A program made the position numbers and the translations under genes. 64,000 nt of DNA from Entomortierella parvispora E1425 (Eukaryota > Fungi > Mortierellomycota): the NCBI GenBank assembly GCA_020891255.1, contig BQFW01000011.1, positions 1,488,001 through 1,552,000 on the forward strand, in the 5' to 3' direction. Below, piece after piece: positions 1 to 64,000 of this stretch. The notes beneath the pieces are model-generated. The model had not been told where the DNA came from and ran no database searches. It worked only from the letters and a program-made list of their open reading frames with translations. How positions within the stretch are numbered: the first letter of the stretch is position 1; each line of letters begins with the position of its first letter.

Positions 1-2
1 TC

Positions 3-1202
3 CAGGATCGATGTGTCGTCCATACGGGTCCCTACTTGACCATGTACTCTCCCATACTATACGATGACGATGGACTGGAATTAACAGAACAGGAGCAGGC
101 TTTGATCGGCCGTGCGAGCACCAAAGTGATCTATCCACCTCAGAAACTGCAAAATTTCCAAATTTTGCTCTGGCATCGTTGTCTCTCAGACCTTATTGCC
201 CTGTACAACAAGATCCAAGATCGTCATTTACCCGAAGCCCATCCAATTGCCCCTTCTTCATCCAAGCGAAAGCACAAGAAAGAGATCTCTACCGCTGCTT
301 CTTCCTTGACTTCTCTGTCCTCGCCCGTTTGCTGTCAGGACCCTCCAAGATCCGCTTCTCGCTTTTACAGCCAATCTCGCAGCAGTGATGAGACGATGAG
401 CCAAGCCTGTCAAGAGTCTTATCCAATGTGCTGCCATGCGCACTCCTTGGTCTTTTCGGCAGAGTATGCATCATCCCACCTGGTCCCTTACCCAGTCCGC
501 GTCCACTTCCGAAGGATGGTGCAAAAAGTGCAAGCTGCGACCCATAGAGCATTCTGGTCCGCCACATCAGGGATTCGCTCCTCTTCTTCCTTCTCGGGTC
601 CGAGTGGACTCTGGACACGACGCATGGTGGAATACACGGGACCCAGGGATCGATTGCGTTTCTGTTCTGGATCCGTGCATCCGCCCAATTACGCCAGGGT
701 TTCGTCTTCGCTGGATCTGTCCAACAAGGACGGAAAGAAGCAGCAAGTGGAGACGGAGGCTCTGATGCAGCAACGCTTGAGAATCGAAGAAGGTCTGCGA
801 CAGGATACGCTCATGAAACAGGAGCTCCTGGCGCTCTGTCATATGGCCTGTGGTCTCTTCTTGGTCGAGGAAAGGGCCGCAATGGATACTCCCCCGACTA
901 TCATGTCCCTTTTGCGTCAAGGCGGCCCCTGGAACAAGGGTGTCTGGCGAGAGGGCGAATGGCGCCGATTGGCCATTGATCCGTCTTCTTCCCCAAAGTC
1001 TGGCAAGACAGCGTCAAGGGCCGCCCCTAACAACAGCAGCAGTAATTCAGTCATGGATCAAGGTCGATGGCAAAAGATTTGTGTGGCCACTATCCAGTTC
1101 TTGGCTCATGAGGATCTTTCTTGGGGTGGCAATCGAGCCAACGCAGAACTCAGTCGACTTCGGACCACCAGCAACGCCAGCTCTTGGATCTACCACGAGT
1201 AA
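3..1202 (+). CDS. Hypothetical protein, probably 5'-partial
   Basis: 388-aa ORF in the track. The same frame has no stop back to position 3, so the gene probably starts before the window. No recognisable domain. Confidence 0.6.
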   Translation, partial: QDRCVVHTGPYLTMYSPILYDDDGLELTEQEQALIGRASTKVIYPPQKLQNFQILLWHRCLSDLIALYNKIQDRHLPEAHPIAPSSSKRKHKKEISTAASSLTSLSSPVCCQDPPRSASRFYSQSRSSDETMSQACQESYPMCCHAHSLVFSAEYASSHLVPYPVRVHFRRMVQKVQAATHRAFWSATSGIRSSSSFSGPSGLWTRRMVEYTGPRDRLRFCSGSVHPPNYARVSSSLDLSNKDGKKQQVETEALMQQRLRIEEGLRQDTLMKQELLALCHMACGLFLVEERAAMDTPPTIMSLLRQGGPWNKGVWREGEWRRLAIDPSSSPKSGKTASRAAPNNSSSNSVMDQGRWQKICVATIQFLAHEDLSWGGNRANAELSRLRTTSNASSWIYHE

Positions 1203-2474
1203 ACCTCTCCACTTGTAACATGCACACTTTTACGAATATACCAAAACTGGCCTTCATGACAGCAATAAAAAAAAAAAAACTCGCACCCGACCTTTCCTTG
1301 TTTCCATTCAGGGTGAGGCAAATTGGTTCCTTGTGAACTTGAGAGTTTCATTATCGAAAAAATGAAAAAAAATATGTGTGCTAACACCTGGAATCGAACC
1401 AGGATCGTCTCGGCCACAACGAGATATACTAACCATTATACTATGTTAGCCTTGATCACATGATTTGTGAGTTTTTCTGATATCTATGTATGATCCACTG
1501 CTCAATCAATCACGTGACAAAGTCACGTGTACAATTACCAGCCTGGCCCAGGTGGCGCCAAAAAAGCAGTGCTGTGCGTTTTTTTTTTTTTTTTTTTTTT
1601 CCTCCAAACTTCGAGTTTCGGGGCTGCACTCCTCTTCACCAAAGAAACGCGACTTTGTTCTGCTCTGCGCTACCAAACTAGCTTTGCCTATGTAGTTTAC
1701 AAGTTGAGGGCGAGGCTAATTAAAAGGAGAGCGCCTGGTGTGAATATTACGGTGGTTATTTTTGTTTGCCAGGAAAAAACTCTGGAAAGAAAACACCCGG
1801 ATGAAGGCCAATCAATGAAGTACTGAATGGTGATTTTTCTTCTATGCACCAATCTTTTGAGCAGTGTAGGTATTCATATATCAGGATGAATTCTGAGGGG
1901 AGAGCGCGATGGTCCTAGATTTGTAGGGATACATTTCATCCAACTCTTTTTTTTTTCTTTTTTTCTGAACCCCCTTCACCCACCCCACCGAAACCACCAC
2001 TCTGGGGCGACGAGGGACAAGAAACAGTTTGTCAAGGAGAAGAAGAAGCGAGCAAGAGGTCATAGCTTGACCCTAATCCTTGGTAAAATGTTTCTCTGTC
2101 CAATTCTGTTCAGGTCTTCCCCACACGACTGTTGCAATTGGTCCGGAACATGAACGTAAAAGAAAATAAAATAACAACACGTTCATTCCGGGAACAGTTT
2201 CGATGGAAAAACAAAGTCCTGCTAGTAAGAGAAAGGACGAAAAGAGAAGGGGAAGCGTCCATCGAAAAAACACTCTACTACGACATGTGTACCTATTACA
2301 CTGTCTTTGTGGACGTGCGTCAAACAGCGGCGCGAGCGAGTCCAGCAGCAGAAAATCTACATACTCTGGTCATTCCTCCGCACTTTTGTCCTTCCAACTT
2401 CCGAATATAGTCCTGAGTTGATCCGGGTCAAGTAAATGTCGTTCAATCTGAATAATCACCCCCAAAATCGCTCA

Positions 2475-2507
<33 letters not shown>

Positions 2508-3789
2508 AATGCAAGAACTGCTGGCAGGGGTTGCGAAGCGTGGCTCAAACATGGAATTGCTCTCAAAGGGCATTGATTGTCATGATCCTTCATAATACAT
2601 ATTGGAGGTTCATCCTTTCTGACGAGAACAAGTATTTTCCTGCAAATGCTATCGATACAGCGGAATTACAATCTCGCAACATGTCAAAAGTCAGCAAAAG
2701 GCAAAAGTCAAACCAGCTGCAGAGGCAGAGCTTGAAAGTTTGAATGCACGCAGTAATGGAGAGTTTTCTTTCTTCCTTTTGCTTCTGCCCAATGGCAGTG
2801 GTGGCTACTGATCGTGCGGAGTAAGGAGGTGCTGCATGCAGTTGCCATTGAAGAGCCAGCAAAAAAAAGGGTCGCCAGGGGGGGTTGGAAAAGAGGGTCG
2901 CGATGACAACACCAACAGAAGGGGGGAAGAGGGGCTTGTCTCAGATGCAAAAGAGGGAAAGCGGGGCTTCCATTTTCCAGAGTTCAACAAAGCGAGCGCC
3001 AGGGAGTCTCTTGCCGTCGTCATTTTGATCGAGATGATGGAGAGACAGAGTCTCGTCCCCTCTCTTGCAGCATCCTGCATCTCCCTTTGTCAGCTCTGGT
3101 GTCTTTTTGGTTCACTTTTGAGAGCCGCTTCATTGAACTTGAGTCTAGTGCACCAACTTTGGTACATTAGGGCCATCAATTGGCACTAAACAAGAGCTGG
3201 CACCGGGATACGGACAAACGAACGAGACAAGAAGCGAGGCGAGGGATCGAATGGTGAATGCATTGTGAAGGGCCAATGTCGCCGTCATCCCGTGATGGCA
3301 TTCGTCATTCCGTTTGCCCCTGGATGGGAGTGGTACAAGAAGGGTTATTTCTGTTACCGTCTCCCCGAGCAAAGGCAGGTTGTCAGGTAAAAAAATACTT
3401 TCCTTGTTCGCTGGTAACTCTTTTTGTGCAACTGGGTCATCGGCCCATTCTATTTTTTACGAGCGAAGCAAACAAGCAAAGCAACATAAACGGATAATGA
3501 TACAGATTGAGGGTTCTTTTTATTGGAATGGAATACTTTACTCGCTCTAGGTGAGAGGTTTAGGATATTAATGAACGGAATGGGGCAATAAGAGAAAAAG
3601 TAGACCAGAAGGCCAAAGCAGATTGAAAAGAACTTGTTCTCATGGATAACAACTGAAGAAAGAGAAGCGTAACCATGTCTTGCAGTCCCATCGAAGAGTC
3701 CATAATAATCCCAATGCAGCTTCCAGGCTTATTCAGGAGCCACTTTTCTAGATAACAGGCTGTTGAGGGACAACAATGGAGATTCTGCT

Positions 3790-4329
3790 TTAAAGAAGCA
3801 TGTAGGCAGCCGAGGCAAGGGCAGCAGCGCCGGAGAGGATGGGGGCAGCAACGCTAGCAGCGGCGCCAGTGGCCTTGGCTGGGGCAGCAGAGGCAGTAGT
3901 GGAGGGGCTAGCACCGGTGCTGCCGCCGGCGGGAAGGATCTTGAAGGTGCCGGAGTAGGTAACGGGGGAGACAACAATCGACAAGGCGTAGGTCTTGGTG
4001 GCGTCAGCCTGAGCGGCAGGGACAACCCAGTAGGGGTTACCCTGGGTCACACCGTTGGTACCACTGCAGTCAATGTAGCCGACAGTGGCGACAAAGAAGG
4101 CACTGTTGGGGTTGGTAGAGTCAAGAAGCTGGACCTCGGTCTTGGTAGGGGTGGCAGAGACTCTGGTGTAGGGGGCAACGCAAGGGTTAATCCAAGAGAA
4201 GGTGGTGTTCTCGCCAGCGGTGTAGGTGATGCCAGGGGAGACGGGGTTGGTGAACTGGATGTAGTTGGTAGTGTTCTGGGCGACAGCAACGGCGGCGACG
4301 GCCAAGGCGACAACGGACTTGATGAACAT
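3790..4329 (-). CDS. Secreted Ser/Thr/Ala-rich, probably GPI-anchored cell-surface protein (179 aa)
   Basis: ATG at 4329 gives signal peptide MFIKSVVALAVAAVAVA, a compact beta-type domain with 2 Cys, an S/T/A/P linker and a hydrophobic C-terminal tail (AAPILSGAAALASAAYMLL). Codons are strongly biased to C/T endings. Confidence 0.85.
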   Translation of the reverse strand: MFIKSVVALAVAAVAVAQNTTNYIQFTNPVSPGITYTAGENTTFSWINPCVAPYTRVSATPTKTEVQLLDSTNPNSAFFVATVGYIDCSGTNGVTQGNPYWVVPAAQADATKTYALSIVVSPVTYSGTFKILPAGGSTGASPSTTASAAPAKATGAAASVAAPILSGAAALASAAYMLL

Positions 4330-6712
4330 AGTGAAGTGGATGTGTGTGGGAGGGAGGATGGAGATGATGATGAGGAGAAAAGAGAGAAGAAAGAGAAAAA
4401 AGAGAAACGAGAAGAAGAGGAAAGAAAAGCGCGCGCGGAGAGCAATTGCTGATTGATTTAGCCGCATCTGATTCGCCAACGGCCAACAAGGTGAGGGGCA
4501 GCGTCTTGTATCTTTGTGTGTTGTTGTGTCTGGTCGGTCTGGTCTGGACGAAATGGGTGTTTGGTTCAGGCGGAAACTTGTTTCCCCCTGCCAGGCAGGC
4601 TCTGCCCCGTCTGGTGGTTCTTCCTCTCTGGCTATTATATCCCCTGCCTGGCTCTTTGGCCGTGCCTCCTTTTCTCCCTGACTTGCCCCGCTGCTCCGTT
4701 CTGTTGCCTGCTGGCGCTATCGAAAGAGGAACAGGCGGCTTGGCCCGTTTCGCTCTTTGCGCAAGACGGACGCAGCAGCAAAAGCGCTGACAGGACGGCC
4801 AAAGAAGGAGTGTACAGTACATGCACATAGAAACTGAGAGCATTGAAGTGTCCATGGACCGCAAAATGACCACTTTGGACCAAGCAGCCTCACCCTCCCA
4901 AAAGGGTGTCTCCAAGGTCAGCTCCCGTCGCTGTGGGCGGGCCAGTGGGTTAAACTGGGAGCCCGTTTCTGGTTCCTGCTCTCGGGGATATTCACGCTTT
5001 TGGAGGAGATGCCTTCATCTGAGAAGGTTCTTTCTCCTCCTGTCGCAGGTTTAGACTCTGGTTGCTTTGTCTCTGGTGCGTTTCTCATTATTATTGTTCG
5101 TCCTCAAGATTGGTCTTCGGTCGTGTGTTCAGCATTGTCTTTTTTTCTCTTTTTTTCTTAGGAATGATACCAAGGACGGACGACAACATCAACGCAAACA
5201 AACACAGGGTCAAGGACAGCCCGCCATAAAAATAGAATTTTGGATAGCAGCGTTGAGCTGACCAAAGAGGTCTCCGTTCCCTCTGAGCGAAGTGGTGACC
5301 AGGCTGGGTCAATCTAAATGTGCTGCCAGTTTGCACCGGTAACGAATGACATGCCCCTCGGACTCGAGACGGCCACCACCCTAACTTGTGCTGCACGGCT
5401 ACGACCATGAGTCTCATGAAAGATGCTGCCCAGAGAATCGCAGACGACTCAACAGATGACTGGACGCCACCAAATAAAGTCAGGCACCAGGCACCATTCT
5501 CCCAGTAGCTTGTTGGTGAGCCCAACAGGCCAATCTTGGAGAGTCTGTCGTTCTGAGTTGACTGGCTATTGTCGGTCCATGTTCACGCTCGATAACAATG
5601 CAGGACAGCGACAGGCCAGCTTTTGTCCATGTCCGCACACCACAGCAAGAGCATTCTCAGCAAGAGCGGCCATTCTTTTGTGTTTTGTGTGGTGGGGTAC
5701 CAAATTGCAATTTGCCAACCTAAACGCAAAGCAAAGAGGCAAGCCCACTCACTGCTGTTGTTGTTGTTGTGTTTATTGTTGTCATGCCTGTTTCCCCACG
5801 AGGAAGAGGCAGGCCGTTGCAACGAGACTCAGCAGAGAGAGAAAGAGAGAGAGAATCCAGAGGCCAGCCCACGCCTGTCTGTCTGTCTCTGCCTCTGTCT
5901 GCCTGAGTCTGTCAAAGAGCGATCGATGCCAGAGTCTGTTCGTGCAAACGCGGCTCTGTTCGGTACGCATTCAGTGCACACCACTCACATGCAACCATCC
6001 ATCCCATTCCTCGGGCTCGTGTCGTGGACCATGGCCAGCCTGCACCTCCACCACCTCCCTTTCCCCTGTCATCTCACTTCTCTCTCTCTTCCTTCCTTCC
6101 CTCCTTCCTCATCCTTCTCCTCCTCTCCGACCCTCATCCCTCTCTCTCACTCTCTCACTCTCTCTCTCTCTCCCCTCCAGTGGCTCTTGCCATCCCTTCC
6201 TGCCCTAGTCCCGGCTCATCATCCCATTCTATAATCAACCACCACGCTCTCATCCTCATCCTCCCCCTTTCTCCCCCTCCTCCCTCACTAAGTCTCTCAT
6301 CCATCTGGCTCCTCTCCCAAAGAGCACATAATAATCCACACCCATCCCTCTACTGTCTTCTCCCTCTCTACCTTTTCCTTCTCCTCCTCATCGCTGGATC
6401 GACACCACCATCCTCCTCGTTATTTTTAACGCACGTCTTCCCCTTTCGTGTTTCCCTTGGTTGTTGCCTTTACACATAACCTTGACACCGAGTTCTCTAA
6501 ACAGACAGCTGGCCTGACTGCACATCACTTCCCTTCGGAAAGGTATTGGCAAAATCGAGCCAGGCGTGCAATTCCAGCAATTGGGACTAAAAGAAGATAG
6601 TATCCCAGACCATGGTCCTTGCGGGCCTCTCTAGTCCACGAACTTGTGTCTAATTGTCGATCGTCCCTCCTCTTTCTCTGTTTTCGTCCTGTAGACTCGT
6701 TACACCACTATC

Positions 6713-7774
6713 ATGAAGCCAACCAGCAAAATCATCGCCATTGCCGCACTCGTGGCCTTCATAGGCACAGCGTCAGTCTTCACCGAGGCCGCGCCAGTCA
6801 ACGGCGACCTCAAATTCCACGACTTTTCGTCCGGGCCTAATCACGTTCAGGAAGGTGCTATGCTCTTGCACGATCTCCGCAAGCGAGCACCACCAGCAAC
6901 CGAGACGACTGGAGGAAAACTACCTGACACAGCGACAAAGACGACAGTTGCACCTCACACTACGACTGAAAAGCCAAAAACCGCGAACCCAACAGCAGAC
7001 CCTGCTAAATCCTCAAACCCGCCAGCCCATGCGACCACATCCTCGGCTGCAGCAGGTAAAGCCCCCTCTTCTGCCGCTGTTCCAGTTGGTCCCACAGGTT
7101 CGGACGTACCTCCATTGCCCTCAGGTACGAGTTCACCTGGTAGTGGAGGCTCTTCCGAGTCGAGCGTCCCCACTGCTGTCTCTGAAAAGGTCTTTATCGG
7201 TTTGGGCACGGTTGGAGGCTTTATTGTCTTTGCGCTTGGTGGAGTTGCTTTCTGCCGCCACCGCAAAAAGAAGAACTTGGCGTCAGCGTTGTTGCAGCAG
7301 ACCGCGCAGTTCAACAACAACAATCCCTACGCCAAATTGCCCGAGCCAGCACCTGCGCCGAAGGAGGCCATGGCCATGACCCCCACCAAGCCCTTGGGTA
7401 CTTATAACGTTGTTGCGACTTACACCCCAGCGCTAGCGGATGAGATTGAAATTGGACTTGGCGACTCTGTAACGATTTTGCAAGAATATGACGATGGATG
7501 GTGCATGGGTGTCAACAACTCAAAGGGAGGTGTTAAGGGAGTGTTCCCCAGACACTGTGTTGAGATGGGTGCCTATGAAGGATCACAGCATGGAGCCCCT
7601 GGTGGACCACACTACCCACCCAGCCCCAGTTTCAAGGCAGCTGCCAACAAGCGTATGAGCTCCATCCCACAGGGCTGGAACGATGGATATGGAGGCAACT
7701 ATCCTCCTCAAAGCAGCCCACAATACCCACCTTACCAGCAAGGCGGTGGTGGTGGATATGGAGGAGGATTCTAA
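6713..7774 (+). CDS. Single-pass membrane protein with C-terminal SH3 domain (353 aa)
   Basis: Signal peptide, S/T/P-rich ectodomain, TM helix (VFIGLGTVGGFIVFALGGVAFC) followed by RHRKKK, then SH3 motifs YNVVATYTPALADEIEI...DDGWCMG...GVFPRHCV. Confidence 0.9.
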   Translation: MKPTSKIIAIAALVAFIGTASVFTEAAPVNGDLKFHDFSSGPNHVQEGAMLLHDLRKRAPPATETTGGKLPDTATKTTVAPHTTTEKPKTANPTADPAKSSNPPAHATTSSAAAGKAPSSAAVPVGPTGSDVPPLPSGTSSPGSGGSSESSVPTAVSEKVFIGLGTVGGFIVFALGGVAFCRHRKKKNLASALLQQTAQFNNNNPYAKLPEPAPAPKEAMAMTPTKPLGTYNVVATYTPALADEIEIGLGDSVTILQEYDDGWCMGVNNSKGGVKGVFPRHCVEMGAYEGSQHGAPGGPHYPPSPSFKAAANKRMSSIPQGWNDGYGGNYPPQSSPQYPPYQQGGGGGYGGGF

Positions 7775-8797
7775 AGGAAATGATCTTGCTTTTCTTTTCT
7801 TTTCTTTGTTCTATCCAGCATTCAGACATGATCAATAAAAAAAAAATAAAAAAAAAGAGACCTTTACTGGTATGTCGAGAGGAGAAATGTGAGAGCATCC
7901 AGGCCAAAAGGAAAAGGTAAAAATATGTTTATTAGCCTGCGCTCTGCAGAGCCCACTTGGTCTTTAAACCCACAGAGGACCCACAAGAAGAATGAGGGTC
8001 AAGCTCATACTGTAGACAAAACGTGCATAGATGAAGTGAGTAGACCGAGGAAAAGAGAGGAGAGATTCTCGATGGATCAACGCCACCAATTTTTTCCGTT
8101 GCAGTTTTGTGGTTTGAATTTGAACATGAGCTCCTTTGGCTGGCCCCGGTTTGTCGCTCTATGTACTTTAGTTTATCTCGTCGTTCTCTCCCCATTTGGG
8201 ACGATCCGAGATACAATTGTGCAAAGTCAGTAGCAGCTGCTGCACAGCGGCCAGAGAGGTGAATCCTAGGATATGTAATAGGTGAAGCCACGATCATGGA
8301 GTCATCCTCTAAGCCATCATCATCCACCAAGTTCGAGGATGTTCTTCGCTTGTTTGAAGTTGACAAATTTGCGCGAAAACGCAGGCTTGAGATCTGCCCA
8401 ATGGCATGACATGCTGACCTCAGTGTGTACGGTACATTGAAAAAATACACAGCTGCAGAGGCTTGGACAAGGCGACAAAATTATTAAGCTCTCAAGGGTG
8501 GTTGTGAACTGACGACATGACATGATACATGATCGAATCGCGAATTGACTTGGACGCTTTTCTTCTTCCCGCTTCCTTCCCTCCTTCTGTCGAACAACGT
8601 TCTTCGGCGACCCTGCATCCTTCCAAAAAAGGAACTCGCACCCCTCAGCCTGAACGGCTCTATCCTCATGTCTGCCCTGTGGTCGCCGTCGATCCTTTCT
8701 TCTTGCATACCTTGTTTTGTTCGCCCTGGTCTCGGCTGCGCACTACGACACGCGCACAGGTCCCTCACTGCTTTGCTTCTTTCTCCTTTCGCCCGAC

Positions 8798-8804
8798 TAT
8801 AAAA
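8798..8804 (+). promoter_or_regulatory. Candidate TATA box of the Zn2Cys6 gene
   Basis: TATAAAA about 85 bp upstream of ATG 8887, after a pyrimidine-rich tract. Confidence 0.45.
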
Positions 8805-8886
8805 TCCGGCCCTAGAAATATCTTCAACATCTTTCTTTCTTTCCAGACATCCACGCGGTACTACCCCGTTCAACTCCAACTCGGAC

Positions 8887-11800
8887 ATGTATTCAGCACC
8901 AACCCACCCCTCGGATCTTTGTGCGTCCTCACTGGCGTATGAGCAGGAGAGGCAGCTTCAGGACCAGCATCATCATCAAGACCAACAGCACCAGCACCAG
9001 CACCAACATCTACAACAACAACAGCAGCAGCAAGTTCATCAGCTACAATACCACAGTTCTCACTCTCATCAAAAGCATCAGCATGGCCTCTCTGGCAACA
9101 ACGAAGGCAGTCGTCAACATCAATGGTCAGATGGGCAGAGAGTCCAACTGTTTTCACAAGATAAGCAAACAGGGTCGTTCGTTGATTTGCTGAGCCCTCC
9201 TTTTCAAACGGAATCCAGGCCTCGGACCCTTGATCCGGGCGCTCAACAATTCTCGGACCAACCTTCCGTTCATACCGCTGGGATTGTAACCCAGTTCAGT
9301 AGCCACTACTCCATTCATTCACCACACCTTTCATTGTCATCCACTGTGACCAGACCGTTAACAGTTTCCTCTCCTCACTGTCCCGGTGAGCCTCGGAAGA
9401 GACACAAGATTGCTACTTCATGCAACCGCTGCCGCCAGAACAAGGTAAAACAGGATGAAAAAAAACAAAGAGATGAGTCTGAGGGGTTCGATTTTCCTGG
9501 TCCCTTGTTTATTTCATCTCTGGAATGCTGAATGTGTCAATCTAATATCTCTGGAACACACCACTTCTAGAGGAAATGTGATGGTGGTGTGCCTTGCTCG
9601 ACCTGCAAGAGAATTAATGTCGATTGCTGCTATACCGATGCTCAGTTATCGCGCGCACTTTGGGGTGATTCTCCACTGAGTCGAGAAAAAGTCCAAGGCA
9701 CGATCGCGGCCAAAAAGCCAGGGGCAGATCCCAAAAAGCGCAAGTCATTGTCATCGAAAACAGGCGATGAATCGACATCACAGCCGTTATTTGCCCCAGT
9801 GCAGCCACTATCACAGCTGTCGCCACAGCCATCTCAGTTGTTTCTGCCTGCCATTCCAATTACCGAGACAGGGTGCCTTATCCATCCTGATACAGCCGCC
9901 AGCAACAGCAGCATCTTGGATCTGACTGCGCGGGCCGTTTTGTCAAAAAGTTACCAACAATCGCTGGATCACATCATTGGGAACCAGTCGAGACAGATGA
10001 CCAAGATGATGAGGGTTTTGCAGCCTGTGCCACCATCATCCCCAGTGTTTTCATCAGCCATGGGCTTTGCGGGCGCCAATCCGCAGTCCCAGCATCAACC
10101 CTTGAAACAGGAGTTAATGGAGGGACTACTAGAGACTGGTCTATCTGACCCTACAACATTGTCACAACAGGCTCAACTGAATGACGATATCGATTCGATC
10201 GAAGCCATGACGCCCTGGCAACATGTGGAGATGCTTGAGCGACAACTACAGGTGATACAGCAGCTGCAACAGCAACAGCAGCAAATCTTTGGTAACAAAG
10301 ACTTGGACCTTTCTCAACCACAACGACCAAACGGGGAAGCGCCCTCTCTTCTCGACAGCGAGCAGGAGAATTTTCTTCAAGACATTCGGGCGGAAGTGCA
10401 CAACTTTGCACTCATGTCTAAAGTTGCGCCCATCGGTGGCGTGAATAATCTAGATGCAGATTACTTTTCAGGTGTTCATCTCCCTGACCTTATACCCCTG
10501 ACCATGACAGTTGCTGAAGCGACTGCAACCACTACAGAATACAATATTTCGTCCGATGTGTCCATTTCTGGAGAAGATAAGTGGCTATCGTCGGAAGCAC
10601 CTCTGTCGTGGTCCTCTGCGGCAACGATGACGGTCAGTTCTGCAACTACACCTGTATCATTGGCATCTTCCCTCTCGACCCCTATGTCCTCAAATCCTGG
10701 ACGCCATTCCTCTCCGGAAAAGAAGGCAGACGACGTAGTGGAGTTCAAGGCCGCGCGAATGGCTGCTGATTTGCTTGCCATTCGACGCTACGATATTGCT
10801 TTTCGAATCCCTCGACATATACACGATGAGGTGGACGAGATTTGGATTCCGCCAACGACGACAGAGCAACAGATTCTGGACCCCTCGGCAATAATGACAG
10901 ATTATCCGTTTGGTGACAGGACAAAGCGGGTACCTAAACACTTGAGACTGATACCAGCAGATGCTGACTATCTCATCAATGCTTTTTTCGAGGTGAGCAG
11001 GATTCTATTTTGAAAACAAGGGCGAGGGATAGAGCACAAAAAAAAAAAAAGACCAAAAAAAACAAGCGTACTCACAAATAAAGACTACCTTCTCTGAATA
11101 GCACGCCCATTTTTACTCCCCTGTGGTGAATCGAGCTGCCGTCGAATTGGCAATGATGGAGTCCGATAAGCCTCATTCGATGCTCCTGCTAAATGTCGTG
11201 TTCATGACTGCATGCAAGCACTTGAATCACACCAGAGAATTTGATCGCGCTATCAAATTTCGTGAACGCGCACGAGGTAGGCATGCTGCGTCTTGTGCCT
11301 TTTGTCCACTTTTCTCCCTTCTGTGCTCGCTTGAGCTGACTGTCAAGTTTTTATTTTTTATTATTTTTGTTTTTATTTTTTTTTCACAAAGAGCTGCAAG
11401 ACCTCGTAGACGACAGACGGCGTTTGACTGTACTCCAGGCCTGCCTTCTCGGATCTCTTGTAACCTATGGCGTTTTCAGAAAAAACGCGTCATACATGGC
11501 AGCGGTGCTGGGAGTCCATGATGGACGTGTTCCTATGGGGTCTTCACCCGAGAAGGATTGGCACCTTGATTCGCCTGAAAACAACCTCTTTCCCGAATCA
11601 GCGTATCAAGCGCGATTGTGGTGCTTCTGGGGGCTCTACGTTCGAAACTGCGTCAATCGACTCTACTTTGGGTGGCCCAATGCGCTGGACAATCGAGCTG
11701 TTACAGCTGAATTGCCACGAATTGAAGGATGCATTGGGATAGGATCCACAGTTCCGAGTACTGTGCCATCGTTACTGCCCCAAAAACTTATCGGAAAGCG

Positions 11801-13712
11801 CAGGGATACAAGAGGGGGACGCCAGAGTAACCAAAGAATCAAGAAACGGCCTCTTGTTGATCTTCAAGCTAGTCAAGGGCCACGGCAAACGTATTGTCGG
11901 AGCAACTTCATCAGCAGTGATGAGGAAGAGGACGAGGAGGAGCGAGGTGTCGGTGGTATGGTTAGCGACGGATCCGACGATGATATTAGTTGCCCTGTCA
12001 GAGTCAATGGCATGCGCAACATCCGACAGAATCTAGGGTCAACTGAGGGTCCTCGTACGCGTTGTCTCTTTCAAAAAAACAGCCATCGTCTTCAAGCCCT
12101 GATGGAAGGTGCTCAAGCATGTCCTGTGCTTTCTTACCGAATTCTTGTCCAGCAGAGTGAAACGTTGATTAAAACTCGAGCTGGTGAGAAGCCTGATGAG
12201 CGCAGGGACTCTCCTACTCAACAGATGGAGACCGAGGAGATCCAGGCCCAAGAGATGGAATTGCACATGGATCGAATGAGGCTGTTGATCGAGTCAAAGG
12301 AAGATGCCACAGACAATGGCACTTTTGCGAGGCGATTGTTCTTGGAGGAGATTCGACTATGGTCCATAGGCCGAAGATTGGCCGTCTATCTCTCTGATCG
12401 GTCAGCGAAAAGAGCCCTTTCTTTCGGCAGACCTACAGTGAATGTGGCGTTTGCCTGCTCTTCCGCGCCCGCGCGGTCCTCATTCTCCTCTGTTATCGAG
12501 ACTAAACAGAAGGATACCGTCGACATCCAGGGATCCAAAGCAACACACCCATCACCCAACACACCTTGTGGAGGATGGCAGCTTCATCCTGCCGCAGAGT
12601 GGTCCGAGCAAGCCTGGCTTCAAGATGGCGAGCTGCAGAAGTTGCAGGCGGACCTGATTGCTTGGGAACGGGATCTACCAAACCATCTACGATTCCGATC
12701 AGATGTGGAATCCGAAGACGTTGACCACAGGATCAATGGGAAAATGAGTAAGTATCCACAGCCCCCAGAGTTTTTTTTTATTGTTCTACTTCAATCGTAG
12801 CCGTCAGTGAGTTCTAACAACTCAACTTTATTCTTGTTATCTCTAGGTGTTTTGATCATGTCGTACTATACAATGACGATAATGTTGCAATCGTCATATC
12901 TGCCAAGCATACAGCCTGGCAAAAAGGCCTCAAATGCAAATTCGGAGGCGCAAGTTCCATCTACCTTGTCGCCGTCCCAACACAAATCAGGGGCAGCCCG
13001 AGATGGATCAACAGAGGGCAACCGCAAAGGAACAAACGCTGACACTAGCCAACAAGGTGGTCGACCCGATAACAGTTCGCCTACTCCTTCTTTCTCTTCC
13101 GGTCAATTCACTCCTGCTGAGCCAGCATGGGAACAGGACCACGTGTTACCAAGGAGATTCGCCAACCCAGCGCACAAGATTTGCACAGAACTCTCCAACA
13201 CGCTGCTGCATCATGTCGAAATCATGCTGGACACTTATCCAAACTGGTGTTCGATCCAAGCCAAGGTCAACCATGCCATTATGGTCTGCATGCGAGTGGC
13301 GTGTGAGAACTCCAAGCCCAACATGACTTGTCCTTCGGAGAGAGAGGAGGCTCAGGCCCAGTTTCGGATGGGTTCAGATCTGTATCGTCGATTGTCCGTA
13401 TTGCCAGAACCCTTGACGATCCGAGACCGTCCAGTGGAGACAGATGTCCATTATATGGATATGGTTGAAGAGAGCTTCCGGGAAATGTTAGTGAGTACAT
13501 CCACGATGGACGATGATAACGATGACAAGAACGAGCACTGTGAGCGTCAGGAACCGGAACCGGAACAAGGGAATCTAAACCTCCAAGATGGCGCCGTCTC
13601 CGAGATGGGGAATGCGCAGAGTCAGATGGTCCCGCCTCTACATATCTTTGGCAATGGTGGAGAGAGGTCCTTTGATTTCGAATTTCCAATGCCAAACACC
13701 GATCTACCGTAG
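8887..13712 (+). CDS. Zn(II)2Cys6 fungal transcription factor with Fungal_trans-type middle region (~1458 aa)
   Basis: join(8887..9444,9571..10992,11102..11276,11392..12747,12847..13712) = 4377 nt in frame with GT-AG introns. Splicing restores CNRCRQNKRKCDGGVPCSTCKRINVDC and FFEHAHFYSPVVNR. N-terminus is polyQ/His-rich. Confidence 0.88.
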
Positions 13713-14692
13713 AGAACCATAGAGAGATAAACATTTACCACGCGGTTTGTGCGACCGAAGGAAAATAAAAATTAGTCTCTTTCTGTGTCGATCATTGAAA
13801 AAAGTGCGAAGACGCGACTCGACTGCGCGGTGGCTGTGCGGAAGCAGCTGCAGATCTTAGCGTGCTTTTTGTGCAGATGCATCGTCTTTTCGCGTGTCAT
13901 TTTGTGTGTGATGTATTTCTGTCGTCCCGTGAAGGGAACCGAAAAAAGAAAGAAAAGAAAAGGAAAGAAAAGAAAAGAAAAAAAGAATCACTGATCGACA
14001 TGATATTCACCGGATCTGATCAAAAAGAGAAAGAAAAAAAAAAAAAAGTCCACAAGTAGAACAGTGGCGATATGATATTCAGGGTCTCTGTGGATGCTCA
14101 TGGTCTCAATCCAATGCCATGGTAGCGTCCTCGGAGGCACAAGTAATAGACAAGAGTGGCACCTGATTCGGGCGTGGATCCCTGATTCTTGAATGAAAGA
14201 AACGAGAGAATAAAAAGAAAAGAGAACGAAAGGAACGGTGCACACGAGAGGATGATGTATTGTCGGTGGAGCGGAGACATGAGAAGCTGAGGGTGGTGAT
14301 GAGAGGACCCCAAAAAGTGCCGACTGTGCAATCGACCAGGCCTCACCCTTCTTTCCTCTCTACTACCCTTCTCTGCTCCATCTCATTCATCTTCCATCGT
14401 CCACACACTGCCTCAACCCAGGGAATAGGGAGTGTTTATTTTCTATCCATCTTCAGGTATGAACTTGCCGCTAAACACCAACCCATCTTTCATTTCATCT
14501 GGATCATCCACACCTCAGATAACATCACCTTGCTAAGAGTACGCAGACGATACAGATCAAAGGGCCCCAGAAGCTGATCATCTCACTTTCATCACAACCG
14601 TTCTACCTGACGCCAGATACAGATCATACCACTTGTCGACATCCTGCCTTGAGGAAGCCCTGGAAGGGATCCTTTGAAATATCAAAACTACA

Positions 14693-17600
14693 ATGGCGAC
14701 AACTCGGTCTCGCTCAAAGCAGTGTCTATCAGCCACAGAGAATCTTGCCGTCGCCGATGGTGTGCAACACCGCAGGCACGAAGAAGACCCGAGCACGGAG
14801 CAAAGTGCTTGCCACCCAGTGACCATTTCCAGCACTGAAGTCATGAGTGAGCATCCTGAGGGCCAGCCAGAAAGGTTGGACTGTGTCACAGAGACACAGG
14901 AAGCAAGGTATGGAAGACGCGAGCGCGCAGAGTCACCATCAATGCCGGATGCAAAACCACCACCTGTCCTCGAAAAAAGGACATCAGAGATCACATTGGG
15001 GTTTGAGCCTGTTCCCGACGACTCAATCGATGCTGACGATGCATTCGATATCAGCCCTAGCCAAAATATCCATCGCGTGCGAGTTTTTGCTCAAGACAGC
15101 CTGTCCCCACATACTATCGACGGAGCCGGGTCTGCAGACTGCTTCAACTCTACCGCGAAGCATCACATAGGCGGGCAGAGATCCACCGAGCAAGGCCAGC
15201 TGAAGCTGGAACCAGAAGATGGCAATGTCGCTGAGGAGTTGTTGTTGGATGATCGTGACGACATCTTTTCAGGCTCTCCAACCGATGTTGATGGCCTATC
15301 CGGGTCTCAGTCTTCATTGACTTTGCTCCAAGAGTGCGAAGACGGGTGCGACTACAAGGTTGAGATCAGCCCTTCTAGTTCTTCTTCCTGCTCATATGGG
15401 GGGCCGTCTAGCCCAGCTGAAAAACTACGGGGCTCGAACGTCACCTTGCTCTCTCCAGCCTACACGTCCAAACAAAGTGGTGGAGTCGAGCTATCCACGA
15501 CTTCAGAATCTTTGATCCCGGCCGCTACGCTTCAAATGTCACCTCAGCAGCACTTTGACCGGAGCACTTCCTTCGACATGGTGGCATTCCCCATTTACAA
15601 TCAACAGATTGCAGGTGCAGAGAACGCCGCGGACAGGCAGTATCAGTTCCAGTCAACACAACGACATCGGGCGCCGAGTCCTTACCTGGGGTGCGAAGAC
15701 AAGCACCAGTCCTGGAATGGAGTCCTTTCGCATCAGCTGGAGACTCCAGTCGCGCTTGTCAACCATCATGCCTACGAGCAACCATTCGTTCACTCCGAGT
15801 CGTATCCATTCCGCTATGAGGTCCACCCGAGTTTTACACCTATCCAAACTTATGAAACGATCGCTGGTGTTACTGTAGCGACCACGGCGTCTTCAATGCC
15901 CGCTGCGGCCTCGATCGATGAGAGCTTGAACACTCCTCTGCCATCGGCTTCGCCATTGGAGTTACCGCCACCATCACAGCAAGATAATGGAGATCAAGAT
16001 GGTTCCTTTTTCGAATCGCATCCCCAGGACCCAGAGCCCAAGATCTGCGCCAACTGCCAGACACTCACCACACCGAGTTGGAGGCGATGCTCACAAGGCA
16101 AGATCTTGCTCTGCAATGCCTGCGGTCTATACCAAAAGCTGCACAACGTCCCTCGACCAACCTATGTCAGCAAGGAAGGCGTGGTCAAGATCCGTCGGCA
16201 GCCGCAACAGCGTGACCTGCCCTGCACTCGTTGCGGTACTCGCACGTCCCTGAATTCGAAGCGGGGACCGAACAATGAGGTGATCTGCAACAATTGTGGA
16301 GAGACACTGAAGCACTCGCATCCCCAAGTCAAAGGCGACGATGAATTTTTGGGCACGTTGGGAGAGTCATCCCAGCAGCGGAAATCCAACAAAATCCGAC
16401 GACTGTCATCGGGTGAAGGTCTGTCAGGGTCCTCACTTTCAAATTCGAGTTCGAGTCATGGAAAGGGAAAGAATCGAAGAGATGAACGCGTGGAAATGAA
16501 TGTGAAGGAGGAGGACCACAGCTCCTTTCTCCATCAGAGCCGTTCATCCGAATTCTCCGCTGCTATCCGTGGCGATGAGCGGTTTCAAGACTTGTCTTTG
16601 TCAATTGGAGGTTGGTACGGTAGGCCGAGTTCTGGTCATTCGATGGGGTCCTTCTTTGGTGACGAAGGGGTATCATTGGGGAACTCTCTTGACGTTCGCG
16701 CAGCCTCTACCTTGTTTAATCACCCACAGCAAGGGATGCCGCAGTCCAGGACGTCTATTCCACAGAGCAGACTGCAACAACCATTCCCTTCACTGTGGCT
16801 CTCAGAGCAACATGGATCCCACGATTCTCATCTGCCGCCGTTGTACCAAGCCATCACCCATATCGAGTCCCCGTTTCAGTCTTCAATGCAGAACCCGCCC
16901 TTCTCCAACGCTGCTGGTCCGTCCGCTCAACACCAAGGAGAAGTTACCGGGACACCCGTCCGTTCCTCTGGCACCACTGACGCCATAAGCGATTTCATGT
17001 CTCCCAAGACTGAGAATACGGAAACGGCGATGGTCGACCCTACTGTCCCGCTCAACACACTTCTCAAGCACGACACATCCTCTCAGTCGCAGTTGCAATA
17101 TCAATGGTCTCTCTACCCTGCTTTTGGACAAGGCCATCAGCATCCCTTCATGGGACCACTCAGCTCTTCAGCCACTCCCACAAGGGATTTTCAGCAACAG
17201 CAACAGCAACAGCAACAGTATCCATATCAGCCACATGAGTTTCCAGGTTTGCAACATCATGGTTTGGCCTTGCAAAACTATCACTCACGGCAAACGCAGC
17301 AACAGCAGCATCAGATATATCAGCAGCAGCAGCAACAGCAGCAACCAGGATATCACCGCCGCCGCAATCACTTCCAGCAACTGCCCCCGCAGCAACAACA
17401 ACAGCAGCAGCGACAGCAGGGCTACCACCAAAGCCGGTACAATAGCCGCCAAGCTTGGCAAACACAGGGCCAGTACCGTCGTTCTTATCAGAGGTACAAT
17501 CGCGGTCACCATCCATCCCACTCCCTCCAACAGGGAGCAACTCAACAAAACGGCGGGTTTTATTTGCCAGTTCCCACGATGTCTTTATCATCGCAGACCC

Positions 17601-18646
17601 ATCCTCGCTCGCTTAGGCTGCCTCCTATCAGCAATGGAGATTACCCATCGGAGTTCGTACAGAATGTCGACAACAGCAGCAGAGGCAGCAGCTACTACGA
17701 AAACAACGGCAGTAGCAACGTTCATATCAATCTGGTCCAGCGAGAGCAAGAGAAGCGGAGGCAAAACGAGTCAAAAATGGTCTTGAGCGCCTTTTGGGAA
17801 CATCATCTGAATGGCCCACCAGAGATCAAGGCCACTGGAACAGGGACTACCACCATGGGTGCGGGCGGTGACGATGACGACAGCAGCGACGGAGGACCGG
17901 AAGATCATGAGCGGATGACATCTGGAGAGATGAATGGGTCTAATGTGAAGGATGAGCTGGAAGAGGGGGGGACGCTGACTTCAACGAGCGACGACGGGTT
18001 GAACAAAGATCTGCAGGGGACCTTGGACGATCAGGCAGCTATGAGTGTCAGTACGATGATGCATTACATCAAGCCGGACGACGACGACACGAGTTTGAAC
18101 GAAGGAAAGGAGGGAAAGGAAGGAAAGGAAGGAGAGGAACTCGGTGCAATGAAAGACACGGACGATGGTGGCCACAATCGCATGGTCACCGCTGCTGTTG
18201 TAGCCACAACAGCTCAATCAGAGCTTTATCAACACCACCAACTTCATCAGGAGCAGCAGCAGCTATCTCCCACTCCTACTGCCGCCATTCAGACTTCGAC
18301 TGCAGGTAGTTCGGATGCACTCTCTACAAAGAAGAAAGCAGATGAAGAAGAAGAGGTGAGCTCTTCCTCCCTGCAGATGTTGGCCGCGACTTGCATCAAT
18401 TCCACGCCCATGTCATCTCCCATGCTGACTCCAAAGTTAGAAGCCCAAGACCACGCCCCGAATTGCCGCAATACCCGTGAACAGCAACCATCGGATGCAT
18501 TGACGACCGTGCAAGAATTCCCGTCTGCAGATACGACTCCTCCATCACCGCAGCCACCACCTGTTGTTCTTCGGAAGAGTGAGCGCCAGCGTCGCGCCTT
18601 GGTTAACAGGAATGCCCTGGACCGTGAGCTGCGATCTCGACAATAG
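14693..18646 (+). CDS. GATA-type zinc-finger transcription factor (1317 aa, single exon)
   Basis: [33 protein letters not shown] (C-X2-C-X18-C-X2-C), plus a second degenerate finger CTRC-X17-CNNC; Q-rich and acidic low-complexity regions. Confidence 0.88.
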
Positions 18647-19057
18647 CCCACCCAGATCTTGAGCAATAAAGTGTGTTCGACCAACGCAATTGCCATTTTT
18701 TTTTTTTTGTTTTTTCTCCAAGTAAAGGGAACAATGACAATGGGGACGACAGGGTAAGGAGTCTCCGACATCGTGCCAATATCGGCCACCACCGATCTCG
18801 CTTGGCGCACACGTGCACTGACCCTCTCTTTAATCATCATGTCCCCCGACATTCGCGCCTTTCATTTTGCTCATCGCCCTTTCTCGTCCATTCAATTGCT
18901 CAGACCAAACACCCCTTGGATATACAGGTACGTTGGTCATGACATCATCTCTGACCTGTCTCGTGCATTTAGACAAGAAACATCTTGTTTATTGTCAAAA
19001 CTATTCTACAAAGAGTTGGACTTCTGTTCTCATTGTCCTTTTACGCCCCAAGATCGA

Positions 19058-22000
19058 CTAGGCAGAGGAGGAAGGTCGTGGCTCGTATTCGCCTTCGGCA
19101 TTGTTCTCATCAGAGAGCTCCTGGATTGTATCCGACTCTGGCAAGACAAGTCGAACGTTGGTCCGGCTACCACTGCCACCACTGCTGTTTTTGTTCCCGC
19201 TTCCGTGCTCGCTTCTGCCAAAATGCATCGTATCCGGCGGAGGCTGCAAGAACCCCCGTTGCGGAGTGGGTCCGACGCCGGCTGCACTTGTGGCAGAACC
19301 ATCTGCTAGGGCGCCGCCTCCATACTCTGAACTAGACGAGCCCGAGGCTCCGTACCCCGTCGCGTAGGCAGGTAGGGAGAAAGACATCATCTTGCGCCCG
19401 TCTGCATGATGAGGCTGCCGACTTGACCCTGGAGGATAATCGGGGTATCGCTGCGGGTGGTTTCGTCGGATACGAAGGCGACCCAGGTGCGCGTCTTCAT
19501 CCGAAGTTTCATCCTCGTCCGACTCCTCCTCTCCCTTCGACGAGTCCTTTTGGCTTGAATGGCTACTACCAAGGGGCGTGCGATCTTCGCGGAGTTGCTG
19601 CATCCACATGTATGCATAGATTCCTCCCGCTCTCATCAATTCCTCATGGCTGCCCTGTTCTGCGATCTGTCCCTGTTGGATCACAAGAATTTTGTCCGCG
19701 TCCACGATAGTCGACAGTCTGTGGGCAATCATGAGTGTTGTTCTGTCCTTTGAGATTGTCTCCAGCGAGTTTTGGATCTCGCGCTCCGTCTGTGTATCCA
19801 AAGCGCTGGTAGCCTCATCCAAAAGCAGAATCGGTGGGTTTTTGAGAATGGTTCTTGCAATTGCAACACGCTGCTTCTCACCGCCAGATAGACGCATGCC
19901 CCTCTCGCCGACTCTGGTTGCATACGCATCTGGGAACCTTGAGATGATTTCGTGGATCCTGGCGGCCTCTGCAGCTGCTTGGATTCGACCATCGTCCTCC
20001 CAGTCATCATCGTCATCATACTCTGTACCGTCGCCCTCAATGTCGGCTTCATCCCCTTCCGTGACACCCGCCGTTTCTGGAGAGGATGACGGGGATCCAT
20101 TCTTGTGCTTTCGGCCTTTTCCTGGTGGCCTGACTGGTTTTCCGCTCAACAGAGTACGTCTGACTCCACCACCTTCAGAGATATCGACAATGGTTCCTCT
20201 CCTTTTCACGAGTGCAACTCGAGACGGATCAAAGACTTGAGTATGGTCCTGGCCAATCTTGCCGTACCCAATGTTGTAGCCAATTGTTTCGTTGAATAGG
20301 GCCGTATCCTGAGGGACAATGCCGATCCTTCTTCTGAGACTGGACTGCGTAACGGTCCTGATGTCCTGTCCGTCGATCAAGATCCTGCCTTGGGTCGGGT
20401 CATAGAATCGGAAGAGAAGTCGCAATATCGTAGATTTTCCTCCTCCTGAGGGTCCAACCAGAGCGAGTTTTTGCCCATGTGGGATGGTGAAGGATACGGA
20501 CTTTAGATTGGGGTAGAGCGGGTTATATCCAAACGAGACGTTGTCTAGAATGTGGGAAAGTAGCATGGCGTTAGAAGCGCGCTTCTAGAAGCATACGTGA
20601 CAAAAAAAAAAAAAAAATATGAGAGAATCCATACCAAAGACAACCTCGCCTCTAGTCATCACCAGAGGCTTTGCTTCAGGCTCATCCTGAATCTCCACTG
20701 GTTCATTGAACAGATCCAACATCTTCTCCATGTCAATAAAGTTTTTCTATCAAAAGATTGAAAAAAATAATAGTTAGTCTAAAAGTCATATCAGAATCCG
20801 AGTGAATGATATCCAAAGTGGTAACCAACCTGAAGCGATCGATAGGAAGTTCCAAAGAGGTTCAATGGACCATAAAGCTGCAAGATATAGGTGTAGTACA
20901 TAACAAAGTCTCCTACAACCATTTCCTTTTGAGCAACGCGTTGTGCGCAAAGAAGACAGCCAAGGGCCAGTCCTCCTTGAATCACAAGGTTCAGTGTTGT
21001 GTTGAGAATCCCGAGTGTGTACTGAGACTTTCGGTCCGCTTCTTGGTAAGCGAGGATGGCCTCAGTGTACTTGCCAATCTCAAACTCCTCTGTGGCGAAA
21101 AGCTTGATCGTTTCGTAGTTGAGGAGAGAATCGACAGCCCGTGCCTCTACTGCATTGTCCAAAGCATTTGACTCTCGGCGATATCGGGTTCTCCAGTCCG
21201 TCATGAGAATGGTGGCGTAAATGTAGCACATCATTGTCGCGGCGACGATAAGTCCAAAGTAGATGTCAAATTTGCGTGTCAGAACAATACAGGCGATGGC
21301 AATGTCGACCAAGCAGGGCAGGATATTGAATAGAAGAGAGGAGAGCAGGGTGACAATCGAAGACACTCCGCGATCTATAGCAAATATTAACAGATCGCCA
21401 TGTTAGAATGGGCTCTTGTTGCAGCATGAGCACGAGGCTGCACGTAACATTACCTTGCACGCGAAGCATTTCTCCAGTTTTCCGGTTTAAGTGAAACCGC
21501 AGAGACAAGTTCAAGAGATGCTCAAACATCTTGACGGCAAGTTCGCGCGTGTTATACTGACCGACTGGAATCCAAAGCAAGCCCTGAAGCGTGTCCACAA
21601 GTCCAATGCTGCTCTGCAGTGCTCTAAAAGCAATGAACACCATGATCTCTTTCCAGATGAATCGAGGGTTGCCGTCTTCCTCTTTTCCACCTTCGCTTCC
21701 GTCTTCCACTTTTGTCAGTGCATTGACAACATTCGCCACCTGCCATGGTACTAAGACGTTGACGGCACGACCCACCACAAGCAAAGCCATACAGAGCATG
21801 ATATGGGTTTGCAATTTTGGAGAGTTGGAGGGCCAAATAAAAGGCCGAAGATGTTTGCAGTGCTCATAAAATTCTGCAAACGTAGTTGGCCTCTGGTAAT
21901 CCTTTTGCGCTGAGGCTGCCTGTGCTGCATCCTTGGCTCTCTGCTTGCTTTTGTTGGAGTGCGCATTTGGATCGTTGTCATGAGAAAGGGTGGCCTCGCT

Positions 22001-23385
22001 GAGATCTGAGGGGAGCGTGGGAGCATTGGTCGACAAAGGCAAGGACCGGAACTGATATTCCTGCAAACCTCCAAGAAAGACGAGACTCAAAGACTGAATG
22101 AATCGCGATATGACAGTAAGTTTGGCCACTAATTCCAGGGGGCTACTCGGTCCAAAGTCCGGCTGCGTCCGGTTGTGGACCCAAAGCGAAAACGAGACTG
22201 TGGAAATGATGCAGGAGCAGATCCAGAAGAGACGAAGTGCGTTTGAGAACTGAGGTTTGTGCCGCTCCTGGAAAGCGATCCCAGTTTGGAGTGCCCATGC
22301 GAGACAACAGCAAGCAGACGAGACCAGGATCCAGCCCAACCCCTGCCAGAAGAGAGTATTGTCGTTGTCTAAGAAGATGGAAGCCGAGGGACAAAAGTGT
22401 AAGCAACAGGAGATAAATATAATTTGGATTTTTTGCCAATTGTAGACTGCAGAGTGCGTCATGGAGCATGGCAGCGCAGAGCACTGACACAGGCAAAGCA
22501 GGCAAAGCGGGCAATGCATGCAAAAGTAGCCAGACGAGACCCGCTGTTCCTGGTTCGAGCGGGGTTGGATGATTGCTCGGAAAGGAGCACAAGGACCCTT
22601 TTCTGGACCCGCCTGCTTTGCACTGCATATATGCTTTGCCCGAACCAAAAATCCAGATCTGACTTTCAATTGTGCCCACGCGAATAAGCCGACTCACCTG
22701 CGTCATGGTGCTTGATCAGGAGGATTGCGAGTGCAACCAGGTTGGCTATCGACACCAGCAGACCGATGGCTATCGAGATCAGTAGTAGATGGCTTGTTCG
22801 CACGGTCGATCCAAGAGGATACTCCCGCCATGGCCTCTGATCATCCAGCCGGATCCGACCTTTTCGATGAGACAAGGACAGGAAAAGGGATGAACATGGG
22901 AGAAAGGGTGAACATGGTCAGTGGTACGAACGAAGAGTCGGGTTTCAATGCGTGTGTGTCCCGTCTCCCTTTGTATTCGCAGGCCATTCAGCAGATCAGA
23001 CAGGGGGACGAAAGCACATCCTCGGGAGGAAAACGCAAGGATAAAGAATGGCCTTGTGTTGCATGGTCCAAGAGCAAAATAAAGGGTTCTTGTGCACACA
23101 TCCGTTTCAAGCTTATTCCTGCCTGCTACTTCTCTCCTCCTCCTCCTGCTCCTTCTCCTGGAGAACCAAAGGAAGGGAAGGGTGAGGGCAGAACCACAAC
23201 ACATAGACTCCATTCCAAGGTCCATGGGCTCATTGGCACATGCGTTCATTTGCACATGCGTTCGTTGGCAACATCCATGCATTCGAGTTGTAGGGTATAC
23301 CTTGTTGGTATTTTTGTTGCCAGAGTGTGTAGAGTCCGGTGGCTAGTGAGCATGCTAGCAGAATGGGGCCCTCAAGGACGTTCAT
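19058..23385 (-). CDS. HMT1: ABC half-transporter, HMT1/ABCB6 (heavy-metal tolerance) type (~1127 aa)
   Basis: complement(join(19058..20544,20635..20746,20830..21374,21454..22446,22698..22859,23301..23385)) = 3384 nt in frame. N-terminal extra TM region, TMD motifs [13 protein letters not shown] and DRGVSSI, Walker [10 protein letters not shown], signature LSGGEKQ, Walker [13 protein letters not shown]. The first two exons are the least certain. Confidence 0.85.
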
Positions 23386-23826
23386 GTAGGCGACCGTTAA
23401 TGTACAAAAAAAAAAAAGGAGAGGGAAGTTGGAATGGACAATGGAGAGGTTGGAATGAAGAGAATGACACTTCGTTCAGTCTGCGTTGTATGAGTGGGGA
23501 GAGGAATGGAGGATGGGTTGAGGCTATCGAGTGCCGGTTTGAGGGAGGATGGGGCAGAGAGGGAAGAGAAAAGAGTGGTGAAGAGTGAAAAAAGAAGCGG
23601 AAGAAACCTTTATTTGCAGACTGAGCCCACGATGATGCAACAAGGCATTGGTCCCTCGTCTCATTCTTCTCTATGGTTCTCCTATCCTGGCCTTCCCATC
23701 TGTCTCGACTGTCTTTGTGTCTGTTCCTTGGATCCTCCATCCACCATGTCGGTGCAACCAGACCTGATGGGTAATCTAGGGTCTGTGATCTGTTTGTTTT
23801 CTATTCAGCTTGCTTTCTGAGAAGCC

Positions 23827-23857
<31 letters not shown>

Positions 23858-24286
23858 GACCATGAGAAGCTCGATGACAAACGTCTGTGCGTCATGAAAT
23901 GTTTTTCTCTCCCTCCACTCGAGATAAAATTTTCGCTCAAGAACGTCCACATTGAGTTCGACGTTTTTCTCCTGCAGGAGCAGTAGCAGCAACACCACCA
24001 CCACCACCGCCGCCGCTAGGAGATATCAAATCTTACTAGCATGGATCAAAGCAACCGATGATAGAGTGAGTGCACGAGGAACATTCAGTTGGTTCTCAGC
24101 ACCATATGGGACCCGAGAGGCACACGCGCTTTCTTTCCAGCGAAATGCAAAACAAGACGAAGTTCCTTGCCGGTGTGTCAGATCCGTGAAGACGAGACCT
24201 CATAGTCCCACTTGGCGCCAGCTCGCGTGGATCGTGGCGCAGAGTCTGCGGTGGGTAGCTGGCCAATAGGAGTACAAGATCAATCA

Positions 24287-24300
24287 TGATCACGTGATCA
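24287..24300. promoter_or_regulatory. Palindromic E-box (TGATCACGTGATCA) in the divergent HMT1/CUL2 intergenic region
   Basis: Perfect 14-bp palindrome with a CACGTG core, about 190 bp upstream of the CUL2 ATG. Confidence 0.35.
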
Positions 24301-24488
24301 GTGTGACCTCACTCAACGCGGTGCAACAAAACGCATGCATTTGAACACATGCTTCTCTGCAACCGTTCCTCCGTTCCTCATTCCTTCCGCCCGCAGAATT
24401 ATCCTGGCACAACCCCGCGCCTGCCCCCTTTCTCCTTGTTCTTCTCCTACTCTCATTTTGAACCTTCACCACCTCCCTCTCCGCAGCC

Positions 24489-27817
<3,329 letters not shown>

Positions 27818-29159
27818 AAGAGAGACACTGAGCTCCTCTGTCGTCATGCTGTCTTTTTGTCTTTGGATGATGATACAAAATACACTACTCCCTCGACTTT
27901 TTTTTTTTTTTGGCTTGTCTTTGTGGTGGAACGTGTTTAGCGTATCTTTGGGTTCACAAGAAAAACAAAACGACTCTTTGAGAGACGCTTGGCATGACAA
28001 AGACATTAAAGGCTTAAGTAGAACGAACATGATCTGGTTTCTACAGTCTTGGCGCAAGAGAAAAAGAGAACGGGAGGACAAGCAAGGCAAACAAGAAAGT
28101 TGGCCACGAAATTGCTGTCGATCGGGGTTCGGGCTGGCCCAAGCGCACGGAGCAAACAAACATGTGCCTGGGCAGGCAGTGAAGTTTGCCGTTGAAGGGA
28201 ATTCAGTTGAGAGCCGACTGCCCGGCCCAAGGTAAAAAGGGGGAACAGAATTTTGTTGGGGGTAGAGGAAAAAGAGAGCAATTGCTGTGGTGCAGGGCGT
28301 AGAAGGGTCGCGCCTCGCGGGATGACAAAGAGGAATTAATGGGAGGGTTATTTTACAGAATTGGTGGCAACGTGCCCTGTCTTTCGGCAGCGTTTTCTTT
28401 GATGTGTTGTGGAGAAGAACAGCAGGCGGGAAGGACGAAGGACGAAGTGCATGGTGTCCGTGTTTGTGGGGATACACACACACACACACTCACATGCCCT
28501 TTCTTTTGTTCTTATCTCTAGTCTGAGCAGACCCATGCTGTTTTCAGAAGGATGGACGTGTGTGCATTACTTGACGACATGCCGACTCTTGATCTTGGCA
28601 AGGCAGAAAGAGAGTGAGTGAGCAAGAGCGGGTCGGTCTCTCTGACAACGTGTCCGCGGTCCAACGTGAAAAGCAGACACGCAAGAAGAACAGGAAGAAC
28701 AGGAAGAACAGGAAGGACAGGTGGAATGAAGACAGGCAGCCATATGGCCATGCATGCACATTCCCGCCCGCGAAGGACAGGACAGCCAAGCACCGAAAGA
28801 GCACAAGAACAGCAGGGCGCCGTTCGTTCACTTTCTGTTTCCTTCTCCACAAAACGATTTTTTTTTTGTGCTCCGTCCGTGAGTCTGTCGAAAAAGAAGA
28901 AAGTGAATCACCAATCGGCTCGGCCTCTCTTCTTTCTCGTCTTGGCCAACGTCTTTTTCCGTTACCCCACCTTCTGTCGCCTTCCTCTCCTCTCTGTCCC
29001 TCCTCCCCTCTCTATCCCTCCTCTCCTCTCCTCTCTTGCATCCCTCGACTCACTTGCTTTGTTTGCATTCCCTTCTTCATTCTCCTCTTCTCTACCTTTT
29101 TTTTTTTTTTTTTTTTTTGCTTTCTCATTCCTCTCCGACCCGTCCATTCTTTCGACATC

Positions 29160-31720
29160 ATGGCCACACCCGCCCATACCCACAGCACGCCCACGGACGC
29201 AGACACTTCCTCGAACAATCCACAGGATCTGCATCACAAGAACAGTGCCTCGCTCGACTCGTCCTTCGTCTCAGTCCACGATCAGACTCCCTCGTTGGCT
29301 TCGTCCACATACAGCATTTCCGATGTCGATAGTCCTCTCATGACAAAGTCTTCGATCCCTCTCAAGCAACACAAGCACCAGCCAACTCACAGCAGCAGCG
29401 GAAGCAGCAGTAACAAGAAGGGCAGTGTTCTTTCGCGTATTCCTTCCTCCGCCTCGTTCTCGCATAAGCATGAATGGCCTAACGGCAAGCGACCCCGAGG
29501 CTTCCGCACTGCAGAGGGAAAGGAGGCGGCTGAGAAGAGTAAAAACTACAAGACTGGCGTCTCCATCCCCCATCTGAGTGCCCGCTGCAACACATACGAG
29601 GGAGTCTTGAAGCATGCCATCTTGGGAGCTATCCGTAAGTTGGCAACCTGTCAATTGATCCCGACAATACGCAATGATAGGAGGAACTTGAATCGTCCGC
29701 ATTTAATACCCTTTTCAATTTTTGACCTTTTCCCCCGCTCCGTTTTTCCTTGTTGGTGTGATAGGATCCGGAGGAGTGAGTTACGGAATGAAGGCCATGG
29801 TGAACCTGTGCTTGGGCATGCTCAAGGTCATGAAGGGAAAGTATGTAACTTTCAGATAGGAGAGCAAAAAATGGACCGGAAGCAATTTCTTTTGGTGGCA
29901 AGGCCGATCACTGCAATTGGCTGATCGGTGATTCGTTTATGCATTTTGCCCTTTTGTGTACTGATAGGGTGACATTTGGACATATTCTCAAGGATTCGTT
30001 CCTGGGCATCGACGCCATTCGCTTCGGATCCTTCTTTTCCATGTTCTCGTTCCTCTGGAAGTTTGTCAACAACGGCCTGAAGCTCTATCGCGGAACAGAT
30101 GATCGGATCAACGGAGCTGTTGCCGGTGAGGAACTTTTCGTGGGTGAATTATACATTTGCCACATAGCGGGGGTATCCATGCTGATGCCGCGTCTCACTC
30201 TCATCTATTATAGGCGCCATTGCTGGCTTGGCCATCTTGATCGAGAGCCATGAACGCAGAGTGAGTTTTGCACAGCAGATGCTAGTCCGGTAAGTGTGTG
30301 GTTTTTTTTGGCAGCGGACTGCTAGTTGACTGGTCAACATGAATCAAGGATAGCAGGAGGGTCCGACTTCTCATCCCTTTCGTATGGAAAATGTGGAAGG
30401 ATCGCTCGTCCGGGAAATACGCTGACTAAGTCGGAATCGCACACCATTGGACTGCAGCGGCCAAATGCTTGCCGCGGTTTGTTTGTGTTGACTGACGCTG
30501 ACAACCTATTATCTTGTATCTTCTGCGCACCCTAGAGCTGGTCAAGGAGTCTACAATGCCGGAAAGCACCGTGGAGTGTTTTCTTTCCGTCATGGTGATG
30601 CTGCTCTCTTTGCACTGGCTTGCGGCCAGGTCTTGTACGCCTACACGGTAAGACTTTTCGCGACCCGAGAAATGATTTTTTCAGCAATCTTGCATGACTT
30701 TCGAAGAACGCGCCTGCTGACCCCCCGATCGCTCAATCAGATGCAACCCGAGTCCATCCCTCCAGAGTATCTCAAGTTCATGGTGAACACCGCTCGTGTA
30801 CCCGTAGAGGCCTTGGCTTTCAACAGATCCCGCGTACGTGGATTCCCTGTGGATGTGAGCCGGGTGCAGGCTCTGGTCCGCCGATTCAAGGGCACCCCCA
30901 AAAACCTGGAAACGGTCTCTAAGCTCACAGAATACACCGACATTATCCCCTGTGCCGTCCTTCACCCCTCCATCGACTCTTGCACAGTGAACAATGCTGA
31001 GCGTTTTGTTCAGGTGACCAAGAACATTCTTCCTGTCTATGCCACTCTTAATTTCGTGCCCCTTCTCGTTCTCAGGATGAAGAGACTTATGGCCGAGTAA
31101 GTGAAAGTTCCAGACTCTACGAGTCGCCTCTTCGGTCAACGCGACAATGGTGCTAATATATGTTTCCCCCCTCTTTCTCTAGTCCTGTGAATGTTCTCTC
31201 AAGGACCTCCTTCAACACACTTCGGTCCTCGATCTTCCTTGCCGTTTTTGTAGCTGTTTACCAGTCACAAATCTGTGGCCATCGTAACTTGGTCAAGTGG
31301 GGATGGGCTTCGGGCAACAGCAAGTACCACAAGTACCTGTACTGGCTCTTTGGTGTGACTTGCTCTGGAACAGCCATTATGGTGGAGCAGGAGAGCCGTC
31401 GCGCTGAATTGGCCATGTATGTTTTGCCCAAGGCCGCCGAGAGTTTGTACAAGATCCTGTACCAAAAGAACTGGATCAAGGGCGTGAAGCACTGGGAGGT
31501 GTTGATGTTTTCCTCCGCCATGTCCCTCATCATGGTAAGCATCTACTGTGTCAAGCGGAAGAGAGAAGGAACGGTTGCCATTGCCATTATCTCCTGGGTG
31601 TACAAATGACTAACGTTTGGTCGTTTAATTTCTTTTTCTCAGTCCTTCTACCAGCAAGAGGAACAAGTGTTGTCACCCTTTGTCACCAAACTCATTTACC
31701 ATATCCTTGGAAGACACTAA
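29160..31720 (+). CDS. TMEM135: TMEM135-like multi-pass membrane protein (560 aa)
   Basis: join(29160..29634,29765..29840,29968..30125,30214..30289,30536..30647,30741..31096,31183..31534,31643..31720) = 1683 nt in frame. Motifs INGAVAGAIAG, VLYAYTMQPESIPPEY and VEQESRRAELAMYVLPKA are typical of the family. Confidence 0.8.
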
Positions 31721-32280
31721 TCTGCATCATGGAAAATATCCATTCCATTCCGATCTCCCTCTTCTCTCACATCTACATCTAATGACAAAAAGCAATCAAA
31801 TATACCAGATGCCAGGAACCACTAAAATGATCATGCTAGAATAAAAAAGAACTCCCCCCCTCTGACAACAAAGCTTGCAAAACCCGTCTTCAAGGTCATC
31901 GCAGAGGTGATCTCTAATCATGCCTTGAGCGAGAGCAACTGTCAGGAAAGAGACGCGATTCGTGTACTATCCTTCGACAAACGCAAGATCATCCTCGGGC
32001 AAATGGAGGGCATGAGCAGGATATTATCTCCGCAAGTGGGTCAAACGCGCCCATAAAGCATGGTGCCGATTTCGCTCCGCAGAGTAAGCTATTGCCCGCT
32101 TGACGCAAGATGTCACCGCGATGGCGGCGTAAATGTGTCTTTCCAGAGCATATATTTGGAGACGAAGCTCTGTGCCTTAAAAGATGGATCCAAAAGTTTG
32201 GTCGATGCCACTTGCAGACACGATCCCACCGGGCGACTGGAAAGATGCCAAGAAGCGGATGCATATATATTATGTTTGCC

Positions 32281-32375
32281 TTGCTGAAAGCTTGGTTTCA
32301 TGATCCTTAACAGCCTGCGTGGAGGGTGGTAAGGTCGAACTGCACCTATTGAAAGTAGATTGTCAGCTTTTTCTC

Positions 32376-32414
<39 letters not shown>

Positions 32415-33737
32415 TATGACAGAGTCGTTTGGACCATGCAACAGGAGAACTACTTTTTTTTTTGATTTCATTTGAGACTTTAATAAGTGATGCAGAAGGC
32501 TATTGAAGCTACGGCTGCCGTGTCTTGTCGGTCTGTCGATGCGGGGATTGTTGTTGAGTACCTGTCCCTACTTGCACCCTTGCCAAGGGAGAAAGTTGAA
32601 AAAGAGGAGGACGAAAGGGGAAGGAAGGCAAACTCACCATGATTTCATTGCAACCAAAAGCTCGAGTCCTTGATCTAGTCCTTGATCTAGTCCTTGACCT
32701 AGTCCTTGATCTAGTCTGTGAAAAAGCACCTCCAACAACAACACCAGTTTATTTCATATTTGCATCCTGAATGACTCCTGCTCTTGATCGTCCTGTAGTC
32801 CGGTGAAAAGGATGAAAACGTTAGTAAATGAGTATGTTAGTAAGTTAGTAAAGCACCCCCAACAACAACGCCAGTTTATTTCATATATGCATCCTGATCT
32901 TGACCTAGACCTGTCAACGAAAGAAAAGAAAAGAAAAAACTGGGACAGAAGAGAGGGTGAGTACCAACCAACTTTTTCCTTTGGATCAGAGAGCGAGAAA
33001 GAGAGCAAGAGAGAAAGAGAGAGAGGTGAGGAGGCAAGAGTGCAAGTAGGTGAGAAAGGGAAGGAGAAAACGAGATCAGTGAGAGCAGATGTCCAGCAAC
33101 AGCAAAAAGGAACAAACTTGTTGTTGAGAGGCAGCGTGGTGAAAGGTGAAGGTGCCGGCGAATGTGGTGAAGGTGGGAGTGAAGGGCTGAGGAGAGTGGG
33201 AAGTGGAGAGGGGAGTGAAGGGTTGAAGAGAAGAAAAAAGCGAAAAGCGAAAAAAAAGGCGAGCACCTTTTGTGCCGCGCAACTTTTGGCCCAGCAAGAG
33301 GAGGGTGACGACAACGCATGGGCATCTCGCTTGACTGATGACGAAGTCTCTATTCAGTTCGACGCGGATTGAATGGAAGAGAGTGGCCCGGGTCCTCGTT
33401 GTCGGGAGGAGGAAGGACATATGAAAAAGGAAAAGGAAAAGGGAAATGGATAGAACAAAGGAAAGGGAAAGGGAAAGGGAAAGGGAAAGGGAAAGGGAAG
33501 GAAACGATCACCAAGTGCGCTGATTGGTTGCTTGGATGAAGGGTTGGAAAGACGTTGAAAGCACATGTAGAAAGTGCGGCTGATCGACATTTCAGAGCAT
33601 GGAGAGAGGTCAAGGGATAGAGGGACAGAGTTGTGGTCATCGCCCTCACCGTCATCATCATCATCATCGTCACTATCACTATCACCATGAAGGAAGGGAG
33701 GAGGAGCAGAAAAAGAGAGAATGAAAAAGAGAGAGAA
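32281..33737. repeat. Left arm of a ~1.45-kb inverted repeat (giant palindrome)
   Basis: Reverse complement of 33976-35431. The core is near-identical; the outer ~50 bp and inner ~40 bp are more diverged. Confidence 0.95.
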
Positions 33738-33975
33738 CACAAGTGGAGAGTGGAAACATTTACATGGTGACCATGTCCCTCTCCCTTTCTCTCTCCGGCC
33801 CTTCAACTTCTTTCGCTCTTGGAAAGCCTCACAGCGATGAGGGATAGAGGAGTACCACTGTAACTGTGTTGTTGCCATCATCATGGTCATTCTCATCAAG
33901 ATGAAGGAGGGAAAGCCGGGTGGAAAAGACAAAGAGGCATTTGCACAAGGACCATATCCACTTCTTTTTTTTCAT

Positions 33976-35305
33976 TTCTCTCTCTTTTTATTCTCTCTTT
34001 TTCTGTTCCTCCGCCCTTCCTTCATGGTGATAGTGATAGTGACGATGATGATGATGATGACGGTGAGGGCGATGACCACAACTCTGTCCCTCTATCCCTT
34101 GACCTCTCTCCATGCTCTGAAATGTCGATCAGCCGCACTTTCTACATGTGCTTTCAACGTCTTTCCAACCCTTCATCCAAGCAACCAATCAGCGCACTTG
34201 GTGATCGTTTCCTTCCCTTTCCCTTTCCCTTTCCCTTTCCCTTTCCCTTTCCCTTTCCTTTGTTCTATCCATTTCCCTTTTCCTTTTCCTTTTTCATATG
34301 TCCTTCCTCCTCCCGACAACGAGGACCCGGGCCACTCTCTTCCATTCAATCCGCGTCGAACTGAATAGAGACTTCGTCATCAGTCAAGCGAGATGCCCAT
34401 GCGTTGTCGTCACCCTCCTCTTGCTGGGCCAAAAGTTGCGCGGCACAAAAGGTGCTCGCCTTTTTTTTCGCTTTTCGCTTTTTTCTTCTCTTCAACCCTT
34501 CACTCCCCTCTCCACTTCCCACTCTCCTCAGCCCTTCACTCCCACCTTCACCACATTCGCCGGCACCTTCACCTTTCACCACGCTGCCTCTCAACAACAA
34601 GTTTGTTCCTTTTTGCTGTTGCTGGACATCTGCTCTCACTGATCTCGTTTTCTCCTTCCCTTTCTCACCTACTTGCACTCTTGCCTCCTCACCTCTCTCT
34701 CTTTCTCTCTTGCTCTCTTTCTCGCTCTCTGATCCAAAGGAAAAAGTTGGTTGGTACTCACCCTCTCTTCTGTCCCAGTTTTTTCTTTTTCTTTTCTTTC
34801 GTTGACAGGTCTAGGTCAAGATCAGGATGCATATATGAAATAAACTGGCGTTGTTGTTGGGGGTGCTTTACTAACTTACTAACATACTCATTTACTAACG
34901 TTTTCATCCTTTTCACCGGACTACAGGACGATCAAGAGCAGGAGTCATTCAGGATGCAAATATGAAATAAACTGGTGTTGTTGTTGGAGGTGCTTTTTCA
35001 CAGACTAGATCAAGGACTAGGTCAAGGACTAGATCAAGGACTAGATCAAGGACTCGAGCTTTTGGTTGCAATGAAATCATGGTGAGTTTGCCTTCCTTCC
35101 CCTTTCGTCCTCCTCTTTTTCAACTTTCTCCCTTGGCAAGGGTGCAAGTAGGGACAGGTACTCAACAACAATCCCCGCATCGACAGACCGACAAGACACG
35201 GCAGCCGTAGCTTCAATAGCCTTCTGCATCACTTATTAAAGTCTCAAATGAAATCAAAAAAAAAAGTAGTTCTCCTGTTGCATGGTCCAAACGACTCTGT
35301 CATAC

Positions 35306-35336
<31 letters not shown>

Positions 35337-35431
35337 GAGAAAAAGCTAACAATCTACTTTCAATAGGTGTAGTTCGACTTATCAACATCCAGACAGGCTG
35401 TTCAAGGATCATGGAGCCGAGCTTTCAACTA
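33976..35431. repeat. Right arm of the ~1.45-kb inverted repeat
   Basis: Mirror of the left arm. The ORF track shows the same peptides on opposite strands (e.g. 33076..33420- and 34298..34642+). The spacer is 33738-33975. Confidence 0.95.
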
Positions 35432-38400
35432 GGTAACACACCAATGTGGTTTCGTCCGCACGTCCGCACGTCTGCTGGAATGATCGCGACAAAGAGCGTC
35501 TTGCACAAAAACAACTCACGGGCCACATGAGGTTGGTATCACCTTAACCATATTTTGAACTGTGGATCCAACGTTTGAGAGCAGTGCACGGTGCAGCTAG
35601 AGTTTTAACTTTTCTTGCTTTTTTGTCAGTCTTCAGGCACAGCTCTCTGCCGACCGATACCATCCGTTGATTCCTCAACAAGGAGGCCAATTAGTTTAGG
35701 ACAGGCCAAGGCGGATCAAAGTCTCAAGCAAGGACAGACACATGCAAAGTGACAAAGCACAGAGCACAGGGGCACATGGGTCGCTATTACGGCGCTGTTG
35801 GCGACATGGCTTCTACTTTGCCAGCAATGAATGTATGATCACCGGCACAATCGCATGCTATCAATATGGTTGCCGTGATTCTAGATCTTCTGCTCACTTG
35901 ATCAATGCAGGGTATCCTTTTTACATTCGCAGCCCAGGTTGCTGCCTCCGTTGCCTCTGACAGTTGATTAAAGGCCGCACTGGAGGAGAGGCCCTCATTG
36001 GCTCATGTTCTGCTTCATGTCCATTGCTGTCTATATTCGAAAGTTGACGTTCCCCACTTCCTGATCACGGCCACGGAACTTCATCCCTTCGGGATTCAGA
36101 ATCATACAGTGGAGATCCTACTTGTTGCCGCCAAAGACCACGAAAGGGGGAAAAAGAGACAACTCGATTGTGCCTGGATCTGTGATTTGCAGTCCGCCCT
36201 TCTTGAAGGTCCGACCGGAGGATGTTCCTGAATCGTGTGGATCGCCCTCTTTCATCCGAAGCAACATCCTTGTGATCAGAGAGCTGTTCTCCCCTATTGG
36301 GCAAAGTCAAAGGAGGGGTGAACTGACGCGCGAGATCGATCCTCTCGCGCCGTAGGCCCAGGAGACACGCGTTTTCCCTGCCAAAATGATCTCACTTTCG
36401 TATTGTTTGGTTCTCCCTGGCTCAACCGCGGACCTGACTGATCTACATGTAGCTAACTTCCTTTGACCTCTTATCTTGTACCTCTGTCTGCAATTAACAA
36501 TAAACCAATCTCCCCTTTCCTTCCTTGTCCTTGCCTCGTCTAACGTGAAGTGTGGACAGAAAGAAGAAAGGCTGAGCGAAGATGAGGGAGGAGGGGGAAA
36601 GCAAGAAGAGGGCTTCAAGGAACGAACGAGTAAAAAAAAAAAGAGTCGTTCCTATCAGCTGGACGGAGAATAGGCCCTCCTTCGCTCCTGTTTTACCTTT
36701 TTTGCATTTCTACTCCTGCAACCCAGGTTACCTTCGCTGTTTGCCCTTAAGGAAGTGACCGCGGAGCCGTGTAAACTCGACTACCATGGTCCACCCCCAG
36801 AGGTTGTTTTGGGCGACAGAGCGATGCGCAGCATCCGTTATCCATCTCGGCCATGGGGCAGCAGGTTGTAGTTCTAGTATCCAGAAGCCTAGCAGGCTGT
36901 GTCACGACGGCCAGATCCAGATCTTCATCTTGGCTCCAAGGACTGTCTGTTCAAGGCTGTAGTAGCCTGCGATCAGGGCCCACTGTCAGGGCTGGGCAAG
37001 CCGACTTGATCTGAGCATCCGAGGCGATGGCTGCAATCATCTTCTGCCAGGCAGGGAATGGTCAGGTCAAAACAGTGAGGGCACCGCTCATAAAATCATA
37101 CCAGTCAAAGCTCAAGACACAGAGAGATGGAATGAAAAGGGATCCGTGGACCACTCCTTCCAGCCGCTGACTTCATCGCCTCAGGCAGGAAGCGCGTCAT
37201 ATGAGGCAGAAGGCGTGGCGCATGCTTTATTTTTATCAGAGGTCTCTCCTGGTCCTTATGATATGGGGGTTGGGCTCTTCAAACCTTCCAGGTAAAGGCA
37301 GTGAAAAAGACAGGTAAGGGCGAGGCTTGCGGGGTGGCTTTACCGTGGGACAGGAAATGGTCACTTGTGAAGCGGCAGGTCGACACGCGTCTGCTGGAGA
37401 CGCTCCTGAGAACAAGTGAGAGGAGCCATTGGAGGCGTGACAGGAGATCAGGAGGAGAAAAGAGGGGCTGGCAAGGGTTTTGGGGTCGAGAGTGAGGGTA
37501 AGGGAAGACAAGCAGGGTCGAAGACCAGGTTTTTTTCCCCATGCTTTCACACTCACCAAAAGACCTGCAACAGTCGTTTCTCTGGTGGTACTGGCGCCTG
37601 CTTCTGGAGGCTCAACTCGGGCTGACACCTTCACGGGTAAAAAACCTGTACGCTTCATGCAAAGATGCCGAGGGGCGCGCCTCGAGGCCTCGGGGCACGG
37701 CCCTCGAGTGCCCATTGATTTCTCATCCCGTTGTCCGCTCATGTTACTCTTCCAAAAGACAAACAGTCGCTTCCTTGGTGATTCTGATGCCTCCGTCCGA
37801 AGGCTCAGCTCGAGCTGCGCTCTCACGGGCAAGAACACCTCGTGCAAAGATGGCTGATAGGCGTTGCTTCCAAACCCCCTCACGGCGCCCAAAACATTCC
37901 ACCACTTTGCTATTAGTATAATTAGGACAAACCAGGACCCTTTGATTACAGCACAATGCGACAAGATTGCAACGAGTGGTGCCCAGAAGACGAATTCGCC
38001 GATCAAACAGCTCAGTCGAAACGCAAGAAGAGAGGAGCATCCATCACACAAACACCGTAGTGTTGGAATGAGAAAGGACATATTTGAGGGCGAAATAAAG
38101 TCAACTGGCGGATAACGAGGGGGGCAAAACGGGAGCATGCAAGGAGTGAACAAGAAAGAAAATCGAGGGACAAAAAAATGTAACGGAGAGAAAGAACAAA
38201 GGATCGAGGAGTGGGATGGGCGTGGGCTCACGGTTGCACGCCAGAGAGGCTCACTCTGGCATGTCTGCGGCGAGGGAGAGAGAGAGAGGAGAGAAACAAG
38301 TCGAGAAGCAGAGATGATGCACTGAAGGTAGAGGAAGAATGATTGCGCCCACAGAAGGAGCACACGACTTTTGGTGTGAATCTGCACTCTGCATCCCTCC

Positions 38401-38530
38401 GGCAATGGGTCCATCTCTTCACTCGTCAGTTACTTTACCGAGGAGCTCTCACGTCTGCCTCTGTGACCACATTCGGCTTTGCCACTTCTTGACGACCCAT
38501 CTTGACATTTTACGTTCTTTCTTCCTTCCT

Positions 38531-38537
38531 TATAAAT
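38531..38537 (+). promoter_or_regulatory. Candidate TATA box of the CotH gene
   Basis: TATAAAT about 115 bp upstream of ATG 38646, in a CT-rich context. Confidence 0.4.
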
Positions 38538-38645
38538 TCCCTCGGACCACCTCTCTCTCTTCACCCCAGTTTTTGTCTCCCTAGTCTCATCACTTCACTG
38601 TACTCTTTGCACTTTGGTCTTAATCCATCTTGCATATTCTATAGA

Positions 38646-40464
38646 ATGATCATGTTCATCCTCCTGGTCCTGTTCGCCATGGCCTCCAATGTTTTCGCTG
38701 ATGGTAAGAGTCATCGCCTTGTACCTTCAGCCCGCTTCTGTGGTCTCTTTCAGATGCTGTGGTCATAGTGGTGTGATCTTGATGCTGAGCGCTCTCTCTA
38801 TTTCCATGAGCTTGTCATCAAACATTATCTTCACGACATCCTGGTTCTCCTTGAAGACGCGTCAAAAAAAAAAAAAACTAAACAGACGACCCTACTCTAC
38901 CTCTACTATTATAGCCGTCTACAGTCTAATCGCTTTCCCCGCCGCTTCAGACAACTCATTTGCCGTGGAGATTGACAACAAACTGTACCCTTTGCATACG
39001 TCCAAGACTGCGTTTCCTCTGTGGTCTGGCTCGGCGGCGGATGCCTCCAGCTACCGTTACGTAGAGGTCAACAGCGAAGGCACGGTGGTCAAGAGCGAAA
39101 AGTTCACACGCAGTTTTGACCATTCAGGGGCCACCGCCACCCTCAACGAGTTTTTCGAACGCAAGACCACCATCACTAAATTACCCATCGTGAAGCAGAC
39201 CTACAAGGACGTGCGTCCTAAGGCCTCCCCAGCCTTTGACGACTCTCAGATTGCCACGATCCACCTCACCGTGGACCAAGCCGCTTTTGACAAGATGCTG
39301 GGCGAGCCCCTCGTGGAACAAAAGCTCTCGATCGGCTTTAAATTCATCAATGCCAACGTTGTCTACTCGGTCGAGAAGGCGGAAATCAAGGTCTCAGGTC
39401 ATGCCTCACGCAAGTACAACAAGGTCTCGTTAGGGATCGAGTTTGACACGACCAAGGGCGAAACGTTCTTTGACCGGCCAGCCATCAAGCTCCGAGCCGA
39501 GCGCACCGATGCCTCTATGATGTCTGAAAAGTTGTACACAGATATCCTCAACTCTGTCGGCGTCCCCACAGTCCAAGGCAGCTATGCCCGCGTTTACGTG
39601 AATGGGAAACCCCTGGGTTTCTTCTTGATGGTTGAAAACATTAAGGAGGCCTTCTTCATGAACACTGTTCATCATGGTGAAATCAAAGACGTCAAGGCCC
39701 TGGGTTCTTTGTACAAGATCAACTCGGGTAAATCGGGCACGGATCGTTGGGGCGCCTTGGGCTACATTGGCAGCCATACCACTGACTATGATCTCGGACT
39801 GTATAAAAACCAGATCCTCGGTGCCAACCCAGCGAATGACGCTATGAAACAGCTCATCACCTTTATGAAAGAACTTCATGACTGGAATCCCGCCTCTTCC
39901 GGGGGCGTGGAGTACTGGAACGAGCACCTCGACCTCCAAGGGTTCCTGCGCTCGATGGCCGTCGAGTACCTCACCGGCGCCTGGGACCTGTTTTGGTGGA
40001 GGGCCAATAACTATTTCATGTATTTCAATCCACAGCGCAAGATCTGGCAGTTCATCCCTACCGACTTTGACCACACTTTTAGCGATGGCCGTCGTCCAGG
40101 CGTTGAAACAACGTACAAGGAGTTTGGACAGACACTCCCGGGGGGTGGCAAACCCGACTTTCCTCTGGTGAACAAGGTCATCTACGGGAACAAGGAGACC
40201 AACCGGGAATTCGAGACTATCCTGCTCACCACTACCAAGAATGTCTTCAACAGCGGTGTCTTGGATGCGCGAATTGACACGTACGTGACGCAGATTCAGG
40301 AGGATGTTGCCTGGGATTACTCCCTTGACCGTTCCCATCGGCCAGGTGTGGATCCTCACTGGACTATCAAGTCCTTCCAAAAGTCGATCAATGGTCCCGA
40401 TAAAAGTTTGAAGTCCTGGATCAAGGGCCGCGCCGAATCTGTACCTCGCCAGATTCCCTCATAG
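38646..40464 (+). CDS. cotH: CotH-family spore-coat protein kinase / invasin-like protein (535 aa)
   Basis: join(38646..38703,38915..40464) = 1608 nt. Signal peptide MIMFILLVLFAMASNVFA, then AVYSLIAFP. CotH motifs IKLRAERTDASMMSEK, YARVYVNGKPLGFFLMVE, EYLTGAWD and FIPTDFDHTF. Confidence 0.9.
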
Positions 40465-41544
40465 ATAGAAGATGCCTTCCTAATAATTGTGAGCAAGAGA
40501 ACATTGAAGCATTGAAGGATGAAATACCTCTCTTGCTACCCGCTTTCATTAAAGTGAAGTCCAATTCAGCATTTTCTACCACGGCCCTCGTTTTTATCCC
40601 GCTGTCACTGCCGACACATCTACACCGACTGCAGTCGTCATTGCAATGCAGTCCGTTGGACCTGCATCGACATCTCCTAAAACCATGCCAAAAACTGGTG
40701 CGTCGTCTACGCGTCCTTTCGTAACAAGCCAGTCGGAAACATCTACTTTGTCAAAGGCTATGGAGACAGCAACCGCGCTAGCTTCAGCAACTGGACATGG
40801 AAAAAGAAGGCAAGAATCTACTGCTGGTGTCGACTGGGCACAGGAGAGCGTGCGCGCGAGCAAAGATTCCAGATGGCGCTTGTTTTTTCCCAGGGACAGC
40901 AGCTTGTGCTTCGTAGATCTTTTTTTTTTCTTTGTCTCGTTTTCTACTCATCCGTCCTTTCGTCGACATCCCCTTTCTTCTTTCCTTCCTTCCATCCCTC
41001 TGGCCATGTTCTTGAGAACCAATCTCATCAATCAAAAATTAGCTACCGTGTGGACAGCCGGGAGGGTTGCTGTCCTTGATCGCAGCGCGTCCAAAAGAAC
41101 GCGTGTCTTTGACCTTTGCTGCAGTTGACTGCCGCATGTTCCACAAGAATCCGCAACAAAAAAATCTCAATTTGGATCAATTGTTGTTCGCTTGCAAAGT
41201 TTCGTTGCTTCATGTATTTCTGGTTGTAGTCTATGTTCGTATAACTGAGGGTATCGTTATATTCTTGTGATGGAAACCTTGGTTACGATTGAAACAAATC
41301 CTTAAGCCACGGCGGAGGGAGCTGCGATCAAAGGATTTCGTCTTGGGGAGGTTGCTGACAAGCCGCCTTGAAACAGATATAAAATAGAAGAACTCAGTAA
41401 ACTCGGTACAGCTGAACTGACGTCGCAACCTGCATTTAATCCAAAAAAAAAAAAAAAAAAAAAAAAAACATGACATAGAATAAAGCAAAAACCTACAGTC
41501 CAGATACCGATTCGGCTGGTAGACCAGCCCTAGGAGTGACCAAC

Positions 41545-43458
41545 CTATTTTTTGCTGGAAAATTGATTGACCAGAGAGGAAGAGAGGAAGAGAGGAATAA
41601 GGTCATCATGTTAGTTACAATCCTGATACAATCCTGCAATTGCAAATGCCATGTCTTCATTTTTATGAGCAATTAGTAGGCTTGTCTTACGTGCTGATTG
41701 GGAAGAACAGAAACACCAAGGAGAAATGGTGGCGATGTTAGTTCCAACCTTGCAGTTGTCATGTCGTCGTCGTCATGAGCAATTGGTAGGCTTGTCTTAC
41801 GCGCTGATGAAGAAGAACAGAAACGCCAAGGATAAATACAGGTGGCCATGTTAGTTCCAATCTTGCAATTACTATGTCTTCGTCGTTATGTGCAATTAGT
41901 AGGCTTGTCTTACATGCTGATGAAGAAGAACAGAAGCACCAGAGAGAAATACAGGTGGCCGTGTTAGTTCCAATGTTGCAATTGTCATGTCTTCGTCGTT
42001 ATGAGCAATTAGCAGGCTTGTCTTACATGCTGATTGAGAAGAACAGAGACGGCAAGGAGAAATAGAGGTGGTAATGTTAGCTCCAATGTTGCGATTGCTA
42101 TGCCTTCATCGTTCTGAGCAATTACCAAGCTAGACTTACGCGCTGATTAAGAAGAACAGAACGCCCGGGAGAAATGGTGGCGATGTTAGTTCCAATCTTA
42201 CAATTGTCATGTCTTCGTCGTTATGGGCAATTAGTAAACTTGACATACTCGCTGATTGAGATAAACGGAAACACCAAGGAGAAATATAGGTGGTACTGTT
42301 AGCTCCAATGTTGCGATTGCTATGTCTTCGTCGTTCTGAGCAATTGGCAAGCTAGACTTACGCGCTGATGAAGAAGAACAGAAACGCCCAGGAGAAATAC
42401 AGGTGTCCATGTTAGTTCCAATCTTCCAATTGTCATGTCTTCGTCGTTACGAGCAATTAATAGCTTGTCTTACGAGCTGATCAAGAAGAACAGAAACGCC
42501 CGGGAGAAATACAGCTTGCCATGTTAGTTCCAATCTTACAATTGTCATGTCTTCATTTTTATGAGCAATTAGTAGGCTTGTCTTACACGCTGATTGGGAA
42601 GAACAGAAACACCAAGGAGAAATGGTGGCGACGTTAGTTCCAATGTTGCAGTTGTCATGTCATCATCGTTATGAGCAATTAGCAAGCTAGACTTACGCGC
42701 TGATTAAGAAGAAAGAAACGCCCGGGAGAAATGGTGGCGACGTTAGTTCCAATGTTGCAGTTGTCATGTCATCATCGTTATGAGCAATTGGTAGGCTTGT
42801 CTTACGCGCTGGTGAAGAACAGAAACACCAGGGAGAAATGGTGGCAATGTTAGTTCCAATGTTGCAATTGTCATGTCTTCGTCGTTATGAGCATTTAGTA
42901 GGCCTGTCTTACGTGCTGATTAAGAAGAACAGAAGCGCCCGGGAGAAATACAGCTTTCCATGTTAGTTCCAAGGTTGCAATTGTCATATCCTCGTCGTTA
43001 TAAGCAATTAGTAGGCTTGTCTTACAGGCTGATTAAGAAGAACAGAGACGGCAAGGAGAAATATAGGTGTAATGTTAGCTCCAATTCTGCGATTGCTATG
43101 TCTTCGTCGTTCTGAGCAATTAGCAAGCTAGACTTACGCGCTGATTAAGAAGAAAGAAACGCCCGGGAGAAATACAGGATGCCATGTTAGTTCTAATCTT
43201 ACAATTATCATGTCTTCGTCGTTATGGGCAATTAGCAAACTTGACATACTCGCTGATTGAGAAGAACAGAAGCACCAGAGAGAAATACAGGTGGCCACGT
43301 TAGTTCCAATGTTGCGATTGTCATGTTTTTAATCGACAGTCGGTGTTCATCAAGAGGCACCTGTAGTCTTGCGCTTTTCTATTCTATTGAACTTACGTTG
43401 GAGCAGCAATGGCGACACCTAGAAAGGCAACAAGGACAAGAAGGAATTCGATTTTCAT
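41545..43458 (-). CDS. Secreted 38-aa peptide gene assembled from fifteen 3-nt micro-exons
   Basis: Exon 1 is 43458..43397 (MKIEFLLVLVAFLGVAIAAP + AC). Micro-exons start (plus-strand low coordinate) at 43250, 43138, 43026, 42913, 42806, 42697, 42587, 42474, 42362, 42249, 42140, 42027, 41914, 41801 and 41691. The terminal exon is 41554..41545 (C AAA AAA TAG). All 16 introns have a GTAAG/GTATGT donor, a CTAAC branch site and a CAG acceptor. Predicted product MKIEFLLVLVAFLGVAIAAPTDALTAAVSADAIIATKK. Splicing is inferred from signals only. Confidence 0.8.
41555..43330 (-). repeat. Tandem array of ~107-113-bp units, each one intron plus one 3-nt micro-exon
   Basis: Recurring plus-strand blocks ATGTTAGTTCCAAT, TGTCATGTCTTCGTCGTTATGAGCAATT, CTTAC-NNN-CTGAT and GAAGAACAGAA; units differ by scattered substitutions and small indels. 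Confidence 0.97.
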
Positions 43459-43924
43459 TGTAAGGTGGTTGGAGCTTGAGTTTGTTTGAAGTAGTTTGAA
43501 CAAGGTCGAGATGGGGGGAAAGGTTTGGATCAAGCGACGGTCATGGAACAAAGAAAACGGTGGTATTTAAAGGAGTCAGAGAAAAGAAAATATCAGGGAT
43601 CAAAACTGGCATTGTTTTTCAGGAGATGATTAAAGGGGTTGCCCTTACTGTCTGGGAGGGGGCACTCAAGGTCAGATCACAGTCGTGCACTTTTACTCAG
43701 TTGCGAATTTCAGCTCGCGGCAGCAAGTTGTTTTTCTTTCTTGTCAGAGAATGGTTGACGACAACTGCTGGCTGTGGAGAGCAAGAACTCGATTTTAGAG
43801 CGTTGGAGTGTGCATCTGAATCACTGGAGATGGCTGGCAAGAGTGCGCGTTGTATGTCTCTGTGAGTCTTCATTACGCCTTGCCGAGTTCTGACCGTCAT
43901 CCGCTCAAAGCAAACGTGCCCCTG

Positions 43925-44050
43925 GCATCTCTCCTCAATAATAATAAAAAAAAAGTGGGGAGGGGGAAGAGGGACAATAGGAAGACTGGCATCTCTCAAT
44001 AATAAAAAAAAAGTGGGGAGAGGGAAGAGGGACAATAGGAAGACTGGCAT
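43925..44050. repeat. Local ~60-bp tandem duplication
   Basis: GGCATCTCTC...AATAATAAAAAAAAAGTGGGG...GGGAAGAGGGACAATAGGAAGACT occurs twice, followed by a third GGCATC start. Confidence 0.85.
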
Positions 44051-45849
44051 CCCTTTTCATCTTCATCATGTACAGTACACAGTGCACGTCAAGACACGTC
44101 TTCTGCATGATTCCTTCTGACCAAGAGGGAGAGCAGGATGCATGACTGGAAGGCGGCTTTTGGTTGTGTATCAACGGTACACCAAAAAAAAAAAAAAAAA
44201 AAAAATGGCGCCACCCGTCGCCGATGGTGATGAGAATGGTCCTCCTCCTCACCTCCATTTTCTTTCTTTGCTCCTGCTCATGCTCCGCTTCAATGGTTGT
44301 CATCGCTGACTCGTACTTCTGTCCTTTTATCTTTATAGGCTTCGCTTTGTGAATTCTACTCTTGATGATGCTGGTTGCAAAAAAGATAGGTGAGGTAGAT
44401 CAACGCCTCGAGTTTCCCGACCAATGCACATTTTTCCCCTGAAAAAAATGGGGAAAAGTGGCTGCGTGCTGATAATGGGACAGGACAGCACGGTGATGAC
44501 AAGGATATGGACGACCTGTCTTGGGTGCTAGACCTCAATGACTATACCCCACTCTCGACAACGAAAGTGAATTGTGAGGAGGCTCTTCATACGCAACCGC
44601 CTGCTCACGCGTGCCTGCATGTCTATCAGGGTGCAGGAGGGAGTTGATCGAGCTCACAAAGAATGCAGAGAGCTTGACCTGGGAGACTGAGGATATTGAT
44701 GTACAGGTGTCGGGCGATCTGGGTTCAGATTCCAAGAGGGTGACCATTTCGGCGCCAAACGTCTACATCCTCACTCCTTTCGTTGAGAGGGCATCGAGTG
44801 TCGAGTCGCTCACACAGAACGGGCTCTTAGGACCTTTGAGTTCAAAGTTGCAATCCTTCATGGAGGAGGTGACAGGGTTGGAGGAACTTTGTCAGCTGCG
44901 CTCTGTGCCGCTGGAGGACAGTCACCTCAAGTCGATGACAGGCAACATCCATGATAACTCAACATAGGTTAGACATGTTGGTGATTGGCGATCTGTTCCC
45001 CACCAGCACGTCTGGTGCTGCGCCAAGACGTTGACCTTCCAGGAGCGTGCATCTTTGAGGCGTTTGTTGAAACGACGTTGATGGCAGTTGGGGGCCAGCC
45101 ACTGGTGCACCCGATGACGGCTAAGAGCCTCACCGAGTAAAAATAACGCGAATGGTCAGCTTGAAATTCTGGTAAACCTCCAGTTCCTGTGGTTCGAGCC
45201 AAGAGGGGCGTCAATGAAGAACATGAGGGGTACCAGACATCATGTTTGGTATTCACCATTGCGTCAGGTCTCACCCTTCTTTCTGGAATGGGGGCGATGA
45301 GGACTCCCGATGTCCGCACACGTTATCGCGGTCCCCGAACTGCAGCGGATGCGCCTGAACTGGCCTCTGCTGGAAGATGTCCCGAATTGACCCACTTCCT
45401 CCGGATGCGGGTATATTGTCCATCTTTCGATCCGACGCTGCCGTTGAATGGGTGCTTGCCCATCCACGACGGATCGGATGAAGTCATCAAGAGTAATGAC
45501 CATCGCTCTAGTACCGCCAGCTGAGAACGTGCCGTCGATAGCCATCTTCCGGAGTAGGGCAGCTTTGTATTTGTATCGTAGTAGTTTGCAGTCAATATTC
45601 TCGATTGATGTTGAGAGAAGGGGTGGGTCTTCGAGAAGGCATCCTACGTCTACGGAACTTATCCGATATATTCTTTTTTGTGTTCAAACTGAGTTAGAAT
45701 GGCGTCAGGAACCGTGCTCAATTGCGAGGAGTTGCACAGCCAGCGCAGTCCTTCGTCCGTCCATCCATCCATGCACCCTTCTCATTCATTCATTCTCCAC
45801 TCCGCACTCCCTTCTTCCCCTCAACCTTCCTTCCTCATTCTTGTACATC

Positions 45850-47001
45850 ATGGGCATCCTTCCAACTTCTGATCGCTTCCCATTGCTCATTGTGCTCAAC
45901 CCCCATTCAGGGTTGAAGCAGGGCCACCATGTCCTCGAGACCATCGTCAAGCCCGCGCTCAGCCAAGCCAACCAACCCTTCCGCGTGATCGAGTCCACGG
46001 CTCAGGGCCACGCCCAATCCTACTTTTTCGACAATATCAAACCTATCCTCATCGACCTGGTCCAGTCCCTCTCCTCCGTCCAAGGGACCGGCGACCACGC
46101 CTCCATCCAACACCCCACCTCGGCCAAGCTCCAGATCATGGTTCTCGGAGGCGACGGCACCGTACACGAGATTGCAAACGGGATCCTGCGCGGCCTGGAA
46201 GGCTCCGAGTTTATCTCGGACCAGTTCCGACCCAGGGTTGAGTTCTCGGTCATCCCCACCGGGACCGGCAACGCCCTTTCGACCTCATTGGGAGTCCAGT
46301 CCGCTCAAGACGCCGTCGATCGCTTCCTGAAGGGTCACTCGGTCCCCCTTCAGTTGATGTCAGTGTCGACCTTGGATCCAGTCGCGAAGGGTCCGGAGGG
46401 GGAGGGGCAGTGGAAGGTGCATGTGTACACGATGGTGGTCAACAGTTTTGGATTGCATTGCGCGACCGTGTACGACTCGGAGGAGTTCAGGCACCTGGGC
46501 AATGACCGGTTCCGGCAGGCGGCCATGAAAAATATCGAGCATTTGAAACAATACCCCGCCACGGTCACGCTCAAGGGCACCGTTCAGCAGTACGATCGGT
46601 CGACGCAGTCGTTCGTGAAGGCCTCCACAACATCCATGACGACCTTGTCCGGTCCGTTCACTTATTTTCTGATCACGAAACAGGCCTCGCTCGAGCCGGG
46701 CTTCACGCCCACCCCGCGAGCAAGCACCTCGGACGAATGGATGGACGTGCTCGCTGTCACGAACGTGGGCCAGGCCGAGATCATGGAAATGTTTGGCGCC
46801 ACCGCCACGGGCGAGCATATCCAGCAGGAGAAGGTGCAGTATTTCAAGACAAAGATCTTGGAGCTGGAGATCCCTGCAGAGGAACAAGGCAGACTCTGTA
46901 TCGACGGAGAATTTTTGACCCTCCAAGGTGGACCCCAAGGCAAAGTCCGGTTTGAGGTGGTGGAGGATCCCAACATTCAGATCTTTGGCGTTTACGCGTA
47001 A
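45850..47001 (+). CDS. Diacylglycerol kinase catalytic domain / sphingosine kinase-like lipid kinase (383 aa)
   Basis: Motifs LIVLNPHSG, VLGGDGTVHEIANG, VIPTGTGNALSTSLG and LCIDGE. ATG 45850 is chosen because the upstream part of the track ORF looks non-coding. Confidence 0.88.
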   Translation: MGILPTSDRFPLLIVLNPHSGLKQGHHVLETIVKPALSQANQPFRVIESTAQGHAQSYFFDNIKPILIDLVQSLSSVQGTGDHASIQHPTSAKLQIMVLGGDGTVHEIANGILRGLEGSEFISDQFRPRVEFSVIPTGTGNALSTSLGVQSAQDAVDRFLKGHSVPLQLMSVSTLDPVAKGPEGEGQWKVHVYTMVVNSFGLHCATVYDSEEFRHLGNDRFRQAAMKNIEHLKQYPATVTLKGTVQQYDRSTQSFVKASTTSMTTLSGPFTYFLITKQASLEPGFTPTPRASTSDEWMDVLAVTNVGQAEIMEMFGATATGEHIQQEKVQYFKTKILELEIPAEEQGRLCIDGEFLTLQGGPQGKVRFEVVEDPNIQIFGVYA

Positions 47002-47102
47002 ACGATATCAGTAGAAAAAAAACAACTTCAAAGTGTCTATTTTAATAAAAATACAATTGGGGTGCAGGGAAGGAAATACAAAAAAACAAATAAAAAAAAG
47101 CT

Positions 47103-50100
47103 CTAGTAATGATACGCGCGGATGGTCCTGATGCTCGAAGTGTCCGAGGCAGCCAAGCTGTTGCGTTGACTGCTGTTGCGGCTGCTATCGGGATGTGTGT
47201 TTGCGGTGTGGAAGGAATCCGAAGTAGTATCCATTGTGTGGAAGGTATCCACGGTTTCTACTGTCATGTTGGATGACACTCTGTCCAATTGAAGCCCGTC
47301 TGGGAACATGGTACTTCTGCTCGACCCAGCTTGACCATCCTCACCCTCAGAGTCTTCTTCTTCTTCGTCATCACTCAAGAGGAGAAGGTTCGCGTCCACA
47401 AGGGGGATCTGGCCAGTCGAAAGGTCTTGCAATGTGATAGACCCACCACGACTCCTTGCACCGTCCTTTCGTTTGGCCTTGTTCTTCTCGGCCGCAACCC
47501 GACACTCTTCAGCCTGCACGGCCACCATTTTGAGACCTCCGCCGCCTCCATCACGGCAGCCCAAGGTTCCATCGGCGTCATCCATTAAAGGATCCTTGCC
47601 CAAACGGATCTTTCGTCTCCGCTTTGCCGCAGAATCCATCATGGGCGAGTTGCTCTCGCCGTCCAGCAATCCCAGACCAACTCCACCCTCGACTTTAGAT
47701 CCCTCACCGCCGTCCTGAGAAGCATCTTCGTCTTCATCCTCATCCTCGTCATCCTCGTCATCCTCATCGTCCTCGTCATCCATGACAATGGCATGTTCCA
47801 TCATTTTCTCAGTAGTCCGAGGGCTGGTCAAGACAGCCAGGCTCCGCTTCTTCAGCATCTCGCGCTTCTTTTGGATCAATTTCCGCTGATTCAACATCTT
47901 GAGTTCCTTCTCGGCCTTGGCACGATCATCCAACCACCGTTCCAGGATCACACAGAGCTCCTCCTTGCGGATGGGCTTGGACAGGTACTGGTTCATACCA
48001 CTGGAAATACACTTTTCGCGATCTCCAGGCATCACACAGGCCGTCATGGCTACAATGAAGGGCTCCTCAGCGGTCACGCCAGGTACCGACGCTCGGATCT
48101 CGGTCGTAGCCTGATGGCCCGACATGATAGGCATCCAGATATCCATAAAGACAATGTCATACTGCTTGATCTTGGGGTCTGCTTCTGCATCCTCGCCTCG
48201 TGCTGCAGCCTCTTCACGAGCCTTGGCCACAGCCTCCGCCCTCGCTCGGCAGAGCGCGACAGCTTCCTGACCATTGTTGGCCAATTCAGGCACGATGCCC
48301 ATCCGTCCAAGCATACGCGAGATGACCTTTTGGTTTACGGGGTTATCATCCACCAAGAGACATTCCAGCGATTGAAGTTGACGTTTCCGTTCATCTGCCC
48401 GACGATCATTATCAGGCGCAGCAGAAGAGGCCAGAGGCCAGGATCCAGTCATGAGACCGTGGAACATGGGCAAGAGTTTGGACTGCTTCACGGGTTTGAT
48501 CAATTGCCCCACAGATGCATCGGCATCCAAGGCACCTGGGTTCGAGAAATTGAACTGAGTAGCGGTGGTGGTGGTGGGGGAGGCGCACTTGTTGCTGCCG
48601 CCAGACGAAACGCTGGAGGAGCGGTCGTTGCGGTAAGTCCAGGGCTTGGCCACCAGCATACCACTGTTCATGGTGTTGGGGGTGCAAGTTGATTGACTGA
48701 ACGCAGTATCGTCAGAGACGATGGTCGAAGAGCCCGAAGAGGAACCAACGTCGTGGCTGTTGAGGCTACTGCTGCTGATGGACTCGCTCATATGAGAGGG
48801 CTTGGTGCCCTTGATCGCAGCCAGGTTGGTAGGCGAAATAGGGCTGATGGGGGAAACACTTCCGCAGTTGCTGCCCTGGTAAGGAGACAAGTTCGAGGAG
48901 GAAAGCGCATGGGCTCCAGTGCCGTCCACAGGGTGGTGCGAATGGTTGTTCCTGCGGTGATACGAGACCAAGACGCAAGGCACGGGCTTGCGATCCGTTG
49001 CTGGGCCAGACGCGATGACTCCTTCCGTCTCCACATCAAAGGGAATGCTCCTGATTTGCTCCAGGACTGCGATACCAGGGTTGACTTTGGCCTGAGGCTT
49101 ATCAATGTCAATCATGATCACGTCCACGCTGTTGGGGTTGTTGCGGATATAATCCAAGCCCTTCTGGACACTGAGAACAATCGTCTTTTTGAAGCCCCAG
49201 GTTGAAGACTGGTATTGCCACGAGGTTCGAGTGACACGACGGTCGTCCAGGATCAAAAGTGTCTTGTTGCTGAAGAACGCCAGGTTCAGCTGTTGAGCCA
49301 CCGTGGGACTCGAGTTGGGAGAGTTGAGCAAAGTTGAAAAGTAGAATGTCGAACCGACGCCTTCTTCAGATTCGGCCCACTAAGAAATATATAAATAAAA
49401 AAAGAGAGGGGGTTAGAAAATGTTGCGCAGACTATCTATCAACCACAAAGAGCAATCGATGTCCTGGACAATCGCGTTCTCCTTACCATTTCACCCTCCA
49501 TGAGCTCAACAAGTTTCTTGGAGATGGCCAGACCCAGTCCAGTGCCTCCAAAGTTCCTCGTTACAGAATCATCCGCCTGTGAGAACGTCTTGAACAATCG
49601 ATTCATCTTGGCCGCAGGGATACCCACGCCCGTGTCCGCCACCGACCACAACAGATCCACATGCTTGCAGTCTGGGTACTCTTCCCGCTCCTTGTCATGG
49701 CTGTGTCCGGATCTCCAGCTACCGACCATGGTCGAAGAGCCCGAGGACGAAGAGTGGTTGCCGTTGTCGCCGCCTGTTCGATTCTTGCTGCTTGTCGTTG
49801 TGGTAGTTCCCGTGCCTCTAATATGCAAAGGCTGCCCCTCCAACGACGAATTCGAAGACCCCTTGTCGGCATGGAGAATCAATTGCGAGGATTCCTGAAG
49901 ACTCGAGGGGTTCTCATCCTCATCGTCCTCATATGTTCTGGCACCGCCCGATAACTTAGGCTTGGGCTCCAACTTGACCACAATATTGCCCTTGTCCGTA
50001 AACTTGATGGCATTACTCAACAGGTTCAACAAGATCTGTCGGATGCGGACCAAATCTCCCAAGACCTGGATCGGTGTCTCGGGGTGGACCACAAAGGTCA

Positions 50101-53100
50101 AGCCCAATCCCTTGGTCGCTGCCTGAACAGAGACCAAGTTGCAGACTGATTCCAACAACCAGGGCAGATCCAAGGCCTCGGGCATGAGCTTCAACTTTCC
50201 AGATTCAATCTTGCTGAAATCCAAAATATCATCAATAACAGCCATGAGCTGGTTACCACTGGACTCGATCGTCTCTGCACAGTCCATCAGATCCGGATCC
50301 AAATCAGACTCCAACAGGATACGGGACATGCCAATGACGGCGTTCATGGGCGTACGGATCTCGTGCGACATGTTGGCCAAAAAGTTGGACTTTGCCAACG
50401 CCGCTGCTTCCGCATGGTTCTTGGCCAGTTTGAGATCCACCAACAGAGCATCTGTTCGAAGACGCTCCTCTTCCAGTTCTGCGGTCCTGGTCTGAAGATG
50501 GGTGGTTCGGGTCCTCACCAACTCTTCCATATCGTTGGCGTATTTTTCCAACAGGGCCGCCATGCCTCCAATCATGTCACCATCAGGACTGATCTGCCTC
50601 AAACGGTTCAAAATGTTGGAGAATGAGGGTCGCAAGAGGGCCTCAGGTTGAAGACACATGCGGATCAAATGGTTCACGGCCGTAATGCTCTCGTCCGAGG
50701 CATCGTCTCTCAAAAAGTCGGGCCGGAGGTTGTCGAATTTGATCCGGTCCAATACATCGGAGGGATCCATCTCCTGGAGTTGCTTGGCATAGGGTGAGGT
50801 CCTGGTCATGATCTCGTTGAAGACAATACCGGCACTGTAAACATCGCCAGATCGACTGGCCTTCTTGTGGAAGACACTGCCTCGGCGCACCAAGTTCTCG
50901 GGCGCAATCCAAAGACCTTCCAGGATTTCCTTGTGGGTCCTGGCCACATGGAATGGGGCATCATGCATCTCGTGCATCTCTTGAGGTTGTTCCATGGTGG
51001 GGGATGGCATCGAGGCAAAGGAGCTGGCATGGCCTGTGCTCTCAGAGCTGACACGCAGTGTTGAAATCCTGGGACCAGTCGTGTTTTCAGTAATGCCGAC
51101 GCTGCTTCCATTAGGGGCAGTGATGGTCAGGGCTGGGGACTGCACATTGGAAGAAGACCGTCCATAGACATTCCGCTGAGTTTCATACAGCCCAGTCAGT
51201 CCATAGCCTCCGACCTTGACCTCCCATCGACTGGTGATCAAACAGTTGCTGGATCGCAAATTTCCATGGAACATGATCTTTGAATCATGCAAAAATTCCA
51301 TGCCACGCGAGATATCGCTCATGAATGAGAGCTTGAACAGCCAGTTAAAGTTCAGATCTGGGTTGGCCAAGACCTCGTTCAAGGTTCCCTTGGAGCAATG
51401 CTCATAGACGAGACAGATATCGGGAGGCTGAAGACACACACCGACGAGCTCCACCAGTTTGGGATGCCTCAACTCCATGACATCCATGATCTCTACTCTT
51501 AATTTCCGGGTGAGGTTGACCTTGGATCCTCCAATGCGGCGGACAAAGACGGGCAGGTTGCGGTACACTCCAATGGCGTTGCCAGATTCGTTCATGGGCT
51601 GGATCCCATGCGTGCCCCCGACAAAGGTCGAATGGCTGCGATTGAATCTTCCCGTGGGTCTTCCATGCTTCTTGACACGGCTGCCCCTGGCGACCATGCC
51701 CTTCTCCAGCTCAGAATCTTGCTCATCACGATCGGGCCCCAGTCCCGAATCCGAGTCTTGGTACTCTCCCATCAGTCGCTTGTAATCGAGCTGCCACGAG
51801 TCATCATACAATCGACGATGACGATTCCGGGTGCGGAGATAATACATGAGAAGACACGCGACCAGCGTGGCCAGGCAAACAAGACCGATGGGCAGGAAAA
51901 TTGCCAAGGTGTTGTTGGTGGTTTGTTGCTTTTGCAAAAAGTAATCCTGACAGGCGCCATTGTTGCTGGGGTAGTCGTCACAGTTCAAACAAGATATGGA
52001 TCCTGTCTGGTTGGTAAAGGTACCAAAGGGGCAGTCCTTGCATTCCAGACTGTTGTAGGTGTCACTGTAGGTATTCAGACTGCAGGGTTGACAGTAAGGA
52101 CGGCCCACGTGGAGTCCACTGGGAAGTCTGCAGTACAACGAGGCTGTGCGGTCCCTCTCCATGGAAAACTTTTGACCGCGATCACAGACATAGTCCACTT
52201 GAGAGGGTCCTGTGGCAATAAAGTTCCATGTCTTGTCCTGAAGCACAGTCGAAAACGCAAGCTCAAAGACAGACATGAATCCGTTCAAGTAGGACTGCTG
52301 TGACCACACCTTCTTGACTTTGCCTGCCACATAGTCTGTCAGGGCAGTAGAGGATCGCCCTGTAGTAGTGATGAGCACATTGGGGTCAATGATGTCCAAT
52401 GAGACCATGTACTTGACAGAATCAAAGAGTACTGTCGAGGTGGCGTGGATACTGTCGAATTTGTAAATGCTTTCCAGTTCCACCAAGACACGAGGCAAGG
52501 CCGAAAGGTCGGCATTGTTTAGTCGAACGCAAAAGGTATCAAAACCTGGCAGGGATCCAGCCCCACCCATCATTTGCATACGGTCGTACAGTCCTTTGCA
52601 CATCAGCATTTGCTGGTCTGGCTCGTCGCTTTGGACCACGCAAATGGGATGCTTGTATCCAGACGAGAGAATCGCGTCCGCATACTGGTTGCCTGCCTCA
52701 TATCCGTTCTCTCCAACCCAGGACAGGTGCTGATAGTCTGTCCAGTTATAAGTCGATCCAATGCCGACAATAGGAATGGGCAGCACCTCCTCCAAAGTGT
52801 GATTCCAGGGGGGAAGCTGTTGACAATTGTAAACCATTCCGGGTGTCTTGTGAGAATCGTCGCATCCAGCCTGCATTGTCTTGTTGGATGCTTCTGTGCG
52901 GTTCTTGACATCCATAAGAGTTTTGTTGAGAGCGTAGTAAATGTGGGAGGCATGGGTGTTGCTCATGATGAGACCTTGAGTCGAAGACCTCTGCAGAGCA
53001 TGATCGACGCTAGATTGGACATCATCTGGCGTTGGGTTGCTATAGCGATACTCTTCCATGGTCCAGTTGAGAAACATGGCTGCGTCCCGAGCTCCAAGGG

Positions 53101-54775
53101 ACAATGCATTCCAATGGTTGTTGGAAGGGGTACTATTTAAAGAAAGAATGTAAATGTTAGCTTCATACATAAGAGAAAGTTCACCCATTTGTTATTTTGC
53201 GCTCAACTTGCCTTCCAGTAATGACACTAAACGATTGAGATAAGTCCAAAAAGTCGGCAGCATTCCACATTTCCTGCGCCATCATATCTTTGGCATTATG
53301 AGCCGTCACCAGCTTTGGTCCAGTCATAATGTGATTCTGGTTGACTCTTTCGCCCAAGTTCAGCTATATCTCGATCATAAAAGAAGGTACATTAGTAAAA
53401 AGCGATTATTATATAACATATAAATAGTCAAGCGCTGAGAAGTTACAACGGCCATTCTGGCCTTACCTGAACATAGAGAAGCAGAATGGGAATGAGGGTC
53501 TGCATATAGGGCAGGCTGGAGATAGCATAGTTCAGGGACTGGCTCTCGATCGGCTTCAACATCGTGGGTCCAAAGTCAAACGCTGCATATATGAAAGACC
53601 GACTGTCGTTCAAGGTCATGGACACTTGAGCATGGTTCTCAGTGAAGGCGGATGCTGTCAAGTAGACAATTCCAGTGACGCTCTTCATGTCCTTGATAAT
53701 GTCAGCTAAATTTTGAGCGATGGTTGGCATGGTGGTGTTGCGGGGTTTGTCCGTGTAGATGACTCGTTGAGTGATGTTGTTCGGTACTGAGATGCCCGCA
53801 TCTTGGAATGCCTGCATGACGCCACGACAACGGACCAAAAGTGTTGGGATCTTGACATTTCCATTGATACAAACAAAGTCTCTAACGCCTAGCCAGTGAA
53901 AAGGATGATTGGCACGTTAGCTAAAAAGAGTCCATTGCTCTCAGAGGAAAAGCTAGGGGGGAGGCTTACCATCGTGGACAAGTTGCTGTCCTATGAGTTT
54001 TCCAGACTCGAATTCGTCTGGCATGACGGCCAAGATGCCCAGCTCATTGGCAGCCTCCAGTCCAGTGTAGACAGCCACGACAGGGATTCCACTGTCACGA
54101 GCCATGATCAAAGGTTCCCTCAGAGCTTCAAAGTCGGGGATGGATACGATAAGGGCATCGACTGGGTATTTGATTGCATTGTAGATGGATGCGCTCATGC
54201 GTGCGGCGTCGTATTCGAGTCCCGAGAGTTCGTCCGAAATGAGAAAGGAAGGAGGCAAGAAAGATTTTGCGTCCAGTTTGCTGACTTCGCCCATGGGGGA
54301 GGTGGCTGCATTGTTGTTGTGTGTGAGAGAGGTGAAAGACAAGGGAGTTAGTAAGGAGTGAACGCAGTGAAGGAGGATGATCTGCAAGGACGATCCACAC
54401 AAGGGAGAGACTGAAGAGAAGAAGAGGAGGGATGATCGACATTGTCGGGGAGTGGTCCGTGGTTCCTGAGGAAGGACAAATAAATAAAAGGAGAGGGGGC
54501 TCTCTGACAAAATGCATGCTAATGCTATTCCTGAACTTACAGTGTGTAACCACAGAGACCCGGAACTGGCGCTGCTCCTCGGTACAGTCGGGCCAGACGT
54601 AGGGGGTGCCGGTCATGTTGGTAAACCCGGGGCTGATGGGGTAGACGGGGGTGGGCAGGGGGATGGGCTCGACGGGGACGATGTTGGTGGGAAGGCTGGG
54701 CAGGTTAGATTGGGCCATGGTGGACGAGGCGAAGAAGAGGAGCACCAGCACTGCAGCATGGCCCAGGGGGAGCAT
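47103..54775 (-). CDS. Receptor-type hybrid histidine kinase: periplasmic-binding-like ectodomain, Cys-rich repeat, TM, pseudokinase, HisKA, HATPase_c and receiver (~2355 aa)
   Basis: complement(join(47103..49379,49487..53132,53212..53363,53467..53888,53970..54305,54541..54775)) = 7068 nt in frame, with one GC-AG intron. H-box [19 protein letters not shown]-box [15 protein letters not shown] boxes DTGVGI and GGTGLGLAI, receiver [12 protein letters not shown]...VFMDIWMP. An alternative start is ATG 54835. Confidence 0.9.
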
Positions 54776-55044
54776 GCTCAGTCGGGTAAGCGGGGCCAGC
54801 TGAGCAGCTATGGATGCAAAGCCGATGCCCCTCATTCTGGAAGAGGCAGCAATGTGAATGATTTGTTTTCTGTTTGAGTCGTCCAGGTCAGCAAGAAGGT
54901 AGTCTGTTGAACCCAATGAGTGGAGGAGGGGAGTGAAGGAGAGAGGAAAGAAGGAAGGAGGGAATGCAGACAAGGATCACAGATGTATATGCAAGGAGGG
55001 AGTGAATGAGAGTGAAGTGGGTGAATTGAATGATTGAATGAGGG

Positions 55045-55092
55045 AGTGCGAGTGAATGAGGGAGTGAATGAGGGAGTGAATGAGGGAGTGAA
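55045..55092. repeat. 12-bp minisatellite (GTGAATGAGGGA)n
   Basis: About 4 tandem copies in the GA-rich upstream region of the histidine kinase. Confidence 0.7.
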
Positions 55093-56809
55093 TGTGAATC
55101 AATGCAAAGTGTGCCAAATGGACGTGAAAGGTGTGAGAAACAGAGAAGACAGTCGGACAGAGACAGCAAGAGACAGGGCGTACAAACAACAGAGAGAGAG
55201 AGAGGAGAGAGAGACGGTACATCAAACGAGTGGACAGTGGATGGACAGGAAATGAACAGACTTTGGCACTAGAGGAGAGACAAATTGCCAGGAATAGCTG
55301 CTGGGCGGCCTGGCTTGATCTGGGTGAAAAGAGGTTTGAGAGGATGACGCCCGTTGTGTGTGTGTGTGTGTGTGTGTGGTGAGTCGTGCCTGATGACGAA
55401 GCAAGGAGAAGAGAGGCCGGACGGGGCTTGATTTGCCAGGAACGGAGAGTGAGTCGAACGGAACCATGTCCAGACGATGAAGGCGAGACTCATGGGCCAG
55501 GTTTCTCTTTTTATTTCATTTCTTCTTTTTTTTTTTGACCTCTTTCTTTGTCTTGTTTCTTTTGTCTCTTCTCTCGGATCTCCCCTTGCCGGGATCGTCG
55601 TTGGGTGCGTCACGCCCTGCATGTGCGCCCAATCTCCAGGAACACCCACAATCGCAGACACGCGACGTGCGCCTCGGTCGTCCAACCTAGGGAAAAAAAA
55701 TCTCCCCATTTCCAATGAGCTCGCGTGTCCTGCATGACACTTTTTATCCGTCCACATGGTCAAACAGACCAGGACAGTCGAGGACCCCACATCGCATAAC
55801 CACAGGGACGACCGAGAAGGAGGGGGCCCTGTTCCTATGGTGACTAGGTTGTTCCTCCTCTCCTTTCTCATCTCTTCATATAACCCATCATATATCCCTT
55901 TACAAAATGTCTCCCTCTCTCCATCCACCCGGGCTCTCATCTTGAAGGAAAAAAAAGAATAAATAAAAGAAAGACATCCATTATCTCATCCAGCTTGGTT
56001 CACTCTCCAGCAGGGATGCTGAAAATATGCAATGGGGGACTCTCTGTCCTCCTTTCTCCACTCTATCTGCCTTCTGAATCATGCACCATGTGCTCATTAT
56101 TGCTGTCCTTTGCATTTGTACCGAGGGTCAAAGCCAGATCCCGTGTTATCTCGCTCTCGATCACTCGGACTTGTCTCTACTCGAACCCGTGGCATGGACC
56201 CTCTCTCCTCTCCTAGATGGAGGAGGCCCCTTGTCCCTTCCCGCACCCCTGAGCTGCCTTGTCCAATCTACAACTACGGCTTGTTCTTGCCACTGGCGCG
56301 TTACAGTCCTGGACTAAAAAGTCCATTGGCAAATCCGTTACTCCAGACACGCACCACATTCGATTGTCGGTCATCTAAGTCTCCTTTTGCCTTTAACCCT
56401 CCTCTCTCTCTCCAGCACGCCCTTTGTCCAACCTTCAATTGAGAGCCCTTGTCTCTGAAATCCGGGGACTTATCTCCACTCGAGCTCAGACAGCCACAAA
56501 CAGCGCACAACACCACCAGGGGTCTGTTCGCTTACCGGGAAACCCGTAAAGCCCACATCTCGTCAGAAGTGGTGAACCCTTCTCTTTTCTCAAAACTGGA
56601 TTCTCTTTTCCGGTTCGTTCGTATTAAATTGGCACCTCTAAAATTGGCAGGATGGAAGCATTCCCGCCTTTCTTTATCCTTTGACCCTCAGCCAAAAGGC
56701 TCCATACCCAGGAGGGGGCGGGTTGCCGCCAAAGACATGTACGCCCAACAGTGTTCCTGGGCGCTCAGTACCTTCTTTGCTCGCGCGCTTGCTCCCTCTC
56801 TTTCTTTGA

Positions 56810-56817
56810 TATAAAAA
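56810..56817 (+). promoter_or_regulatory. Candidate TATA box of the AA11-like gene
   Basis: TATAAAAA about 330 bp upstream of ATG 57140. Confidence 0.35.
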
Positions 56818-57139
56818 GCAACTCACTCCATCGGCCCGTCCCTCTTTTTTCTTCTTTTCTCTCTCTTGTCCCGCTCTCATTGCCTTGTCAAAGCTCACAT
56901 ACTTTGTCATCAAAACCCCTTCCCCCCCCCTTCCTCCTCCATCTCTTCGCGCGTACTTGTGCGTTGACGTTCCTGTACTTCAATTAAAATCCTCATCAAC
57001 CTCATTTGCCACCCAATCTCCCACCAACCGTCCCCCTCACCTTTTTTCACGACCCCCCCCCCCCCCAATTTCCCAACGTCTGTCCATCCTCCTCGTCCTC
57101 TTTCATTCACTCATCATCCTCATTATCATCATCAGCATC

Positions 57140-58469
57140 ATGAAGTTCGCCGCTGCTATCCTTCTCCTCATCTCTTACATCGCCATGGCTTCGGCCCATA
57201 TGGCCATGCTTTCGCCCACCCCTCGTGGTGGTTACGGAACCAAACAATACAACGGTCGCATTCACGTATGAACACCACGCCTCCCTTCTCTTTCACTTTC
57301 CCCTCCTCTTCCTCCTCATGCACAATACTCATTGTCCGACCGACCATCATATGAAGCAAAGGATCGCGTCCATAACTTGTCTCCGATTTCTCTTTTTTTT
57401 TTCTTCTTCTAAAACTTCATACTCTTCATCCCCTTTTATCCCACCTTCCTGCGACTTTTAGACCTTTATCGGTTACAAAGACAGCAAGTGGACGATGCGC
57501 TTCCCTTGTGGTGGTTACTCGCCCGGCCCTGTGACCAACATGCGCGCCGGTCAGACCGTCAACGTTCGCTTCTATGCCTCCGGCATGAAGAACAACCACA
57601 TCAAGTCCCAGCCAAAGCCTACTAGCTCCAACAAACAGTTCTCGCAGGCCCGTCATGGCGGTGGAATGGTAAGTCATTCAACTCCTCCCTCATTTCCCCC
57701 CCAAAGAACCACGCAAGAATATATTTGTATATGGAGGCTGAGTGACATGAGAGGCCGATAATGGGTCACACGGCCAGCACGAACAAAGCACAATTCCTTC
57801 CCCTGCCACCTCTTTGTTGAGCCCTTTCCTGGTTACCGGGGATATTGCAAACTCACGAAGGCAAAAACCAAAAAAAAAAAAAAAACAGGAAAAAAAAGAG
57901 AGCGCGAAAAAAAGCTGAAGAAGAAGAGACCACACAAACGCAAAATGAGCAGAATAGAGAGTCTGGAACGTGCGCGCTCTGCTCTGCAACCCTCCATCTT
58001 AAACTTAGTAGAGCTATTTTCTCTCTTCTCCAAACTGCAAAGTATTCACCGCCGCCCGCACTCGCTCCTTCTCTTTCTCTCATTGTCTCTCTAGTGCGAG
58101 TTCTCGCTTTCGTACGATGGTGGCAAGACCTTCCACTTGATCGGTCGCTACACCCGAACCTGCCCGGATGCTTACTACCAGTGGCCCGTCAAGATCCCCA
58201 GCAACGTGCCTTCCTGCACCCAAAAGAACCGCTGTCTCTTTGTCTGGTCCTGGACCGCCAACATCTTGCCCCAGTACTACATGAACTGTGCCGATATCCG
58301 TCTCACCTCCTCGGCCAAGAACCCCCGTCGTCCCTCAAAGTCGATCCAAATCGTCGATTTCCAGCCTCGCAAGATGCGCGTTACCGAGCCTGGTGATGGT
58401 AACAAGCACCGCTCTGGTCCCGGCCCCAACAGGAAGGAAGTTTCCAACAACATGAACGGTCGCTACTAA
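57140..58469 (+). CDS. Secreted AA11-like lytic polysaccharide monooxygenase (235 aa)
   Basis: join(57140..57265,57462..57668,58095..58469) = 708 nt. The signal peptide ends directly before His (ASA|HMAMLSPTPR). Motifs FPCGGY, ARHGGGMCEFSLSYDGGKTF and YYMNCADI. Confidence 0.75.
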
Positions 58470-58921
58470 AAGAAAAAAGAGGAAAAAGAGACGGGGGGAC
58501 CCAAATGAGAAGAAGAGAATCTAAAAAGGTCGAAAATAGCTTTACCCTAGCGGCGATTTTCCGAAACGGATGTTTTCTTCTTCCCTTCCTTTCCCCCCGA
58601 ATCCTCCTTTCTCCCTTTCTTTTCAGTCCCCAGCACCTCCAGACCCACTTTTGTGCGCTATGTCTTTTGATAAGAGATAGTCCAGGGGTGTGGTTTTGTT
58701 CAATAAATGGCCATCATTCCGACTCGATTTGTGAGGAATTTAGAAAAAAACTGATCTAGTTCAGTAGTTCAGGGGAGCAATTCTAGCCGCTTTGGCCCCG
58801 TTCAACGGTCATCACATGTTTTGTCCCACGTTTTGAAGTCGCGGCACGCAATTGATCGAGGACACAATGTCGTCTAGTATGTTCATTGTACATTGGATGC
58901 TGGATGTTGTTCTAATGACTC

Positions 58922-60084
58922 TTAATCGTCCCGTCCCACGCGTCGGTTAGACTTCTTTTGTGACTGGAACTGCTTGTTGGCCTTGCGACGGTTGTTTCCT
59001 GCCCGCTTACTATGAAAAGGATGCGAAAGAAAGAGATCTCTGTTAGCGCCAAAGGATAAAAATAAAAAAAATAAAAATGGGACAAATAAAAGGCGTGCTT
59101 CTTACATTCTCTCCAACTTTTCAAGCGTCTCTGCATCGGGCAACTTGGGTAGTTCCGCCATCTGCATCAAGATCTCGTGCAACTTTTCCATGCAGTCTTC
59201 CAAGTTGGCCATCTGTGTCCGTTTCCGATCTGAAGTCAGGACGTATTCTCCACTCTTGTTGATTCGGTTAGATTCCTAAAGAGAGAGGGGGAGGGTTTTA
59301 AAAGTAATCGAGAGATGAGATACCGAGTTTAGTATCTCGAGAGAGGCAGACTCTAGTTGTAAATCAGGGTCCATTTTTTCCGTCTTACCTGGGACTTGAG
59401 GCGATCCCGCACGTATTCTGGCAGCCAAAGAGCTTCATCCACGACAAATCGCATATCCACCTTGGTATTGACTATATAGTTTTGAAAGAAGGCCATCAAA
59501 GTGTATCAGTAAGTAGTTCAACGATCGTTTCTATCAGCTGCACGCAACCTCGTTTAGCCAGAACAAAAAAAAAAAAAAAGAGAGAAAAATGAAGGGAATC
59601 ATCATTTACCCTTGTTGACATTTTGCCCGCCAGGTCCACTAGCACGAACAAAGTTGAGGGTCAAGAGTCCCTTGGGGATCGAATCCTTGGTAAACGATTG
59701 ACTCCACTGCTCGACTTTGGCCCGATCCTTCATCGTCATGCCGTTCTCGTCCACAAATTCCTCTTCTTGACTGTCAACTTCGAGCCCGTAACCGCTATCT
59801 CTCCGACTGCCAAAGAACCGAGTTTGTCCCAGACTGGAGACTGCAGAGGTCAGAACACGCTGCCCATTTAAAGTGGCCGGCGTGAGAGAAGGGGAGGTAA
59901 AGGACAAGGACAAGGCAGATCGGGTGGAAAGAACTGTCCGGTGTGTAGAAGTGGAAAAGTGAAGCGCCCGCAAGGTCGACGACGTGGCAGCTGTAAAGTG
60001 ATCAGGTGTCCGCCATGAGGCTGGTGCGAATGTCCTTGAAGCATAGCATGTCCTTGAGCATGCGCGGATGAATGGTGTTGCCAT
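58922..60084 (-). CDS. ICT1: Mitochondrial peptidyl-tRNA hydrolase, ICT1/Pth4 (RF-1 GGQ family; 271 aa)
   Basis: complement(join(58922..59009,59106..59275,59389..59471,59610..60084)) = 816 nt. FVRASGPGGQNVNKVNTKVDMRF, a basic C-terminal tail and an Arg/Ser-rich targeting peptide. Confidence 0.9.
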
Positions 60085-60377
60085 GGTCCAGTTTCCTGTT
60101 CTGTTGAATGGTGGGGAAGAAAAGAGAAGGTGATCTCCGACCTCTAGAGCCAGTAAATAAAAAATGTGACTGTCCCCCGATGAATGCTTGGTGAAATAAT
60201 GAAATTCGACTTTTCTGTATTTTATTGTACATTTGTCGCTGCAGAAAGAGGCAGCGATGAGAAATGAAAGATGAAAGATGATATGAATGAAAGGGGGTGA
60301 AGGGCCAACAAGTAAATACGAGGCGAGGGTCGGCTCGTCTCCGAACGCTGAGAGTAATATGCGTCTTGATTCTTTTG

Positions 60378-63300
60378 TTATTCTAACCGGTAGTCCTCCT
60401 GGCTTCCTCGGCCGGTCTGCAGCCGCTGACTCCTCCGGAACCGTGTCCGTCCCGCGATCTGGTCATCGTCAGCAAGACTGCCGTAGCTGTTGAGGACACT
60501 GCTGCTACTTCCGCTGGCATCCTGCTCATGGCTGTTATAACTGAGGTGGTGACTCAAGGCTGTTCCCTCTGGAAAGAAACTGTTCCGACTAGGCGCTTTG
60601 CCCAAGCTTCGAGGCGTCTTGATCACCTCCTCGGCATCCGACGATTCATGGGGTGCATCAACTTGCTCACCCTCCTCAACTCGCCACGACCAGCGTGCGC
60701 TCCTTGCCAAAAGAGGAGCCGCCTCTGGTTCCTCTGCTTTTTCAGCCATCTCGACCATCTCAGTGGCTTCGTCATCCTCAACATCAGTCTCCGTGGATTC
60801 CAGAGCATCAGCGACCTCGTCCATAGTAGAGGTTGCTGCGGTTGAGGTGGTTGCTACTACCTGCGCCTGTGCCTCCGTCGTGTCATCGTCCATGTTATGG
60901 AGCAGGCTTCCAGTCAGATACAGTTGCTCGCGCACAGAGATTGTCCATCCCCGGAACAAGACCAGACTCTCCTCCACAAAGAGCGTGGCCAAGAGCGACG
61001 CCAAGGCAGCGGGATAGGCCAACTTGAACGCCTGTGTTCTGCTAGTGTTTTCCCATCCCATGGCCTTTGTGAGGGTCCAGGCGATGGCTGCAGGGGCTGT
61101 GAATGCAACCAGACTTCCGACCAGTCCAGGCAACAAAAGATGTTTGGTCGCCAGTGCTACATTCCAGCGCGTAATGTTGAGCCCAGTAAAGACACTGTTA
61201 AGGCGCATTGACATGGCGCTGTTGGGGAAAGCACCAGTTGTGGTCCTGTAAAAGAGCATCATGTAGAGGAATCCTGTGGCCCAACTCTACAAGTGACAAG
61301 AATGAATGAATGAACGAACGAGTTAATATCATGACAACATCTTGTCCAGAACAATGCAATCTGCACCAGACATTACCAATGAGAGAATAAGAGAGTTGTC
61401 AGAGCCAAAGGCAGCCTTCAAAGGAACAGTCAAGAACAATTCTGCGAGCAAGCCCATCAGGAGAGGAGTGATCACACCAAGGAAGATGGCAAAGTAGAGG
61501 ACAGTAGCGCAGTCCTTGATAAACTTCCTGGCCATGTCGACAATCACAGGAGATTCAACTACGGGCCATCCCTCGGTCGAATAAATGTGTGATTTGACAA
61601 TGATCCAGTCCTGGATGTACCAAAGACTGTTGATGAGATAGGCACCAACAACGAACGAGTACACATCATGGACATCTGTCTGCGCGATAATCGCAAAGAT
61701 GCTTCTTCCCATCAGCACTATCAAGTATGGAAGCAAAGCAACATGTAAGTATCAATCTCAATGATTCACCATTCATAATAATACTATAGGTTACACTTAC
61801 AAGGAGTAACAATGGCCAGGGCCAGGAAACTGAGCGACGACGTCCAGATCAAGAACACGAACGAAATAAGTCGAAGCTTGAATCGAGGTGGCGCGTAGAT
61901 GACGACAGTGTTCTCCTTGGGATCCACAAGATGAGAGGGTTCTCTTGGTCGAGCCATCATCTCCATCAAAGGGTCGATTTCTGCTGGGATATCTTCCTTG
62001 GGATCCAAGGCCCTTCCTTGATCATCCAGAGGGACAAGAACACGGCGATTCTTCAAGTGCACAACCCGGTGTGTGTTGGGAACTCTGTAGAGTCCTCCAT
62101 CCTTGACAAAAATGGCGGGAGCTTCAATATCCAGTTCCTCGCCACTGCCAACAGTTCCGTTCTGACCTTCAAGGCCGGGGATCGGGGGTTGACTGCGCCA
62201 GAACCACGCTTCCCAAGTACGATAGACAATGTGACCCTCTTCCTCTGGGTACCGCTCGCCATCCTTTCCATACATGAATGAGCTGAGTCGAAGCCACTGG
62301 GAGAGTTTACGCCACCAACCCACGAACAAGACTTTGAATCGGTCGGAGGGGTCCAACCAGGTCAGCGTCATGGGAACCGCCAAATAAAAGACGAGCATAT
62401 CCACAGGAAGATCAGAAAGAGGTTCACTAAATACGTGTGAAAAAGTAGGTGGTTAGCTCTACAGACGTTCAGAATGAACTAAAATATGCGAATAACAATA
62501 CACGCCACAACTTACAGAACTGTCCATCGAAGGGGCAAGACGCCGCTCATCAAGTAGTAAATGGCCTGAGTGATCATACTGATGCCAACAAGAATAAGAG
62601 TCATGTACATCAAGGCTCCCACTCCAAGTTTGCGAAGCTGCATCAGAACGGGTCTCTCGATTATCTCTCGAACGGGACTGAAGCCTTCGTCATTGGGATC
62701 GCGAATAAGCCACATCACGCCTGGTCGCACAACGCCTCTGCAGATACTGACAAACAAAGCAAAGCTGAACATGAAGGCAGTTCCGACGAGCCAGTGCATG
62801 AGCAAGGACCATTTTGGTGATTCCTGATAAAATGCCCAGCGAGATGCAAGTGTCGCGTCAGGAAGAATGGGAAGTGTCGTAACGCCAATGACAATTCCAC
62901 AGAACAATGGGAAAACAACCATCTCGATAGCTACAAAGAAGGCAATCTATGATATGATGGATCTAGTTAGTAAATGAGGTAGAGTTGCAGCCATAGCAAC
63001 CCAACAACAACGATAAGTTCACCCTGACTTGCCTTCAAGATCAATCCCTGCTGTCGGAGGAAATCCTGGATGATTCGACCCACTGTCCAGATATGAGAGG
63101 GTTGGGGTCGCCTAACATACCACGAGGCCAAAGCAAAAAGCAAAAAGTATCCTACAGCGATGGCCAAATACTTGTCATTCGAAGACGGTCCGTACGCCAA
63201 TGAGCTCCATTTGGACATCAGGTCCTGGTAAGTGGCGCCGATATAGGTAGAGTTGTCAAACAAAAGACCAGATACATCTGCGGCGGTTCCATTCATGACT

Positions 63301-63992
63301 GTTTCTCCTGTTTTCACCGTGTCCATGACGACGGCATCGCCTACAACACTCTGCCAAAGGGGGAGCAAATTCGACTTTGCCCATTCCTCGACCGGCTGAA
63401 GGCTCTGACCTCCCAACAACACTCCAGCCACGGGAGCCGTGTACCGCTGGACCTGTGAGAACACCGCGACGAAAGGTTTGGAAATTAATATACCCAATAG
63501 AGGAAGGATACGATCCACCACAAAATCGATGACTGGGTCCGTGACAAAATTCAAGACTCGGATTGGGATCCTGAGAACGTTGAACGGGTTCATCAGCACA
63601 AGGGTCTTTCCGATCGTATAAGGGCCTCCTACACCGACGGCCAAGCTAGCGCAGATAAGGGCCGACATCAAAAGTGCATTCTGGATCAACATGGCGTAGG
63701 ATCCACGCATGCCAATCACTTCCAGAACGCCATCCAGCTCGTCCACAATCATGTCGTCCTGGTCATCTATCACATCCACCGCGGGTTCAAGGTCGGGGAT
63801 TCCTGGAGGTGCTTCGGGGGCAGCAACAGGCGCAAGAGGCCGGGGCGCAACGACAGGCATGGGTTCTGGGAACGCTCTATGGACATGTGCATCTGCTGCA
63901 GGTGCGCCATATCCTTGTTGAAGTGACTCGAGCAGCTGCAGAGTATCTGAGGACATCTCCATGCCCATCAGCTCCTCCCGTTGTTGCATCAT
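60378..63992 (-). CDS. DOA10: Doa10/MARCH6 (TEB4)-type ER membrane E3 ubiquitin ligase, 5'-partial
   Basis: Exons ~63992..63033, 62946..62516, 62426..61801, 61717..61377 and 61286..60378 splice in frame. Motifs LDGVLEVIGMRG, IEMVVFPLFCG, HWLVGTAFM, RPGVMWLIRDPND and VREQLYLTGSLLHN. The RING-CH domain would lie beyond the window. Confidence 0.85.
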
Positions 63993-64000
63993 AAATTCTG

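Follow-up and report, generated by a model that had tools for sequence, protein, structure and literature searches.

A putative gene with fifteen consecutive 3-nt exons in a Mortierellaceae fungus, probably a variant of the micro-exon gene architecture

When does a tandem repeat qualify as a gene? The question is raised by positions 41545-43458 of the window, by which we mean the whole 64-kb stretch of DNA that was analysed. The minus strand here is a 113-bp satellite, and at the same time it has a gene-like layout: a signal-peptide exon, 16 introns, 15 exons of 3 nt each and a 10-nt terminal exon that carries the stop. The original prediction had read this as a hidden gene, and all coordinates of the anatomy it claimed are borne out by direct reading of the sequence:

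43564-43571, minus strand: TATA-like TTTAAATA, 106-113 nt 5' of the ATG, a possible core promoter on reading of the sequence
43397-43458, minus strand: coding part of exon 1, 62 nt, MKIEFLLVLVAFLGVAIAAP + T(AC-), ending in phase 2
43253-43396, minus strand: intron 1, 144 nt, GTAAGT...CTAAC...CAG, with CTAAC 47 nt before its 3' end
41691-43252, minus strand: the array, 15 three-nt exons and 14 intron units of 104-110 nt
43252-43250, 43140-43138, 43028-43026, 42915-42913 and 42808-42806, minus strand: micro-exons 1-5
42699-42697, 42589-42587, 42476-42474, 42364-42362 and 42251-42249, minus strand: micro-exons 6-10
42142-42140, 42029-42027, 41916-41914, 41803-41801 and 41693-41691, minus strand: micro-exons 11-15
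41555-41690, minus strand: intron 16, 136 nt, GTAAGA...CTAAC...CT-rich tract...CCAG, its 3' half unlike the repeat unit
41545-41554, minus strand: terminal coding exon C AAA AAA TAG, which completes a Thr codon and adds Lys-Lys and the stop
41435-41544, minus strand: putative 3' UTR, with a T26 run at 41443-41468 and ATTAAA at 41440-41435 as candidate polyadenylation signal

Exon 1 opens with the ATG at 43458 and ends in ...CCAAC at a GTAAGT donor (43397/43396). Its product, judged from sequence, has a hydrophobic core like that of a signal peptide, followed by A-x-A, and without splicing read-through would meet an immediate stop (ACG TAA). The repeat-unit sequence already makes up the 3' two-thirds of intron 1. 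All 15 micro-exon sites read CAG-NNN-GT[A]AG or CAG-NNN-GTATG, and in transcript order the exons are CGA CGC CCT CAC CGC CGC CGT CTC CGC CGA CGC CAT CAT CGC CAC. The 16 introns measure 144, 109, 109, 110, 104, 106, 107, 110, 109, 110, 106, 110, 110, 110, 107 and 136 nt, each with one CTAAC 41-56 nt 5' of its CAG. Donor, CTAAC and CAG are thus intact in 16 of 16 introns of 104-144 nt, as had been claimed; the number and order of the 3-nt exons were likewise read correctly, and the terminal exon and the ATTAAA lie where they had been placed.

The predicted spliced CDS of 117 nt agrees with the earlier count, and the 38-aa pre-peptide it would encode is identical to the product proposed then; signal cleavage would leave a mature peptide of about 18-20 residues. 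With exon 1 ending in phase 2, every codon of this peptide would consist of bases 2-3 of one micro-exon and base 1 of the next. Base 1 is C in every micro-exon of the window array; the third codon base is therefore C, which is also the preferred third base in the genome's genes (33-42%). We considered the stop-free frame as evidence of coding and rejected it, since with a C at the start of each window micro-exon all three frames are without stops. No contiguous ORF longer than 63 aa occurs in the locus on either strand. A search of 5.8 billion proteins with the 38-aa peptide (XX added to reach 40 aa) turned up no entry of 22-70 aa that has a word in common with it, and a spliced-mRNA pattern of ten C-N-N periods plus the last exon gave 0 matches in metagenome contigs.

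A search for sequence runs that match the locus gave none, and one on neighbouring genes yielded DNA-like runs or runs of unspecified kind. Over 38600-44500 the coverage by four of these runs is of DNA type only: X2 is low-depth DNA of the sample itself, X3 comes from a related strain and X9 from a relative further removed, and X4 contributes almost nothing. Pieces of the array are present in both X3 and X9, and the array is therefore real DNA; the X9 alignment is limited to junction stretches of ~28 nt and the signal-peptide exon. Apparent joints in X2, X3, X4 and X9 were considered as splicing and rejected: they are short-read contig breaks in repeats, such as those of X3 within the array, or paralogues, and none of them links exon 1 to the last exon as a spliced product would.

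As a repeat, the array has a period of 113 bp, 15.1 copies and 80% matches (TRF), with higher-order periods of 335 and 448 bp. Its units are 73-92% identical to each other (mean 81.5%), and the most similar pairs, 2/11 and 3/12, suggest that a block was duplicated at an offset of 9 units. Of the 113 columns in the 14 full units, 52 are invariant, and all 12 splice-signal columns are among them (hypergeometric P = 4e-5). Since units within one array are related by recent duplication, counts over units, here and in the pooled set below, are not independent. The pattern CTAAC-N35-55-CAGNNNGTRWG matches 15 times in the 64-kb window, every time within the array (0.06 in shuffles), so this search found no further copy of the intron unit in the window outside it.

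Related tandem CAG-NNN-GT units, for which a scan had been suggested, do exist: homologous arrays lie on seven contigs of the soil metagenome Ga0302182. By its TCP-1 alpha, encoded on contig L024 and 96% identical to that of Mortierella alpina, the organism that bears them is a member of the Mortierellaceae. The window gene and the metagenome genes have in common the signal-peptide exon, phase 2, intron units of ~110 nt, 3-nt exons and an early stop in the last exon. Homologues of exon 1 in L024, L029, L053 and L063 show 75-81% nucleotide identity; all replacements are among hydrophobic amino acids, and the codon changes divide about equally into synonymous and non-synonymous ones. Phase 2 is found in 5 of 5 loci carrying exon 1, and a hydrophobic MKI...AAP exon, a signal peptide as judged from sequence, is kept in the five. 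All five metagenome loci with a 3' end have a phase-2 stop within the first two codons of the last exon (N-TAA in four, T-TTT-TAA in L024). The metagenome intron units are only ~65-70% like those of the window, and in L063 the exon length drops to 0 nt in a single unit, whose CAG abuts GTAAGT. No motif is common to the mature peptides across the family, and peptide function therefore shows no sign of conservation among its members. A second organism has homologous arrays that keep the splice signals, exon lengths in multiples of three, the phase and the signal-peptide exon, and in which the exon bases are hypervariable; this is strong evidence that the units work as introns in a genuine gene family and are not inert satellite. 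No array is present at the CotH-orthologue loci of Podila clonocystis, Linnemannia zychae and L. gamsii, nor at the TCP-1 alpha loci of M. alpina and Mortierella sp. NVP85.

Pooling 70 introns from 8 arrays, we found 65 to be 100-117 nt long and 5 to be fused doubles. Donors are GTAAG, GTATG or GTGAG in 70/70, a CTRAY branch motif lies 38-54 nt 5' of the acceptor in 63/70, and the acceptor is CAG in 66/70 and TAG in 4/70; the full set of functional intron features (GTRWGT-type donor, CTAAC-type branch, pyrimidine tract, YAG and length) is thus present in 16/16 window introns and in 63-70 of the 70 pooled. A 3-nt exon follows in 67 cases and a 6-nt exon in one, the remaining 2 being mis-called terminal exons. 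In the stretch that runs from 12 nt beyond the branch point to the acceptor, AG occurs 0 times in 1880 nt against ~17.5 expected, and this zone is AG-free in 58 units.

Variation within the units is markedly uneven. In three diverged unit types, mismatch to consensus is 0.7, 4.5 and 8.5% for signal columns, 12.6, 16.5 and 18.5% for other intron columns, and 39, 62 and 65% for exon bases 2-3; the signals are thus 2-18 times better conserved than the remaining intron, and exon bases 2-3 show 3-4 times the variability of the intron. At the level of sequence comparison, these units show selection on the splice signals and on the spacing in multiples of three. CpG decay was rejected as the sole cause of exon variability, all four bases being seen at exon positions 2-3 in the metagenome arrays. 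A plain satellite should vary evenly over its unit, whereas in the array variation is much lower in signal columns, and much higher in exon columns, than elsewhere in the unit. Among 13 unrelated control satellites that match the same search pattern, the variability of the exon triplet falls in the range seen over the other columns, being equal or lower in eight of the satellites, and the branch motif is absent. Ordinary introns that join ORFs in the window read GTAAGT...CTAAC...YAG over 80-100 nt, and the array's splice signals match these, the genome's own; the branch-to-acceptor distance, by contrast, is longer in the array, at 41-47 nt as against 19-33 nt in the ordinary introns.

With moderate confidence, we read the locus as a member of a Mortierellaceae gene family of one-codon-per-exon design, whose transcripts would be spliced and translated into a secreted peptide. 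In this design a signal-peptide first exon would be followed by tandemly duplicated spliceosomal introns of ~110 nt, with a single 3-nt exon between neighbours and a short last exon bringing the stop. We infer transcription, ordered splicing, inclusion of the micro-exons, translation and secretion from the sequence features above. With U1 on the donor that follows and U2AF on the acceptor that precedes, the two footprints would take in the whole of each 3-nt exon, so that the introns would have to be removed one by one, probably 5' to 3' and co-transcriptionally. Such a cycle would resemble recursive splicing, but each round would leave one codon. Unequal crossing-over could gain or remove units of intron plus codon, loss of a splice site would merely fuse two introns and drop one codon, and arrays in which every micro-exon starts with C could not acquire a stop; since the design cannot be frameshifted, peptide length and sequence may change fast. 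Combinatorial exon skipping might add variation within the cell to this evolutionary change. We lean slightly towards the fuller proposal that the family encodes hypervariable secreted peptides as chains of 3-nt exons, spliced in obligatory sequence and evolving by cassette change, maybe with combinatorial skipping.

How do other readings fare? It is unlikely, in our judgement, that the locus is transcribed with its units as working introns while the micro-exons are not meaningfully coding, the whole being an expandable multi-step intron of recursive type. Most or all micro-exons would then be skipped, or the transcript would be non-coding, and the only constant product would be the signal peptide plus T-K-K, or nothing. 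As every micro-exon is a multiple of three, the frame would be kept whichever subset was skipped, and loss of exons is tolerated, to judge by the fused double units (5/70) and the one 0-nt exon; dispensable internal sites should decay, however, and the signal columns of three diverged unit types are 2-18 times better kept. CAG|GTAAGT with 0-3 nt between resembles a recursive splice site, but a stepwise intron of 1.8 kb meets no obvious need where introns are ~80-100 nt long. The want of a conserved motif among the family's mature peptides would suit non-coding exons; against this, bases 2-3 of the exons change at 3-4 times the average rate of the intron, suggesting that they are visible to selection, and base 1 shows a bias to C, the base that the genome's genes prefer at the third codon position.

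Less probable still is an inert satellite or dead gene, in which unequal crossing-over multiplied an intron and the 3 bases next to it, beside a former small secreted-protein gene, and the splice signals seem intact only through young or homogenised copies. The 335/448-bp periods and unit pairs up to 92% identical do indicate recent block duplication, but units differ by ~18% on average and 0/16 window introns have lost a signal, and homogenisation, working on whole units, cannot yield invariant and hypervariable columns together. Consistent with a dead locus are the lack of RNA among the runs searched, of a protein match in the 5.8-billion collection, of a spliced-mRNA pattern in metagenome contigs and of an array at syntenic loci of other genera; a second organism, on the other hand, keeps the architecture, phase, stop position and signal-peptide exon with intron units only ~65-70% alike, the AG-free zone is maintained in 58 units, and the control satellites show none of the array's features. 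An assembly artefact or an array of structured non-coding RNA we hold to be very improbable. Mis-assembly is common in tandem repeats and the related strain's short-read contigs break inside the array, but the same kind of array appears in independent DNA data (X3, X9 and the metagenome contigs). Against structured RNA, the locus has no Rfam match and units fold no better than shuffles (z +0.2 to +0.9); the size of the longest ORF, at most 63 aa on either strand, also counts against this reading.

Returning to the reading as a secreted-peptide gene, which known systems does it resemble? In the micro-exon genes (MEGs) of Schistosoma, exons are about 6-36 nt long and alternative exon use defines MEG biology. 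Like the array gene, MEGs open with a longer signal-peptide exon, build the bulk of the mature coding sequence from a run of short exons in multiples of three and close with a short exon; in the window, 15/15 internal exons measure 3 nt, exon 1 codes for a signal peptide as judged from sequence and the stop lies in the short last exon. Products of both are small, fast-evolving and secreted (predicted here), and both are missed by annotation pipelines. Unlike MEGs with their 6-36 nt exons, the array gene has nearly all exons at exactly 3 nt, its introns repeat one unit in tandem, which makes the locus a 113-bp satellite, and its host is a fungus rather than a flatworm. The original comparison with MEGs is apt as analogy and fails as homology, for no protein shares words with the product, none of the sequence is homologous to platyhelminth MEGs and the host is a fungus. 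On its sequence architecture the locus is likened to micro-exon genes as a probable variant.

Recursive splicing is known at ratchet points in Drosophila Ubx and other long introns, and in vertebrate RS-exons. There too an acceptor stands beside a donor, (Y)n-CAG | GTAAGT, leading to stepwise, ordered removal; recursive sites, however, leave nothing or a discarded RS-exon, whereas the array would leave one codon per step, and their segments are tens of kb long as against tandem duplicates of ~110 nt. The zero-length exon typical of such sites does not occur in the window, where exons are 3 nt throughout, and is seen in the single case of L063. Introner-like elements, described from Dothideomycetes, Micromonas and others, also multiply introns as sequence families within a genome, but they are dispersed in unrelated genes and those of fungi have stable predicted folds; the array's copies are tandem in one gene, fold with z of +0.2 to +0.9, no better than shuffles, and turn up again among the paralogues of one gene family. 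Human RPS24 contains a single 3-nt micro-exon, and we know of no tandem run of such exons; to our knowledge fifteen in succession are without precedent. Another single 3-nt micro-exon is that of Drosophila homothorax (PMC7392893); such cases show that the major spliceosome is able to include an exon of 3 nt. Known 3-nt micro-exons are isolated between long introns in animals, in contrast to the tandem run here. Functional micro-exons in filamentous fungi were first reported in 2024, as a single case (PMC11121469), and our full-text literature search brought up no fungus in which one-codon exons form a tandem array, in line with the original prediction. The SSSGP genes of the Hessian fly conserve signal peptide, UTRs and introns while their mature coding bases are the most variable (PMC2955719); they have ordinary exons, and this inverted conservation is the sole trait they have in common with the array gene.

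If confirmed by cDNA, the locus would be the most extreme split-gene architecture described, with 15 consecutive exons of single-codon length. It would represent a gene class that repeat maskers and gene finders discard as satellite DNA, and the secreted-peptide repertoire of very common soil and root-associated fungi would be under-counted. Unequal crossing-over of intron-plus-codon cassettes without frame shift would be a new route to peptide diversity. The array would also offer a natural system for ordered or recursive splicing in an intron-definition organism, and would test the limits of splice-site recognition because the footprints of U1 and U2AF overlap the 3-nt exon. Recognition of splice sites at successive 3-nt exons would be sterically awkward.

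Direct reading of the minus strand between 41300 and 43700, together with a scan by script, recovered every element of the original prediction: exon 1, the introns, fifteen 3-nt exons, the terminal exon and ATTAAA. The features of the locus and its neighbour are:

ATG at 43458, minus strand: coding part of exon 1, 62 nt, MKIEFLLVLVAFLGVAIAAP followed by the first two bases of a Thr codon
After the last intron, which ends at 41555, minus strand: terminal exon, C AAA AAA TAG
41440-41435, minus strand: ATTAAA, downstream of a T26 run
38689-40464, plus strand: CotH-kinase family gene (Pfam match), adjoining the array locus

Exon 1 closes with AC directly before a GTAAGT donor. The 16 introns (104-144 nt) all end in CAG and each contains a single CTAAC, 41-56 nt from the intron end; donors are GTAAG in 14 cases and GTATG in two. 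From acceptor to next donor the gap is exactly 3 nt in 15 of 15 cases, and joining the predicted exons yields a 117-nt frame and the same 38-residue product as had been proposed. The pattern CTAAC-N35-55-CAGNNNGTRWG has 15 matches in the 64-kb window, all within the array, against 0.06 in shuffles, and Tandem Repeats Finder describes the array as 15.1 copies of a 113-bp period (80% matches) and also reports periods of higher order, 335 and 448 bp long. The T26 of the putative 3' UTR is a perfect A26 on the plus strand (41443-41468), directly before ATTAAA, and about 500 bp upstream of the start codon lies an A/G-rich direct repeat of 58 bp (43940-44051; 1.9 copies, 98% identity).

Pairwise identity among the 14 full units of the window array is 73-92% (mean 81.5%), and 52 of 113 aligned columns are invariant. 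All 12 columns of GT.AG, CTAAC and CAG are among these (hypergeometric P = 4e-5), while exon bases 2 and 3 are the third and eighth most variable columns. Exon base 1 is C in every micro-exon, this column also being invariant. A stop codon is thus impossible in any of the three frames, so that the open frame is no evidence of coding, and we rejected it as such. The most similar unit pairs are 2/11 and 3/12, which points to duplication of a block of about nine units.

A scan for tandem CAG-NNN-GT units beyond the window was run on a metagenome collection, using as pattern two successive TCAGCNNGTAAG junctions 90-115 nt apart. It returned 62 stretches, of which 55 are without similarity to the gene family, most being plain satellites with an identical 'exon' triplet in each unit. 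The remaining seven contigs (L008, L012, L020, L024, L029, L053 and L063) are true relatives, all from a single metagenome, Ga0302182. A TCP-1 alpha gene on L024 shares 96% identity with its Mortierella alpina counterpart, indicating that the source is a Mortierellaceae fungus, and flanking genes on both strands together with interrupted ORFs indicate that the contigs are genomic DNA. Exon 1 is found in four of them at 75-81% nucleotide identity to the window exon, and reads MKIQ[Y/C]LLV..AVLGF..AAP; every replacement in it is a hydrophobic one, and the codon differences are split about evenly between synonymous and non-synonymous. Exon 1 ends in phase 2 in all five copies (window plus four relatives), and at the five 3' ends the stop is always in the matching phase, the last exon beginning N-TAA in L008, L012, L020 and L053, T-TTT-TAA in L024 and C-AAA-AAA-TAG in the window. 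The two complete metagenome genes have the predicted products ...AAPTPDDDAF (L024) and ...AAPTPQNNVNTGA (L053). On the plus strand of L020 (91-2500) lies a run of 22 very diverse 3-nt exons, each position of which shows all four bases; read in phase 2, which for this contig without exon 1 is inferred only from its N-TAA last exon, it would give a peptide rich in Gly, His, Lys, Met and Pro, and in phase 0 a collagen-like one (G-P-Q-G-P-Q). Several hundred nucleotides 3' of the stop are conserved among L008, L012, L024 and L053, with motifs such as CTGCAGAAAG, CATCATATCGGCATCC and CAAGGATTTGTTTCAAGAATC; this region opens with a donor-like GTAAGA straight after TAA-ACAA, and may be a long conserved 3' UTR that perhaps contains an intron itself.

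Pooling the window and the seven metagenome contigs gave 70 introns from eight arrays, 65 of them 100-117 nt long; the other five, at 203-222 nt, are fused doubles. The donor is GTAAG, GTATG or GTGAG throughout (70/70), the acceptor CAG (66) or TAG (4), and CTRAY precedes the acceptor by 38-54 nt in 63 of 70, with a mode of 47-48 nt. Of the exons that follow, 67 have 3 nt and one has 6 nt, the other two calls being last exons mis-called by the script. One unit of L063 (1390-1420, plus strand) has a 0-nt exon: CACCAG directly abuts GTAAGT, the classical configuration of a recursive splice site, amid an array of 3-nt exons. Fusion of units goes with a donor G>C change in L053 and with a damaged acceptor and donor in L024; these doubles show that signal loss only merges two units into a longer intron with one codon dropped, so the design fails safely. 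Taken together, the stretches from 12 nt past the branch point to the acceptor amount to 1880 nt and contain not one AG, against about 17.5 expected from base composition. Measured against the type consensus, mismatch in window, L053-type and L020-type units respectively is 0.7, 4.5 and 8.5% in splice-signal columns, 12.6, 16.5 and 18.5% in other intron columns, and 39, 62 and 65% at exon bases 2-3. These three unit types are recognisably homologous, yet just 65-70% or so alike.

Could the array be an inert satellite? We consider this improbable. Frozen and hypervariable columns occur within the same units, and phase, stop position, 3n spacing and signal-peptide exon are kept across a divergence of a third between intron units; neither homogenisation nor youth of the repeat can explain this contrast or the conservation across organisms. 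Among thirteen unrelated control satellites long enough to test, there was no such contrast: triplet variability stayed within the range seen elsewhere in the unit (in eight it was equal or lower), and the branch motif was missing from the right place in all of them. An artefact or a structured RNA is more improbable still, by a wide margin. On this comparative evidence the units very probably function as introns in a genuine gene family. The main rival is then an array that is spliced but essentially non-coding or exon-skipping, which we regard as unlikely, though less so than a satellite. In favour of translation are the bias of exon base 1 to C, which is preferred at third codon positions here (33-42% in neighbouring genes), a rate of change at putative codon positions 1-2 that is 3-4 times the intron average, and the common phase in which start and stop are kept. 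We therefore lean towards triplets retained in the mRNA and translated, one codon per exon, as part of a secreted peptide.

Several unrelated tandem repeats of 71-115 nt from the metagenome collection (L054, L033/L036/L009 and L039/L045/L051) have one YAG-NNN-GTAAG per unit, the triplet being more variable than the rest of the unit in L054, L033, L045 and L051 (CCA/TAC/TCA; TGT/TGC; CTG/CAG). None of them yielded a branch motif, and they are probably plain satellites.

A run search found no RNA runs matching the locus, a weak result in that a spliced transcript holds few genomic words; the same search with three neighbouring long genes gave 11 runs, none labelled RNA. The spliced-mRNA pattern had no match in the metagenome collection, nor did the padded 38-residue product have a candidate among the 22-70-aa proteins of the protein collection. 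Four DNA-type sequence sets were compared with window 38600-44500, and none contained a joint of exon 1 to the last exon. X2, DNA of the source sample, is patchy and of low depth, and includes two contigs from paralogous arrays; X3, from a related strain, is 90-95% alike, with array pieces collapsed at 2-6 times base depth; X4 gave nothing useful. X9, labelled as the same species and more distantly related, still aligns only at stretches of about 28 nt (pyrimidine tract, CAG, triplet, donor) and at the signal-peptide exon, which is present on three different long contigs. An X2 contig at about 30x (other pieces 2-6x) joins 41278-41310 to 43418-43457, and is probably a multi-copy paralogue with an exon 1-like piece near a 3'-flank-like piece. 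X3 depth is 2-5 times base over the gene flanks (41161-41372 and 43328-43524). From this depth and the X2 joint, the 3' flank and signal-peptide exon seem to be present in several copies, as though the entire gene and its flanks formed a dispersed family.

From what is established on how splice sites are recognised, a 3-nt exon would fall within the binding regions of both U1 and U2AF. We propose that intron removal must for this reason be sequential: introns would be removed one by one, akin to recursive splicing, each cycle leaving one codon in the mRNA. Recursive splice sites likewise have an acceptor abutting a donor, but the mRNA retains nothing from them. Among known architectures the schistosome micro-exon gene comes closest: it too has an exon for a signal peptide, micro-exons that are symmetric, and a secreted product (here predicted) that evolves fast; its exons are however 6-36 nt, its introns are not tandem repeats, and there is no homology. 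Introners multiply dispersed, whereas the present introns are tandem; stable folds are predicted for fungal introner-like elements, but not for these units. Animals are known to have single exons of 3 nt (PMC7392893). The original prediction knew of no tandem array of one-codon exons in fungi, and full-text searches of the literature likewise found none; if cDNA confirms the array, it could with some justice be counted as a new gene architecture.

Elsewhere in the window, ORF-joining introns read GTAAGT...CTAAC...YAG (80-100 nt, with 19-33 nt between branch motif and acceptor), so the array units bear the genome's own splice signals at a somewhat longer branch-to-acceptor distance. The adjoining CotH-kinase gene has matches that are all Mortierellaceae, the top relatives (77% identity) being in Podila clonocystis and Linnemannia zychae. 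It is intronless across residues 22-536 of the Podila orthologue, and the orthologues in Podila and L. zychae have a 313-379-nt gap, a putative intron, straight after a 19-residue first exon.

Follow-up and report, generated by a model that had tools for sequence, protein, structure and literature searches.

Three-nucleotide exons between tandem copies of one intron in a putative secreted-peptide gene of Entomortierella parvispora

The window, by which we mean the whole 64-kb stretch of Entomortierella parvispora E1425 DNA analysed here, contains at 41640–43326 an array that Tandem Repeats Finder describes as 15.1 copies of a 113-nt period with 80% matches. Within the window the repeat unit is confined to this array and its copies are strictly tandem; the pattern of three TCAGNNNGTAAG motifs at unit spacing gives six matches in the 64 kb against 0.00 expected from shuffles. 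Read on the minus strand, the array holds exactly 15 sites of the form CAG-NNN-GTA(A/T)G, each with a spacer of 3 nt, and these spacers are the candidate micro-exons. They lie on the minus strand at 43252–43250, 43140–43138, 43028–43026, 42915–42913, 42808–42806, 42699–42697, 42589–42587 and 42476–42474 (micro-exons 1–8) and at 42364–42362, 42251–42249, 42142–42140, 42029–42027, 41916–41914, 41803–41801 and 41693–41691 (micro-exons 9–15), so that the span 41691–43252 given in the preliminary description runs from the last base of micro-exon 15 to the first base of micro-exon 1. In order they read CGA, CGC, CCT, CAC, CGC, CGC, CGT, CTC, CGC, CGA, CGC, CAT, CAT, CGC and CAC. All 15 start with C, as does the terminal exon, which bears out the 16/16 count claimed before. 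The 14 introns between them are tandem duplicates of 104–110 nt, each with GTA(A/T)G as donor, CTAAC as branch site, a tract of pyrimidines, and CAG as acceptor.

The array is framed, on the same strand, by what look like the two ends of a small gene. Exon 1 (43397..43458, 62 nt) consists of the ATG, 20 codons and 2 nt, and encodes MKIEFLLVLVAFLGVAIAAP, after which come the bases AC. It is followed by intron 1 (43253..43396, 144 nt, GTAAGT ... CTAAC ... CAG), the 3' two-thirds of which are homologous to the repeat unit. At the other end the last intron (41555..41690, 136 nt) is unit-like in its 5' half and unique in its 3' half, where a CT-rich tract leads to the CAG acceptor. The coding part of the terminal exon (41545..41554, C AAA AAA TAG) finishes a threonine codon and adds Lys-Lys and the stop; from 41554 onward this exon reads CAAAAAATAG. 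A TATA-like TTTAAATA (43564..43571), ~106–113 nt upstream of the ATG, is a putative promoter element judging by its sequence, and downstream of the stop there is an element common to the gene family (41237..41372, minus strand), containing AAGGATTTGTTTCAA, which presumably belongs to the 3' UTR. Signal peptides are marked by an n/h/c layout and by alanines at –3 and –1; judged by eye on these two marks, exon 1 appears signal-peptide-like, with likely cleavage between AIA and AP. Since exon 1 is 62 nt long and the exons after it are 3 nt each, all introns are in phase 2, as proposed previously.

If the locus is transcribed and all 16 introns are removed, the result would be a 117-nt ORF encoding a 38-residue pre-peptide, MKIEFLLVLVAFLGVAIAAPTDALTAAVSADAIIATKK, in which full inclusion of the micro-exons is predicted to contribute 45 nt reading CGACGCCCT...CAC. 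Removal of the signal would leave ~20 residues, the predicted peptide of this copy being APTDALTAAVSADAIIATKK. A protein search with the 38-residue query padded with XX returned no candidate and no shared words, and neither the full-inclusion nor the skip-all peptide had an exact counterpart in a protein collection. In this gene model each codon is indeed composed of 2 nt of one exon and the C of the next (NNC), from which the preliminary description had deduced that any subset of micro-exons could be skipped with loss of whole residues only, with the neighbours intact and with no stop created. Brute force over all 2^15 = 32,768 inclusion patterns agrees: every pattern stays in frame, leaves neighbouring residues unchanged, has no internal stop and ends at the one terminal stop, and the patterns collapse into 12,026 distinct peptides, fewer than the patterns as anticipated. 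Any retained intron, on the other hand, introduces a premature stop, immediately so in 14 of the 16 introns, whose donor, when translated in phase 2, is NNG TAA. The stop-proof and frame-proof character of the layout is therefore real, and it is an arithmetic consequence of phase 2 combined with a pyrimidine as first exon base.

The E1425 annotation has no gene at this locus, and the neighbouring genes are CotH and DAGK. A collapsed or artefactual array is unlikely because the assembly is Nanopore-based (PMC8759367). The array sits in a 5.2-kb segment (40493–45673), the rest of which shows no convincing ORFs and in particular none with NACHT or ANK domains; a mobile element carrying the locus was considered and rejected, as neither terminal inverted nor direct repeats were found around 40300–46000. 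The segment is missing at this site in X3, a DNA run from a second sample bearing the species label, and a relative with 78% identity also lacks it upstream of DAGK. Synteny anchored on DAGK (L124–L126) shows no array at the orthologous site. The CotH-anchored comparison with Podila clonocystis (L001) and Linnemannia zychae (L002) shows none either but is uninformative, since the flanks there are not collinear. This copy is thus strain-specific and, since the segment is missing both in X3 and in the relative, it could be young or inert.

No RNA run was listed as holding the array itself, and a second query over 10 kb gave three runs, labelled "DNA?". For transcripts we searched the assembler contigs of X2, an RNA-like run of E1425 which resembles the TruSeq RNA library of the strain. 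No X2 contig comes from this locus at ~100% identity, though neighbouring genes are covered. The locus is not alone in the genome. Of the 229 DNA contigs of the strain that fall on the stretch, 135 do so at only 90–99% identity; the bin 43349–43545, covering exon 1 together with the bases immediately upstream of it, has ~4.7x DNA depth in the DNA run X1 and so must be common to paralogues, and the 3' element reaches ~5–6x in both X1 and X3. Exon 1, the units and the 3' element all have counterparts at 90–99% identity in DNA and RNA contigs of paralogues. A paralogue RNA contig in X2 matches exon 1 at 43457–43418 with 90% identity, and a paralogue RNA contig matches the 3' element at 41310–41278; in record 10 of this run (depth 30) 40 nt resembling exon 1 are joined to the 3' element of a paralogue. 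In record 11, also from a paralogue, the donor of a 3-nt unit is joined exactly to the terminal-exon acceptor corresponding to 41554, with the upstream intron retained. In the RNA contigs examined, no 3-nt exon was seen joined through its own acceptor.

These data raise the question of whether the array is anything other than a recently amplified satellite copy, lying inert in a strain-specific, gene-poor insertion and keeping its splice signals only through youth or gene conversion. The silence of the locus in X2, the missing segment and the paucity of ORFs around the array all fit such a picture, as does the evidence of block duplication: the units are mutually 75–93% identical, with units 2–3 and 11–12 at 90–93%. 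The peptide, moreover, still resembles decaying poly-alanine. We nevertheless consider inertness unlikely. Among units that have diverged this far, the 13 splice-signal columns have accumulated a single parsimony step, as compared with 1.16 steps per column in the other intron columns, and resampled sets of 13 other intron columns match this conservation at a frequency of 5e-6. The one change, from GTAAG to GTATG, preserves function. As the splice signals are so much better conserved than the rest of the intron, the units have been maintained in a spliceable state. Both ends of the ORF, the exon with the ATG and the one with the stop, are intact as well, as is the conserved 3' element, and the missing transcript weighs little when the RNA of E1425 comes from one library, prepared from mycelium on one medium (PMC8759367), which is a thin sample.

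Relatives of the array were sought with a pattern scan of metagenomes, which gave at least 120 loci. Most of these were discounted as ordinary satellites, their spacer being constant (TCA, TAA or CTG); the intron arrays are L022, L066 and L121, which are homologous to the present one, and L051, which is unrelated. The three homologues have their units laid out as in this copy and, like it, carry the terminal exon and the 3' element. Homologous arrays in metagenome Ga0302182 end in the same way, with a terminal exon of C plus stop (C TAA...) followed by the same 3' element, and the flanks of the Ga0302182 contigs contain no ORFs usable for taxonomic placement.

The invariant first C had been put forward as a possible sign of selection on the design, to be checked by its conservation in orthologous arrays, and on neither count is the argument supported. 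On the unit tree the first-C column has no changes, but neither do 51 of the 110 intron columns (46%). In L022 and L066 taken together C is the first base in 83% of units, T and A being the exceptions, and 55% of intron columns are at least as conserved, so this is typical of an intron column; in L121, which may not be phase 2, the first base varies freely (G11, C7, A3, T1), which comes close to the outcome that the preliminary description had named as speaking against its claim. Nor is C specifically predicted by the design, because with T the residues would be the same and stops just as impossible. The other explanation offered at the time, common ancestry of the units, suffices, since common descent can give C in all 16 cases. 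Codon bias was also considered: C occupies only 35% of third positions in neighbouring ORFs, and bias alone cannot give 16/16.

Exon bases 2 and 3 behave in the opposite way. They are the fastest columns of the array, with 6 and 4 steps where no intron column exceeds 4, and in L022 and L066 they are conserved to 39% and 33% against an intron mean of 80%. In every array examined they are the least constrained columns. Such rates fit plain neutrality with CpG hypermutability and are no proof of coding. The consensus exon CGC is found in 6 of the 15 units, and CpG transitions account for five of the nine departures from it (CAC twice, CAT twice and CGT); the Ala/Thr/Val/Ile composition is largely what would be expected from CpG decay of a founder CGC, that is poly-alanine, unit. 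The CpG that exon bases 1 and 2 make up has undergone G>A four times independently but never C>T, which hints weakly (~0.06, one-sided) that the C is constrained.

That hint is one of several observations which would suit a more ambitious reading, in which the phase-2, C-first layout is itself selected and regulated or stochastic skipping produces as many as 12,026 in-frame peptides, a library for surface, signalling or antagonism roles. Every inclusion pattern is translatable without internal stops; donors and acceptors are nearly identical along the array, which makes cross-pairing mechanistically easy; and skipped forms would escape nonsense-mediated decay while retained introns stop at once. 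Fungi mainly use intron definition and exon skipping is rare in them, which counts against a selected library. The idea has further difficulties, in that the invariance of C is matched by nearly half of the intron columns and T would serve equally, the first base is free in L121 and has T and A exceptions in L022 and L066, CpG decay of poly-alanine already accounts for the peptide composition, and this copy is neither detectably expressed in X2 nor present in X3. A fungal precedent for alternative splicing of codon-sized microexons, as described in papers citing the original work (PMC4986451, PMC3689799, PMC10197012), lends the library some plausibility, but overall we regard it as very unlikely.

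The low constraint on exon bases 2 and 3 could alternatively mean that the ORF is incidental and that splicing or its products are what matters, through lariats, spliceosome loading or regulation by the 3' element, whose conservation between distant family members is no poorer than that of any coding part. A purely non-coding role seems to us the least probable of the readings considered. The signal-peptide exon with its ATG has been kept and is common to the paralogues, a stop follows directly after the array in all relatives, and the introns have no conserved RNA structure (–1.7 kcal/mol, no covariation) and no Rfam match. For lack of an Rfam match, a conserved fold or covariation, an intron-hosted snoRNA-like RNA and a structured intron were both rejected.

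We therefore favour, with a probability of about 0.58, the explanation that the locus belongs to a multi-copy family of tandem-intron peptide genes in E. parvispora and its relatives and has escaped annotation, and that the stop-proof and frame-proof layout is a by-product of how these genes are built. Such a gene would consist of a signal-peptide exon, then tandem copies of one spliceosomal intron set 3 nt apart, then a tiny exon bearing the stop. The spliceosome would have to excise the introns singly, since a donor and the acceptor preceding it, being 3 nt apart, cannot both be occupied at once. The array probably grew through unequal crossing-over, which involved the 113-bp unit as well as blocks of 3–4 units, from a founder CAG-CGC-GTAAG in phase 2, each new copy adding one alanine (GC+C). 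The first-base C would then have been handed down from the founder, and Thr, Val and Ile would stem mainly from CpG transitions in CGCG. With phase 2 and a pyrimidine in the first position, expansion, contraction and skipping would all stay in frame, which would make the arrays both tolerable and evolvable; we see this as a by-product, and do not take it to demonstrate that regulated combinatorial splicing is what the layout was selected for.

Were the gene spliced as drawn here, it would be an extreme test of spliceosome mechanics, since donor and acceptor recognition would overlap across 15 consecutive 3-nt exons. It would also represent a class of secreted-peptide genes invisible to gene finders, and a clean case of coding sequence born codon by codon through intron duplication. 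The combination of phase 2 and a pyrimidine first base amounts to an evolvability argument: any product of recombination or skipping is translatable, and this could explain the persistence of the arrays and the variation in length between copies even without a regulated library. It is conceivable, if highly doubtful, that in Mortierellaceae fungi the family as a whole acts as a generator of peptide length and sequence, with unequal crossing-over changing one residue per step and noisy or regulated pairing of splice sites giving a secreted ladder that is always in frame. That such variable peptides act on other microbes, for instance on the Burkholderia-related endobacteria of the host strain, is pure speculation. 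On the practical side, the findings bear on the annotation of early-diverging fungal genomes and on micro-exon-aware mapping of RNA-seq reads.

Several known systems share parts of this arrangement. Ratchet points, such as those of Drosophila Ubx, are zero-length exons that allow recursive removal of one long intron. As in the present array, a donor follows almost directly after an acceptor, so that splicing would have to be stepwise, the donor coming into use once the upstream intron has gone or independently of its removal; unlike at ratchet points (AG/GT), there are always 3 nt here between CAG and GTA(A/T)G, and these would be retained as coding sequence. In fungal introner-like elements new introns arise as copies with their own splice signals (PMC4457414), but those elements are dispersed in unrelated genes, whereas here the copies stand head-to-tail in one gene and each contributes one codon. 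The micro-exon genes (MEGs) of Schistosoma have a signal-peptide exon, symmetric exons of 3–81 bp and a terminal exon, and give secreted products with in-frame skipping (DeMarco et al. 2010, PMC2909574; PMC10526429). Our locus resembles them in its first exon, a signal-peptide exon as judged by eye here, and in having internal exons that are multiples of 3. However, MEG exons are mostly 6–36 nt, with long, non-repetitive introns between them that reach 5 kb (PMC2909574; PMC10526429), MEGs rely on animal exon definition and they have no sequence homology to this locus, in contrast to the uniform 3-nt exons and the introns of 104–144 nt seen here, 14 of which are tandem duplicates of ~110 nt. 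The nearest likeness, as far as the papers citing the original report describe it, is the nank family of Tuber melanosporum, with tens of consecutive 3-bp exons whose alternative splicing is reported, and proposed to serve diversification (Iotti 2012, Fungal Biol 116:261; via PMC4986451, PMC3689799, PMC10197012), so that alternative splicing of codon-sized microexons in fungi is not new in principle. Both loci have many consecutive 3-bp exons between spliceosomal introns, 15 of them here. According to the same citing papers, the nank genes of this ascomycete encode large intracellular receptors of NLR type (NACHT-ANK), in which the microexons diversify one region; by comparison, the locus described here, in Mortierellomycota, would carry in 3-nt exons the whole mature product of a secreted pre-peptide of ~38 residues, and one unit copied in tandem makes up its introns.

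The window matches contig BQFW01000011.1 at 100% identity; the contig belongs to assembly GCA_020891255.1, built from Nanopore and HiSeq reads of the Mortierellaceae soil fungus Entomortierella parvispora E1425 (PMC8759367). The array gene is read on the minus strand, with a predicted coding part from 43458 to 41545. Exon 1 begins with an ATG at 43458 and is 62 nt long, encoding MKIEFLLVLVAFLGVAIAAP plus two bases. Reading of the sequence places a GTAAGT donor after it, followed by 15 sites of the form CAG-CNN-GTA(A/T)G (hyphens mark exon borders) with introns of 104–110 nt between them. Every repeat intron contains a pyrimidine tract and, ~45 nt before the acceptor, a CTAAC branch site, and the last intron, of 136 nt, ends in an acceptor followed by CAAAAAATAG. 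Tandem Repeats Finder describes the same region as a 113-bp repeat at 41640-43326 (15.1 copies, 80% matches), and a three-unit pattern search gave six matches within the window versus none in shuffles. The series of phase-2 micro-exons reported in the preliminary description at 41691-43252 is thus present at exactly those coordinates.

That description also held that skipping any subset of micro-exons keeps the frame and that no unit can introduce a stop. This logic is correct: when all 32,768 inclusion patterns were enumerated, every one was in frame with a single common terminal stop, yielding 12,026 distinct predicted products of 23–38 aa, from MKIEFLLVLVAFLGVAIAAPTDALTAAVSADAIIATKK with all 15 micro-exons included to ...APTKK with all skipped. 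Subset skipping, as proposed there, could in principle yield a combinatorial library of such peptides. A further property had gone unmentioned. In phase 2 the GTAAG donor reads NNG TAA, so that 14 of the 16 introns, if retained, lead to an immediate stop, and the other two, which have GTATG donors, lead to a stop after nine codons.

Whether the units have been kept spliceable was judged from their divergence. The 14 core units (pairwise identity 75–93%) were aligned, and parsimony steps were counted column by column on a tree of their intron columns. The 13 signal columns (GTAAG, CTAAC and CAG) have accumulated one step in total, a GTAAG to GTATG change, against a mean of 1.16 steps per column in non-signal intron columns, and random draws of 13 non-signal columns matched this count with a frequency of 5e-6. 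This is good evidence that each copy has been selected to remain an intron, which may have taken place either at this locus or in the source arrays. Neither an Rfam match nor a conserved fold was found for the introns (-1.7 kcal/mol, no covariation). The array structure is real, and its units have been kept spliceable.

The earlier suggestion that the invariant C at the first exon position reflects selection for a stop-proof design is not supported. The column has zero steps, but so have 51 of the 110 intron columns, so invariance alone is uninformative, and common descent can explain C in 16 of 16 cases. Codon bias as its source was ruled out, as neighbouring ORFs have C at 35% of third positions. 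At the CpG made up of exon bases 1 and 2, G>A has occurred four times independently and C>T not at all (about 0.06, one-sided), a weak hint of constraint on the first C; since T would be synonymous and equally stop-proof, this asymmetry is no argument for the proposed design. The fastest columns of the unit are exon bases 2 and 3, with six and four steps versus an intron maximum of four. They lie in a CGCG context, and of the nine units that depart from the consensus CGC, five carry CpG transitions (CAC, CAT, CGT). Other CpG columns of the unit have 0–4 steps, and so CpG decay accounts for much of the variation at these two bases, though not clearly for all of it. Since the consensus unit read as a codon is Ala (GC+C) and transitions convert it to Thr, Val or Ile, the predicted peptide, earlier described as Ala/Thr/Ile/Asp-rich, looks like decaying poly-alanine.

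A search of metagenome contigs for three successive TCAGNNNGTAAG sites, spaced as the units are, found at least 120 loci, the majority plain satellites with a constant spacer, and four intron arrays with variable triplets. Three of these (L022, L066 and L121, all from metagenome Ga0302182) are homologous to the array studied here: of three blastn matches the best is that of L022 (143 nt at 68.5% identity), the terminal exon starts with C TAA in all three, and they have the 3' element AAGGATTTGTTTCAA in common with our locus. Across the 18 units of L022 and L066, C occupies the first exon position in 83%, the exceptions being two T and one A. This is typical of their intron columns, of which 55% are at least as conserved. 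Positions 2 and 3 of the exon rank lowest in conservation (39% and 33% versus an intron mean of 80%). In L121 (22 units) conservation is lowest at the three exon columns, and the first base is G11, C7, A3, T1. Such free variation in orthologues had been named as what would speak against the design, and it does so in part and not cleanly, since these contigs lack a first exon to fix the phase and a phase-0 array is skip-proof without a fixed first base. The fourth array, L051, is GC-rich, comes from another metagenome and is unrelated but of matching architecture, so tandem introns of this kind recur outside the family to which the other arrays belong. It lies on the minus strand of Ga0105053_10108926 (offsets 29-1668 from the strand 5' end) and has at least 17 tandem introns of ~92 nt, CTCAC branch sites, TTTAG/TCAG acceptors and variable 3-nt exons (GTG GCT GCG CCC CTG GGT ...).

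A run search with the array alone listed no RNA data set; a 10-kb query gave three sequencing runs, which we compared over 40000-45900. In strain DNA (X1) the array is split into ~150-nt contigs, 135 of the 229 contigs matching this interval are only 90–99% identical, and depth is raised to ~4.7x in the exon-1 bin (43349-43545) and ~5.8x in the 3'-element bin (41182-41378), which together indicate several close paralogues in the genome. Run X2, from the same sample, covers genes only and has TruSeq adapters at contig ends; it fits the single RNA library of the genome paper (PMC8759367). No X2 contig of ~100% identity was found from the array locus in this interval, and two derive from paralogues. 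One (318 nt, depth 30) is a paralogue mRNA with 40 nt resembling exon 1, 177 other letters and 33 nt resembling 41310-41278. In the other (165 nt, depth 3.3), 100 nt resembling an intron together with a unit's first C are followed by two letters and by 36 nt resembling the terminal exon, a match that begins exactly at 41554. It comes from a paralogue transcript whose terminal acceptor has been joined to the donor following a 3-nt unit, with the upstream intron retained, and supplies one genuine example of the predicted junction; intron removal need not, therefore, run strictly 5' to 3'. With its paralogues, metagenomic homologues and this one splice junction observed in a paralogue, the locus is a member of a gene family.

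The 3' element itself (41237-41372, minus strand) lies 170–300 nt beyond the stop at a DNA depth of ~5–6x. It is found in a paralogue mRNA contig, and its core is conserved with the metagenomic relatives (about 1700-1800 in L022, about 3000-3100 in L121, and also in L066). One frame of all four loci reads ..RIC(F/Y)(K/N)..NQ.. and ends at a similar place, and eight of the 14 changes between L022 and L066 are at third positions; the element may be either a short conserved ORF or part of the UTR. Starting at the terminal exon's first base (41231-41554, minus strand), frame 0 is open for 107 codons across a T26 run, is unused by the phase (2) of the array gene and is probably due to chance (about 0.6% for random sequence).

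The gene differs in presence between samples. In X3, another sample under the same species label (~92% identical), a 17-kb DNA contig links 40492 to 45674 through 140 letters of other sequence, so that the gene-poor 5.2-kb segment 40493-45673 with the array gene is absent there. A 78%-identical relative likewise has no array upstream of the flanking gene DAGK, and in the deposited genome no annotated gene lies between CotH and DAGK. The copy in the window may be young or silent. The remainder of the segment contains no convincing ORF; low-depth RNA-like contigs at 43826-43994 and 44305-45196 indicate an unannotated transcript adjoining the array gene, and a 58-bp unit (AATAATAAAAAAAAAGTGGGGAG...) is tandemly duplicated at 43940-44054 (96–98% identity), upstream of the gene. 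The adjoining CotH-family ORF (38689-40464) is annotated as 535 aa; its best named matches are 77% identical and from other genera, with no self-hit among the matches listed, and the search with the DAGK protein returned that protein itself. Mirror-image tandem repeats at 32377-35334 suggest a large inverted repeat: four copies of AGTCCTTGATCT at 32665-32716 lie opposite their reverse complement at 35003-35054, a T37 run at 32377 opposite an A29 run at 35306, and an AAAAGG repeat opposite a TTCCCT repeat.

No paper linking micro-exons with Mortierella was found in the searchable literature, and a gene family for tiny secreted peptides, built throughout from tandem intron-plus-codon units, appears to be undescribed in Mortierellomycota. 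The idea of one exon as one codon, shuffled by splicing, is already in print for fungi, as far as can be judged from the papers citing Iotti et al. 2012 (Dyrka et al., 2014, PMC4986451; Bidard et al., 2013, PMC3689799; and a 2023 review, PMC10197012). Schistosome micro-exon genes, for their part, consist of a signal-peptide exon and symmetric micro-exons of 3–81 bp that are differentially spliced (PMC10526429).
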